From IMG/VR virus record IMGVR_UViG_638341087_000022: a stretch of 43,322 nt of DNA; one strand, 5' to 3'. Made by a program: the position numbers and the translations under genes. Source of the stretch: a virus. Taxonomy: Duplodnaviria; Heunggongvirae; Uroviricota; Caudoviricetes. Below are positions 1 to 43,322 of this stretch, one piece after another (the first letter of the stretch is position 1; every line of letters starts with the position of its first letter). The notes under the pieces were generated by a model. That model made no database searches. It saw only the letters and a list, made by a program, of their open reading frames with translations, and was not told the origin of the DNA.

Positions 1-1194
1 ATGATCACCGACACAAAGCTCAGGAAGGCGCTCGGCAAGAAAAGAGATGATATCGAGATTATTTCTGATTCGCACGGGCTCAACGCCAGAATCAGCCAGG
101 CCGGAAAAATATCATTTTTCTATCGGTATCGCTGGGCCGGTAAAGCGGTAAAACTCAATGTTGGTGATTATCCTGCAATGAGTATCACCCAGGCAAGAGA
201 GCGTCGCCAACAATTCAGAAACTGGTTAACTGAGGGACTGGATCCGCGAGAGCAGGTGAAGCTGGATAAGCAGACCCGACAGGAAGCGATGTCCGTTGCC
301 GAAGCGTTCAATTACTGGATTGAAAGGCACTGTATCGCTAACGGGCTAGTTAAAGTCGATTACTATCGCCAGGTGTTTGAGAAACATATCGCCGAACCGA
401 TGAAGAATGTCAAAGTCGATAACACAGCGAAAATGCACTGGATCAACGTCTTCGATTCTATAGAAAGCAGGGTGATGGCTCATTACATGCTTTCGCTGTG
501 CAAACGGGCGTTTAGGTTCTGCGTTAACAGAAGTGTGATCGCCTCAAACCCACTCGAGGGATTACTGCCATCTGATGTCGGGCAAAAGCCTAAAAAGAGA
601 ACTCGCAGGATGGACGATGACGATCTGCGCAAAATCTATCAGTGGTTGAAAAGCCATATGTCGATAGAGTCCGTTTTCCTGGTGAAATTTATTATGCTTA
701 CCGGATGCCGTACGGCTGAGATTCGACTTAGTGAGAGATCATGGTTTCGATTGGATGATAATGAGTGGGTCGTGCCTGCGGGCAGTTATAAAACTCGGGT
801 ACATATTAGAAGGGGACTCTCAGACGCCGCCGTTAACCTGGTCAGAAATCACCTCAAGAAAATAAACACCAATCACCTGGTGACTTCACAACGTAAAATT
901 GATGGCGGGATCAAAGATTCGCCCGTTCATTCACCTGTGGCATCCAATTACGCCCGTTCTATTTGGAATGGAACAGGTATGGCAGAGTGGTCGCTTCATG
1001 ATATGAGGCGGACGATAGCCACAAATCTCTCTGAGTTAGGTTGCCCGCCGCACGTAATTGAAAAGCTGCTCGGGCATCAGATGGTGGGGGTTATGGCGCA
1101 TTACAACCTTCATGACTATATCGATGATCAGAAACACTGGCTCCGCGTTTGGCAGAGCCATCTTGAAGAGATCATCGGAGAGCCCTTCAGTTAA
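1..1194 (+). CDS. int: Tyrosine recombinase / integrase, P4-like family (397 aa)
   Basis: ATG at window position 1; N-terminus resembles P4-type integrases; C-terminal HDMRRT...LGH...Y catalytic region typical of tyrosine recombinases. Reads inward, so the attachment site is expected left of the window. Confidence 0.85.
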
Positions 1195-1388
1195 TTTATC
1201 TTCTTTTTATCCTCCCACTCTTTGATTGACTCAGAGCGCCAGCGGTTAGGGTTGCCGGGCCAGTCAGGGGGTGGGAACGGGCATACGAAGCCCCGAGGCA
1301 TTGTGTCTGCACTTTGCCATGACCAAAGGGTTTTGCGTGAAATTTTGTAGCGACTGGTCAGGTCTGACGTTACCAAAATATCATCCAT
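1191..1388 (-). CDS. xis: Excisionase-like winged-helix protein (Xis/AlpA-like, 65 aa from the internal ATG)
   Basis: ORF track 1191..1433; first ATG at 1388 with GGAGAG RBS; segment [25 protein letters not shown] resembles the lambda Xis DNA-binding region; convergent with int, stop codons overlap. Confidence 0.5.
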
Positions 1389-1429
1389 AGCTCTCTCCAG
1401 TTGCCCGTTCGGGCCATTCAAAATCTTTT

Positions 1430-1672
1430 TCAACCAACCTGCCCGGGCAGGGAGCGGAGACGGCGCATGCCGGTCATCGCTGTGGCCACGTAGCTCGCCT
1501 TTCGGTTCACCACCTCCACCCAGACTTTCACGCCTTCAACCTTCACCGTATAAGTCTCTTTCATCTTGCTTCGCCCATAGTCGCCATATGTTTGCAAGTG
1601 AGCTGCCAGCGCGATGTCGCATGCTTGGCGAGCTAAAGGTGATTGCTTACTTCCTCGATTGATCAGTCGCAT
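1430..1672 (-). CDS. Hypothetical early protein (80 aa)
   Basis: ATG at 1672 preceded by AAGGAG RBS; first gene of the leftward operon after recT; no recognised motif. Confidence 0.45.
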   Translation of the reverse strand: MRLINRGSKQSPLARQACDIALAAHLQTYGDYGRSKMKETYTVKVEGVKVWVEVVNRKASYVATAMTGMRRLRSLPGQVG

Positions 1673-1710
1673 ATAATCTCCTTGAGGGAGGGTTACCCCT
1701 CCCGGTCTCG

Positions 1711-2829
1711 TCAGGCCACGTATTCCGGTTTCATATCCGCCAGGGTGATGCTGAATTGATCGTGCAGTTCATCGCCTAAGTGACGCTTTGAAGATGCAAG
1801 CATGCGCTCGGCTTCAGCGAACCGTTCGGCTGCATGCGGCTCGTCGGGCTGGGGCAGGGATTTAATAGCCTCCTCAACCTTGTTGCGTGCATCCACTAGG
1901 TAATAACGCTTTACGGCTTTGTTTTTCAGCTCGGTGAATAGTGCGGATCCCAGCGTAGCTTTCGCCGTTTCAATGTCGGCACGCAGCGATTTGGCGCTAT
2001 CCACGTCCTGAGCAGATTCGATGCGTTCGCGGAAATCATCGGCAAGAGAGTCGACATTTACCGACGATTCCTGTGCGCTTTGCGTGGTTGTGACGGTGTC
2101 ACCTGAGATATCAGCCAGGCTAACGCGTTGCGGCGTTGGGTTGATCTCTTTTTCTGTGCGCTGTTCAATCTCATCAGGGGTGTACACACCAAGAACAACT
2201 GCAGGGCAATATAGGCGCGCCCAGTATTTGAGTGCCAGATAAGCGATCTGCTGTTTCGGGTTTGATACCCAAAGTGGAGAATTACGTGTGATTACGCTGG
2301 AGAGGAAAACAGGCTCTCCCCAGGTGATATCACTTTCACCGCGAATAACGGCACCTACCCGTACCGACAGTCCTTGTTCATCAGCACTTTCCCAACCGCG
2401 TACCATTTCTTTCTTGTCGTACGTCCCGCCACCTTTCGCAGGCTTTTTAACGGTTATCTCGCGGCTGCTGGCACATTTCGACCAGTCGCCCTCGTACTCA
2501 TAGTGAAAGCGGCCAACGATGGCGTTTGAGCTGGAGATCACCGCATTAACCAGTTGCGCTTCGTATCCCAGGACACCGTTAACCAGGTGCGTCTTTTGCG
2601 CCACGGCGTAAGGGTTCATACCCCACTGCATCGCCTGCATGATGATGGCCATGCAGTCTGCCGGATTGCCGCGGAGGTGCTCAGGCACCGTTACGGCTGC
2701 CTGTGCCATCAACCCGGCGACAGACTGAAGCTGGGTTAAAGCCTGCACGTTGAAAATGGCATTGCTGGCTGAGATCGTGTTTGGAGTCTGCTGTTCAGCG
2801 GTTACGATATTCGTGTTTTCCATCATCAT
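1711..2829 (-). CDS. RecT/Redbeta-family single-strand annealing protein (372 aa)
   Basis: Triple ATG start with AAGGGGA RBS; motif QWGMNPYAVAQK parallels lambda Bet QYGLNPWTKE; lies immediately downstream of the RecE-like gene as in Rac/lambda recombination modules. Confidence 0.7.
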   Translation of the reverse strand: MMMENTNIVTAEQQTPNTISASNAIFNVQALTQLQSVAGLMAQAAVTVPEHLRGNPADCMAIIMQAMQWGMNPYAVAQKTHLVNGVLGYEAQLVNAVISSSNAIVGRFHYEYEGDWSKCASSREITVKKPAKGGGTYDKKEMVRGWESADEQGLSVRVGAVIRGESDITWGEPVFLSSVITRNSPLWVSNPKQQIAYLALKYWARLYCPAVVLGVYTPDEIEQRTEKEINPTPQRVSLADISGDTVTTTQSAQESSVNVDSLADDFRERIESAQDVDSAKSLRADIETAKATLGSALFTELKNKAVKRYYLVDARNKVEEAIKSLPQPDEPHAAERFAEAERMLASSKRHLGDELHDQFSITLADMKPEYVA

Positions 2830-2834
2830 TCCCC

Positions 2835-5800
2835 TTATGCCTGAGTACGCAGCGCTTCAAGGCGGCGCAGGTCGAAGTCGTTCAGTTCGTCGGTGTAGTC
2901 AGCAGTGATTGGCGCTGGCCATTCACCTGTGTCGAATCCGGTTGCGATATTGCGCATCGCTTTGCGGTACTCGAGCATACCCAGCTCCAGTAGTTCAGCG
3001 GATGCCTCGATGATGGCGATCCAGTGGTAGTTCTCGTCTTTGTTGACGAAAATCCAGAAGAACTGATCCAGCGCTGCGGTTTCGCAGTACATAGCCGCGC
3101 TCAGGTGATAATCACGTTCAATAATTTCCCGGTGTAGCCTGGCGCGCAGGCTTTCCTGCTTAACATTCCACATGCTGATGGTTTTCAGGTCTGCACCTAT
3201 ACGCACGCCATCCAGGTCGATCTCAAGGTCAGGGCGCACACGAACTTCCAAGCCCGTCTCCTCGTCAAAACCAAAGTAGCTCACCTCAACGGCTCGGCTA
3301 GGGTGGGTCAGCAGCATGCCGGCGGTCGGGTGTGCCAGAAGCGCTTTTTGAATATTCAGCGCGGTGCTCAGCTGCTGGCGGGTGACCAGCACTTTTCCTT
3401 CCGGGTTATCGCGCCAGGCATCCAGCAGTTCGTCGGCAAATACGGCATCTGGTTTGACTGCCTTCACGGCCTGGATCATGTCTGCTTTGGTACCGGACAC
3501 TTTCAGTGGTGCCGGTTTCTGTGCTTCCTGAGCCACAAGGTCAGGGTTGATGATTGCCAACTGCTCCAGCAGCGCGTCACGGCTGCCGCTGGTTTTAACC
3601 GGCGGCGGCAGGGTGGCGTTGTACTCTTTAATGCATGCCTTCATTGCCGTCGCCGTCTGCTTCTGGTCACCATCAATACGCTGGAAGTCAGCTGGCAGCG
3701 CCATATAGGTCTGTGCCGTTTCTTCCAGGTTAGCGCCAAGCGGAACCTGCGGCGGCAGGGTGGCGTTGTACTCTTCCAGTAACACCTTGATGTCGTCGGC
3801 AGACAGCAGCGCCGGCAGGCTGGCATTGTGCTCATCGATAAAGGCGCGCAGGGTCGCGGCCGTTGTGAATGCGCCTTCAGGGATCACCGGTTCAACGCTG
3901 AATTCTGCGTCCAGTAGTTCAGGCTGCAACGCCAGCGCATGCACCAAGTTGCCCATGTCCAGCACCGCTGAGCGCTCTTTGACGATGGTTTTCTCTACGT
4001 GGCGCGCATTGAAGTACATCAGCGAAACGCGCGCATCTTTCACCTGGGTTGAGCTGATGCCGTTGGCGGCGTGGTAAACCTCGTTTGGCAGCCCTTCATA
4101 GCGGCCTGGCTCGAAATAAGCGGGATAAACAACAGCTGGTTCGTCAGATTGCGCTTCTGGCTCGGTTTGTGCTGCAACTGGTTCGGTTTGGCTTACAGAA
4201 TCGCTATTTTTGGCGACAGAATCCGTATTCTGGTTTACATCGTCCTTCTGGCTGGTATCTGACTCTTCACCAGACTCCAGACTGCTTTCGCCTGGCTGTA
4301 CTTCATCACCAGCTTGTTTTTCATCACTGACAGTTTCTTGAACCTGCACATTGCTGGTGGTCTCCGTAGCCTTTTTCGTGCCATGAGTTGCTGAGTTCTG
4401 CAGCAAAGCCGTAACGTCGAATATTCCGTTGCCGACATTTTTAACCAGTTCTTGTTCGACTTTCTGCGGTTGTGCTGCCGCTTCCTCTGCGCGGCGGCGT
4501 GCTCCTTCTTCACGCACGCGTTGCAGGTTCTCTTCGTGAGTGCAGAAGGATTTGCGCGGAGACTCCTTACCTTCAGGTTGGGGAATTTCCTGTGCTGCGG
4601 GTTCAGCCTCATGCAACGGCAATAACTCGACCGCGGAATTGAACGCGGCTGTCATGGTCTGGTTAACAAATTCCAGGTGAGCGACAGGAGTTAAATGAAT
4701 ATTTTCCGGTGCGATACGTACCAGGTTAAAAATAGCCGTGCGGTTAACACCCAGAACGCCTGGCTGATTGCGCAGGATGTTGCTCCATGATTTCCATGGT
4801 TCTTCTTTTTTGGTCACGATTTCTTTAGCGCGACGAAGAATGCTGCCCGGGATCTCGAAGTGGTTGAAGTCCATAGGCAGAAGGGCACACGCAATCTCTA
4901 AATCGAGAGTGTCCAGTGTGTGGTGTGCGTCAGGTCCACGGTCAGTGACGTAACCGCCGTCGGCATTAGTGCCGGAATCAGTACGCTGCACACTACTGAT
5001 GCGATTACCGGCGGCCCATTCGCGAACGAGGATACCGCGGTCGATGTGATCTGTAGCGAACCACAATTTCAAAAACTGGATTAAGGTTGCGAGTTCAGGG
5101 ATTTTTCCATCGACAGGGAAGACTTTCTTAACGGCATTCACGACTTTATGAATATCGTGCTCAATGGCTTTTTTGAATGCTTCCACATTCTCAGCTGCCA
5201 GCAGCAGGTTCTGGACGTACGCGTCATCGGTGTCCATCTCAAGGAGGACAATCTCATTTTTCTGCCCTGCGTCGATGTGATAGAGATATTCACCATCACC
5301 GATGAACTGAGCCAGTACGCGCTGGCGGAATGGCAGGGTGGCAACAACGATCAGGTTCGGTTGCTGTGTCTGCTGGGATTGCTCTTCGGTATCGACTTCA
5401 CCATCAACGACGCCACCTTCTGCCCGGCCGTTCTCGTCGGTCTGGATACCGTCCTCAACAGTGAGATCTTGACCCGTTGTAACGTCAGCAGCGTTGCTGG
5501 TTTCAGTTTTGAGCAACTGCAACTTACCACTGCGCCAGTCTTCTACCAGTTGATTGCGGTCACCGGCATCGGTGTTCACCCAGTCAGACATGAATGCAGC
5601 GATCAATCTTGGTTCGTGCTCTTCGTCTGGTGTGAAAATGTCCTTAACCGCCCGAATCATTTTCCACTCAGCATTCAGGCTGAGTTTGGCGGTCGCGGGC
5701 ACATCGTTCCTTGCCACAAGCAGGCTATGGAGATATGTATTGCCTTCATCCAGTGACATTTCGCTGGCAGCCAACTGCTGCTCTTTAGTGACGTGGGTTT

Positions 5801-6224
5801 GGTATTTATCGTTCATCAGATGGACGGCAAAGCGGACCGCTGGAGTACGGTTTTCAACCGGGACAATTTCGGACGCAGTCGCATCTTCAACGATTACGGT
5901 CGGAGTAGGTGTGTAGGGGGCGTAAACGGAACCAGTAGACACACCAGCGGCTTTTGGCAGCCAGGTGCGCCCATCGTCCTGAAGCTCGTAGCGATCACAC
6001 CAGGTAAAATCAACTTCACCTTCTTTCGGCAGGCCGTCGACAACTGGGAAATCAGTGCGAATCGGTTTGGCGTAGTCCTTACCCCGACCTGTTTCGATAC
6101 CTGCATCTTCCAGCGCAACATCCAGCATCAGATTGGCGCGAGCCTCGGTTTTAGCAGTGAACCAGACCACTGCATCTTGCTTTCCGGATTTCTGAGTGGC
6201 TTTAACCACATTAAAGAATTCCAT
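2835..6224 (-). CDS. recE: RecE-like exodeoxyribonuclease VIII (1129 aa) with internal repeats
   Basis: Very long ORF; C-terminal region resembles the RecE nuclease domain; paired with the annealing-protein gene; contains three EYNA(T/S)LPP-type repeat units. Confidence 0.7.
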   Translation of the reverse strand: MEFFNVVKATQKSGKQDAVVWFTAKTEARANLMLDVALEDAGIETGRGKDYAKPIRTDFPVVDGLPKEGEVDFTWCDRYELQDDGRTWLPKAAGVSTGSVYAPYTPTPTVIVEDATASEIVPVENRTPAVRFAVHLMNDKYQTHVTKEQQLAASEMSLDEGNTYLHSLLVARNDVPATAKLSLNAEWKMIRAVKDIFTPDEEHEPRLIAAFMSDWVNTDAGDRNQLVEDWRSGKLQLLKTETSNAADVTTGQDLTVEDGIQTDENGRAEGGVVDGEVDTEEQSQQTQQPNLIVVATLPFRQRVLAQFIGDGEYLYHIDAGQKNEIVLLEMDTDDAYVQNLLLAAENVEAFKKAIEHDIHKVVNAVKKVFPVDGKIPELATLIQFLKLWFATDHIDRGILVREWAAGNRISSVQRTDSGTNADGGYVTDRGPDAHHTLDTLDLEIACALLPMDFNHFEIPGSILRRAKEIVTKKEEPWKSWSNILRNQPGVLGVNRTAIFNLVRIAPENIHLTPVAHLEFVNQTMTAAFNSAVELLPLHEAEPAAQEIPQPEGKESPRKSFCTHEENLQRVREEGARRRAEEAAAQPQKVEQELVKNVGNGIFDVTALLQNSATHGTKKATETTSNVQVQETVSDEKQAGDEVQPGESSLESGEESDTSQKDDVNQNTDSVAKNSDSVSQTEPVAAQTEPEAQSDEPAVVYPAYFEPGRYEGLPNEVYHAANGISSTQVKDARVSLMYFNARHVEKTIVKERSAVLDMGNLVHALALQPELLDAEFSVEPVIPEGAFTTAATLRAFIDEHNASLPALLSADDIKVLLEEYNATLPPQVPLGANLEETAQTYMALPADFQRIDGDQKQTATAMKACIKEYNATLPPPVKTSGSRDALLEQLAIINPDLVAQEAQKPAPLKVSGTKADMIQAVKAVKPDAVFADELLDAWRDNPEGKVLVTRQQLSTALNIQKALLAHPTAGMLLTHPSRAVEVSYFGFDEETGLEVRVRPDLEIDLDGVRIGADLKTISMWNVKQESLRARLHREIIERDYHLSAAMYCETAALDQFFWIFVNKDENYHWIAIIEASAELLELGMLEYRKAMRNIATGFDTGEWPAPITADYTDELNDFDLRRLEALRTQA

Positions 6225-6363
6225 GTGAGATCCTCATTTTTGGGTGTTAGAATCCCCGGACCATTGATAGCGCCCATTGGGTTAACTTTGGTTTTAATGT
6301 TGTTTCCGGTGTAACTTTGGTCGGTACCACCGGACGTAGATCCCGCCTTGCGCGGGTTTTACG

Positions 6364-6525
6364 TTAGCCTTCGTGAGCCATCTGGTCGTGCGAAGCGCAA
6401 CGTTTGGAGCAATACTCTTTTTCTTTGCGCGCCAGCTGTGAGCCGTTGCGATAGAGAAGGGTGCTCTTGATTACTTCCTCCGTTTTAACCGGCTTGCCGC
6501 AATATCCGCATTTCTTGTCTAACAT
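6364..6525 (-). CDS. Small C4 zinc-ribbon protein (53 aa), not in the ORF track
   Basis: ATG at 6525 with GGAGGA RBS; CGYCG...C..RC cysteine pairs; sits in the position of Rac ydaE between recE and the kil-position gene. Confidence 0.4.
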   Translation of the reverse strand: MLDKKCGYCGKPVKTEEVIKSTLLYRNGSQLARKEKEYCSKRCASHDQMAHEG

Positions 6526-6536
6526 GACATCCTCCG

Positions 6537-6743
6537 CTAGTGGCTGAGTCCATGCCCCAGACCGTTCAGATAAACTTCAACCAGCAAATCCTTGGTGTAA
6601 GTCATTTCTACGCCGCGATGCAGATACAAACGTCCGCGAGCGTTAGCTGATGCCGTCCAGGTTGAGTCTTTGTGTTTGACGAGCATCCCCGGCTGAACTG
6701 CGCCGCGGTTTACTGTCTGTGTACCGTAGTGCTGATGAACCAT
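6537..6743 (-). CDS. Small early-left protein (68 aa), KilR-position
   Basis: Track ORF 6537..6887 begins with TTG; the only ATG is at 6743 and has a GGAG RBS; function not recognisable. Confidence 0.35.
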   Translation of the reverse strand: MVHQHYGTQTVNRGAVQPGMLVKHKDSTWTASANARGRLYLHRGVEMTYTKDLLVEVYLNGLGHGLSH

Positions 6744-6989
6744 GATGTTCTCCAGTTTTTCTGAGTGAACTTCGCTGGTGGTGCCGCGGCGCTGATCTTC
6801 ACGGTTGAGCGTTTTAACTCTGCAATTCACCACCGCGAAGCTCACTCTGTGCTTTGCCCTTGTCGCCAGGCTGGCGGAACGTTTCAAACCTACTGCGCGT
6901 TAATCTCACCACCTCATTCCGGTCTTCGTATGCCCCGGACAGCTTCTTCGTGGGCGTCCTGCTTTGGTGGTTGTGTTGATGGAGTAATT

Positions 6990-7030
6990 AAACACAATGT
7001 TTATTTACGCGTCAACATAATGAGTGTTTT
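6990..7030. promoter_or_regulatory. OL-like operator cluster
   Basis: Motifs AAACACAATGTTTA and CAACATAATG repeat the half-sites found in the cI-cro intergenic region. Confidence 0.35.
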
Positions 7031-7127
7031 TATATAAACAAAAAGTTTAGTTGGTTGCGCTCGTTGGCACGAGTAGTATGTTTTGTGGTCTATTTTGTGG
7101 TTATAAAAAAATCGATGAGGGTGAGTT

Positions 7128-7334
7128 ATGGATCGTGACGAACTGGAAGAAGACCGCGCAGCGTTTATTGCGGGGGAGATTGGTGGCGCAGTTGTCAGTC
7201 TGATAGCTAACGGGATTGTGATCAGCCGCGATGCGATTGTGGATAGTCTAGAGGCTAAGCGCAGGGTAGTGGGAAACGTCATTCACAAGTGGGTATTGCG
7301 GGATGCGGCTGCTATGGTGAGAAAAGGGCAATAA
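7128..7334 (+). CDS. Hypothetical small protein (68 aa)
   Basis: ATG with GAGGGTGAG RBS; ends just before a perfect hairpin terminator; opposite orientation to both flanking operons. Confidence 0.4.
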   Translation: MDRDELEEDRAAFIAGEIGGAVVSLIANGIVISRDAIVDSLEAKRRVVGNVIHKWVLRDAAAMVRKGQ

Positions 7335-7336
7335 AA

Positions 7337-7358
7337 AACCCAGTTCGGTAACTGGGTT
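7337..7358. terminator. Bidirectional intrinsic terminator
   Basis: AACCCAGTT-CGGT-AACTGGGTT, 9-bp perfect stem, flanked by an A-run upstream and a T-rich tract downstream. Confidence 0.55.
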
Positions 7359-7364
7359 ATTGCT

Positions 7365-7790
7365 TTATTCAACAGATGATGGGGGGGTCGGTGCTTTCTT
7401 AAAGATCGACCACTGAGAAATGTAGGTCAGCAACCTTGAGCTTAACTCGAGTTCTTTTTGTAATATTTCGTCATAACGTTTTTTTGCTGCTTGCATGGTC
7501 GCATCACTAGCGTGATTGTCATCCATAATGATCTTTAGCCTTTTCTTTTCTCGGCTTGAGCATATTGTAAATAACAGACCTGTAAATGACATTCCACCAA
7601 AATCCTTTAACGTTTTGATTACAAAAAGAAGAATCAAAGACAGAAAAGGAACAGATCTGTAGGCCCAATCACGAAACTCACCGTCAGGAAAGAAGATAGG
7701 AATAGCATCTGTAGCATAACCACATATGAGGGAGACAATTAGAAAAGGTAGTCCATTTTTAGCTACATTTTTAACGTTATCGTTAGCCAT
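7365..7790 (-). CDS. Membrane protein (141 aa), possible SieB-type exclusion protein
   Basis: ATG at 7790 overlaps the stop of the upstream gene by 8 nt; about three hydrophobic segments in the N-terminal half, charged helical C-terminus; AT-rich. Confidence 0.5.
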   Translation of the reverse strand: MANDNVKNVAKNGLPFLIVSLICGYATDAIPIFFPDGEFRDWAYRSVPFLSLILLFVIKTLKDFGGMSFTGLLFTICSSREKKRLKIIMDDNHASDATMQAAKKRYDEILQKELELSSRLLTYISQWSIFKKAPTPPSSVE

Positions 7791-8166
7791 GATTTTTTCC
7801 CGAGAACGATTTCGAGTCAACATGTAACTTTTGTGTTTTGACTACATAATACGCAAATCCAATCTTAACTAACCAATAAGCTACTGGTATGAGTGCTGCG
7901 TAAAGAGGGATATAGTACATAACCTTACCTCCTGTTAACCACACTATAACACCTAGCATCACTATTAGCGCGACAGAAAATGCTTTCAGCCCAACACAGC
8001 TATCAGGATGTGAAACACTGTTCCTTAGCAACAATATCCTGGATTCATCAAGTGTGTAAGGAATATCGCCAACATGATTTTCGATTTTTGGGAAGGTCTC
8101 AAATACTTCAACCCGATCAATCGAAATAATTGAGCTTGATTGATGATCTAAGCAAACTGCAGCCAC
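7783..8166 (-). CDS. Membrane protein (127 aa; 2 predicted TM helices)
   Basis: GTG start at 8166 with GAGAGGGA RBS, 2 nt after the stop of the upstream gene; C-terminal hydrophobic helices AFSVALIVMLGVIVWL and YYIPLYAALIPVAYWLV. Confidence 0.45.
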   Translation of the reverse strand: MAAVCLDHQSSSIISIDRVEVFETFPKIENHVGDIPYTLDESRILLLRNSVSHPDSCVGLKAFSVALIVMLGVIVWLTGGKVMYYIPLYAALIPVAYWLVKIGFAYYVVKTQKLHVDSKSFSGKNHG

Positions 8167-8168
8167 TG

Positions 8169-8492
8169 TTATCCCTCTCGAACCTTTAGTGATACTCGGT
8201 TAGCAGCAAATGTGGCAATGAAACCACATTCTACACATATAACAGGGAATGCCCATATACCTCGGCCAGCTGAATGAGGTAGAGGAAGGGTAATTATTGC
8301 AGGATAGTCTTGACTATCTTCTCGTGGAGGAACTCCCCAAAGCGTATGCTTACAAAGCGGACAGGCCATCTCGCCATGTTTTTCTTCGAGGCGTTGAAAA
8401 TAATCTCGAAATTCTTGTCTTGATATTGATAGCGTCAATGCTGTTGTATTGACACTTTCCTGACTTTTTTCTTCTTCAACCTGTTCGCCCAT
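8169..8492 (-). CDS. Zn-ribbon protein (107 aa)
   Basis: ATG at 8492; CPLC...CVEC cysteine pairs; first gene after cI, separated from it by a hairpin. Confidence 0.45.
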   Translation of the reverse strand: MGEQVEEEKSQESVNTTALTLSISRQEFRDYFQRLEEKHGEMACPLCKHTLWGVPPREDSQDYPAIITLPLPHSAGRGIWAFPVICVECGFIATFAANRVSLKVREG

Positions 8493-8603
8493 CTCAGCTC
8501 TCAATATAATGATAATTAACTGGTAAGTGAATTTTGCATATCGTTAAGATGTATCCCATTGGTACAGAAACATCTGAGGGGTAAGTAGCTTTTAACTACC
8601 GTG

Positions 8604-8999
8604 CTACTCACCATCCCCCTTAATCCGCCGTCCCATGTACTTGGCGTACAGTTCATCGAGTTCTTTCAACCGTAGAGATACGATCCGCAACATGTTCTGT
8701 TGTTCTTCTTCGTTTGGGAGTTGATTATAGAGTTCCAACAGTCTCCGTTCGTCGTGTCTCAAACCGTCCTTAGCATCCACGTCCTGACCTAGAACCCACT
8801 CAAGACTTACGCCTAGCGCATCGGCAAGTTTTATTGCTGAGCTTTTTCCTATCGCTCCTCTGACAAACCAGTTGTTGACTGATTGTGCGCTCACACCACA
8901 GATTCTCGCTATATCCGCTTTGGATATGCGCTTCTTCTCGATGATTTCATTTAACCGCCGAACCTGCGGGTTATCTGTTTGGTGTGTGTTTTTTCTCAT
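8604..8999 (-). CDS. CI-type repressor, HTH (XRE family), no S24 peptidase domain (131 aa)
   Basis: HTH segment ISKADIARICGVSAQSVNNW; divergent from a Cro-like gene across an operator-bearing intergenic region; too short for a LexA-like autocleavage domain. Confidence 0.7.
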   Translation of the reverse strand: MRKNTHQTDNPQVRRLNEIIEKKRISKADIARICGVSAQSVNNWFVRGAIGKSSAIKLADALGVSLEWVLGQDVDAKDGLRHDERRLLELYNQLPNEEEQQNMLRIVSLRLKELDELYAKYMGRRIKGDGE

Positions 9000-9031
9000 A
9001 TATCAAGATTCTAAACTAAAAGTTTATCGCC

Positions 9032-9072
9032 TCAACATTCATAATGTTGACTTGAACATAAACATAATGTTT
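9032..9072. promoter_or_regulatory. OR-like operators
   Basis: TCAACATTCATAATGTTGA (7-bp inverted arms) and AAACATAATGTTT (13-bp palindrome) between the divergent repressor and Cro-like genes. Confidence 0.5.
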
Positions 9073-9102
9073 AATTTGGTTCGTTATTACTTGGAGCCAA
9101 AT

Positions 9103-9336
9103 ATGAAAGCACTTGATAAAGCAATATGCATCGTAGGGGGTGCAACCCGTTTAGCAGAAAAGCTCAATGTATCCCCAATGACGGTCAGTCACTGGCGTCA
9201 CCGTGACAATGGATTCGTACCGGCTAACCGTGTCATTCCTATTTTCAATGCTACAGGTGTAACTCCACATGAGTTACGCCCTGATTTGTACCTCAACCCT
9301 ACGGATGGATTACCGGCTCAGGAAGCGAGGGCATAA
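9103..9336 (+). CDS. Cro/YdaS-like HTH regulator (77 aa)
   Basis: Internal ATG of track ORF 8872..9336 with GGAG RBS; HTH segment GGATRLAEKLNVSPMTVSHW. Confidence 0.6.
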   Translation: MKALDKAICIVGGATRLAEKLNVSPMTVSHWRHRDNGFVPANRVIPIFNATGVTPHELRPDLYLNPTDGLPAQEARA

Positions 9337-9338
9337 CC

Positions 9339-9878
9339 ATGCAGTCACTATCACTTCATCAAAATAGCGGATATCAAACGGCTGCGATGATAAATCGCAA
9401 TCAACCTGTCTCGGTAGATAAACATGACCAGATCCGCGATGCCGTTCGTGCGTGGGCGGGTGTAGATGGTCAGGATGTCGTTTCTGCTCTGATCATCGAA
9501 GAGTACCAGGCTCAAGGGGGAGACGAGATCACTTTCCCTGATGACCTCAGCCGACAGCGTCAGAAGCTTTTCCGCTTTCTGGATAACCATTTCAACAGCG
9601 AACGGTACCGCGAAAACGTTCGCCAGCTGACTCCGGCAATCCTCGCTGTCCTGCCGATTGAATACCGCAATCGTCTGCTACCAGAAGACAACGTAATGGC
9701 TCGTCTGGCAAGGCTGGAGAAGGAAACCAGCGAAGCGAAGATTGCTGTCGCAATGGATGCGCCACGTCATCAGAAGCTGAAAGAGTTGAGCGAGGGGATC
9801 GTGGAGATGTATCGCGTTGACCCTGGGTTAACCGGTCCGTTGATGGAAATGGTGCAGATTATGCTGGGGGCTATATGA
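9339..9878 (+). CDS. CII-position protein, possibly YdaT-like (179 aa)
   Basis: Immediately after the Cro-like gene and before O; assignment is by position and vague recollection only. Confidence 0.35.
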   Translation: MQSLSLHQNSGYQTAAMINRNQPVSVDKHDQIRDAVRAWAGVDGQDVVSALIIEEYQAQGGDEITFPDDLSRQRQKLFRFLDNHFNSERYRENVRQLTPAILAVLPIEYRNRLLPEDNVMARLARLEKETSEAKIAVAMDAPRHQKLKELSEGIVEMYRVDPGLTGPLMEMVQIMLGAI

Positions 9879-9962
9879 CCGGTTCAAAAATGGCGAAAGC
9901 CGCGGTGCTCGAACACCAACGGCTTTCAGGTGCAAAAACAGTGCGTAATTGCGGAGAACAGT

Positions 9963-10871
9963 ATGTCAAACACCGCTGAAATAATCAATTTCCCAAATAA
10001 AACCGAACAACCGGGAGGTCGTATGGCCGACCTGTCGAACGGGTATACCAAGGTCGCTAACGAGATCCAACAGCTTAAGCCTCGCCTGAGACTGTCAGGC
10101 CGGGAATGGCAATGTTTTGAGGCGGTGATCTGGCTTACCTACGGCTGGAACAAGAAACAGGACCGCGTGACAAATACGGTTATTGCCGAGCTTACGGGCC
10201 TGAGCGATACGCATGTATCGGACGCGCTTAAGTCTCTCGCAGAACGCAAAATCATCTTTTCACAGAAGCAGGGCATGATGAAAATCGTCGGTGTAAACAC
10301 TGACCTTTCAGCATGGATTTTAGACAAACCGGAAACGGGAAGAAAATTCCCGAAAACGGGAAAATCCTTCCCGAAATCAGGAATAACCTTCCCGAAAACG
10401 GTAGACACCCAATACAAGAACAAGAACAGTATTAAAAGATCTTCGTCCGAGAATTCTGACGAATCCTCTGACGCACGTCTGAAGAAATTTTTATCAACTC
10501 ATCCTGAAGCTGCGGTCTACACACCATCCGGTGCGAAGTGGGGCTCTGCTGAAGACCTCGAGACAGCTAAGTGGATTTCCTCCAGGGTGAAGCTGATTAA
10601 CCCAACCTGCAAAGCCCCGGACATGACCTCCTGGTCTAACACTGTTCGCCTGATGCGCCAGATAGACGACCGGTCGCACCAGGACATCTGCGCGCTGTAT
10701 GACTGGGCTAGCAAACACCACTTCTGGCAGACCAACATCCTGAGTCCCGAAAGCCTGCGTAAGCAGTGGGACAAGCTGACAATGCAGCGTAACGCCGGAG
10801 GTGAGCAGCGCGCTGTCAAGCCAGATCTGGACTTCAACAACACTGACTGGGCCTATGGGGTGATCCGATGA
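9963..10871 (+). CDS. O: Replication initiator, lambda O-like (302 aa)
   Basis: N-terminus NTAEIINFPNKT and TYGWNK..DR match lambda O; iteron repeats are embedded in the coding sequence. Confidence 0.8.
   Translation: MSNTAEIINFPNKTEQPGGRMADLSNGYTKVANEIQQLKPRLRLSGREWQCFEAVIWLTYGWNKKQDRVTNTVIAELTGLSDTHVSDALKSLAERKIIFSQKQGMMKIVGVNTDLSAWILDKPETGRKFPKTGKSFPKSGITFPKTVDTQYKNKNSIKRSSSENSDESSDARLKKFLSTHPEAAVYTPSGAKWGSAEDLETAKWISSRVKLINPTCKAPDMTSWSNTVRLMRQIDDRSHQDICALYDWASKHHFWQTNILSPESLRKQWDKLTMQRNAGGEQRAVKPDLDFNNTDWAYGVIR
10326..10445. repeat. Replication origin: four iterons plus AT-rich tract inside O
   Basis: Four repeats of the TTCCCGAAAACGGGAA type followed by an AT-rich tract; same pattern as lambda ori iterons. 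Confidence 0.6.
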
Positions 10872-11557
10872 AATCTCTTGCAGAGCAGATGCGTAACCAC
10901 GACCGCGAGCAGATGAGCCGCATGGCCCATAACCTGCCAGAGCAGTACCAGGAGTGCGCGCCGGTCGAGCAGGTGGCGCAGGTATTCAACAAGCTGTTCA
11001 ACGAGCTGCGCGCCGCGTTCCCGGCCAGCATGGCGAACTTCCGCACCCAGGAAGACCTGAACGAATTCCGCCGTCAGTGGCTGCTGGCGTTTCAGGAGAA
11101 CGGGATCCACACCATGGCTCAGGTCGATGCCGGCATGCGCATTGCCCGCCGCCAGGAGCGCCCATTCCTGCCGTCGCCGGGCCAGTTCGTCGCCTGGTGC
11201 AAGCAGAGCGGCGGCGCGCTGGGCGTCAACGTTGACCAGGTGATCGCCGAATACTGGGACTGGCGTAACCGCTCGTTCGAATTCATCTCCAGCGAGCAAT
11301 TTCCATGGTCGCAGCCGGTCATGTACCACATTTGCGTAGAATTGCGCCACCGCAGCACCGAGCGCCAGTTAACGCATGGTGAACTGGCACGCGAGGCAGG
11401 CGATCTGCTGGACATGTGGGAAAGGCGCGTCACCGAGGGTAAGCCAGTGCCGCCGGTACGCCGGGCTATTGCCGCACCAGCTGCCGAGCAAGGGCCGACG
11501 CCGATCCAGCTGCTGCTGGCCAAGTACAACCGCAACAAGTCGAACGGGATGGTGTGA
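10868..11557 (+). CDS. P: Replication protein P (helicase loader), lambda P-like (229 aa)
   Basis: Strong colinear match to lambda P, e.g. RPFLPSPGQFVAWC; ATGA overlap with O. Confidence 0.85.
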   Translation: MKSLAEQMRNHDREQMSRMAHNLPEQYQECAPVEQVAQVFNKLFNELRAAFPASMANFRTQEDLNEFRRQWLLAFQENGIHTMAQVDAGMRIARRQERPFLPSPGQFVAWCKQSGGALGVNVDQVIAEYWDWRNRSFEFISSEQFPWSQPVMYHICVELRHRSTERQLTHGELAREAGDLLDMWERRVTEGKPVPPVRRAIAAPAAEQGPTPIQLLLAKYNRNKSNGMV

Positions 11558-11558
11558 C

Positions 11559-11799
11559 ATGAACATAACAATCCGTGAGCAGGTGCTGGCAGCCCTGCGC
11601 AACAACCCAGGGTTGAACAACGCCAAACTGGCAGGGCTTCCCGGAGTGGTACATCATCGATCAGGACTATCGGGGGCAGAAGTACGCGAAGGACAAGCAG
11701 GTTGCGCGTTGTGGCAACGCAGTTCCGCCGCCATTCGCCGAGGCACTGGTGAGGGCTAATTTACCGGAGCTTTGTCAGCAGAAAGAGATCGCAGCTTAA
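11559..11799 (+). pseudogene. Remnant of a C5-cytosine DNA methyltransferase gene (N-terminal stub joined out of frame to a 3' end)
   Basis: ATG at 11559 gives MNITIREQVLAALRNNPGLNNAKLAG; an alternative frame reads QGFPEWYIIDQDYRGQKYAKDKQVARCGNAVPPPFAEALVRANLPELCQQKEIAA*, a typical C5-MTase C-terminus (GNAVPP motif). Confidence 0.5.
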
Positions 11800-11898
11800 T
11801 GTCCGAGTTTCAGAACATGGTGTAACAAATCCTGCTACTTCAATGACGTAGATTCAAACCTGATATAATTAGGCTCTTCACAACACGAGGAGCCTAAA

Positions 11899-12135
11899 AT
11901 GCACCATTACATGATCCCTATCAACGGAACTGTTCACCTGATCAAGACTGACTCTCTAATCCCTGAAGGGACTGAGTATAGCTTTGAAGGAGAAAGTCTA
12001 ATCTGCGCTCATGCCACTTTTAAATCTGGGACGTATGGCTTCCTGATACCAAAGGGAAATCAGTTGAATAGAGAGCATGCGTTCTGGCATGTAAGTGGAA
12101 TTCACCCTAATCCCCTGGGAATGGATAAATCGTAA
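11899..12135 (+). CDS. Hypothetical moron protein (78 aa)
   Basis: ATG with GAGGAG RBS; AT-rich; sits between two copies of the methyltransferase 3' end. Confidence 0.45.
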   Translation: MHHYMIPINGTVHLIKTDSLIPEGTEYSFEGESLICAHATFKSGTYGFLIPKGNQLNREHAFWHVSGIHPNPLGMDKS

Positions 12136-12289
12136 TCCATAATATGCATGCCATCGTCCTGAACATACGGTGGCATGCATCCGGCACTACAACAGAAACG
12201 TTAAAGTGCAAACAATACAATTCGAGCAATATTCAACCTGTCACAGATGGCGAATACCACCGCCATTTCGTGCATTCTGTGGTTTCTAT

Positions 12290-12387
12290 TACCCATTGCG
12301 TTAATGCTGTCCAATCATCAGCTCGCTGAGGCGCTGGTTAGGGCTAACCTACAGGAGCTTTGTCAGCAGAAACAAATAGCGGCGTAA
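12290..12387 (+). pseudogene. Second, degraded copy of the methyltransferase 3' end
   Basis: Reads ...HCVNAVQSSAR* and, in a shifted frame, EALVRANLQELCQQKQIAA*; direct repeat of 11740-11799 at roughly 85 percent identity. Confidence 0.4.
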
Positions 12388-12406
12388 TAAAACATCGCTA
12401 ATTCAA

Positions 12407-12432
12407 CCCGCTACGGCGGGTTTTCTTTTTTT
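12407..12432 (+). terminator. Intrinsic terminator
   Basis: CCCGC-TACG-GCGGG followed by TTTTCTTTTTTT. Confidence 0.6.
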
Positions 12433-12494
12433 ACTACTGACAGAAAATTAACAATTTGTGCTCTTAAAGCGTTGATCATTTCCGCGCATAGGTA

Positions 12495-12514
12495 TACTGT
12501 ATAAAAACACAGTA
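12495..12514. promoter_or_regulatory. LexA (SOS) box
   Basis: TACTGTATAAAAACACAGTA: perfect CTGT-N8-ACAG, 19 bp upstream of the DinI-like start codon. Confidence 0.65.
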
Positions 12515-12532
12515 AATGCAATGGGGGCCATT

Positions 12533-12766
12533 ATGAAAGTTGAATTAACCATTGATCGCATGAAAGAACTTCCTAAAGGCGCAGTACCAGCACTGGAGAA
12601 AGAACTGCTTAAGCGCCTGAATGATCACTATGACAATTGCAGGCTCACAATCCGCCGTGCCGGGGCCGATGGGTTAAGTGTTTTTGGTGGTGACAAGGAC
12701 GATAAAAAGAAAATTGAATCAATCCTCCAGGATACCTGGGAAAGCGCTGACGACTGGTTTTATTAG
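12533..12766 (+). CDS. dinI: DinI-family protein (77 aa)
   Basis: C-terminal ILQDTWESADDWFY matches E. coli DinI; GGGGG RBS; LexA box upstream. Confidence 0.8.
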   Translation: MKVELTIDRMKELPKGAVPALEKELLKRLNDHYDNCRLTIRRAGADGLSVFGGDKDDKKKIESILQDTWESADDWFY

Positions 12767-12883
12767 AATTGCGCTTAAGGCTGGCGCGCATTTTTCAGAA
12801 TACCGCAATTTGCGTAACCCTCTGATGCTGCTGCCGACAATCTTTAATCGCGTCTGTTAGTCGCTCGAAGGGAGAACATAAAT

Positions 12884-13132
12884 GTGAGTGATTCAGCTTT
12901 GCAAACGTCAGAAGACAACTGGTATGACATTGTAAGAAGGTCTGACGGCTGCGTGGTGTTTAGCTTTCCTTCATCGGGCAGGCATCTAATTTATCGCGTC
13001 AATGGCATGGTTTCTATGCGGCCTTTGCTGGATGATGAAGAGGTCTTTACTCCTAATGGTTTTATGCAGTTTATTCACCGTCTCGGCTACCGGGTAACCC
13101 CACCTTCTGATAATATGAAATCAACGGTCTGA
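12884..13132 (+). CDS. Hypothetical protein (82 aa), downstream of the DinI-like gene
   Basis: GTG start in the ORF track; no terminator between it and the DinI-like gene, so it may be co-transcribed under LexA control. Confidence 0.4.
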   Translation: MSDSALQTSEDNWYDIVRRSDGCVVFSFPSSGRHLIYRVNGMVSMRPLLDDEEVFTPNGFMQFIHRLGYRVTPPSDNMKSTV

Positions 13133-13166
13133 ACAACCGTAACCTACTGCGCCACGGAGAGAAACC

Positions 13167-13766
13167 ATGGCGCACGAACTACAACTCATCAAGCAGTCAT
13201 CAGGAATCCTGATCCCCGCGACGCCGGAGACCAGCGATATTCTGCAATCAAAAATCAAACTCGGCGCCGTGCTGGTAGCCGAATTTCGCCAGGTGAGGAA
13301 TCCCGCATTCCATCGCCGTTTTTTTGCGCTCCTGAATCTCGGGTTTGAATACTGGGAACCTACTGGAGGGGCGATATCCAGCAATGAGCGTAAGCTCGTA
13401 AATGGTTATGCTAAATTCCTCGCGGCATTTGGTGGAAACGAAGGCGCACTGCTGGATGCTGCCGAGCAATATCTGGACCGCATCGCCGATAAGCGCGCCG
13501 GTAGCATCAGCATCTGCAAATCCTATGATGCTTATCGCGCCTGGGTGATCGTCGAGTCTGGTCACTATGACGCTATTCAGCTTCCTGACGGAACACTTCG
13601 CAAACATCCCCGCAGTATTGCCTTCGCTAACATGGACGAAACCGAATTCCAGGATCTGTATAAATCTGCTCTGGATGTGCTCTGGCGCTGGATATTGTCC
13701 CGCACTTTCAACAGCAGGGAAGAGGCCGAGAATGCCGCCGCCCAGCTTATGAGCTTTGCGGGGTAA
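13167..13766 (+). CDS. nin-region protein of unknown function (199 aa)
   Basis: ATG with GGAGAG RBS; sits where lambdoid prophages carry NinB/YbcN-type genes; no confident motif. Confidence 0.45.
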   Translation: MAHELQLIKQSSGILIPATPETSDILQSKIKLGAVLVAEFRQVRNPAFHRRFFALLNLGFEYWEPTGGAISSNERKLVNGYAKFLAAFGGNEGALLDAAEQYLDRIADKRAGSISICKSYDAYRAWVIVESGHYDAIQLPDGTLRKHPRSIAFANMDETEFQDLYKSALDVLWRWILSRTFNSREEAENAAAQLMSFAG

Positions 13767-13972
13767 TGGCGATGAGAGAAACATGGTTCCATTACCCCCA
13801 ATGTACCACCCAGCAGGCTGAAGAGCTTATGGCGGAATACCGGCGTCGAGGTATTAGGGTTGAGCGCAGCCTTAATCCCGATTACATCACCTGGACCGTC
13901 AGCGCCCGGCTGCCGGAGGGGAAGAAACCGCCGCGAACCAGTCGCCGCTGGCAAAACAGGGTGTGGGGGTGA
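13766..13972 (+). CDS. Hypothetical small protein (68 aa), NinE position
   Basis: ATG overlaps the upstream stop (TAATG); no recognised motif. Confidence 0.4.
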   Translation: MAMRETWFHYPQCTTQQAEELMAEYRRRGIRVERSLNPDYITWTVSARLPEGKKPPRTSRRWQNRVWG

Positions 13973-14256
13973 GCGTGGCTATCTATCGCAGCAAAAAATG
14001 GCTCGCCGCCGTCGGGCAGATCGAGCGTTGTGTTCTTTGTGGAGCATGGGGAACGCAGGTGGCACACCGGAACGAAGGGAAAGGCATGGGATTAAAAACC
14101 GATGACTGTGCGACAGCTGCGCTCTGCATTTGCTGTCATGACAGCATTGATAACGGGAATAAGCTGAACAGGGAGGAGCGTCGGCAGCTTATGGACCGCG
14201 CGATTGTTCTGACAGTGATTGAAGTTGCCCGCCGTGGGCTGGTGGTGCCCGTATGA
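13963..14256 (+). CDS. Cys/His-rich nin-region protein (97 aa), possibly YbcO-like
   Basis: CxxC...H...C.CC.H pattern; immediately upstream of rusA, as ybcO is in DLP12. Start codon uncertain (GTG). Confidence 0.4.
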   Translation: MGVSVAIYRSKKWLAAVGQIERCVLCGAWGTQVAHRNEGKGMGLKTDDCATAALCICCHDSIDNGNKLNREERRQLMDRAIVLTVIEVARRGLVVPV

Positions 14257-14609
14257 AAATTTACGAAATAACGCCGATTGGCAAGCCCCGAATGACTCAG
14301 CGTGACCGATGGCATAAACGGCCAGCAACAGCAGCGTACTGGGCATACAAAGAACGGGTCAGGTTGCTGGGCATTCGCCTGCCAGAGTCCGGATATCACG
14401 TCACGTTCGTCATCCCCATGCCAAAGAGCTGGAGTAAGACGAAGCGGGAGAAATACGCCGGGCAGCCACATCAGCAGAAGCCAGACAAAGACAATCTGGA
14501 AAAGGCGCTGCTGGATGCAGTGTTTGACGAGGATAGCCATGTCTGGGACGGGCGTGTTACCAAAATCTGGGGAGAAACCGGGCAAATTATCATCGGGGAG
14601 GCCAGATGA
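14253..14609 (+). CDS. rusA: RusA Holliday-junction resolvase (118 aa)
   Basis: Size, conserved DKDNLEKALLDA acidic motif and position just upstream of Q. Confidence 0.8.
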   Translation: MKIYEITPIGKPRMTQRDRWHKRPATAAYWAYKERVRLLGIRLPESGYHVTFVIPMPKSWSKTKREKYAGQPHQQKPDKDNLEKALLDAVFDEDSHVWDGRVTKIWGETGQIIIGEAR

Positions 14610-14743
14610 AGCCAGAAACGCTCGAGGAACTCCGCGCACGCTGGCAGCGCCTTCGCATTTACCGCTACCGTGGATCGGTGCTGGTGGATTACCGCATTCT
14701 TCGTAATTTTGTTCGCATCTATCATTCAGCAGGAGCCGCATAA
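14606..14743 (+). CDS. Small basic protein (45 aa), YlcG-position; not in the ORF track
   Basis: ATGA overlap with rusA and TAATG overlap with Q; same size and position as DLP12 ylcG. Confidence 0.4.
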   Translation: MKPETLEELRARWQRLRIYRYRGSVLVDYRILRNFVRIYHSAGAA

Positions 14744-15552
14744 TGAACCTCGAATCAATCGCTAAATATTTCGCGCCAAAATCACCGATGTTCAGTGACT
14801 CCTCGAGGGCGACTGCCACCGACAACCTGACCGGAACTGATGTTATGGCCGCGCTTGGACTGGTTAACGCCAAGTGTGGGTTTGGATTTGATTTGTACCT
14901 TGCAAAAATTGGCATCAGCAGCCCGGATCGGGCAATGGAGGCGCTTTATGAATCATCCGTTGAACTTTGCCGACGCTTCAAATCAGTTTCAGAACTCAAT
15001 GAAGAAATCCGTCGGCGAGTTCTCGAAATTTTGTGTGCTTTTGCATATCAGGATTATGCCCGCAGCGCGGCAAGTGTCAGACGCTGTGATTGCTGCGCTG
15101 GTAGCGGCCTCATCGAAGCTGATGTCTTCACAAACAAGGTCCAATACCCGGACGGTAAGCCTCCGGTATGGGCGAAGGCTACAAAAGGAGTGTTTCCGTC
15201 GTATTGGGAAGAATGGAAGTCTGTACGGGAGACTGCGCGGGTTATGTGCAATACCTGTAACGGCAAGGGTGTTATCAGCAATGCGTGTCGCTGTCATGGG
15301 AAAGGGAAGGTACTGGATAAGAAGGCAACTGAATTACAGGGCGTTCCGGTGATGAAAGTTTGTGAGCGGTGTACGGGCAGAGGTTATGCCAGGTTAAAAT
15401 TCTCCAATGTGTTAGAAGGTATCCGCACCACATGGGATGTGAAGAAAACGACGGCATATGAGCAAGTGCAACCGTTGTTTGAACTGCTGGTGGAGGAATG
15501 CCATCGTCAGGAGAGTTATGCAGACAGCGCCTTAAAGTCAGTTACCCGTTAG
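14743..15552 (+). CDS. Q: Late-gene antiterminator Q, lambda-type (269 aa)
   Basis: N-terminus ESIAKYFAPKSPMFSDSSRATATDNLTGTDVMAALG closely parallels lambda Q; CxxC Zn-finger pairs; C-terminal ESYADSALKSVTR parallels lambda ESIADNILNAVTR. Confidence 0.85.
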   Translation: MNLESIAKYFAPKSPMFSDSSRATATDNLTGTDVMAALGLVNAKCGFGFDLYLAKIGISSPDRAMEALYESSVELCRRFKSVSELNEEIRRRVLEILCAFAYQDYARSAASVRRCDCCAGSGLIEADVFTNKVQYPDGKPPVWAKATKGVFPSYWEEWKSVRETARVMCNTCNGKGVISNACRCHGKGKVLDKKATELQGVPVMKVCERCTGRGYARLKFSNVLEGIRTTWDVKKTTAYEQVQPLFELLVEECHRQESYADSALKSVTR

Positions 15553-15593
15553 AAAAATTTTTCACGGTCAATTCTTTTTATAGAAAATAACTG

Positions 15594-15622
15594 TTGTGTT
15601 TTCCGGAAAATCTGTCTACTAT
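15594..15622 (+). promoter_or_regulatory. Candidate late promoter (pR'-like)
   Basis: TTGTGT-17 bp-TACTAT about 40 bp downstream of the Q stop; assignment by position only. Confidence 0.3.
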
Positions 15623-15962
15623 CAACTCTAACGCTGGGAATCCGTTCAATCGTTTCGGCCAGCAATAAAACATATAAGCCCTGCGGTTAATTCCGTGGGG
15701 CCTTCGCGTTTCTGAAGGGGAAGAAAATGCCATGTCATTAAACGGATAGGCCGTAGCAGCCAAATGGCGGCAATCTCAGGGTTATACCTGAGCCCGAGTC
15801 TCTCGACGTGAGCCAGCTTCGCATCTGGTTAGGGTTAATGAATAGTAGTAGCGCCGGTGAAGCATCAGGAACGCCAATCCTGAACTGGTTATGGGCGGCC
15901 ATAGGGCGGCATATGACTCAAAGGCATGAGCGCGGCCACTGCGAGAGTGTGGAACGAATTTC

Positions 15963-16037
15963 GCCGGTCTAGTTCAGTGGGAGAACGGCAGATTTGTAAT
16001 CTGCGCGTCAGAGGTTCGATTCCTTTGCCCGGCACCA
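15963..16037 (+). tRNA. tRNA-Thr (anticodon UGU), phage-encoded
   Basis: Manual cloverleaf: acceptor GCCGGTC/GCCCGGC (one U6-C67 mismatch), D-arm GTTC-AGTGGGA-GAAC, anticodon arm GCAGA-TTTGTAA-TCTGC, T-arm AGAGG-TTCGATT-CCTTT, discriminator A plus CCA. Confidence 0.65.
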
Positions 16038-16092
16038 GAACCCAGCCAGGGTATCTTCAGCCGCAGAGCTGACATTGCCACACCATCATATT

Positions 16093-16114
16093 CCCGCCGA
16101 GAGCGGGTTTTTTA
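16093..16114 (+). terminator. Intrinsic terminator downstream of the tRNA
   Basis: CCCGC-CGAGA-GCGGG followed by TTTTTT. Confidence 0.6.
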
Positions 16115-16465
16115 ATTTTGCGGAATACTTTTTTAATCGCAGAAAAGCATGTCGTTTCGTTTTGATAGGAAAAAACGATGGATAGGCAACACAAGGCTCT
16201 AATGTGCGTAAGTTTGATGGATATGATAATTACGCACAGCTTATCAACAATATTTTGCTATTAGTTAAGTTGTGAATAACTTTTTTTGTTGATAACTCTT
16301 TTTTCTGTGGATAAGTCTGTAGGTTTATTAAATTCTTATGCACAAGTAGAACGCTGATGGTCCTGTACAATCCCGTAAAAGCTTCAATACTGATGACAGC
16401 AATATAAAAACCTATCCAGTGAAGCTATTGAAAACATACAGAATTTGGTTTTCTTCGGGAAAATT

Positions 16466-17221
16466 ATGTCAGGACAGCCTGAGTCAAAAGAACAAGAACT
16501 GCTTGCAACAATCCTCGATTACTTCCAGAAGGGAGAAGTCCCGGATACAGACACTATTGCGGAAATTGAGCACGACATTGCTAAACTTCCAATAAGTGAG
16601 CGCGCACATGCGTATGCATGGCTTAATGGAACTCTCGGGCGTCACTCTGATGCAGTACGTTTATTCAAAGACGCGATGAGCTCTGGGAGTCCAACGATCG
16701 CACAAAACTACTTGGCGTATCTTTCTCGTTCGGCTCATAACTATGAGCATCGCGTTGAGTTGTTTAGAATAGTTGAGCTTTTCCCTTCACATGAACTGAG
16801 GCTTGTAGCAAGAAACGCTGCATTTTGTATCGGCAACGACAAGTTGGTTAAAAAGTTCTCCCTCAAAATGGCTGCTCTTTATGATGGCCAAGAGCGAGAG
16901 GATATAATCAATCAGGGAAATTATATGGCTGAACAGATTGTTGATTTCAAAAACGCTACCCGTCTTTCTTCTCGAGAACTAGAAGCCCTTTGCGATCAAG
17001 CTGAAGAGATTGCGAACAAGCGCGGTATTAACTGTTCAAGTGTTAGCTATTATCTTGGTGGAGATGATGACAATGCATTCATCGTTAGAGCCCAAACTGC
17101 TGATCCGCAGGTTTTAGCTGAAATGAACATGGAACTGTTGGTTTTGCTCTCAGATGATAGTTATCGGAACAGCCCTTTTACATCCTGGTTCCAAAGCGAT
17201 GAAAAAAGAGGGATTTACTGA
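16466..17221 (+). CDS. Cargo protein A, unknown function (251 aa)
   Basis: ATG at 16466 (the track start at 16445 is TTG); AT-rich; no recognised catalytic motif; first gene of a two-gene operon in the Q-to-lysis slot. Confidence 0.6.
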   Translation: MSGQPESKEQELLATILDYFQKGEVPDTDTIAEIEHDIAKLPISERAHAYAWLNGTLGRHSDAVRLFKDAMSSGSPTIAQNYLAYLSRSAHNYEHRVELFRIVELFPSHELRLVARNAAFCIGNDKLVKKFSLKMAALYDGQEREDIINQGNYMAEQIVDFKNATRLSSRELEALCDQAEEIANKRGINCSSVSYYLGGDDDNAFIVRAQTADPQVLAEMNMELLVLLSDDSYRNSPFTSWFQSDEKRGIY

Positions 17222-17625
17222 TGAGCGTATCGGGGAAAGATTTTATTGTTTTTGCTGGTAAATGCATTTCTCACAACGATGAAATCGGTTACAGAAACGC
17301 CATTGGTCGAGCGTATTATGGAGTTTATCATGAAACGCTTGATAAGCTTGAGAAATGCCCAAACAAGTCGTCACACCAAGCTGTTCGCGACTATCTTACA
17401 AATGATGCATGGTTAAAAGGAAATGAGCCGTTTGAAAAAATGAAACTCATTTCTATGGGAACAATGCTGAGACATTTGCATACCCGACGTAAATGGGCAG
17501 ATTACGAGCTTGATAGAACTTTAAGTAAGGCTGATGCGGAAGCTATATTGATAATGGCTAACAAAGCTATTGACACCCTTCAGCAGATGTATGAGCAGGT
17601 TTATCCATCCGAACCTGCTGCTTGA
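17221..17625 (+). CDS. Cargo protein B, unknown function (134 aa) with an Arg-x6-His motif
   Basis: Start overlaps the stop of A (TGATG); motif RAYYGVYH fits the HEPN-style Rx4-6H spacing, unverified; followed by an intrinsic terminator. Confidence 0.6.
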   Translation: MSVSGKDFIVFAGKCISHNDEIGYRNAIGRAYYGVYHETLDKLEKCPNKSSHQAVRDYLTNDAWLKGNEPFEKMKLISMGTMLRHLHTRRKWADYELDRTLSKADAEAILIMANKAIDTLQQMYEQVYPSEPAA

Positions 17626-17642
17626 TTATCTATTCGAAATAA

Positions 17643-17666
17643 CCTCGCTTAAGCGGGGTTTTTTTA
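17643..17666 (+). terminator. Intrinsic terminator ending the cargo operon
   Basis: CCTCGC-TTAA-GCGGGG followed by TTTTTTT. Confidence 0.6.
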
Positions 17667-17834
17667 TGCCTTCGCACCTCCATTTCGGAGGTATTTTGCT
17701 GTGAAAATGGGCGGCTGGTGGATGTTGGAGCACCCACCAGCCATCAGCTCATGCTTTCAGGTCACAAGCTAACCAAGGCCCATTGCTTTAGCGCAAAAGC
17801 AAAGAGAGCCTATCAGAGTTACGCTTATTGATCT

Positions 17835-18887
17835 ATGAAAAATACTGTAAATATAAACAGTGTTGAGTTAGTCAACGCTGATAGCCTGCAATACATCGCC
17901 ACTCTCCCTGATAACTCCATTGACCTGATAGTCACGGATCCGCCGTACTTCAAAGTGAAACCCAACGGCTGGGACAATCAGTGGAAAGGGGATGAGGATT
18001 ATCTTCGCTGGCTTGATATGTGCCTCGCACAATTCTGGCGAGTGCTTAAACCTGCTGGCAGTCTTTATCTTTTCTCCGGTCACCGCCTGGCGGCAGACAT
18101 TGAGATCATGATGCGTGAGCGGTTCAACGTCCTGAACCACATCATCTGGGCTAAACCGTCGGGCCGCTGGAATGGCTGTAATAAAGAGAGTCTGCGCTCT
18201 TACTTCCCTGCAACAGAGCGCATCCTCTTCGCTGAGCATTACCAGGGGCCGTATAAACCAAAGAGCGACGGTTACGCGGAGAAGGGAAGCGAGCTGAAGC
18301 AGCATGTAATGACTCCCCTAATTTCTTATTTCCGGGATGCACGTGAAGCGCTTGGCATAACCTCAAAACAAATAGCCGATGCGACTGGAAAGAAGAACAT
18401 GGTGTCTCACTGGTTCAGCGGTAGCCAGTGGCAATTACCGAATGAATCAGACTACCGGAATCTTCAGTCCCTTTTCACGCAGGTAGCCATCGAAAAGCAC
18501 CAGAACGGCGAACTGGCAACACCACACCACCAGCTGGTGGCTATGTGGCATTCTTTAAATCGCAAGTATTCAGAGCTGCTCGAAGAGTACAAATCGCTTC
18601 GGCGGCATTTCTCTGTTTCCGTATCCGTTCCTTATACCGACGTCTGGACACATAAAACCGTTCAGTTTTACCCAGGTAAACACCCATGCGAAAAACCCGC
18701 TGACATGTTGCGGCAGATCATCAACGCCAGCAGTAAGCCTGGTGATGTGGTGGCTGATTTCTTTATGGGGTCCGGTTCGACCGTGAAAATCGCGCTGGAA
18801 CTTGGCCGCCAGGCTATCGGCGTTGAACTCGAGGAGGACAGGTTTAGCCAGACGGTGGAGGAAATAAGGGCGTTAACAGGGGAATAA
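17835..18887 (+). CDS. DNA methyltransferase, N6-adenine/N4-cytosine type (350 aa)
   Basis: DPPY catalytic motif near the N-terminus (IVTDPPYF) and AdoMet-binding motif near the C-terminus (DFFMGSGST); no adjacent restriction gene. Confidence 0.8.
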   Translation: MKNTVNINSVELVNADSLQYIATLPDNSIDLIVTDPPYFKVKPNGWDNQWKGDEDYLRWLDMCLAQFWRVLKPAGSLYLFSGHRLAADIEIMMRERFNVLNHIIWAKPSGRWNGCNKESLRSYFPATERILFAEHYQGPYKPKSDGYAEKGSELKQHVMTPLISYFRDAREALGITSKQIADATGKKNMVSHWFSGSQWQLPNESDYRNLQSLFTQVAIEKHQNGELATPHHQLVAMWHSLNRKYSELLEEYKSLRRHFSVSVSVPYTDVWTHKTVQFYPGKHPCEKPADMLRQIINASSKPGDVVADFFMGSGSTVKIALELGRQAIGVELEEDRFSQTVEEIRALTGE

Positions 18888-18893
18888 ACGTGA

Positions 18894-18917
18894 GGTCGCT
18901 CAAGCGGCCTTTTTTAT
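18894..18917 (+). terminator. Intrinsic terminator after the methyltransferase gene
   Basis: GGTCGC-TCAA-GCGGCC followed by TTTTTT. Confidence 0.6.
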
Positions 18918-18955
18918 TACCTCAATAACACCCGCACACAGCGAGGTGAGAGACC

Positions 18956-19258
18956 ATGAAAATGAATGATTCAGGGAACATTTTCACGCAGTTCTTCGCG
19001 TGGGTAGCAGCTCTGGCGTCAGCCATTGGTTTTACCACTCAGGATATGGTGTTCATGTTCTTTGGCGCCGCTGGTCTGCTTATCTCGTTTGCCTCCTATG
19101 TCAATGGTCGCGTGGATGCCCACCGCAGGCGTAGAGAGGACGAGAAGCGAACAAAAATGGTTAATGACTACCTGAAAGGCGTTGGTGATAAACCCCTTCA
19201 CGAACGTCCTGCGGCTGCAAGCGTGGTCGTTGAGGCATTACAAAAGGAAGGTGAGTGA
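18956..19258 (+). CDS. Holin (100 aa)
   Basis: Met-Lys-Met dual-start motif, two hydrophobic helices, charged C-terminus; immediately upstream of the endolysin with an overlapping stop/start. Confidence 0.65.
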   Translation: MKMNDSGNIFTQFFAWVAALASAIGFTTQDMVFMFFGAAGLLISFASYVNGRVDAHRRRREDEKRTKMVNDYLKGVGDKPLHERPAAASVVVEALQKEGE

Positions 19259-19791
19259 TGGGATCCAGAGCAAAATTAAGTGCTGCTGTTCTGGGGTTGG
19301 TACTTGCTGGTGCGCCAGCATCCGTCATTCTCGATCAGTTTCTGAATGAGAAAGAGGGAAACAGCCTTACAGCGTACAAAGATGGCAGCGGTATCTGGAC
19401 GATTTGCCGGGGAGCTACCACGGTTGACGGCAAGCCTGTTACCCCAGGTATGAGGCTATCGCCAGAGAAATGTAATCAGGTGAACGCCAGCGAGCTGAAC
19501 AAGGCGCTGGCTTGGGTCGACCGCAATATCCAGGTACCACTGACCGAACCGCAGAAAGCGGGGATTGCCTCATTCTGCCCGTACAACATTGGTCCTGGTA
19601 AATGCTTCCCTTCTACCTTTTATAAACGCATCAACGCCGGTGATCGTAAAGGGGCATGTGAAGCAATCCGCTGGTGGATCAAAGACGGTGGCCGCGATTG
19701 CCGACTAACCAAAGGCCAGAAGAATGGCTGCTATGGTCAGGTTGAGAGACGGGACCAGGAAAGCGCGCTGGCGTGTTGGGGGTTAGATTAG
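19258..19791 (+). CDS. SAR endolysin, T4-lysozyme-like muramidase (177 aa)
   Basis: Gly/Ala-rich N-terminal signal-anchor-release segment [20 protein letters not shown]...D...T catalytic triad context [20 protein letters not shown]. Confidence 0.8.
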
Positions 19792-20252
19792 TGAGCCGAT
19801 TAACAGCAATTATCTGTGCTGTCGTTATCTGCCTGATGGTTTCCATGGCTTGGGCTATTAACCACTACCGCGGCAACGCCATCACCTACAAAGACCAGCG
19901 CGATAAAGCCATTAAGAATCTTAACCAGGCGAACGCCACCATCAAAGACATGCAGATCCGCCAGCGTGATGCAGCGGTGCTGGATGCCAAATACACGAAG
20001 GACTTAGCTGATGCTAAAAAGCAGCTTGATGATTTGCAGCGTTGTGTTCGCACTGGCAAGTGTGGGCTGCACGTCAACGCCAGATGTCCCGCGAACGGAG
20101 CGACCAGCACCGGCGGCCTGGGCGATGTTACCGGCCCCCGACTTACTGACTCCGCTGAACGGGATTATTTCACCCTCAGAGAGCGAATCGTCACAGTGAC
20201 GAAACAGGTTGGATATTTGCAGGAATACATCAAAGAGCAGTGCTTAAATTGA
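19791..20252 (+). CDS. Rz-like i-spanin
   Basis: N-terminal TM helix then coiled-coil-like periplasmic domain; contains the embedded Rz1 ORF; start uncertain (GTG at 19773 or 19791). Confidence 0.6.
20011..20199 (+). CDS. Rz1-like o-spanin lipoprotein embedded in Rz (62 aa)
   Basis: +1-frame ORF wholly inside Rz; signal peptide with lipobox-like LASVGC; proline-rich mature part. Confidence 0.65.
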
Positions 20253-20284
20253 TGTTAAATTAACCTTTTACATACGGAGGGGTT

Positions 20285-20689
20285 ATGCAAATAGATCAAG
20301 AATACCTTAAAGGTTTGCTCGAGGCTTTCGAGGCATCGGATTCACCTGATACCGATATTATTCGATTAAATGATTTAGGGTTCAATTGTGAAACTGACAC
20401 ATTTGTGTTTCATATGCGTTTGCTTGAGGATAGAGGGCTGATTATCAGGAGTGATGGAGAGCCCGGCTTTGGTGCTATTCAGTCTTTAGACGGAATGACT
20501 CACTGGGCTGTAATGCCCTTGCGATTGACCGCGATGGGGCATGACTTCTTGGATGCTCTCCGTAACAAAGAGGTTTGGGCAACATTAAAAACCGGATTCA
20601 AAGATGCCAGTATGGGCACGCTGATGACAGTTTCGAAGGAGCTGTTTAACCGAGCTCTAGCTAAGCAACTTGATAAAATGTTCGACTAA
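20285..20689 (+). CDS. Hypothetical moron protein (134 aa)
   Basis: ATG with GGAGGGG RBS; followed directly by a strong terminator; between the lysis cassette and cos. Confidence 0.5.
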   Translation: MQIDQEYLKGLLEAFEASDSPDTDIIRLNDLGFNCETDTFVFHMRLLEDRGLIIRSDGEPGFGAIQSLDGMTHWAVMPLRLTAMGHDFLDALRNKEVWATLKTGFKDASMGTLMTVSKELFNRALAKQLDKMFD

Positions 20690-20710
20690 CCGCCTACGGG
20701 CGGTTTTTTA
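20689..20710 (+). terminator. Intrinsic terminator
   Basis: ACCGCC-TACG-GGCGGT followed by TTTTTT. Confidence 0.65.
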
Positions 20711-20765
20711 TTGTCAACTTTATGAGCAAACTGATCTTAATTACTGTAACTAGGTGGTCAATGAT

Positions 20766-21407
20766 ATGGCAACGCTTAAGGACCTTTCCAGTCAGTTAAG
20801 ACAGCTGCAGAAGCAAATACCGTTTGCGACTGCCCAGGCTATGACTAAAGTGGTTCGCCAGATAGAAGCGGCCCAAAAAACAGCATTTGAGCGGAATCTG
20901 GATAATCCAACACCTTTTACAGTTAAATCGGTTGGGTCAGTTGGTGCCAGGAAAAACAGCCTTCGTGCGAAGGTGTTTGTTCGTGATACTGCTGCTGGTT
21001 ACCTTGAACCCTTCGAGTTCGGCGGAGAGCACAAGCTTAATGGTAGTGCTTTGCTTAACCCGAAAGACATAAAGCTTAATAAATACGGCAACCTGCCGCG
21101 TAATAAGCTCTCTCAGCTCAAAGCAAAGCCAAACGTATTTATTGGTGACGTGGGTGGCGTGAATGCCGTGTGGCAGAGAAAAAAGCCGAAAACCAAAAAA
21201 GGGAAGAAACGGGCAAAACGTTCTCCGAACGGCACGCGCAGAGACAAGATTAAGCAACCTGCACCAAAATTGCTCATTCGGTTTGGAGACGCGCTTCCAG
21301 TCAAACCAACGCTCGGCTATATGGACAGGGCAAACACCATGGCCAACGCATTGTTACCCTCAGCGCTGCACCAGGCGATTGCTGAGGCGATCAGCTCGGC
21401 CAGATAG
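20766..21407 (+). CDS. Hypothetical protein with a Lys/Arg-rich patch (213 aa)
   Basis: ATG at 20766 with AGGTGG RBS; basic segment KKPKTKKGKKRAKR; last gene before the cos repeats. Confidence 0.5.
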   Translation: MATLKDLSSQLRQLQKQIPFATAQAMTKVVRQIEAAQKTAFERNLDNPTPFTVKSVGSVGARKNSLRAKVFVRDTAAGYLEPFEFGGEHKLNGSALLNPKDIKLNKYGNLPRNKLSQLKAKPNVFIGDVGGVNAVWQRKKPKTKKGKKRAKRSPNGTRRDKIKQPAPKLLIRFGDALPVKPTLGYMDRANTMANALLPSALHQAIAEAISSAR

Positions 21408-21498
21408 CCCCCCCAGGGGTTTTGGGTCCTTCCTGAGCCTTTTGTAAGGCACGGGCATTGCGCGCCGCGGTGTTTTCCTAGCTACAACTTTCAGATTT

Positions 21499-21647
21499 GT
21501 GTCCCATGTCCCACCTCTGGCGATCATTACGGACACCTCGCCAGCTCTGGCTATTCCAGTTTATTCCAGTGGGACATTCTGGTGGGACATGGCAAAAATG
21601 TCCCAGGCGAATGTCCCACCCCAGAAAATGTCCCAGGTGATGTCCCA
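21499..21647. promoter_or_regulatory. cos region: cluster of ATGTCCCA repeats (candidate terminase small-subunit binding sites)
   Basis: Eight copies of ATGTCCCA / TGGGACAT in both orientations in about 150 bp, ending at the start codon of the Nu1-like gene. Confidence 0.5.
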
Positions 21648-22216
21648 TGACCACGATGAACCAGAGTCAGTACGCACAACATTCAGGTGTGGATCGCAAA
21701 ACAATTGGCCGGTGGATTAAAGCCGGGCGCTTCATTGTGATGGACGGAGACCTGATTGACGTAGAGGCCAGCGATGCGGCATTGAAGAAAAACCGCGATG
21801 GCAAAGACCCGCGCGCCTCGAACGCGAAGAAAAAGAAAACTCCCGTCGTTAGCGATAACGATGATGACGGTGATGAAATCAATAAAACTGTCCGCCAGAT
21901 AATGCTCACTGAAGGGGCAGATCTTTCGAGAGAGGAAGCGGGACGTATCCGCGAGAATTACATGGCCCTGCAGGCAAAGCTGCAGTATGAAAAAGACAGC
22001 GGCCAGCTTATTGAGCTGACAGCAGCCGAGGAGGTTTTATTCAACGCCTTTCGCCAACAGCGTGATGCCTGGCTTAACTGGCCGTCCAGGGTGGCGCCGC
22101 TAATGGCTGCTGATCTGGATGTACCGGCGGACAGGATGACAGAGGTGCTGATTGAACATGTCCACAAACACATCTCAGTCCTCGGAGAGCCAGAGTTTAA
22201 CCCGGCAGAAGATTGA
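21647..22216 (+). CDS. Terminase small subunit, Nu1-like (189 aa)
   Basis: N-terminal HTH YAQHSGVDRKTIGRWIKAG; immediately upstream of and overlapping the large terminase gene. Confidence 0.65.
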   Translation: MTTMNQSQYAQHSGVDRKTIGRWIKAGRFIVMDGDLIDVEASDAALKKNRDGKDPRASNAKKKKTPVVSDNDDDGDEINKTVRQIMLTEGADLSREEAGRIRENYMALQAKLQYEKDSGQLIELTAAEEVLFNAFRQQRDAWLNWPSRVAPLMAADLDVPADRMTEVLIEHVHKHISVLGEPEFNPAED

Positions 22217-24281
22217 GCGTCTTGAATTAAGCGTCCGCAAAGGCTGGACACCCCCGCCGCGTATCAGTGTGCCGCAGTGGGCAGATGACTATCGTAAGCT
22301 GGCAAAAGAGGCTGGGAGCACTTCGGGAAACTGGGAAACATCGACGGTAGAAATTGCCCGCGGACCGATGCTTGCCGCGACGGAGTCCGGGGTTCATATC
22401 ATCACTGTAATGTGCTGTACCCAGTTGATGAAGACAGCACTGCTGGAAAACCTTTTTGGCTATTTTGCCCACCTCGATCCTTGTCCGATACTGCTGCTGC
22501 AGCCGAAAGAAGAAGCCGCTGAACAGTTTTCGAAAGAGCGTATTAGCCCGCTGGTAAGGGTGACGCCGGTACTGCGTAAAATCATCGGTGATTCGAAACA
22601 GAAAAGCTCGAAAGAAACCATTCTTTACAAGGCATTCACTGGCGGATTTCTGGCGCTGGCGGGTGCTGGTAGCCCTGATAACCTTGCGCGTCGTCCGATT
22701 CGTGTCCTGCTGGCGGATGAAGTGGACAAGTACCCGATAACCCGCGAAGGCGATCCAATTGCGCTGGCCGAAGAGCGTACAGCGACATTTGGCCTGACCT
22801 GGCTGTCTGTACGCGCCTGTTCGCCGACGGTGGAGGATGAGAGCCGCATTGCTGACAGCTACGCCGACTCCGATCAGCGCCGGGCATCTGTGGTTTGCCC
22901 GCACTGTGGCCACCGCCAGTTCCCCGACTTTTTCAAACACGTTCAGTGGCCGAAAGAGGGAGATAAACACCTGACTAAATCGGCGATGCTCTATTGCGAA
23001 TGCTGTGGTAGTGGCTGGTCCGAAGGACAGCGCCTCAGAGCTCTGCACACTATTCGATGGCATCAGACGCGCCCATTTGAGTGCTGCGGGGAGCGGCACT
23101 CACCGCTGATGGATTATGACCTTGCCTGGCGGGCGGCAGACGAGGGCAGCGTTGAAAAGGTCTGGCAATGGTCAGAGTCGGAACGGCATGCGGTCTATCG
23201 CGCAATCTGCCCCTCCTGTGGAAAGGAGGCAGTCGATAACCACCACGCGGGGTACCAGGCATCCAAGCTTTTCAGCCCCTGGCAAAAAGATAAGCCGTCG
23301 GATATTGCGAAAAAATATATCGATGCGAAGGGCGATCCGGATAAGGAACAGGCGTGGTGGAATACCCAGATGGGGCTTCCGCACCGACCTAATCATGGGA
23401 AACAGCTCCCTGTTGATGTTCTGCTGGCGCGCCGGGAAATATTTCCGGCCGTCGTTCCGGACGGGGTGGCATTGTTAACAGCTGGAGTTGATACCCAGGA
23501 CGATCGCTTCGAAATTACGATCACCGGCTGGGGGAGAGATGAAGAATCGTGGTCGGTCGCGCATGACGTTATTTATGGTGACCTTGAGACGGAAGAACCC
23601 TGGAAGCGACTGGATGCATACCTGAAACAGATCTGGCGACGTGGTGACGGGCGCGGCCTGAATATCATGGCAACGTGCATGGACTCCGGCGGCCACCATA
23701 CGCAGAAGGTATACGAATTCGCCAAAGAGCGTCTTGGCCGTCGTGTCTGGGCAATTAAGGGGGAGTCTGCACAGGGAGGCAAACGCAATCCTGTCTGGCC
23801 GACCAAACGACCATCATCGAAAAGCAAAGCCAGTTTCCGCCCTGTCATTCTGGGGGTTAACTCAGCGAAAGACGTGATACGCGGTCGCCTGCATCTTGAG
23901 CCACCCAAACCTGGCGCCGCCGCTGCGGGTTATATGCATTTTCCTGACGATCGCGATCTCGGGTACTTCAATCAGCTGCTGGCGGAGCGACTGGTTTACA
24001 AAGTCATTTCCGGGCAGCGGTACAGTATCTGGGAAGCAATACCAGGACGAGCTAACGAAGCGCTTGACTGCCTCGTTTACAGCTATGCCGCGCTGTGCGG
24101 TCTCAAACATATGGGGTTAAAACTCAACGTCCGGGCCGCCAACCTCGAAGCCGATCCGGATAAGTTCCTGCCAGCGCCAGTTGGACAGGAAGAAAAAATC
24201 AATTACGAGCTGCCGGGTGCGGTTATTGAAGAACCAGCGCCGGTCAAACGTAAGCGAATATCGCAACTCCTGCCGAAATAA
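22158..24281 (+). CDS. Terminase large subunit, lambda gpA family
   Basis: Zn-finger-like CPHCGHRQF region and overall colinearity with lambda A; start taken at the first ATG (22158), overlapping the Nu1-like gene. Confidence 0.8.
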   Translation: MSTNTSQSSESQSLTRQKIERLELSVRKGWTPPPRISVPQWADDYRKLAKEAGSTSGNWETSTVEIARGPMLAATESGVHIITVMCCTQLMKTALLENLFGYFAHLDPCPILLLQPKEEAAEQFSKERISPLVRVTPVLRKIIGDSKQKSSKETILYKAFTGGFLALAGAGSPDNLARRPIRVLLADEVDKYPITREGDPIALAEERTATFGLTWLSVRACSPTVEDESRIADSYADSDQRRASVVCPHCGHRQFPDFFKHVQWPKEGDKHLTKSAMLYCECCGSGWSEGQRLRALHTIRWHQTRPFECCGERHSPLMDYDLAWRAADEGSVEKVWQWSESERHAVYRAICPSCGKEAVDNHHAGYQASKLFSPWQKDKPSDIAKKYIDAKGDPDKEQAWWNTQMGLPHRPNHGKQLPVDVLLARREIFPAVVPDGVALLTAGVDTQDDRFEITITGWGRDEESWSVAHDVIYGDLETEEPWKRLDAYLKQIWRRGDGRGLNIMATCMDSGGHHTQKVYEFAKERLGRRVWAIKGESAQGGKRNPVWPTKRPSSKSKASFRPVILGVNSAKDVIRGRLHLEPPKPGAAAAGYMHFPDDRDLGYFNQLLAERLVYKVISGQRYSIWEAIPGRANEALDCLVYSYAALCGLKHMGLKLNVRAANLEADPDKFLPAPVGQEEKINYELPGAVIEEPAPVKRKRISQLLPK

Positions 24282-24289
24282 GGAAAATC

Positions 24290-24553
24290 ATGTTCAACCG
24301 GAACACCAGCCTGCTTGCCGGCGCAATGACTGACGATCAGCTCAGGGATGCGCTTGCGAAAGCTCAGCAGGCGTACATTGATTTAGCAACCGGGAGCCAC
24401 GGTGTTTCGTTTTCCTATACGCAGGGAGACGGGACGCGATCAGTGTCCTATCAGCAAAGCACCCTGGCTGATCTGCTGGCCCTGATTCAACTTCTGCAGG
24501 CGCAACTGGGGATTATCTCTCGTCCCCGGAAACCAGCGAGGTTTAGATTCTGA
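24290..24553 (+). CDS. Head-tail joining protein W-like (87 aa)
   Basis: Size and position between terminase and portal; C-terminal ...RPRKPARFRF resembles lambda W. Confidence 0.55.
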   Translation: MFNRNTSLLAGAMTDDQLRDALAKAQQAYIDLATGSHGVSFSYTQGDGTRSVSYQQSTLADLLALIQLLQAQLGIISRPRKPARFRF

Positions 24554-26190
24554 TGAATAAAGTACAGATACTGGGCTCTGATGGGCAGCCGTTGCGACAG
24601 CAGCGTCCCTCTATGCTGGTGGGGGGGAGCCGCGTACCTTATGACGCAGCTGACTCTTTCAGCGATCAACTGGCGAACTGGCAACCCGCGCTGTGGTCCC
24701 CGGACAATGAAATTAACATTTACCGGGATCGCATCGTGTCCCGCGCACGCGATCTGGTCCGTAATGACGGCTGGGCAAACGGTGCGGTCACACGTCTGCT
24801 GGATAATGCGGTTGGTGCCAACTTCCGCCCCATCATGAAACCCGATTACCGTGTTCTCAGAATGATCACCGGAAACAAGGCGTTTGATGCGTCCTGGGCG
24901 GAAGAGTACGGAAAAGCACTGGACGGGCACTGGCGGACCTGGAGTAACGATCCTGGCCGGTATTGTGATGTTGAACGAAAACTCACCGTGTCGCAGATGT
25001 TGCGCCTGGGATTTCGTCACAAGCTTATTGACGGGGATGCTCTGGCCATTCTCCAGTACAGAACTGACAGGCTTGGTCCCGGAAGAGGGCGTTACGCCAC
25101 CACGGTACAGATTGTCGATCCTGACCGCCTCAGTAATCCTCAGCAGAATTTCGATATGCCAAATGTCCGTGGTGGCGTTGAAATTGATGCGGACGGTGCG
25201 CCGGTTGCTTACCACATCAGGGAGGCCCATATCGGTGACTGGTGGAGCGGGGCTAAAACCATGACGTGGCAGCGTATCCCGCGTGAAACTGACTGGGGCC
25301 GCCCGCATGTGGTTCACGATTTTGATCATGAGCGTGGCGCGCAGCACCGCGGTAACGGCATCCTGACTCCGGTTATTCAGCGTCTGAAAATGCTGGTGAA
25401 GTATGACCAGAGTGAGCTTGAGGCAGCAATTCTTAATGCCATATTCGCCGCTTACATTGAGTCACCCTATGACCCTGCGATGGTTCAGTCTGCCCTGGGC
25501 GAGACCTATGACGAGTCGGAGTTAGGCACTTATCAGGACGGGCGTGTTGAGTTCCATAACGATCGGCGTCTGACACTTCAGAATGGTGCCCGAATGCCCA
25601 TTCTTTATCCTGGTGAGAAAATCACGACGGTTAACGCGGCGCGGCCCTATAGCAATTTTGAAGTCTTCGAATCTGCTGTTCTCCGTAATTTTTCTTCAGG
25701 AACAGGGTTGTCCCCACAGCAGGTCACCCAGGACTGGTCTGACGTTAACTACAGTTCTGCACGCTCCTCGTTGCTGGAGGCATGGAAAACACTGACTCGC
25801 CGCCGGGACGATTTTTCTACCGGCTTCGCTCAGCCCATTCTCACCGCCTTTGTTGAAGAAGTTCACGACAATGAGGATTTACCCCTGCCCGCAGGCGCAC
25901 CTGATTTTGTTGACGCCAGAGCCGCGTATTCTCGCGCGCGCTGGATGGGGCCAGGGCGCGGCTGGGTGGATCCGGTTGCAGAGAAAAAAGGCGCCATTCT
26001 TGGTCTGGATGCCGGACTTTCCACCCTCGAGATTGAGGTGGGTGAAAACGTCGGTGAAGACTGGGAAGAAGTGCTTGATCAGCGCCAGAGAGAAATTGAG
26101 TCATGTCTTAAACGCGGATTACCGCTTCCGAGCTGGGCACAGGCTGACCAGTTTGCGAGCCAGACCATTACCGATCCGGAGGAAAAGTGA
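24553..26190 (+). CDS. Portal protein, lambda gpB family (545 aa)
   Basis: Position after W; DLVRNDGWANGAV motif resembles lambda B. Confidence 0.8.
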   Translation: MNKVQILGSDGQPLRQQRPSMLVGGSRVPYDAADSFSDQLANWQPALWSPDNEINIYRDRIVSRARDLVRNDGWANGAVTRLLDNAVGANFRPIMKPDYRVLRMITGNKAFDASWAEEYGKALDGHWRTWSNDPGRYCDVERKLTVSQMLRLGFRHKLIDGDALAILQYRTDRLGPGRGRYATTVQIVDPDRLSNPQQNFDMPNVRGGVEIDADGAPVAYHIREAHIGDWWSGAKTMTWQRIPRETDWGRPHVVHDFDHERGAQHRGNGILTPVIQRLKMLVKYDQSELEAAILNAIFAAYIESPYDPAMVQSALGETYDESELGTYQDGRVEFHNDRRLTLQNGARMPILYPGEKITTVNAARPYSNFEVFESAVLRNFSSGTGLSPQQVTQDWSDVNYSSARSSLLEAWKTLTRRRDDFSTGFAQPILTAFVEEVHDNEDLPLPAGAPDFVDARAAYSRARWMGPGRGWVDPVAEKKGAILGLDAGLSTLEIEVGENVGEDWEEVLDQRQREIESCLKRGLPLPSWAQADQFASQTITDPEEK

Positions 26191-27053
26191 ATCTACCCCA
26201 TCTGGCCCAGCGATTATTTAACACCCCGTTGGCGCTGCACCCGAGTAAAGCCGAAGTCATCATGGCATCCGTAATGGACCGATTTGGTATCAGTAAAATC
26301 GAATCTTCTCTTGCCATGGAGGATGACTGGTACGGATATGACGATAACCGGGGACGTGAATCCCGTAGTGATCCGGGTTATGACAATGTGCTGGGTGTCG
26401 CCGTCATCCCGATATGCGGAACGCTGGTGCAAAAACTGGGCAGTCTGCGTCCGTACAGTGGAATGACAGGGTATGACGGCATTCGTCAGGCGTTTCTTAC
26501 TGCGATGGAAGATCCCGACATTTCGGGCATTTGCCTGGATATCGACTCACCCGGCGGCGAGGTCGCTGGATGCTTCGATCTGGTTGATGTCATTTACGGC
26601 TCCCGGGGGAAAAAGCCTATCCATGCCATTCTGACGGAAAGCGCTTATTCCGCTGCGTATGCCATTGCCAGTGCAGCGGACCGGATTTCTGTTCCGCGCA
26701 CCGGCGGAGTGGGTTCTGTGGGTGTGATCACCATGCACCTTGACTGGACGCAGCGGATTAAAGATGACGGTCTTAAAGTTACGATCATCACCTATGGATC
26801 CCGCAAGGCTGAAGGTTCGCCGCTGAGAGAGTTGTCAGATGAAGCGCTGGCCGCCATCCAGCAGGACATTAACACCATGGGCGAATTGTTTGTGAACACT
26901 GTTGCCAGAAACCGGGGGATTAGCGCAAAGGTTATAAAAAGTACCCAGGCCGCCTGTTTTATGGCTGCTGATGGCGTTGAAATTGGACTGGCTGATGAGG
27001 TGTGTCCTCCTGACGCTGCGTTCAAAAACTTACTTGAAAAAACAGGAGCCTGA
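26187..27053 (+). CDS. Prohead protease, S49/ClpP-like (gpC-like, 288 aa)
   Basis: N-terminus NLPHLAQ...FNTPLALHP parallels lambda C; DIDSPGG motif; GTG start overlapping the portal stop. Confidence 0.8.
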   Translation: MNLPHLAQRLFNTPLALHPSKAEVIMASVMDRFGISKIESSLAMEDDWYGYDDNRGRESRSDPGYDNVLGVAVIPICGTLVQKLGSLRPYSGMTGYDGIRQAFLTAMEDPDISGICLDIDSPGGEVAGCFDLVDVIYGSRGKKPIHAILTESAYSAAYAIASAADRISVPRTGGVGSVGVITMHLDWTQRIKDDGLKVTIITYGSRKAEGSPLRELSDEALAAIQQDINTMGELFVNTVARNRGISAKVIKSTQAACFMAADGVEIGLADEVCPPDAAFKNLLEKTGA

Positions 27054-27054
27054 A

Positions 27055-36656: not shown

Positions 36657-37738
36657 ATGCAGACAGCGATCTGGATGTTGTTTCTTTGACGGTCGACGGC
36701 AAAATCATCGAGGGGTGGGATTCTGTCCGGGTAACGCGGGGTATTGAGCGTTTTCCCTCTGATTTCGATCTTGGGCTAATGGATTACTTCCCTGGCAACG
36801 AAGATCGTCAACTCGTTGAAGAGGGAATGTCTTGTGAAGTTCGTATCGGAGATGATCTGACACTGACGGGATATGTTGATGACTGGGAACCCGCACTATC
36901 GCGCTCCCGCCATGAGGTCCGCGCCACGGGCAGGAGCAAATGTCAGGACCTGGTGGATTGCTCAGCCGAGTGGCCTAACAACGTCATCAATGCCAGTAAT
37001 GCGCTTGAAATTGCTTCTCGCCTGGCATCCTACTACGGCATCACCGTAACCACGGATGTTGATGAACTTGTGAAGGTACCCCAGTTCACTCTGAACTGGG
37101 GTGAGTCTCCGCAAGAAGTCATCGATCGGGTGGCCAGATGGTCTGCTCTGCTTTACTACGATCAGCCCGATGGAAACCTGTTACTGACCCGGGTGGGAAC
37201 ACGTCGTGCGGCAAGTGGGATAGCCGAAGGGGTAAATGTCGAGCAGGCATACTACCGCAAATCGATGGCTGACAGGTTTTCAGATTATGTCGGTGTATCA
37301 ATGAGCGTTTCTCCAATTGCAGGGTATTCGCCTGATACGGCCTATGACGCTGTGACTCTGGCAACGGCGAGAGATCCGGAGGCCGCCCGCATGCGGTACC
37401 GAAAACATATATCGATTGTGGAAAGTACCCTGATGGCTACTCAACAGGCACAAAGTGCGATCGACTGGGAAATGAACCGGCGGTACGGACGTTCAAAACA
37501 GCTCTCGGTAACCATCGATTCCTGGCGGGATAAAGACGGGAAACTGTGGGAACCAAACACATTGATCCCCGTTGATCTTCCCACCTTACGGTTGCCGAAG
37601 ACTGAATTGCTACTGGCAGAAGTCACCTATATGCGCGATGACTACGGCACCCATGCACGCATGACGCTGATGCCGCCTGAAGCATTCTCCATTCAGCCAT
37701 ATGCCTTCTACCAGAACCTGGCGGGATTCAATACATGA
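36653..37738 (+). CDS. Tail/baseplate protein (Mu P / P2 D-like)
   Basis: Size and position between the DNA circulation and baseplate V genes. Confidence 0.65.
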   Translation: MNADSDLDVVSLTVDGKIIEGWDSVRVTRGIERFPSDFDLGLMDYFPGNEDRQLVEEGMSCEVRIGDDLTLTGYVDDWEPALSRSRHEVRATGRSKCQDLVDCSAEWPNNVINASNALEIASRLASYYGITVTTDVDELVKVPQFTLNWGESPQEVIDRVARWSALLYYDQPDGNLLLTRVGTRRAASGIAEGVNVEQAYYRKSMADRFSDYVGVSMSVSPIAGYSPDTAYDAVTLATARDPEAARMRYRKHISIVESTLMATQQAQSAIDWEMNRRYGRSKQLSVTIDSWRDKDGKLWEPNTLIPVDLPTLRLPKTELLLAEVTYMRDDYGTHARMTLMPPEAFSIQPYAFYQNLAGFNT

Positions 37739-38319
37739 AGCAACTATTTAAACATGCAGCGACCAGGATCGCCGGCATGCTGGGGATTGGCCGGATCACG
37801 GCTATGAAAGATGGTGGGGTGGTGCAGTCTATCCAGTACCAGACTCCGCTGGAGGTGGCCAGCGCTCCGCGGATGGCAGAATTTGGCTTTTCATCCGGCC
37901 TGCCGTCAGGGACTGACGTGGTTCTGGCTTTTATTGGCGGTGATCGTTCCAGCGCGGTGGTAATTGCGTCCAACCATCAGGGGTTCCGTCATACAGGCCT
38001 GAAAGCGGGCGAAACGGTCATGTATAACCAGTGGGGCCTTAATATTCTCCTGACGGAGAAGGGGATCTTCCTGGATGCAAAGGGCCAGAATGTTGAGGTC
38101 AATAACGCCACTAACGTGACCATCAATGCCAGCCAGGGGATCCTTGCAAATACCCCGATCCTGAGGTGCACGGGTGACATTGTTGATAACTGTGAAACCA
38201 ATACCCGAACACTGAAAGAGCTGCGGGATGCACATAATGACCATGATCATGTGGTTAAAAATGCCCAGAGTGGCAATGACAATATCCGCAGCCAAAAAAC
38301 AGAGGATCAGGTGACATGA
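37735..38319 (+). CDS. Baseplate assembly protein V (spike)
   Basis: Size and position in the Mu-like baseplate cluster. Confidence 0.65.
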   Translation: MKQLFKHAATRIAGMLGIGRITAMKDGGVVQSIQYQTPLEVASAPRMAEFGFSSGLPSGTDVVLAFIGGDRSSAVVIASNHQGFRHTGLKAGETVMYNQWGLNILLTEKGIFLDAKGQNVEVNNATNVTINASQGILANTPILRCTGDIVDNCETNTRTLKELRDAHNDHDHVVKNAQSGNDNIRSQKTEDQVT

Positions 38320-38753
38320 GTGACATCGCTTCATTCTGGAATGTGGATGAGATGTTTGCTGACTGGCAGAAAGGGCTGGGTGAACTCACCACGGGGAACG
38401 ATTTACAGACTGCAATACTGGACAGCCTGTTTACCGACAGGCTGGCGCGCGCTGACGATGATTATGAGGATAGCGATCGCCGCGGCTGGTGGGGGGATTC
38501 CGGGGAGGAATCCCAACTGGGATCCCGGCTGTGGCTGCTACGGCGGAAAAAACTGACCCCGGATGTAGCAAAAAAAGCGGAGGAATACTCGAGTGAAGCG
38601 CTCAACTGGTTAAAGGTTGATGGCGTTGTCAGCGAGGTTATTCCTGTTGCAAGGATCGTCCTGCCTGACCGGCTCAATCTCATTATCCGCTATCAGGCAC
38701 CGGGGAAGGACTGGCAGGAATTCAGGTTTTACTGGATATGGGAGCAACGTTAA
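38316..38753 (+). CDS. Baseplate protein W / gp25-like
   Basis: Size and position between V-like and J-like genes. Confidence 0.65.
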   Translation: MSDIASFWNVDEMFADWQKGLGELTTGNDLQTAILDSLFTDRLARADDDYEDSDRRGWWGDSGEESQLGSRLWLLRRKKLTPDVAKKAEEYSSEALNWLKVDGVVSEVIPVARIVLPDRLNLIIRYQAPGKDWQEFRFYWIWEQR

Positions 38754-38754
38754 T

Positions 38755-39897
38755 ATGCCGTTTAAACGACCGACGCTGAGCGAACTCCGCGACGGAAACC
38801 GGAAATTTATGCAGGCGGAGCTTGAGGATGTTGGTGCGCTCCTGCGCTTCGCGAACCTGAAGGTACTGGCTGACATGGATGCGGGGATGGGGCATCTGCA
38901 TTACGCCTACCTTGACTATATTGCCCTGCAGACAAACCCGTTTACCTCTACCGATGAGTATCTCGCCGGGTGGATGGCCCTTAAGCAGGTATTCAGAAAA
39001 CCAGCTGCAGCGGCGAAGTCGCCTGCGGTACAGGCTAGTGGCAGTGTTGACTGTATTATCCCTGTTGGCTCGATCATTAACCGCGGGGACGGATACCAGT
39101 ACCGGACGGATGCAGATCTTAAAATTCAGGCAGATGGATTTGGTATCGTCGCGGTGACGGCCATACTGCCGGATATTACCAGTGATGTAACGGGTGGAGG
39201 CGCGCGCGGTAACGCTGATGCCGGGACCATAATGACCCTGGACGCGAATATTGCTGGCGTGGATCCACAGGTAACGTTACTGTCCGCTGCGACCGGCGGA
39301 GCCGATATTGAAACGGAAGAGGATTTTCGCAGTCGTGGCTTGCTGGCATGGCAGAATCCGCCTCAGGGTGGAAGCGACGCCGATTATAAAAAATGGGCGC
39401 TTGAGGTTTCGGGCGTCACCCGCGCGTGGGTAAAGCGGCGTCTGAACGGGGCCGGGACCGTTGGCGTGTATATCATGTGTGATCGGAATGACAATGGTGG
39501 GTTTCCGGTCGGTACCGACGGAATATCCCAACTTGAGGACTGGGGGGCTGTTAAAGCCACCGGAGACCAGCTCGCTGTCGCCGACCACATCTATCCGCAG
39601 CAGACAGACACTGCCATTGTTTTCGTATGTTCCCCGATCAAGAAAGTCATCAATATTGAAATCTCTGGGATCAAAAATGCCGACAGCACCACAGTTCAGG
39701 GGATAAAAGACGCGCTGACGGCGCTGTTTTTTGATGAAGCTAACCCTGATGGTTCTGGGAAAGTTTACCTCTCTGATATTAACGGGAGTATCGGCGGTGT
39801 TAGCGGCACGACGGGCTATATTCTTAACTCTCCGACGGCCAATATCACCTTTGCTGTTGGCGAAATTCCGGTGCTTGGCGGGGTGAATTTTGTATGA
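38755..39897 (+). CDS. Baseplate J-like protein (380 aa)
   Basis: Internal ATG of track ORF 38617..39897; size and position typical of baseplate J. Confidence 0.75.
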   Translation: MPFKRPTLSELRDGNRKFMQAELEDVGALLRFANLKVLADMDAGMGHLHYAYLDYIALQTNPFTSTDEYLAGWMALKQVFRKPAAAAKSPAVQASGSVDCIIPVGSIINRGDGYQYRTDADLKIQADGFGIVAVTAILPDITSDVTGGGARGNADAGTIMTLDANIAGVDPQVTLLSAATGGADIETEEDFRSRGLLAWQNPPQGGSDADYKKWALEVSGVTRAWVKRRLNGAGTVGVYIMCDRNDNGGFPVGTDGISQLEDWGAVKATGDQLAVADHIYPQQTDTAIVFVCSPIKKVINIEISGIKNADSTTVQGIKDALTALFFDEANPDGSGKVYLSDINGSIGGVSGTTGYILNSPTANITFAVGEIPVLGGVNFV

Positions 39898-40487
39898 GCC
39901 TCTTTTCAAAAAATGATTATGCCGGTGCGCTTGGTGCGCTGCTACCGACGGGCAGGGCGTGGCCCCGGTCGCAAAGAACGGTACAGGCTGCGGTATTACG
40001 GGCACTGGGCAGCGCGTTTCAGCGTTCTGACAACGATGCGCAAAGCCTGATTACTGGTGCTTTTCCCCCTACAGCGACGGTAATGTTGTCAGAATGGGAA
40101 AGCTCTCTGGGGTTACCAGATGATTGTGCGATTGGTGAATCCGGTGGCGTCAGCGATCGCCAGCGCGCCGTGGTGGCAAAGTTAATCAGCACCGGCGGCC
40201 TGAACCGCGATTATTACATCCGGGTGGCTGCAGCTCTTGGTTATACCATCACTATCACACAGTTCCGGCCCGCTATGAGTGGCATGTCAGTATGCGGTGA
40301 TGCGCTTAACGGTGACGAGTGGCCATTTACCTGGCGGATAAATGCGCCACAAACAACGATCAAGTATTCGCTTGCTGGCGCGTCCTACTGCGGAGATCCG
40401 CTCGCATCGTGGGGCAATAAACAACTGGAGTGTTCAATCAACAAAATTGCCCCATCCCATCTGAACATCATTTTCAATTATTCATAA
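39894..40487 (+). CDS. Tail protein (Mu gp48 / YmfQ-like)
   Basis: Position between baseplate J and the tail fibre gene, as in e14/Mu-like tails. Confidence 0.55.
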   Translation: MSLFSKNDYAGALGALLPTGRAWPRSQRTVQAAVLRALGSAFQRSDNDAQSLITGAFPPTATVMLSEWESSLGLPDDCAIGESGGVSDRQRAVVAKLISTGGLNRDYYIRVAAALGYTITITQFRPAMSGMSVCGDALNGDEWPFTWRINAPQTTIKYSLAGASYCGDPLASWGNKQLECSINKIAPSHLNIIFNYS

Positions 40488-40538
40488 CTGATATTTCCCC
40501 CTCTGATTTTATCGCTTAACACTAAGTGAGGATTAACT

Positions 40539-41330
40539 ATGCTCCGAATCGGGCAAGTCGAAGCCACTGCAACGCAGGATGGCAAATATACTGATGGAAG
40601 TGTTGCTGGTGGTATTGCCGCAACGAGGCTGCGGGCAGCAGCGTTTAATGCCATGCAGGAAGAGTTAGCGCATATCGTAGAGTCAGCAGGATTGGCGCTC
40701 GACATTAACGATATGACTCAGGTTTTAAAAGCCATTCAAAAACTCACACTGAGCCGTGCAAACCCATTTGCCGATATCAAATCAGATGGTGCAGCGGCGA
40801 TTTCTACGGCTCTCACAAACCTTGGTTTGGGAGAAGGTTCAGCATTACCTGTTGGTGCACCTGTTCCGTGGCCTTCAGAGACACCTCCAACAGGCTGGCT
40901 GAAATGCAACGGAGCAGCTTTTTCTGCTGAAGAATACCCGGAACTGGCAAAGGCTTACCCGACAAATAAATTGCCTGATTTACGTGGTGAGTTTATTCGT
41001 GGCTGGGATGATTCTAGAGGGATTGATACGGGGCGTTCATTGCTAAGTGGTCAGGCTGCAACATTTATTCGTACAGCTTTGCAGGATTATTACGGTTACG
41101 ATCTGAATACTAATGTCAAAGTAGGTATCGCTTTTGCTACTGCTGATTCTGTTATAACTGTTGGAAACCCAGCTAATCCTAAAGCAGGAAATAATAGCGA
41201 TTATGTTCCTGCATCAGCAGATAACTCCATAACGGGTACTCAAAGGACAGCGGAGGATAATTTTACCGGGGCATGGATATCAATGCGCCCTCGTAACCTT
41301 TCATTTAATTACATCGTGAGGGCTGCATAA
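40539..41330 (+). CDS. Tail fibre protein: constant N-terminus (about 95 aa) joined to an invertible C-terminal segment
   Basis: GTGAGGA RBS; a recombination-site-like dyad lies inside the coding sequence at the NLGLG codons. Confidence 0.7.
   Translation: MLRIGQVEATATQDGKYTDGSVAGGIAATRLRAAAFNAMQEELAHIVESAGLALDINDMTQVLKAIQKLTLSRANPFADIKSDGAAAISTALTNLGLGEGSALPVGAPVPWPSETPPTGWLKCNGAAFSAEEYPELAKAYPTNKLPDLRGEFIRGWDDSRGIDTGRSLLSGQAATFIRTALQDYYGYDLNTNVKVGIAFATADSVITVGNPANPKAGNNSDYVPASADNSITGTQRTAEDNFTGAWISMRPRNLSFNYIVRAA
40811..40836. promoter_or_regulatory. Left inversion site (hix/gix-like)
   Basis: CACAAACC-TT-GGTTTGGGAGAA has dyad symmetry and shares the half-site TTGGTTTGGG with the inverted right site. 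Confidence 0.45.
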
Positions 41331-41932
41331 TGGATAATGCCGTATTAAATAGCGAGCTTATTGCCACGAAGGCGGGGGATATTACTGTCTATAATTATAA
41401 TGGTGAAACACGAGAATATATTTCCACATCAACTGAATATCTTGCTGTTGGTGTCGGTATTCCGGCATGTTCCTGTTTAGATGCACCAGGAACATATAAA
41501 GCTGGTTATGCCATCTGCCGCTCTGCGGATTTAAACTCATGGGAATATGTGCCAGACCATCGCGGAGAAATCGTCTATAACACCGAAACGGGAGACGCCA
41601 AAGAAATCACAACTCCGGGTGATTACCCCGAAAATACAACCACTATCGCCCAGTTAACGCCATACGATAAATGGGATGGTGAGAAATGGGTGACCGATAC
41701 TGAGGCACAGCATTGCGCCGCAGTAGACGCGGCAGAAGCACAGCGCCAGTCACTGATTGATGCAGCAATGGCTTCCATTAGTCTGATTCAGCTGAAATTA
41801 CAGGCCGGGCGGAAACTGACGCAGGCAGAAACAACCCGGCTTAACGCTGTGCTGGATTACATTGACGCGGTGACGGCAACAGATACCAGCACCGCGCCGG
41901 ATGTCATCTGGCCTGAACTGCCGGAGGCGTAG
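41330..41932 (+). CDS. Tail fibre assembly protein (Tfa)
   Basis: Conserved C-terminus LDYIDAV...TSTAPDVIWPELPEA; directly follows the tail fibre gene. Confidence 0.75.
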   Translation: MDNAVLNSELIATKAGDITVYNYNGETREYISTSTEYLAVGVGIPACSCLDAPGTYKAGYAICRSADLNSWEYVPDHRGEIVYNTETGDAKEITTPGDYPENTTTIAQLTPYDKWDGEKWVTDTEAQHCAAVDAAEAQRQSLIDAAMASISLIQLKLQAGRKLTQAETTRLNAVLDYIDAVTATDTSTAPDVIWPELPEA

Positions 41933-42374
41933 GCCATTCAATATCTGGCGTACCGGAAGTATCGACCATTTCCAGTGCGTCCAGGTAATCCAGCCACGCG
42001 TTATACTGTACCTTTTCGGCGTCTTTCAGCCGTCCCATTGCAGCTTTTCCCGGCCATTGCTTGCTGTTCATGTACTCGTTAGCCTGGTCGATTAGCAGCT
42101 GTTTTTGTGCTTCAGCTGCTGCAACAAGTTGATCGTGCGTTGGCGGCGGAATATCACCCCAGGCAGGAAAACCATCTTCACCAGCAATGCGGATTTTCCC
42201 TTTCGGTGGTTTGCCTGAATACTCAACAAATAGTTCTTCATCAACCTCCTTAGCATTGTCAAAATTCATTCCATTTGATTCATAAATTTCCTTCATAGCT
42301 ATCGGACAGAAAGCATTTGTAGATACATCATAAAAATATTTATTCATTCTAATTATCTCCCGATAGCAATCCAT
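41904..42374 (-). CDS. Alternative tail fibre assembly protein (Tfa') on the inverted side
   Basis: C-terminus WLDYLDALEMVDTSGTPDIEWPTPP parallels Tfa; convergent with and overlapping the Tfa 3' end. Confidence 0.7.
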   Translation of the reverse strand: MDCYREIIRMNKYFYDVSTNAFCPIAMKEIYESNGMNFDNAKEVDEELFVEYSGKPPKGKIRIAGEDGFPAWGDIPPPTHDQLVAAAEAQKQLLIDQANEYMNSKQWPGKAAMGRLKDAEKVQYNAWLDYLDALEMVDTSGTPDIEWPTPPAVQAR

Positions 42375-42721
42375 CTCGCGTAGGCGAAATTCGCGTTGCC
42401 TAATGAGTTTAACAGTCTAAAAGAACTGGTGGTGTTAGCTTTTGCGGCAAAGTGAACCGGTCCGTTAGGCGCGTCAGGATTGTCATACGTGGCAACAATC
42501 TGGATAGAGCCTAAATCCGTAAACGCTATCGGGAACGGATTTGTCTGAACTTCACCAACCTGACCTGATAACGCAGTACCCCACTGAATTATTACGCCAC
42601 TGGGCAGGCGCTGCCACCCTGAACCGCTTGAAAAGCTGGTCATGTCAGGGATTTGTCCAGCACCTGTACCCACATTTTTTGTTGCTGCTGTACCCAAACC
42701 AACCTTTTTTATAACCATCAA
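42353..42721 (-). CDS. Alternative tail fibre C-terminal segment (no own start expected; fused to the constant part after inversion)
   Basis: Begins at the right inversion site with ...KKVGLGTAATKNVGTGAG, matching the NLGLGEG junction of the expressed fibre; the track start is TTG. Confidence 0.6.
   Translation of the reverse strand: MMVIKKVGLGTAATKNVGTGAGQIPDMTSFSSGSGWQRLPSGVIIQWGTALSGQVGEVQTNPFPIAFTDLGSIQIVATYDNPDAPNGPVHFAAKANTTSSFRLLNSLGNANFAYARWIAIGR
42689..42714. promoter_or_regulatory. Right inversion site (hix/gix-like), inverted relative to the left site
   Basis: Reverse complement reads AAAAAAGG-TT-GGTTTGGGTA, sharing TTGGTTTGGG with the left site. Confidence 0.4.
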
Positions 42722-42743
42722 AAATCTGGTGATGCTTCGCCGT

Positions 42744-42768
42744 TTCTCCTGTTTTCATAACAGGAGAA
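42744..42768 (+). promoter_or_regulatory. Perfect 10-bp-stem hairpin covering the invertase RBS
   Basis: TTCTCCTGTT-TTCAT-AACAGGAGAA; the AGGAGA Shine-Dalgarno of the invertase lies in the 3' arm. Confidence 0.4.
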
Positions 42769-42773
42769 ATCCC

Positions 42774-43322
42774 ATGATTTACGGTTATGCCCGAGTATCA
42801 ACAAACCACCAGGACACTGAATTGCAACTAACGGCGCTCAAGTCAGCGGGTTGTGAGAAAATTTTTGAAGAGCATGCCAGCGGGAGGAAATCGAATCGGC
42901 CGGTTCTAAAACGGCTGATCGCCACTATGCAGCCGGGGGATGAACTGGTGGTCTGGAAGCTGGACAGGATAGGCCGCAACGTTCTGCATGCGCTGTTGAT
43001 GTTCCAGCAGTTACAGGAAAAGGGTATCAACTTCCGCAGTATTACCGATGGCGTGGATCTCAAAACAGCCAGCGGCCGCTATAACTTTCGTAACATCCTT
43101 TCCGCAGCACAATATGAATCTGATCTTAATAGCGAACGTACCTTAGCAGGGCTGGCCGTAGCCAGGGCAAAAGGGCGAGTTGGTGGTCGCAGGCCTAAGT
43201 TCACGGATGAGCAATGGCGGGAAATGGGGGAGCGGATGGCAACCGGTGAATCACGACAAAGCGTATCAAAAACGTATGGAGTAGGGCTCTCAACTCTGTA
43301 TAAAAAGTTTCCAGCTAGCTGA
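42774..43322 (+). CDS. Serine DNA invertase, Hin/Gin/Pin family (182 aa)
   Basis: N-terminus MIYGYARVSTNHQD with the catalytic Ser context; C-terminal HTH; true start is the internal ATG of track ORF 42642..43322. Confidence 0.85.
   Translation: MIYGYARVSTNHQDTELQLTALKSAGCEKIFEEHASGRKSNRPVLKRLIATMQPGDELVVWKLDRIGRNVLHALLMFQQLQEKGINFRSITDGVDLKTASGRYNFRNILSAAQYESDLNSERTLAGLAVARAKGRVGGRRPKFTDEQWREMGERMATGESRQSVSKTYGVGLSTLYKKFPAS

What the first reader, a model, noticed from the sequence alone, without database searches (positions are those of the whole stretch)
21408..21660. cos region with eight ATGTCCCA repeats in front of the small terminase gene
Seen: eight copies of ATGTCCCA / TGGGACAT in both orientations within 21499-21647, the last overlapping the Nu1-like start codon, preceded by a GC-rich partial palindrome (GCGCGCCGCGG, about 21458-21470). 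Established: lambda cosB carries Nu1 binding sites immediately upstream of Nu1. Inference: these repeats are terminase-binding sites and the cohesive-end nick site lies just upstream; the repeat number is high compared with the three R sites of lambda.
Basis: partly seen in the sequence, partly recalled or inferred. Interest (0 to 1): 0.45.

Follow-up and report, generated by a model that had tools for sequence, protein, structure and literature searches.

The report
Phage cos site with eight-heptamer cosB
This is the DNA-packaging start site (cos) of an E. coli prophage. It is built like phage lambda's, except that the small terminase appears to recognise an array of eight 7-bp repeats that changes together with the protein's DNA-binding domain in related phages.

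Summary
TGTCCCA occurs eight times in 21500-21647 (six on +, two on -). Seven copies carry the 5' A, and the last shares its A with the TerS start codon.

The region is a complete lambda-type cos:
- cosQ-like GGGTCCT at 21424-21430.
- cosN at 21455-21466 (GCATTGCGCGCC), identical with its flanks to the 12-nt 5' cohesive end mapped on virion DNA of Serratia phage BZS1.
- A conserved spacer.
- A cosB of eight heptamers laid out 2 direct, 2 inverted, 4 direct.

It lies directly upstream of a phrog_57 small terminase and a gpA-family large terminase.

Across 143 related loci with the same cosN, the heptamer type follows only the TerS N-terminal winged-helix domain. Fifty-two loci carry TGTCCCA with a YA.H..V[DN]RKT..RW.K helix. 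At least 27 carry GGTAACA with FA.LH.VSRKT.T.WK.RGW. Natural recombinants with 89-91% identical TerL but a swapped N-domain carry the other heptamer.

Two corrections apply. TerS is not a Pfam Nu1 member. The GC-rich motif is part of the cohesive end itself.

This is a new variant of a known kind, of moderate interest.

The parts
21424..21430 (+). cosQ-like heptamer GGGTCCT, inside the conserved block TGGGTCCTTCC. Its first base lies 31 nt before the top-strand nick.
   Evidence: TGGGTCC is invariant in 48 distinct related cos regions. The same 7-mer sits 30 nt before the nick at lambda's right end. That this 7-mer is lambda cosQ is from my own knowledge (Wieczorek & Feiss 2001). PMC4669245 says only that cosQ is 7 bp and highly conserved.
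21455..21466 (+). cosN: predicted 12-nt 5' cohesive-end sequence GCATTGCGCGCC. Nicks are predicted between 21454/21455 (top strand) and 21466/21467 (bottom strand).
   Evidence: The sequence is identical to the annotated cosL of Serratia phage BZS1. The BZS1 record ends ...AAAGCACGG and starts GCATTGCGCGCCGCG, matching window 21446-21469. The BZS1 ends were determined by PhageTerm on virion reads and by sequencing phage ends against prophage PCR product (PMC7556043). CGGGCATTGCGCGCCG is conserved from Enterobacterales to Achromobacter.
21467..21499 (+). Spacer between cosN and cosB (position of lambda I2), with conserved GCGGTGTTTTCC, AGCTA (21480-21484) and ATTTG (21495-21499).
   Evidence: AGCT and TTTG are invariant across 48 distinct relatives. 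Lambda has CGCGGGTTTTCGCTA at the same place. IHF-like matches on the - strand occur at bp 31-43 in several relatives, but the window has no match within the <=1-mismatch limit of the scan.
21500..21513 (+). cosB proximal doublet: two abutting heptamers TGTCCCA-TGTCCCA (bp 46-59 counted from the cohesive end). This is the position of lambda R3.
   Evidence: The doublet is conserved in position in all relatives of both specificity classes. R3-lambda is at bp 50-65 and R3-N15 at bp 48-60 (PMC9026076).
21514..21569 (.). Variable 56-bp spacer (position of lambda I1). It contains the imperfect inverted repeat TGGCGA...TCGCCA and the direct repeat TATTCCAGT x2 (21552-21570).
   Evidence: D11, D3. 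The sequence is not conserved between sub-lineages. No IHF consensus was found at <=1 mismatch.
21570..21589 (-). Two inverted heptamers (TGGGACA on the + strand) at 21570-21576 and 21583-21589, 13 bp apart.
   Evidence: (I1). The inverted orientation is conserved in the commonest layout >><<>>>> (19 of 44 distinct regions).
21599..21647 (+). Four direct heptamers at 21599, 21612, 21629 and 21641 (spacings 13, 17, 12). The last ends on the A of the TerS ATG. A Shine-Dalgarno-like AGGTGA lies at 21635-21640.
   Evidence: The start-proximal copy is absent in at least five of the distinct relatives aligned (L089, L103, L130, L144, L161), so overlap with the start codon is not obligatory.
21647..22216 (+). 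Small terminase TerS (189 aa). It has an N-terminal winged helix-turn-helix domain (aa 1-48), a disordered linker (aa 50-75) and a helical C-terminal half.
   Evidence: phrog_57 'terminase small subunit', E 4.6e-36. No Pfam family matches. AlphaFold model. The best fold matches of the N-domain are BldC, Pukovnik Xis and lambda gpNu1 DBD 1J9I, at weak E values of 0.5-0.7. RefSeq annotates it as a hypothetical protein.
22152..24281 (+). Large terminase TerL, lambda gpA type. It overlaps the end of TerS; the RefSeq start corresponds to 22158.
   Evidence: GpA_ATPase 2.8e-64 and GpA_nuclease 2.2e-78. phrog_15. RefSeq annotation.

Best explanation
Window 21424-21650 is the complete cos site of a temperate myovirus prophage that packages DNA the lambda way. 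The parts, in order:
- A cosQ-like GGGTCCT.
- A cosN that the gpA-type TerL nicks with a 12-nt stagger, leaving the 5' overhang GCATTGCGCGCC.
- A conserved spacer.
- A 148-bp cosB made of eight copies of (R)TGTCCCA: a doublet at bp 46-59, then two inverted and four direct copies at bp 116-193.

The heptamers are the recognition sites of the winged helix-turn-helix domain at the N-terminus of the TerS encoded immediately downstream.

Proposed sequence of events: several TerS DNA-binding domains occupy the array. This anchors TerL at cosN for accurate nicking. The terminase stays on the cosB-bearing end, and packaging proceeds rightwards into terS/terL. Termination at the next cos uses cosQ and cosN.

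Shown here:
- The anatomy.
- The identity of cosN to a mapped cohesive end.
- Conservation of the layout.
- Covariation of the heptamer with the TerS N-domain.

Inferred, not shown:
- That this prophage's own virion ends are at 21455/21466.
- That TerS physically binds the heptamers.
- The stoichiometry.
For: (a) The cluster is far above chance.

(b) Gene context: lysis genes, cos, TerS (phrog_57), gpA TerL, gpW, lambda portal.

(c) CACGG|GCATTGCGCGCC|GCG is identical to the junction of the mapped ends of phage BZS1.

(d) GGGTCCT lies 31 nt before the nick, against 30 nt in lambda. GCGGnGTTTTC follows the overhang as in lambda. The first site is at bp 46-59, against R3 at bp 50-65. The ATG is at bp 193, against 191.

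(e) In 48 distinct relatives the heptamers persist in place while the spacers diverge beyond alignment. Within the closest subset, conservation is 0.93 in the heptamers against 0.86 in the spacers, p = 2e-4.

(f) Covariation:
- 52 loci with TGTCCCA x5-9 all have the TerS motif YA.H..V[DN]RKT[IV].RW.K (20 distinct sequences).
- 27 loci with GGTAACA all have FA.LH.VSRKT.T.WK.RGW (18 distinct sequences).
- The class-specific residues (R22, I/V24, K25, A26, D/N16) fall on the helix that aligns with the lambda Nu1 recognition helix, residues 17-24.

(g) Natural domain swaps:
- L011/L012 have TerL 89-91% and TerS C-half 83% identical to the window, but an N-domain only 47% identical, and they carry GGTAACA.
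- L007/L009/L010 have TerL 76-77% but an N-domain 65-70% identical, and they carry TGTCCCA.
- BZS1 has a C-half only 26% identical, yet carries a G-class N-domain and GGTAACA.
- Nucleotide identity to L012 collapses only over 21554-21953.

(h) The conserved upstream gene does not track the class. Both classes occur in the same host genera, Raoultella and Citrobacter. This argues against a host factor or the upstream protein as the binding partner.

(i) Both classes share R.GT..CA, with a purine at -1 in 97-98% of sites. That is what is expected of homologous domains reading related sites.
Against: - There are no biochemical or virion-end data for this prophage or any TGTCCCA-class phage. None is in the phage isolate collection.
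- TerL is only 53% identical to BZS1 TerL, so identical nick positions are inferred from identical DNA, not shown.
- TerS has no significant sequence match to Nu1: Pfam finds none, and hhalign gives probability 6.9%.
- Fold matches are weak (E about 0.5, model pTM 0.26).
- No IHF site lies between the doublet and the inverted pair, so the lambda-style hairpin model cannot simply be transferred.
- The loci were collected by seeding on cosN or on TerS, and many are close relatives. The 52-versus-27 split therefore counts lineages, not independent events. The independent support comes from the few recombinant cases.
Confidence: 0.8

Rival explanations
1. The heptamers are operator sites for a transcription factor, or for TerS acting only as an autoregulator. 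They would control late or terminase gene expression rather than packaging.
For: The last copy overlaps the TerS start codon and the one before it abuts the Shine-Dalgarno-like AGGTGA. The N-domain fold class (MerR/Xis/BldC-like) also includes transcription factors that bind direct-repeat arrays.
Against: No sigma-70-like promoter or terminator was found in 21100-21800. The region lies inside a Q-antiterminated late operon. The protein that co-varies is the one fused to a TerL-linked C-domain. The proximal doublet sits at the fixed distance from cosN that is critical for lambda R3. The start-proximal copy is missing in at least five of the distinct relatives aligned. A regulatory side-effect of TerS binding is not excluded.
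Confidence: 0.07
2. The inverted copies matter as an RNA hairpin in the late mRNA leader that tunes TerS translation. The DNA repeats would be a by-product.
For: RNA 21545-21665 folds into a long hairpin formed by copies 3-6: -43.3 kcal/mol, z = -2.7, with 2 of 200 shuffles folding as well.
Against: Any inverted pair of protein sites gives such a hairpin. Four of the eight copies (1, 2, 7, 8) lie outside it. In BZS1-type relatives only one inverted copy exists, far from the others, and the array lies inside the coding region. No Rfam family matches. The sequence switch between classes changes all copies at once, paired and unpaired alike.
Confidence: 0.04
3. The repeats bind a host nucleoid protein, or are replication iterons unrelated to terminase.
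For: Arrays of short direct repeats spaced 12-13 bp apart resemble iterons.
Against: Both heptamer classes occur in prophages of the same host genera. The replication genes are 10 kb away in the early region. The array is always glued to cosN and terS, and changes with the TerS N-domain only.
Confidence: 0.03

Closest known systems
Phage lambda cos (cosQ - cosN - I2 - cosB with R3, I1, R2, R1) with gpNu1/gpA terminase
   Same: - The order of subsites is the same.
- The 7-mer GGGTCCT lies about 30 nt before the nick.
- The cohesive end is a 12-nt 5' overhang.
- GCGGnGTTTTC follows the overhang.
- The first TerS site is at bp 46-59, against bp 50-65 in lambda.
- One block of sites is inverted relative to the others.
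- The TerS ATG is at bp 193, against 191.
- TerL is of the gpA family.
- TerS has an N-terminal winged-helix DBD and a C-terminal TerL-linked half.
(PMC4669245; PMC9026076)
   Different: - The overhang sequence differs: GCATTGCGCGCC against GGGCGGCGACCT, 5 of 12 identical.
- There are eight 7-8-bp sites instead of three 16-bp R sequences.
- There is no IHF consensus at the I1 position.
- TerS is not a sequence member of the Nu1 family.
- The virion has a contractile tail, not a lambda-type siphovirus tail.
Packaging-specificity classes of lambda-like phages (lambda, 21, N15/Monarch)
   Same: cosQ and cosN are shared, while cosB and the TerS recognition helix differ between classes. The specificity determinants lie in the N-terminal DBD. 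The cassettes are exchanged by recombination (PMC4669245). Here the TGTCCCA and GGTAACA classes share cosN, and the TerS C-half and TerL are up to 83-91% identical between classes.
   Different: Here the two classes read sites that are visibly related (R.GT..CA). The class switch is seen across dozens of natural prophages but has no genetic test.
Serratia phage vB_SspM_BZS1 (MT843275) and Citrobacter phage phiNP
   Same: The cosQ-like block and the 12-nt cohesive end are identical. Both have the proximal heptamer doublet at bp 48-61, the conserved phrog_1924 gene before cos, a gpA TerL, and the myovirus architecture.
   Different: - The heptamer is GGTAACA.
- TerS starts at bp 75.
- The distal array (six copies in BZS1) lies inside the TerS linker-coding region.
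- The TerS C-half is only 26% identical and TerL 39-53%.
- The BZS1 paper maps the ends but, in the passages searched, does not mention the repeats.
BldC / MerR-Xis-type winged-helix proteins on direct-repeat arrays
   Same: These are the best fold matches of the TerS N-domain. That BldC multimerises head-to-tail on variable numbers of direct repeats is from my own knowledge of the entries 6AMA/6AMK, not tested here.
   Different: BldC is a transcription factor with no terminase link. The matches are statistically weak (E 0.5-1).

Membership tests
lambda-type cos site (cosQ-cosN-cosB served by a gpA terminase) | gpA-family large terminase encoded next to the site | tested here: met
   PF05876 2.8e-64 and PF20454 2.2e-78 for 22152-24281
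lambda-type cos site (cosQ-cosN-cosB served by a gpA terminase) | Staggered nicks giving 12-nt 5' cohesive ends in virion DNA | not testable with these tools
   Only indirect evidence: the 12-mer and 5+3 flanking bases are identical to the ends mapped in phage BZS1.
lambda-type cos site (cosQ-cosN-cosB served by a gpA terminase) | Conserved 7-bp cosQ about 30 bp upstream of the nick | tested here: met
   GGGTCCT at 21424-21430, 31 nt before the nick. The same 7-mer lies 30 nt before lambda's right end. It is invariant in relatives. That the 7-mer functions as cosQ is from my own knowledge.
lambda-type cos site (cosQ-cosN-cosB served by a gpA terminase) | Repeated TerS sites between cosN and terS, the first at about bp 48-65, one block inverted | tested here: met
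   Sites at bp 46-59 (>>), 116-135 (<<) and 145-193 (>>>>). Positions of R3 from PMC9026076.
lambda-type cos site (cosQ-cosN-cosB served by a gpA terminase) | IHF site (I1) between R3 and R2 | tested here: not met
   No WATCAANNNNTTR match with <=1 mismatch in bp 1-240 of the window's cos
'lambda-like phages' in the sense of Feiss et al. [quoted passage not shown] | Cohesive-end sequence close to GGGCGGCGACCT | tested here: not met
   GCATTGCGCGCC against GGGCGGCGACCT: 5 of 12 positions identical. Definition in PMC4669245.
Nu1 small-terminase family (Pfam Phage_Nu1) | Significant sequence match to the family profile | tested here: not met
   No Pfam hit at E<=0.01. At E<=10 only HTH_28 and HTH_17, both below cut-off. 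hhalign against lambda Nu1: 58 columns, 28% identity, probability 6.9%.
Nu1 small-terminase family (Pfam Phage_Nu1) | N-terminal winged helix-turn-helix DBD of the MerR/Xis type | tested here: inconclusive
   The model shows beta-alpha-alpha-beta-beta-alpha in residues 1-48, pLDDT 76-81. 1J9I (gpNu1 DBD) ranks 5th: rmsd 2.6 A over 50 columns, but E 0.7.
phrog_57 terminase small subunit | Profile match over the full length | tested here: met
   E 4.6e-36, residues 1-188
BZS1-type cos (cohesive end GCATTGCGCGCC) | Same cosN and cosQ-like block | tested here: met
BZS1-type cos (cohesive end GCATTGCGCGCC) | Same cosB heptamer and TerS DBD class | tested here: not met
   BZS1 has GGTAACA and FAKLHGVSRKTVTSWKARGW. 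The window has TGTCCCA and YAQHSGVDRKTIGRWIKAG.

The most novel reading that the evidence does not exclude
The heptamer array may be more than a set of redundant anchors. It could be a template that assembles a defined TerS oligomer, for example four dimers (eight DBDs, one per site), around about 150 bp of DNA without IHF.

Together with the DBD-coding segment it would form a portable 'specificity cassette', roughly 21500-21950, that recombination swaps between phages sharing cosN and TerL.

In the sister lineage (BZS1/phiNP) the same array has become part of the TerS gene itself: the binding sites encode the GNK/GNR linker. There the protein's recognition sites and its own coding sequence are the same DNA.
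Probability: 0.3. Interest if true: 0.6.

Novelty: new variant of a known kind. Interest (0 to 1): 0.45.

Why it matters
- **A second cosB design.** Lambda's cosB is the textbook case of how a virus recognises its own DNA, and it rests on three 16-bp sites plus IHF. This family offers a second, widespread design on the same cosQ-cosN chassis. It occurs in about 1% of complete E. coli genomes and in many Enterobacterales, and the same cosN occurs in Achromobacter prophages. It uses many short sites, has no obvious IHF site, and shows at least two clearly related specificities.
- **Direct testability.** The natural swaps name the residues (R22, I/V24, K25, A26, D/N16) and the bases (positions 1, 4 and 5 of the heptamer) that should set specificity.
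- **Practical uses.** The TerS gene is annotated as 'hypothetical protein' with no Pfam family. The exact cos coordinates allow correct linearisation of these prophage genomes and the design of cos-plasmid or transduction tools.

Tried and rejected
- **Phage isolate collection.** Megablast of 21000-22300 found no match. tblastn of TerS found only hits at <=41% identity. So no cultured phage of the TGTCCCA class can be cited.
- **Protein annotation of TerS.** Pfam and PDB sequence search (only spurious RecA and ATPase hits) gave no annotation.
- **IHF.** A consensus scan found nothing in the window's cos at <=1 mismatch. Some relatives have a match between cosN and the doublet, which is too weak to build on.
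- **Promoters and terminators.** None in 21100-21800.
- **Rfam.** Only a chance miRNA-model hit on the hairpin, E 0.17.
- **Contig ends as evidence for physical ends.** Some fetched loci end within 2-4 nt of cosN (L047, L105). These are ends of the stored stretch, not contig ends, so the idea was dropped.
- **First alignment of the two repeat types.** I first aligned them by their reverse complements (TGTCCCA against TGTTACC, 'TGT' core). The in-register comparison at the proximal doublet shows the correct pairing is TGTCCCA against GGTAACA.
- **BZS1 as a 'simple' three-site cosB.** I first read BZS1/phiNP as analogous to N15. One search shows six more sites inside the TerS gene of BZS1 and four in phiNP, so that reading was withdrawn.
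- **Literature.** Searches for the overhang, for phiNP and for heptamer or cosB repeats found no description of this array. An exact-string search of the library is not proof that none exists.
Full report
**1. The observation**

The window carries seven exact copies of ATGTCCCA/TGGGACAT, all between 21506 and 21647. Shuffles of the whole 43-kb window give 1.44 +/- 1.31, and none of 100 reaches 7. An eighth copy at 21499-21506 reads GTGTCCCA, so the common unit is the heptamer TGTCCCA. Eight of the window's eleven copies lie in 21500-21647.

| Site | Coordinates | Strand | bp from cohesive end |
|---|---|---|---|
| 1 | 21500-21506 | + | 46-52 |
| 2 | 21507-21513 | + | 53-59 |
| 3 | 21570-21576 | - | 116-122 |
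| 4 | 21583-21589 | - | 129-135 |
| 5 | 21599-21605 | + | 145-151 |
| 6 | 21612-21618 | + | 158-164 |
| 7 | 21629-21635 | + | 175-181 |
| 8 | 21641-21647 | + | 187-193 |

The last copy ends on the A of the ATG at 21647, which opens a 189-aa ORF. AGGTGA lies 6 nt upstream of that ATG. GCGCGCCGCGG is at 21460-21470.

**2. Context**

The window is an E. coli prophage. It is 100% identical over 21000-22300 to strain NCTC9040, and matches occur in 60 of 5426 complete genomes.

Genes downstream of the repeats:
- The 189-aa ORF is phrog_57 'terminase small subunit', E 4.6e-36.
- A gpA-type large terminase, gpW and a lambda-family portal follow.
- Then come head genes and a contractile tail.

Upstream lie an antiterminator Q gene, the lysis genes, a DUF2513 gene and a phrog_1924 gene that ends at 21407. 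The repeats therefore fill the only sizeable non-coding gap (21408-21646) at the exact place where lambda has cos.

**3. Where the cohesive end is**

A low-stringency search of the phage collection with 21415-21500 hit position 1-38 of Serratia phage vB_SspM_BZS1, annotated 'cosL; left cohesive end'.
- The BZS1 record starts GCATTGCGCGCC GCGTTCTG and ends ...TTTTGTAAAGCACGG.
- The window reads TTTTGTAAGGCACGG GCATTGCGCGCC GCGGTGTT at 21440-21474.
- The BZS1 authors found 5' cohesive ends with the overhang GCATTGCGCGCC. They used PhageTerm on virion reads and confirmed it by comparing phage ends with a prophage PCR product (PMC7556043).

By identity of the 12-mer and its flanks, cosN of this prophage is 21455-21466. 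This is an inference by homology: the two TerL proteins are only 53% identical.

**4. The rest of cos resembles lambda**

| Feature | Window | Lambda |
|---|---|---|
| Sequence at the right (cosQ-side) end | GGGTCCT... (31 nt to the nick) | ...ACGGGTCCTTTCCGGTGATCCGACAGGTTACG |
| Left end, starting with the overhang | GCATTGCGCGCC GCGGTGTTTTCCTAGCTA | GGGCGGCGACCT CGCGGGTTTTCGCTA |
| GGGTCCT start to nick | 31 nt | 30 nt |
| First TerS site | heptamer doublet, bp 46-59 | R3, bp 50-65 (R3-N15: bp 48-60) |
| TerS ATG | bp 193 | Nu1, bp 191 |

Lambda sequences are; R3 and ATG positions are from PMC9026076. By my recollection of Wieczorek & Feiss (2001), GGGTCCT is lambda cosQ. PMC4669245 states only that cosQ is 7 bp and highly conserved.

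The overhang itself is different, with 5 of 12 positions identical. By the Feiss definition this is therefore not a 'lambda-like' cohesive end.

**5. Related loci**

I collected 42 loci encoding TerS relatives from reference genomes and 120 IMG/VR stretches containing GGGCATTGCGCGCCG. A 15-mer in a collection of that size has chance hits, so I used only those followed by a TerS-like ORF.

In 48 distinct cos regions of the TGTCCCA type, these elements are invariant or nearly so: TGGGTCC, CGGGCATTGCGCGCCG, AGCT, and TTTG followed by the doublet. The spacers differ so much between sub-lineages that they cannot be aligned, yet the heptamers persist at corresponding places.
- The commonest layout is >><<>>>>, in 19 of 44 distinct regions. 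Copy number ranges from 5 to 9.
- Within the closest, ungapped subset, conservation is 0.93 in heptamers against 0.86 in spacers, p = 2e-4.

**6. Covariation with TerS**

Relatives with about 55-60% identical TerS (Raoultella scottii, Edwardsiella, Providencia, Xenorhabdus), together with BZS1 and phiNP, carry the same cosQ and cosN. At the same positions and in the same orientations they carry GGTAACA instead of TGTCCCA. Achromobacter prophages share cosN and carry TGTTCGC, with the first copies at bp 45 and 56.

Over all loci with the exact cosN:
- 52 loci have TGTCCCA, and every one has YA.H..V[DN]RKT[IV].RW[IVLM]K in TerS (20 distinct sequences).
- 27 loci have GGTAACA, and every one has FA.LH.VSRKT.T.WK.RGW (18 distinct sequences).

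Both site classes share a purine at -1 and the pattern R.GT..CA. They differ at heptamer positions 1, 4 and 5.

The residues that separate the classes are D/N16 against S, R22 against T/M/S/K, I/V24 against K, K25 against A/S/E, and A26 against R. They lie on the segment that hhalign places against lambda Nu1 residues 16-25. The Nu1 recognition helix is residues 17-24 (PMC9026076).

**7. Natural domain swaps**

Identity to the window, by region:

| Locus | TerL | TerS C-half | TerS N-domain | Heptamer |
|---|---|---|---|---|
| L011/L012 | 89-91% | 83% | 47-48% | GGTAACA |
| L007/L009/L010 | 76-77% | 78-79% | 65-70% | TGTCCCA |
| BZS1 | 53% | 26% | 51% (same class as L011-L015) | GGTAACA |

- A sliding comparison with L012 shows 62-78% nucleotide identity before cos, 34-54% over 21554-21953, and 74-95% from 21954 on.
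- The phrog_1924 gene before cos is 70-98% identical everywhere and does not follow the class. phiNP is 83% and L012 80% identical, both G class. L007/L009/L010 are 70-73% identical, T class.
- Both classes occur in Raoultella and in Citrobacter.

The heptamer therefore follows the TerS N-terminal domain and nothing else that I could test. This is the main argument that the heptamers are TerS sites.

**8. The TerS protein**

- No Pfam family matches. At E<=10 only generic HTH models appear, below their cut-offs.
- PDB sequence search gives nothing relevant.
- RefSeq and most sources call it a hypothetical protein.
- An AlphaFold model built from 39 homologues (mean pLDDT 67, pTM 0.26) gives a beta-alpha-alpha-beta-beta-alpha domain in residues 1-48 (pLDDT 76-81), a disordered linker at 50-75, and a helical C-half.
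- Foldseek finds no hit at E<=0.001. The top hits all cover the N-domain and are MerR/Xis-type winged helices: BldC, Pukovnik Xis, the lambda gpNu1 DBD (1J9I, rmsd 2.6 A over 50 columns, 24% identity, E 0.7), and the phage-80/Rpp entries.

So TerS works like Nu1 in position and probably in fold, but it fails the sequence test for membership of the Nu1 family.

**9. Rival readings**

- **Promoter with operators.** This is unlikely. No promoter or terminator consensus was found, and the site lies inside the Q-dependent late operon.
- **RNA hairpin.** The RNA hairpin formed by copies 3-6 is real in silico (z = -2.7). But it is the automatic consequence of inverted sites, leaves four copies unexplained, and is not preserved in BZS1-type relatives. 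Rfam has nothing.
- **Host factor or replication iterons.** These do not fit the class switch within the same host genera.
- **Side-effect of TerS binding.** TerS bound at the start-proximal copies may also hinder read-through or expression. This is not excluded, but that copy is missing in at least five of the distinct relatives aligned.

**10. How it probably works**

- **Shown:** the anatomy and the covariation.
- **Inferred from lambda** (PMC4669245, PMC9026076): TerS DBDs occupy the heptamers. The doublet, at a fixed distance from cosN, positions TerL for the two nicks. The complex stays on the cosB end and docks on the portal. Packaging runs rightwards, and the next cosQ-cosN ends it.

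What differs from lambda is the way the DNA is organised. No IHF consensus lies between the doublet and the inverted pair, and there are eight short sites spaced 12-17 bp apart instead of three long ones. A reasonable guess is that the array wraps around, or is coated by, a TerS oligomer. Eight sites would fit four TerS dimers, but the stoichiometry is speculation.

**11. An unexpected relative**

In BZS1 and phiNP the TerS ATG is only 75 nt from the left end, and only three heptamers precede it. I first took this for a 'simple' cosB like that of N15.

The missing copies are in fact inside the TerS gene. In BZS1 they lie at bp 218 (inverted) and at bp 246, 258, 270, 285 and 297, which is codons 48-77. 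There they are read as TVT and as GNK/GNR repeats of the linker. phiNP has four such copies.

In that lineage the DBD-coding segment sits between the proximal doublet and the distal array, and the sites double as coding sequence. This recalls rR2 inside N15 gene 1 (PMC4669245).

**12. Novelty and verdict**

The cos principle, the subsite order and specificity classes are textbook lambda biology. The cohesive end of this family was mapped in 2020 for one member.

I found no description in the searchable literature of the following:
- The heptamer-array cosB.
- Its two or more related specificities.
- The swappable cosB-plus-DBD cassette.

No isolate of the TGTCCCA class is in the phage collection. 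I rate the finding as a new variant of a known kind: well supported by comparison, unproven by experiment, and of moderate interest.

Noticed in passing
L163 (Serratia phage BZS1) bp 218-303; L165 (phiNP) equivalent: After the three pre-ATG copies, BZS1 has six more GGTAACA copies inside the TerS gene (phiNP has four). One BZS1 copy is inverted. They encode TVT and GNK/GNR repeats of the linker between the DNA-binding and C-terminal domains, so binding-site array and coding sequence coincide.
   Followed up: partly
window 20754-21407: A phrog_1924 'minor tail protein' homologue ends 16 nt before the cosQ-like GGGTCCT. Among L001-L015, BZS1 and phiNP, it is found upstream of cos in every locus that reaches far enough upstream. 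It is 70-98% identical (BZS1 72%, phiNP 83%), far better conserved than TerS or TerL between the same phages. The BZS1 authors also remarked on its conserved position. Its role is unknown. A link to the cosQ side of packaging or to the last-packaged DNA end is conceivable.
   Followed up: partly
window 21514-21569: The spacer between the heptamer doublet and the inverted pair contains its own repeats. TATTCCAGT occurs twice, 10 bp apart (21552-21570), and is conserved as TTATTCC x2 in close relatives. There is also an imperfect inverted repeat TGGCGA...TCGCCA. The L007/L010 sub-lineage has instead a perfect palindrome GTGCATA-TT-TATGCAC at this place. These may be sites for a bending protein that replaces IHF.
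   Followed up: no
window 21647-22216; L166 20648-21217: The small terminase is annotated 'hypothetical protein' by RefSeq/PGAP and by nearly all sources, and no Pfam family covers it. Only PHROGs (phrog_57) recognises it.
   Followed up: yes
L004 (NZ_JBQPOM010000071.1, 'Vagococcus sp. WN89Y'): A 226-kb contig labelled as a Vagococcus (Firmicutes) assembly carries this enterobacterial prophage module, with TerS 89% and TerL 87% identical to the window. The assembly is probably mislabelled or contaminated.
   Followed up: no
L032, L034 (Achromobacter) about 315 nt upstream of TerS: The same cosN (ACGCGGGCATTGCGCGCCGCG) is found in Burkholderiales prophages. There it comes with a third repeat type (TGTTCGC, at least 6 exact copies plus degenerate ones over about 235 bp) and a different TerS helix (SIREFARRE..SDTLVRRA). 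The chassis is therefore much wider than Enterobacterales.
   Followed up: partly
window 1-9000 against L166 1-8000: The late region of the window is identical to the NCTC9040 prophage, but the early region differs. The window has a 1129-aa ORF on the minus strand at 2835-6224 that is absent from the NCTC9040 annotation. The prophage is therefore a mosaic with a different early arm.
   Followed up: no
E. coli genome hits H33-H38: In six E. coli genomes the 1301-bp query matches at 93% identity but spans 1863 bp in two pieces, with one extra annotated gene. An insertion of about 560 bp lies somewhere between the phrog_1924 gene and terL. Its exact position relative to cos was not checked.
   Followed up: no

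What the first reader, a model, noticed from the sequence alone, without database searches (positions are those of the whole stretch)
40811..43322. Invertible tail-fibre host-range switch with asymmetric hix-like sites
Seen: a segment of about 1.9 kb contains convergent Tfa and Tfa' genes and a start-less alternative fibre C-terminus on the minus strand, next to a Hin/Gin-family invertase. The left site lies inside the fibre gene at the NLGLG codons (CACAAACC-TT-GGTTTGGG). The right site, inverted, shares only the TTGGTTTGGG half. Established: this is the Mu G-segment / e14 P-segment logic and matches how hixL and hixR share one half-site. The constant fibre part is unusually short (about 95 aa).
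Basis: partly seen in the sequence, partly recalled or inferred. Interest (0 to 1): 0.5.

Follow-up and report, generated by a model that had tools for sequence, protein, structure and literature searches.

The report
Invertible phage tail-fibre switch (e14/PinL type)
This is a real but ordinary DNA-flipping switch that lets an E. coli prophage alternate between two tail-fibre tips, and it is a close relative of the long-known e14 P-segment and of the phi80 pinL invertase.

Summary
A 1,881-bp segment (40822-42702) carries a collar-type fibre end plus Tfa on the + strand. On the - strand it carries Tfa' plus a gp53-like fibre end. A 182-aa Hin/Gin-family invertase lies next to it.

The left site is a near-palindromic 26-bp hix-like site inside the NLGLG codons. 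The right site sits at a family-fixed position 85 bp before the invertase ATG and shares only TTGGTTTGGG with the left site. That 10-mer occurs exactly twice in 43 kb, in inverted orientation.

In-silico inversion gives an in-frame 210-aa fibre. A metagenome contig carries this same junction with the same rare module.

The window is the E. coli E22 prophage at the phi80 attachment site (yciI). Its invertase is 99.5% identical to phi80 PinL, and the gene order is that of e14 (ymfQ-stf-tfa-tfa'-stf'-pin). Among 85 related loci both orientations are common, with breakpoints exactly at the site cores.

This is therefore a new member of a known kind. The 94-aa constant part is normal for e14-type fibres. 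The "start-less" end has an in-frame ATG.

This copy's right inner half-site is a rare variant, and its activity is untested. One side lead is that PinL-clade invertases lack several hallmarks of Fis dependence.

The parts
40539..40823 (+). Constant N-terminal part of the tail fibre (94 aa, up to the crossover core)
   Evidence: ORF. It is 48% identical over 87 aa to the e14 StfP N-terminus, ending in the same NLGLG motif. It is 100% identical over its last 100 nt to many E. coli prophages.
40810..40835 (+). Left recombination site, CTCTCACAAACC TT GGTTTGGGAGAA (core TT at 40822-40823)
   Evidence: It matches the palindromic hix-like pattern TCNNAAACCWWGGTTTNNGA with 0 mismatches. It contains the published e14 inverted repeat TTGGTTTGGGAGAAGG (PMC12529663). 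Homology to HK97, P2-like and other fibre modules begins here.
40822..42702 (.). Invertible segment, 1,881 bp from core to core
   Evidence: In-silico inversion keeps the reading frame. Relatives show the homologous segment inverted exactly core to core.
40824..41330 (+). Expressed variable fibre end with phage tail collar domain (StfE-like)
   Evidence: Pfam Collar PF07484, E = 1.5e-15. 59% identical to e14 StfE. The same module sits inverted next to the invertase in L038 (92.5% identity, ending at the right-site core) and in 20 E. coli genomes.
41330..41932 (+). Tfa, tail fibre assembly chaperone for the collar-type end
   Evidence: Caudo_TAP PF02413, E = 1.8e-31. 90.5% identical to e14 TfaE.
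41904..42347 (-). Tfa', chaperone for the alternative end; convergent with Tfa and overlapping it by 29 nt
   Evidence: Caudo_TAP, E = 1.3e-29. 69% identical to e14 TfaP over 78 aa.
42353..42700 (-). Silent alternative fibre end, gp53-like C-terminal domain (StfP-like). The ORF continues to an in-frame ATG at 42716-42718.
   Evidence: Pfam Gp53-like_C PF21882, E = 1.3e-13. No close relative in complete E. coli genomes; the best is 71.6%. It is found fused in frame at an e14-type left site in metagenome contig PPYF01298480.1, 96.5% identical over 778 bp.
42689..42714 (+). Right recombination site, TGTACCCAAACC AA CCTTTTTTATAA (core AA at 42701-42702)
   Evidence: It starts at the family-fixed position 85 bp before the invertase ATG. 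The outer half is conserved across the family. The inner half differs at 3 of 12 positions from the family consensus TTCTCCCAAACC and is unique among the 85 loci.
42742..42770 (+). 12-bp stem-loop that includes the invertase Shine-Dalgarno sequence (AGGAG)
   Evidence: 11-nt perfect inverted repeat (I17). RNA fold of the region -27.3 kcal/mol, z = -5.05. The same element is annotated IR3 in the phi80 record.
42774..43322 (+). DNA invertase, 182 aa, phi80 PinL type
   Evidence: Resolvase + HTH_7. Gap-free alignment to Gin, E = 1.4e-56. 55% identical to e14 PinE. 99.5% identical to phi80 PinL and 100% to the mEp237 invertase. The exact protein is seen on at least 1000 contigs, named as E. coli where a name is given.
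42796..42858 (+). Position equivalent to the Gin/Pin recombinational enhancer (two Fis sites 48 bp apart)
   Evidence: gin and pinE match the 7-position Fis consensus 7/7 at both sites. The window matches 6/7 and 6/7 and loses the flanking G/T of site II. There is no excess synonymous conservation here across the clade.

Best explanation
This is a Pin-type site-specific inversion switch for the tail-fibre tip of a temperate myovirus-tailed prophage of E. coli E22, integrated at the phi80 attachment site.

How it works:
- The late operon reads through a 94-aa constant fibre N-terminus into whichever variable end is joined to it at the left site.
- In the orientation sequenced, that end is a collar-domain tip followed by its chaperone Tfa.
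- The serine invertase (PinL type) binds the two 26-bp sites, cuts at the 2-bp cores (TT and AA), and rotates and rejoins the DNA. This flips 1,881 bp.
- The constant part is then fused in frame to a gp53-like tip (a 210-aa fibre) followed by its own chaperone Tfa'.
- A lysogen population would therefore release particles with two receptor specificities.

Shown: the anatomy, the homology, the in-frame junction, a natural example of that junction, and both orientations among relatives.

Inferred: that this copy inverts, at what rate, and that the two tips bind different receptors.
For: - Domain content and gene order.
- Colinearity with the e14 P region, whose inversion is experimentally established (PMC4272514, PMC12529663).
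- The sites: the 10-mer occurs only twice, inverted; the left site is a perfect match to the hix-like pattern; the right site lies at a fixed distance from the invertase in 85 loci.
- In-silico inversion gives an in-frame 210-aa fibre.
- Contig PPYF01298480.1 carries ...ALENLGLG|TAATKNVGTGAGQIPDM..., that is, this rare module joined at exactly the predicted core.
- Orientation in relatives: 14 loci have the collar end at the left site with gp53-like at the right, and 9 have the reverse. Twenty module pairs are inverted with breakpoints at the cores. These include two whole segments, L004/L028 (1,849 bp, 97.4%) and L031/L035 (1,871 bp, 94.5%), in prophages encoding the identical invertase.
- The invertase has the RVST serine and a full-length gap-free alignment to Gin.
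Against: - No direct evidence that this copy inverts. Its exact fibre protein was found on only two contigs, both in the same orientation where readable.
- The predicted inverted fusion protein is absent from a 15-billion-protein collection.
- The right site is weak on both halves. It has 4 mismatches to the 16 specified positions of the hix-like pattern (read by hand; no match within 3 mismatches). Its inner half, GGTTTGGGTACA, is unique among the 85 loci.
- Orientation differences among relatives could in principle be produced by other Pin enzymes acting in trans, as PinQ and PinR do on e14 (PMC12529663).
- In L097 the module sits in a decayed element with a deleted invertase, so that example shows the junction, not ongoing switching.
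Confidence: 0.8

Rival explanations
1. The switch is homologous to e14's but frozen in this copy. The alternative module arrived by horizontal exchange with a diverged inner half-site (TGTACC instead of TTCTCC). The right site now has two poor half-sites and is no longer a usable substrate, so the collar orientation is effectively fixed.
For: - The inner half is unique among 85 loci, and the shared repeat drops from 15-16 bp in relatives to 10 bp.
- Only one orientation of this exact variant is on record.
- Decayed switches are common in the family: phi80 and mEp237 keep pinL beside fragments, L032 has stop codons in both ends, and L097 has a deleted invertase.
Against: - The core-proximal 8 bp (CCCAAACC) and the core are intact.
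- Positions 10-12, which changed here, also vary in the outer half of left sites of relatives that show whole-segment inversion: TTACCACAAACC in L031 against TTCTCACATACC in L035.
- Related 'GLG-T' inner halves occur at both left and right positions (L018, L068, L069, L077).
- The same module is fused at a left site in L097.
- All ORFs in the segment and the invertase are intact.
Confidence: 0.22
2. In the lysogen the invertase-proximal ORF (121 aa, MVIKKVGLG plus the gp53-like domain) is expressed on its own. It acts like e14 StfE2, a small receptor-masking protein that blocks adsorption of other phages. On this reading the inversion also toggles a host-defence function. This does not exclude the host-range switch.
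For: - An in-frame ATG lies just outside the right site, and the ORF is annotated as a gene in the source record.
- e14 StfE2 has the same build: a short leader from the pin side plus the gp53-like end. It is reported to block T2 adsorption (PMC12529663).
Against: - No Shine-Dalgarno sequence lies within range of that ATG (read).
- Only a chance-level promoter match points that way.
- In the sister subfamily with outer half CCTTTCAAATAT, an in-frame TGA closes the leader (read), so the ATG is not a conserved feature.
- The StfE2 effects were obtained largely by plasmid expression.
Confidence: 0.1
3. There is no inversion system. The two TTGGTTTGGG copies are just the codons of a conserved fibre motif (LGLG) in two independently acquired fibre ends, and the junction is only a hot spot for homologous module exchange.
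For: - The LGLG(T/E)AA motif and its codons recur in unrelated phage fibre genes.
- Homology to HK97 and P2-type fibres starts at this point.
Against: - An intact Hin-family invertase lies adjacent.
- The right site starts a fixed 85 bp before the ATG across the family.
- The second end is on the opposite strand, with its own chaperone and no N-terminus.
- Whole-segment inversions among relatives end exactly at the cores.
- Inversion is demonstrated experimentally for the homologous e14 segment (PMC4272514).
Confidence: 0.03

Closest known systems
e14 P segment with pinE (E. coli K-12: ymfQ-stfP-tfaP-tfaE-stfE'-pinE)
   Same: - Same gene order and domain types.
- Same crossover inside the NLGLG codons. 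The left site contains the e14 repeat TTGGTTTGGGAGAAGG in full.
- The right site is asymmetric in both, and lies about 70 bp before the invertase start (72 here, 68 in e14).
- The constant fibre part is equally short (94 against about 96 aa).
- Tfa is 90.5% identical to TfaE (PMC12529663).
   Different: - The segment is 1,881 bp, against 1,797 bp.
- The sequenced orientation is the opposite of the K-12 reference: collar end expressed, gp53-like end silent.
- The invertase is only 55% identical to PinE.
- The right site shares 10 rather than 16 bp with the left.
- The host element is an apparently complete 43-kb prophage, not a 15-kb remnant.
phi80 pinL (also in mEp237 and HK225)
   Same: - The invertase is 99.5-100% identical.
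- Same position at the prophage end next to attP/yciI-tonB (PMC5727415).
- Same upstream hairpin, annotated IR3 in phi80.
- Same type of right site before the gene.
   Different: - In phi80 and mEp237 the invertible region is decayed to fragments: a collar-domain pseudogene and a single 'complex' fibre gene.
- Those phages have lambda-like J-type tails.
- Here both cassettes and both chaperones are intact and sit behind a Mu-like baseplate.
Mu G segment with Gin
   Same: - Gene logic gp47-gp48-Sc/Sv-U-U'-S'v-invertase.
- The right site lies 67 bp before the invertase gene.
- The invertase aligns gap-free with Gin.
   Different: - The G segment is about 3.06 kb and the constant part is 170 aa.
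- gixL and gixR are a perfect 34-bp inverted repeat with a TC/GA core, so both half-sites are shared.
- gin carries two 7/7 Fis sites. The window has 6/7 and 6/7.
Salmonella Hin/hix flagellar switch
   Same: - 26-bp sites with 12-bp half-sites around a 2-bp core.
- By my recollection hixL and hixR share one half-site and differ in the other, as here. This is unverified in the held papers.
   Different: - Hin inverts a promoter, not coding cassettes.
- Hin is Fis/enhancer dependent and has the helix-E motif FFFH and the Fis-contact residues Q151/R154/L155. The window's enzyme lacks these (PMC3798978, PMC4513852).

Membership tests
Hin/Gin/Cin/Pin DNA invertases (small serine recombinases) | Resolvase catalytic domain plus C-terminal HTH_7, about 180-195 aa | tested here: met
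   PF00239 E = 3.6e-39 and PF02796 E = 1.5e-9; 182 aa.
Hin/Gin/Cin/Pin DNA invertases (small serine recombinases) | Colinear similarity to a solved invertase, with the catalytic serine in the N-terminal RVST motif and the conserved WKLDRxGR and ERT motifs | tested here: met
   Gin structures 3uj3 and 4m6f, E = 1e-56 and 3.5e-55, residues 1-181 aligned without gaps. All three motifs are present.
Hin/Gin/Cin/Pin DNA invertases (small serine recombinases) | Two 26-bp sites in inverted orientation, each with two 12-bp half-sites around a 2-bp core | tested here: met
   The left site matches the pattern perfectly. The right site has the correct core (AA against TT) and a good core-proximal inner half, but 4 of 16 specified positions mismatch. 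This asymmetry is conserved in the family.
Hin/Gin/Cin/Pin DNA invertases (small serine recombinases) | Recombinational enhancer: two Fis sites 48 bp apart inside the 5' end of the invertase gene | tested here: inconclusive
   At the positions where gin and pinE score 7/7 and 7/7 on the (G/T)NNYRNN(A/T)NNYRNN(C/A) consensus, the window scores 6/7 and 6/7. Clade members score 4-7 at site II. There is no extra synonymous conservation in codons 7-30. The consensus is degenerate, so binding cannot be excluded.
Hin/Gin/Cin/Pin DNA invertases (small serine recombinases) | Residues proposed to contact Fis and said to be uniquely conserved among Fis-dependent invertases (Hin Q151, R154, L155) | tested here: not met
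   Gin and PinE have Q/R/L. The window has E/E/R, and the positions vary within the clade (EER, QAL, QRL, EKM and others) (PMC3798978).
Hin/Gin/Cin/Pin DNA invertases (small serine recombinases) | Helix-E regulatory motif F-F-F-H (Hin 104-107) with Met109 | tested here: not met
   The window and all 33 distinct clade proteins have Y-N-F-R ... I (one has K for N), within an otherwise invariant YNFRNILSAAQY. In Hin, F105N gives faster and partly Fis-independent inversion (PMC4513852).
Hin/Gin/Cin/Pin DNA invertases (small serine recombinases) | Catalyses inversion of the adjacent segment | not testable with these tools
   Indirect only: both orientations, with core-exact breakpoints, among prophages encoding the identical protein.
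e14 P-segment type tail-fibre switch | Gene order gp48/YmfQ - constant fibre part - variable end - tfa - tfa' (reverse) - second variable end (reverse) - pin | tested here: met
   compared with the K-12 annotation.
e14 P-segment type tail-fibre switch | Crossover in the NLGLG codons, with the inverted repeat TTGGTTTGGGAGAAGG at both ends | tested here: met
   The left end has 16 of 16. The right end has only the first 10 contiguous bases (repeat sequence from PMC12529663). Close relatives such as ES8 keep 15.
e14 P-segment type tail-fibre switch | Both orientations give an in-frame complete fibre gene | tested here: met
   263 aa as sequenced and 210 aa after in-silico inversion. The same junction occurs naturally in L097.
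Mu G segment | Long perfect inverted repeats (34 bp) forming identical gix sites | tested here: not met
   Mu: 34-bp perfect repeat. Window: 10 bp.
Shufflon (multiple-inversion system, Rci tyrosine recombinase) | More than two sites, and a tyrosine recombinase | tested here: not met
   There are only two copies of the site core in the window, and the recombinase is a serine enzyme.

The most novel reading that the evidence does not exclude
The PinL clade is the invertase of this prophage, of phi80, mEp237 and HK225, and of prophages on at least 1000 contigs. It may be a natural Hin-family lineage whose activation does not depend on the classical Fis/enhancer mechanism, or depends on it in a different way.

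Support:
- It carries Asn at the position where Hin F105N is hyperactive and partly Fis-independent.
- It has Arg and Tyr at the positions of Hin H107 and M115.
- It lacks the Q151/R154/L155 Fis-contact triad.
- It shows neither a conserved pair of consensus Fis sites nor synonymous constraint where gin and pinE have their enhancer.

The strong Shine-Dalgarno-sequestering hairpin in front of the gene could be the compensating brake.
Probability: 0.3. Interest if true: 0.5.

Novelty: new member of a known kind. Interest (0 to 1): 0.25.

Why it matters
As a host-range switch it adds nothing conceptually new. Inversion of tail-fibre cassettes by Hin-family invertases has been known since Mu G, P1 C and e14 P, and genome-wide surveys list it as a common target (PMC9881135).

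Its practical value is threefold:
- **An intact, complete example.** It is an intact example of the e14/phi80 pinL system. The textbook e14 and phi80 copies are remnants. This one sits in an apparently complete prophage and could serve to study what the two tips recognise.
- **A survey of site variation.** The survey of 85 loci shows a large interchangeable repertoire of fibre tips that all join at one 2-bp core. It shows how much the inner half-site can vary.
- **A testable question about regulation.** The PinL clade lacks several sequence hallmarks tied to Fis dependence in Hin. Whether these invertases need Fis is a concrete, testable question about serine-invertase regulation.

Tried and rejected
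- **Exact 20-mer of the right inner junction.** In genome contigs it gave only two chance hits, in a Bacteroidota and a cyanobacterial MAG. In viral contigs it gave six hits that are merely the conserved LGLGTAA fibre motif in unrelated phages. Neither helped.
- **Predicted 210-aa inverted fusion protein.** An exact look-up found nothing in the collection. With only two contigs carrying this variant, that result carries little weight.
- **Home-made Fis score scanned along the genes.** It was too noisy to locate enhancers de novo. I replaced it with a position-matched comparison against gin and pinE.
- **Plain inverted-repeat search.** It did not rank the true sites, which shows that repeat length alone would miss this switch.
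- **Checking hixL/hixR sequences and the critical Hin contact positions in papers.** This failed. PMC125850 and PMC4384473 are not held, and the held Hin papers do not print the sites.
- **Promoter and terminator scan.** The results were at chance level.
- **Shufflon-type multi-site system.** Rejected: only two sites and a serine recombinase.
- **Artefact of prophage-boundary trimming.** Rejected: the source contig continues into yciI/tonB.
Full report
**1. What is in the sequence**

- The fibre gene runs 40539-41330 (+) and encodes 263 aa.
- It is followed by a 200-aa ORF at 41330-41932 (+).
- A convergent 147-aa ORF lies at 41904-42347 (-).
- A further minus-strand ORF ends at 42353 and runs up to the right site.
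- A 182-aa ORF lies at 42774-43322 (+), and its stop codon is the last base of the window.

Pfam assigns these as follows.
- The fibre gene has Collar (PF07484) at aa 106-153.
- Both small ORFs are Caudo_TAP.
- The minus-strand end is Gp53-like_C (PF21882).
- The last ORF is Resolvase + HTH_7.
- The two genes upstream are Baseplate_J and Mu Gp48 (YmfQ-like).

**2. The two sites**

- The left site is CTCTCACAAACC TT GGTTTGGGAGAA (40810-40835). It matches the palindromic hix-like pattern TCNNAAACCWWGGTTTNNGA without mismatch. Its core TT lies in the Leu codon of NLGLG.
- The right site is TGTACCCAAACC AA CCTTTTTTATAA (42689-42714).
- The two sites share only TTGGTTTGGG. That 10-mer occurs exactly twice in the 43,322 bases, on opposite strands. 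The expectation is 0.11, and 0 of 100 shuffles reached two copies.
- As a bare inverted repeat it would not stand out.
- Inverting 40822-42702 in silico joins the 94-aa constant part in frame to the gp53-like end. The result is a 210-aa fibre...ALTNLGLG|TAATKNVGTGAGQIPDM....

**3. What it is related to**

*e14.*
- The locus is colinear with the e14 region of E. coli K-12: ymfQ, stfP, tfaP, tfaE (reverse), stfE' (reverse), pinE.
- e14's sites are CTCTCGAAAACC TT GGTTTGGGAGAA and TTCTCCCAAACC AA CGTTTATGAAAA.
- The published e14 repeat TTGGTTTGGGAGAAGG (PMC12529663) is present in full at the window's left site.
- The constant parts are 48% identical and end at the same motif.
- Tfa is 90.5% identical to TfaE. 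The collar end is 59% identical to StfE. The silent end and Tfa' resemble StfP and TfaP.
- The window is therefore in the orientation opposite to the K-12 reference.
- Inversion of the e14 P segment is experimentally established (PMC4272514; PMC12529663, citing Plasterk and van de Putte 1985).

*Source and phi80.*
- The source is E. coli E22, contig AAJV02000021.1. The invertase gene there is followed by yciI and tonB.
- That is the phi80 attachment locus (PMC5727415).
- The invertase is 99.5% identical to phi80 PinL and 100% identical to the mEp237 enzyme.
- phi80 and mEp237 keep pinL next to attP but have only fragments of the cassettes.
- The window's prophage combines an integrase, RecT and a RecE-like gene, lambda-type head genes and a Mu-like contractile tail. 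Both of its cassettes are intact.

**4. Does the family actually switch?**

I collected 80 IMG/VR loci with this invertase and four E. coli chromosomal loci.
- The right site starts at a fixed position, 85 bp before the ATG. Its outer half (CCTTTTTTATAA or CCTTTCAAATAT) is nearly invariant. Its inner half is TTCTCCCAAACC in most loci.
- Fourteen loci have a collar end at the left site and a gp53-like end at the right. Nine have the reverse.
- Twenty pairs of loci share a module in opposite orientation, with alignments that stop exactly at a core. Two of these are whole segments: L004/L028 (1,849 bp, 97.4%) and L031/L035 (1,871 bp, 94.5%). They occur in prophages encoding the identical invertase.
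- The window's own collar module lies inverted against the right core in L038 (92.5%).
- A synthetic 'collar end next to invertase' junction is matched end to end in 20 complete E. coli genomes.
- This is strong comparative evidence that the system inverts in nature.

**5. Is this particular copy active?**

This is where the window is unusual.
- Its right inner half reads TGTACCCAAACC. That is three changes from the consensus, and it is unique among the 85 loci. The shared repeat is 10 bp instead of the 15-16 bp of close relatives such as strain ES8.
- The reason is that the silent cassette is a rare one. Its best match in 5,426 complete E. coli genomes is 71.6%.
- The fibre protein is on record from only two contigs. 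The predicted inverted fusion protein is not in the 15-billion-protein collection.
- A scan of metagenome contigs for the predicted recombinant junction found one hit, PPYF01298480.1. There the same cassette (96.5% over 778 bp) is joined in frame at an e14-type left site, CTCTCGAAAACC TT GGTTTGGGTACA. So the predicted fusion exists, and this cassette has been on both sides of such a switch.
- In that element the second cassette is replaced by an unrelated 330-aa ORF with no fibre-like sequence. The invertase has an internal deletion and the right site is broken. It is not evidence of current switching.
- Positions 10-12 of the half-site, the ones changed here, also vary in the outer half of left sites of relatives that show whole-segment inversion. 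The core-proximal 8 bp are intact.
- I put the chance that this copy still inverts at a measurable rate at roughly 0.7.
- One consequence follows by inference. As sequenced, the left site has two good halves and the right has two poor ones. After inversion each site would have one of each, so the two directions may not be equally fast.

**6.

- The constant part (94 aa) is typical of e14-type fibres, not unusual. Mu's is 170 aa.
- The silent end has an in-frame ATG five codons outside the core (42716-42718). This gives a 121-aa ORF that the source record annotates. It has no Shine-Dalgarno sequence. In the sister subfamily an in-frame TGA closes that leader, so 'start-less' is functionally fair.
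- Its build equals that of e14 StfE2, which has been reported to block T2 adsorption (PMC12529663). I keep that as a low-probability extra function.
- Mu's gix sites are a perfect 34-bp repeat. The asymmetry therefore resembles e14, and by my recollection hixR, rather than Mu.

**7. A side lead on the invertase**

The enzyme aligns with Gin over 181 residues without a gap and keeps the catalytic motifs. It departs from Hin, Gin and PinE at several points.
- Helix E reads YNFRNILSAAQY instead of FFFHVMGALAEM. This motif is conserved in all 33 distinct clade proteins, which range from 79% to 100% identity (one has K for N).
- The residue matching Hin F105 is Asn. In Hin, F105N inverts faster than wild type, works partly without Fis, and induces SOS (PMC4513852).
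- The residues matching Hin Q151, R154 and L155 are described as uniquely conserved among Fis-dependent invertases (PMC3798978). Here they are E, E and R, and they vary within the clade.
- Where gin and pinE each have two 7/7 matches to the Fis consensus 48 bp apart (background frequency of a 7/7 match 0.7%), the window has 6/7 and 6/7. Clade members drop to 4/7 at the second site.
- Synonymous divergence in codons 7-30 is no lower than elsewhere in the gene.
- Three to five loci (L067, L072-L075) are chimeras with a gin-like N-terminus, including both 7/7 sites.
- A 12-bp stem-loop includes the Shine-Dalgarno sequence of the gene (fold z = -5.05). It is annotated IR3 in phi80.
- None of this proves Fis independence. 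The Fis consensus is degenerate, and I found no functional study of PinL. It is a concrete hypothesis.

**8. Verdict**

- The finding is real and correctly interpreted.
- It is a new, intact member of the e14 P-segment / phi80 pinL kind of tail-fibre inversion switch.
- Interest is low to moderate.
- The unusual points are the rare silent cassette with its weakened right site, and the non-canonical regulatory residues of the PinL clade.

Noticed in passing
window 42742-42770: A 12-bp stem-loop (11-nt perfect inverted repeat, 5-nt loop) whose 3' arm contains the invertase Shine-Dalgarno sequence AGGAG, 4 nt before the ATG. The fold of the region has z = -5.05. The same element is annotated as repeat IR3 in the phi80 record. 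It is probably a translational brake on the invertase.
   Followed up: partly
window 42353-42718 (-): An in-frame ATG just outside the right site gives a 121-aa ORF (MVIKKVGLG plus the gp53-like domain), which is annotated as a gene in the E22 record. It has the same build as e14 StfE2, reported to block phage T2 adsorption (PMC12529663). No Shine-Dalgarno sequence precedes it.
   Followed up: partly
window 42774-43322; loci L014-L093: The PinL-clade invertases share the helix-E motif YNFRNILSAAQY (Asn at the Hin F105 position; one of 33 has K for N). They lack the Q/R/L Fis-contact triad and have weakened, unconstrained Fis-site positions.
   Followed up: partly
L067, L072-L075 (IMG/VR loci): Chimeric invertase genes. 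They have a gin-like N-terminus (MQIGYVRVSTND), including both 7/7 Fis-consensus sites, joined to the PinL-type core. Their upstream region is different and lacks the usual right site.
   Followed up: no
L097 (metagenome contig PPYF01298480.1): An e14-like element in which the window's rare gp53-like cassette is fixed at the left site. The second cassette is replaced by a 330-aa ORF with no fibre-like sequence (family not searched). The PinL-type invertase has an internal deletion of about 60 residues. This looks like a locked derivative.
   Followed up: partly
window 41842-41868 / 41977-42003, and 41904-41932: A 27-nt imperfect inverted repeat (81%) reflects the homologous C-termini of the convergent Tfa and Tfa' genes, whose 3' ends overlap by 29 nt. 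It is a possible substrate for homologous rearrangement inside the segment.
   Followed up: no
window 40809 onward: Nucleotide homology to the HK97 stf/tfa genes (92%) and to P2-like, Klebsiella and Salmonella phage fibre modules begins within a few bases of the left site. The crossover site is therefore also the junction for horizontal exchange of fibre tips.
   Followed up: partly
window 1-6224: An integrase (1-1194), RecT (1711-2829, -) and a 1129-aa RecE/exonuclease VIII-like protein (2835-6224, -). The window begins at the integrase start and ends at the invertase stop, as expected for a prophage at the phi80 att site in yciI. The heads are lambda-type (gpA terminase, lambda portal, capsid E) and the tail is Mu-like and contractile.
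   Followed up: partly
L032 (IMG/VR locus): Both fibre ends at the two sites contain stop codons and frameshifts although the invertase is intact. This is another decayed copy in the family.
   Followed up: no

What the first reader, a model, noticed from the sequence alone, without database searches (positions are those of the whole stretch)
42744..42776. Perfect hairpin sequestering the invertase ribosome-binding site
Seen: TTCTCCTGTT-TTCAT-AACAGGAGAA (10-bp perfect stem) places the AGGAGA Shine-Dalgarno of the invertase in the 3' arm, 6 nt before the ATG. Inference: translational damping of the invertase, or a protein-binding palindrome; it does not fit hix/gix site architecture.
Basis: inference. 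Interest (0 to 1): 0.4.

Follow-up and report, generated by a model that had tools for sequence, protein, structure and literature searches.

The report
Hairpin masking invertase ribosome-binding site
A perfect, strictly conserved 11-bp hairpin hides the ribosome-binding site of a phage tail-fibre DNA-invertase gene, most likely to keep this switching enzyme at a trickle; this is a familiar kind of control, and the same repeat is already marked, with no function given, as 'IR3' in phage phi80.

Summary
A perfect palindrome sits at 42743-42769 (arms 11 bp, not 10; loop TTCAT). The strong Shine-Dalgarno AGGAG (42762-42766) lies in its 3' arm, and the ATG of a 182-aa Gin/Pin-type serine invertase is at 42774. 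About 0.075 such hairpins are expected per window by chance. In 2.9 million viral contigs the exact palindrome occurs 90 times, each time directly upstream of this invertase type. Across 72 distinct relatives the 20 core stem bases are essentially invariant (diversity 0.03, against 0.37 at third codon positions). As RNA the stem has a free energy of -15.5 kcal/mol and pairs the SD with probability 0.98, above all 49 control genes. A second small hairpin lies just upstream, is terminator-like, and shows C-G/U-G/U-A covariation. The two-hairpin layout resembles the IS200 transposase leader. Best reading (0.5): an RNA stem that throttles invertase translation and shields it from the late tail-fibre operon that reads into it. 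Main rival (0.2): a 12+1+12 bp pseudo-recombination site bound by the invertase, because its outer 7-mer TTCTCCT equals that of real half-sites. Function is untested. GenBank's phi80 record already annotates the repeat. Modest interest.

The parts
42743..42753 (+). 5' arm of the palindrome (TTTCTCCTGTT). It contains the anti-SD CUCCU.
   Evidence: Invariant in 72 distinct relatives apart from one T->C variant. A second lineage has a G->A variant.
42754..42758 (+). Loop TTCAT.
   Evidence: Varies at 2 of 5 positions among relatives: TTCAT 46, TTTAC 32, TTCAC 11, TTTAT 1.
42759..42769 (+). 3' arm of the palindrome (AACAGGAGAAA).
   Evidence: The inner 10 nt are invariant in all relatives. The outermost base co-varies with its partner, U-A to C-G.
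42762..42766 (+). Shine-Dalgarno AGGAG, 7 nt before the ATG and fully inside the stem.
   Evidence: Mean paired probability of -15 to -5 is 0.98.
42774..43322 (+). DNA invertase gene of the PinL type (182 aa, serine recombinase). The window ends at its stop codon.
   Evidence: Pfam Resolvase plus HTH_7. 99.8% nt identity to the HK225 invertase region and 94.8% to phi80 pinL. About 52% aa identity to Cin and 51% to Gin.
42728..42741 (+). Upstream hairpin 1, GGTGA-TGCT-TCGCC (-6.9 kcal/mol), followed by the T-rich 5' arm of the palindrome. It is terminator-like.
   Evidence: The middle pair is C-G in 15 leader types, U-G in 4 and U-A in 1. U-G pairs would be C-A mismatches on the - strand.
42689..42714 (.). 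Proximal recombination (crossover) site, TGTACCCAAACC AA CCTTTTTTATAA.
   Evidence: Lies at a fixed offset of -85 from the ATG in relatives. The usual form is TTCTCCCAAACC AA CCTTTTTTATAA.
40810..40835 (.). Distal recombination site, CTCTCACAAACC TT GGTTTGGGAGAA, inside the tail-fibre gene 40539-41330.
   Evidence: The segment between the two sites carries two tail-fibre C-termini and two assembly genes in opposite orientation.
42708..42736 (+). Candidate weak sigma-70 promoter (inferred only): -35 TTTATA (42708-42713), 17 bp spacer, -10 GATGCT (42731-42736). The predicted start is near 42742, at the base of the hairpin.
   Evidence: The same hexamer positions recur in most leader variants (TTTATA, TTCAAA, TTAAAA or TTGTAA, then 16-18 bp, then GATATT, GACATT, GATACT, GATGCT or GATCTC). 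It falls below the threshold of the scan tool.

Best explanation
The palindrome is a cis-acting leader element of a PinL-type DNA-invertase gene that works mainly as RNA. On the + strand transcript it folds into an 11-12 bp stem (-15.5 kcal/mol) that buries a strong, well-spaced Shine-Dalgarno sequence. Ribosomes can therefore load only rarely, and the invertase that flips the tail-fibre segment is made at a trickle. The late tail-fibre operon is transcribed towards this gene, and no good terminator lies in between. The small GC hairpin with a U-rich tail just upstream probably stops part of that read-through, and the SD trap silences whatever gets past it. This is the same two-hairpin logic as the left end of IS200. 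Shown here: the structure exists, it is exclusive to this gene's start, it is strongly conserved, and the SD is predicted to be occluded. Inferred: the effect on translation, the terminator role of hairpin 1, and the position of the promoter.
For: The 11-bp stem is perfect and improbable by chance. The exact palindrome was found 90 times in IMG/VR, each time 4-8 nt before an ATGATyTAyGG invertase start. Diversity in the stem arms is 0.03, against 0.18 in the loop, 0.22 in the SD-ATG spacer, 0.32 upstream, 0.37 at third codon positions and 0.087 at first and second codon positions. The outermost pair changes U-A to C-G on both sides in the phi80 lineage. SD paired probability is 0.98, above all 49 control start sites of the window, whose maximum is 0.83. 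Opening energy is 15.7 kcal/mol against a median of 6.6, second highest of 50. Hairpin 1 shows C-G/U-G/U-A covariation and a G-U variant, which work only on the + strand as RNA. The terminator scan finds no + strand terminator-like site between the end of the assembly gene (41932) and the invertase other than hairpin 1. There is an experimental precedent in IS200, which has a terminator against impinging transcription plus a stem-loop that sequesters a near-perfect SD and strongly represses translation (PMC4513863).
Against: Eight of the 12 stem pairs never vary, so they say nothing about pairing. No G-U variants occur in the core stem even though seven U-A pairs could tolerate them. This hints at a sequence-specific constraint beyond pairing. 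The only two natural stem variants (C-A and A-C mismatches) are uncompensated. The nearest outgroup invertases (62-74% identity) lack such a stem, and RNAalifold finds no consensus structure over 26 Gin/Pin-type leaders. A -15.5 kcal/mol trap would nearly abolish translation, and no release mechanism was found. The transcription start is unknown, so it has not been shown that the 5' arm is in the mRNA.
Confidence: 0.5

Rival explanations
1. The palindrome is a DNA-level operator, that is, a pseudo-recombination site. An invertase dimer would bind it (12+1+12 = 25 bp) through its helix-turn-helix domains without cutting, and would repress its own gene. This would resemble resolvase bound at the accessory sub-sites of res next to tnpR. 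It could coexist with the RNA role.
For: The outer 7-mer of both arms, TTCTCCT, is identical to that of real half-sites in the clade (TTCTCCTAAACC, and TTCTCCCAAACC is the commonest). It ranks 16 of 86622 window 12-mers on the outer seven matrix positions. The span is 25 bp, against 26 bp for real sites. Total invariance of the stem, with no G-U drift, fits protein recognition. The element sits at about +1 to +27 of the candidate promoter. From established knowledge (recalled, not tested here): the gamma-delta/Tn3 res sub-site III is a 25-bp site next to tnpR, and resolvase autoregulates.
Against: The five inner positions (AAACC), near-invariant in real half-sites, are absent, and whole-arm matrix scores are poor (ranks 24258 and 29317 of 86622). 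The GGAG in the arm is already explained by the SD, so the hexamer match is only weakly significant. There is no second copy in the window or anywhere away from this start codon. In relatives whose real sites have other outer hexamers (for example L082: TTATCG, TTCCGG) the palindrome does not change.
Confidence: 0.2
2. The hairpin is a 5'-terminal stabilising stem-loop. The invertase mRNA would start at about 42742, so the hairpin sits at its extreme 5' end and protects a rare transcript from 5'-end-dependent decay. SD occlusion would then be a side effect.
For: A positionally conserved weak promoter candidate puts the start at the base of the stem in most leader variants. A transcript starting at 42742 folds with no 5' overhang.
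Against: The promoter is only a 7 to 8 of 12 match, and the scan tool does not call it. A stabiliser has no need to contain the SD, yet the SD sits fully inside the stem. There is no expression data.
Confidence: 0.1
3. The palindrome has no regulatory function of its own. It could be a hitch-hiking remnant of the recombination cassette, an intrinsic terminator, or a flexible DNA hinge between the crossover site and the enhancer inside the invertase gene.
For: The leader centre is homologous to the non-palindromic leader of P2-like Pin genes. BLAST aligns from 42745 onward at 73%, and CTCC-N13-GGRG is shared. A few substitutions could therefore have created the palindrome.
Against: The stem is more conserved than non-synonymous codon positions (0.03 against 0.087). 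No T-run follows the stem on either strand, so it is not a terminator. Nothing here supports the hinge idea.
Confidence: 0.07

Closest known systems
Repeat 'IR3' upstream of pinL in phage phi80 (GenBank JX871397, repeat_region 23919-23929 and 23935-23945)
   Same: It is the same element. It has 11-bp arms and a 5-nt loop and ends 5 nt before the pinL ATG. The core TTCTCCTGTT/AACAGGAGAA is identical.
   Different: The outermost pair is C-G instead of T-A, and the loop is TTTAC. The record assigns no function. The genome paper could not be read.
IS200 transposase (tnpA) leader: terminator hairpin plus SD-sequestering stem-loop
   Same: It has two successive inverted repeats. The first blocks impinging transcription. 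The second buries a near-perfect SD and represses translation of a DNA-rearranging enzyme that must stay rare (PMC4513863).
   Different: The sequences are unrelated. The IS200 stem is long and imperfect and is joined by an antisense sRNA and Hfq. No conserved antisense terminator was found here, and the only - strand promoter-like match is built from coding-constrained bases. Function here is untested.
IS10/Tn10 'fold-back inhibition' of read-through transcripts (recalled from established literature, not tested here)
   Same: An upstream anti-SD segment pairs with the ribosome-binding site, so that transcripts entering from outside are not translated.
   Different: In IS10 the element's own promoter starts inside the repeat, so its own transcripts escape. 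In the PinL leader the candidate promoter would include the whole 5' arm.
hix/gix/cix/pix crossover sites of Hin/Gin/Cin/Pin invertases
   Same: It is an inverted repeat of two ~12-bp halves whose outer TTCTCC(T/C) is identical to that of the real sites of this cassette.
   Different: It is 25 bp with a single central base, not 26 bp with a 2-bp core. It lacks AAACC-NN-GGTTT. The matrix score of a whole arm is below average.
Accessory sub-sites of res (Tn3/gamma-delta resolvase) and tnpR autoregulation (recalled knowledge)
   Same: This is a non-cleaved binding site for a serine recombinase with odd spacing (12+1+12), placed next to the recombinase gene's start.
   Different: Binding has not been shown here, and invertases are not known to use accessory sites.
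Leader of P2-like Pin/Gin-type invertase genes (TGGCATCATCTCC-GGTTTTTATTCAG-GGGGGATGATC-ATG)
   Same: The centre is homologous and has the same CYCC-N13-GGRG spacing. In several lineages the 5' segment can pair with the SD and spacer.
   Different: The stems are imperfect and their register shifts between lineages. No consensus structure is found. Hairpin 1 is absent, and an invariant TGGCAT motif is present instead.

Membership tests
SD-sequestering leader hairpin (cis translational repressor, IS200-tnpA type) | The Shine-Dalgarno sequence lies inside a stable stem on the sense strand. | tested here: met
   AGGAG (42762-42766) is in the 3' arm. The stem is -15.5 kcal/mol and the SD paired probability is 0.98.
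SD-sequestering leader hairpin (cis translational repressor, IS200-tnpA type) | Both arms are present in the mRNA, so the transcription start lies upstream of the 5' arm. | not testable with these tools
   Only a weak candidate promoter, placing the start near 42742. Read-through from the tail-fibre operon is plausible. There is no transcript data.
SD-sequestering leader hairpin (cis translational repressor, IS200-tnpA type) | Pairing is maintained in evolution through compensatory change. | tested here: inconclusive
   One double change (U-A to C-G) at the stem base. Eight of 12 pairs never vary, and there are two uncompensated mismatches.
SD-sequestering leader hairpin (cis translational repressor, IS200-tnpA type) | Opening the stem raises translation, and compensatory mutations restore repression. 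| not testable with these tools
   This needs lacZ fusions or toeprinting.
hix/gix/cix/pix recombination site | 26 bp, made of two 12-bp half-sites around a 2-bp core. | tested here: not met
   25 bp with a single central C.
hix/gix/cix/pix recombination site | Conserved inner half-site AAACC / GGTTT. | tested here: not met
   The arms read TGTTTT / ATAACA. Matrix ranks are 24258 and 29317 of 86622.
hix/gix/cix/pix recombination site | Outer half-site bases of the TT(C/A)TC type, which the helix-turn-helix contacts. | tested here: met
   TTCTCCT matches real half-sites and ranks 16 of 86622 on the outer seven positions.
Intrinsic (rho-independent) terminator | A GC-rich stem followed directly by a T/U run. 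| tested here: not met
   The palindrome is followed by ATCCCATG on the + strand and ACGGCGAA on the - strand. Only the upstream hairpin 1 passes the scan, and about 1.1 such hits are expected by chance.
LexA (SOS) box | CTG-N10-CAG palindrome. | tested here: not met
   The sequence is CTG-N9-CAG. The phi80 record marks LexA sites elsewhere, not here.
RNA thermometer (fourU / ROSE) | A weak, imperfect stem over the SD that melts near 37-42 C. | tested here: not met
   The stem is a perfect 11-12 bp duplex of -15.5 kcal/mol with no internal mismatch.
Any Rfam RNA family | A covariance-model match. | tested here: not met
   No match at E up to 1 in 42300-43322.
Gin/Hin/Cin/Pin DNA invertases (the downstream gene) | An N-terminal resolvase catalytic domain with the RVS serine motif, a C-terminal HTH_7, and a flanking invertible tail-fibre segment with inverted crossover sites. 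| tested here: met
   Pfam hits. The protein starts MIYGYARVST. Sites lie at 40810-40835 and 42689-42714 around duplicated, opposed tail-fibre and assembly genes. Inversion activity itself was not tested.

The most novel reading that the evidence does not exclude
The palindrome is a dual-use element. As DNA it is a non-cleavable 12+1+12 pseudo-crossover site where the invertase binds its own start region to repress itself, as resolvase does at an accessory res sub-site. As RNA it traps the Shine-Dalgarno sequence. This would be the first accessory or operator site described for a Gin/Hin-family invertase, and it would explain why the stem sequence, and not only its pairing, is frozen.
Probability: 0.15. 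Interest if true: 0.55.

Novelty: new member of a known kind. Interest (0 to 1): 0.3.

Why it matters
Tail-fibre inversion lets a prophage hedge its host range. The switching rate is set by how much invertase is made, yet how these genes are kept at very low expression is poorly documented outside Hin, Gin and Cin. This cassette is carried by lambdoid phages (phi80, HK225, mEp237), by myovirus-type prophages such as the one in this window, and by 92 of 5426 complete E. coli genomes. It carries a compact two-hairpin leader that offers a simple, testable explanation: an SD trap plus a read-through stop, convergent with IS200. If the DNA-level reading were also true, it would extend resolvase-style autoregulation through accessory sites to the invertase subfamily. 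As it stands, the finding is a tidy example of a textbook mechanism and not a surprise.

Tried and rejected
- **Rfam:** a scan of 42300-43322 at E up to 1 found nothing.
- **Terminator reading of the palindrome:** rejected, because no T-run follows on either strand.
- **LexA box:** rejected, because the spacing is N9 and not N10.
- **RNA thermometer:** rejected, because the stem is perfect and far too stable.
- **Upstream-ORF coupling:** an in-frame ATG at 42732, and an ORF from 42642, read through the hairpin. However, the ATG exists only in the window-type leader, so I rejected it as a conserved mechanism.
- **Antisense RNA of the IS10/IS200 kind:** there is a - strand promoter-like match at 42801..42774. 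Its bases are coding-constrained, about 1.2 such matches are expected by chance, and no conserved - strand terminator follows. It is not supported.
- **Family-wide SD-trap:** other invertase leaders are only modestly more structured than controls (median SD pairing 0.60 against 0.51; the sequences are not independent). RNAalifold on 26 Gin/Pin leaders gave no consensus structure. The claim is therefore limited to the PinL lineage.
- **Search for more stem variants:**
  - A degenerate scan of IMG/VR added only two mismatch variants.
  - Distant BLAST of plasmids and phages, and of E. coli outliers, returned the same leader types.
- **Literature:**
  - The phi80 genome paper is not held.
  - No held paper contains the palindrome sequence.
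  - Keyword searches gave nothing on leader structure in invertase genes.

Full report
**What is in the sequence.** Bases 42743-42769 form a perfect inverted repeat, TTTCTCCTGTT / TTCAT / AACAGGAGAAA. As RNA, a 12th G-U pair (42742/42770) can be added. The 3' arm contains AGGAG (42762-42766). The ATG at 42774 opens a 182-aa ORF that runs to the last base of the window. That ORF has Resolvase (E 3.6e-39) and HTH_7 domains and is about 52% identical to P1 Cin and 51% to the Gin of D108 (a Mu relative).

**Chance.** Perfect hairpins of this size (arms of at least 11, loops of 3-8) are expected 0.075 times per window, and two are present. The 25-mer pattern matched in 0 of 100 shuffles.

**Genomic context.**
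- On the + strand, baseplate-like genes lead into a tail-fibre gene (40539-41330, Collar domain) and an assembly gene (41330-41932).
- These are followed by a second assembly gene and a second tail-fibre C-terminus on the - strand (41904-42374 and 42353-42721).
- Crossover sites of the pix/cix type bound this segment. They are CTCTCACAAACC TT GGTTTGGGAGAA at 40810-40835 and TGTACCCAAACC AA CCTTTTTTATAA at 42689-42714.
- This is therefore a classic invertible tail-fibre cassette with its invertase just outside the segment, as in Mu.
- The late operon is transcribed towards the invertase. The terminator scan found no + strand terminator-like site between the end of the assembly gene and the invertase, apart from a small hairpin at 42727-42742.

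**Distribution of the element.**
- The same leader and gene occur in phages HK225 (99.8% identity), mEp237 and phi80.
- They also occur in 92 of 5426 complete E. coli genomes, in several other enterobacterial genera and on a few plasmids.
- The phi80 GenBank record already marks the two arms as repeat 'IR3' directly before pinL, with no function given. I could not obtain the phi80 genome paper, and no held paper contains the palindrome sequence.
- An exact-pattern scan of 2.9 million viral contigs found the palindrome in 90 stretches. In 90 of 90 it lies 4-8 nt before an ATGATyTAyGG invertase start.
- It has no second copy in the window.
- It is absent from relatives whose 5' gene end has been swapped (mEpX1 type) and from the nearest outgroups at 62-74% identity.

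**Conservation.**
- Among 72 distinct sequences of the clade (79-100% protein identity), nucleotide diversity differs sharply by region:

| Region | Diversity |
|---|---|
| Stem, 5' arm / 3' arm | 0.036 / 0.033 |
| Loop | 0.18 |
| SD-ATG spacer | 0.22 |
| Between crossover site and hairpin 1 | 0.32 |
| Third codon positions | 0.37 |
| First and second codon positions | 0.087 |

- Twenty leader types were aligned. Eight of the 12 stem pairs never vary.
- The outermost pair switches U-A to C-G on both sides in the phi80 lineage.
- Two rare variants break a pair without compensation: T->C in L032/L271, and G->A in L270/272/273.
- The element is therefore under strong purifying selection, but the core stem gives almost no covariation signal.

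**A second hairpin.**
- Immediately upstream lies GGYGA-N4-TCGCC (42728-42741, -6.9 kcal/mol). The T-rich 5' arm of the palindrome follows it, so the simple scan calls it terminator-like.
- Its middle pair is C-G in 15 leader types, U-G in 4 and U-A in 1. Another type has a G-U pair at the base.
- The wobble forms are pairs only on the + strand RNA. On the - strand they would be C-A mismatches.
- This is the best evidence here that the leader is read, and selected, as + strand RNA.

**Predicted consequence for translation.**
- In a -50 to +15 fold the SD region is paired with probability 0.98. That is higher than at any of 49 roughly called start sites in the same window (maximum 0.83, median 0.51).
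- Forcing -15 to +3 open costs 15.7 kcal/mol, against a median of 6.6. This is the second highest of 50.
- The SD itself is strong and optimally spaced. A good SD locked in a tight stem is the usual signature of a deliberately throttled start site.
- By established thermodynamic models of ribosome-binding-site occlusion (recalled, not computed here), an excess of about 9 kcal/mol implies a drop of at least tens-fold, and possibly far more.

**Best explanation.**
- The two-hairpin layout matches the experimentally dissected left end of IS200. There, a terminator protects against impinging transcription, and a stem-loop that sequesters a near-perfect SD strongly represses transposase translation (PMC4513863).
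- I propose that the PinL leader does the same job for an invertase that must stay rare. Hairpin 1 trims read-through from the late tail-fibre operon. The palindrome blocks ribosome loading on whatever RNA carries both arms.
- A weak promoter candidate is conserved in position across most leader variants. It has a -35 in the outer half of the proximal crossover site, a 16-18 bp spacer, and a GAYNYT -10 in the loop of hairpin 1. It would start transcripts at about 42742, at the base of the stem. This is inference only, because the scan tool does not call it.

**Why I hold this at 0.5.**
- The absolute invariance of the core stem goes beyond what pairing alone needs. Seven U-A pairs could drift to U-G at little cost, as hairpin 1 does, yet none has.
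- The outer 7-mer of both arms, TTCTCCT, is identical to the outer part of real half-sites in this clade (TTCTCCTAAACC and TTCTCCCAAACC). It ranks 16 of 86622 on those matrix positions. The palindrome spans 25 bp, against 26 bp for a real site.
- A serine-recombinase dimer bound to a non-cleavable 12+1+12 site next to its own gene is what resolvase does at res (recalled knowledge).
- Against that reading, the inner AAACC that real half-sites share is missing, and whole-arm scores are poor (ranks 24258 and 29317). GGAG is already explained by the SD. The palindrome also does not change in relatives whose real sites have other outer hexamers. I give this reading 0.2, and it may coexist with the RNA role.

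**Relation to other invertase leaders.**
- BLAST aligns the leader from 42745 onward with the leader of P2-like Pin genes at 73% identity.
- Both leaders share CYCC-N13-GGRG. The comparison is CTCC-TGTTTTCATAACA-GGAGA against CTCC-GGTTTTTATTCAG-GGGGA.
- In several Pin-type lineages the segment after an invariant TGGCAT motif can pair with the SD or spacer. The register shifts between lineages, and RNAalifold finds no consensus structure.
- Those leaders are only modestly more structured than controls.
- The perfect palindrome together with hairpin 1 is thus specific to the PinL lineage and is not a trait of the whole family.

**Verdict.** The mechanism is of a well-known kind, the repeat is already annotated in phi80, and no experiment exists. 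Novelty is 'new member of a known kind' and interest is about 0.3.

Noticed in passing
window 42728-42741: A small GC hairpin, GGTGA-TGCT-TCGCC, lies directly before the palindrome. It is terminator-like and shows C-G/U-G/U-A covariation across relatives. Its loop is also the best -10 candidate for the invertase promoter.
   Followed up: partly
window 40810-40835 and 42689-42714: These are the crossover sites of the invertible tail-fibre segment. In this window the proximal site's inner half is TGTACCC, whereas most related loci have TTCTCCC there, so the segment is in the less common orientation.
   Followed up: partly
window 37078-37102: This is the only other perfect 11-bp hairpin in the window (loop 3). 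It lies inside the 361-aa ORF 36653-37738 (+).
   Followed up: no
L098-L100 and L123-L180, about -35 to -27 from the invertase start: An invariant TGGCAT motif (TGgCATnAT, resembling an extended -10) is shared by the leaders of Gin (D108), Fels-2 and P2-like Pin invertases. The bases just after it can pair with the SD or spacer in several lineages, which suggests an IS10-like trap that acts only on read-through transcripts.
   Followed up: partly
window 42642-42773: An ORF in frame with the invertase runs from ATG 42642 (and ATG 42732) through the crossover site and the hairpin without a stop codon. The ATG at 42732 is specific to this leader type and is not conserved.
   Followed up: partly
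window 42801..42774, - strand: A promoter-like match (TTGATA-16-AATCAT) points leftward across the start codon and the palindrome. It is built from coding-constrained bases, and no conserved terminator follows.
   Followed up: partly
window 43320-43322; L017-L053: The window, and many IMG/VR prophage contigs, end at or within 3 bases of the invertase stop codon. In phi80 the attP core lies about 150 bp beyond pinL, so the invertase marks the prophage edge.
   Followed up: no
L394 and L395 (E. coli chromosomes): These copies keep the full two-hairpin leader, but the inner half of the proximal crossover site is replaced (ATAGGAAC...). A tail-fibre assembly gene sits upstream on the same strand. 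The segment is probably fixed and no longer invertible.
   Followed up: no
L274, L310, L358, L371 and others from the metagenome scan: Unrelated soil and marine serine-recombinase genes that start MIYGY often carry TGCA-N7-TGCA-type palindromes 15-35 nt before the start codon. They may be res-like binding sites.
   Followed up: no
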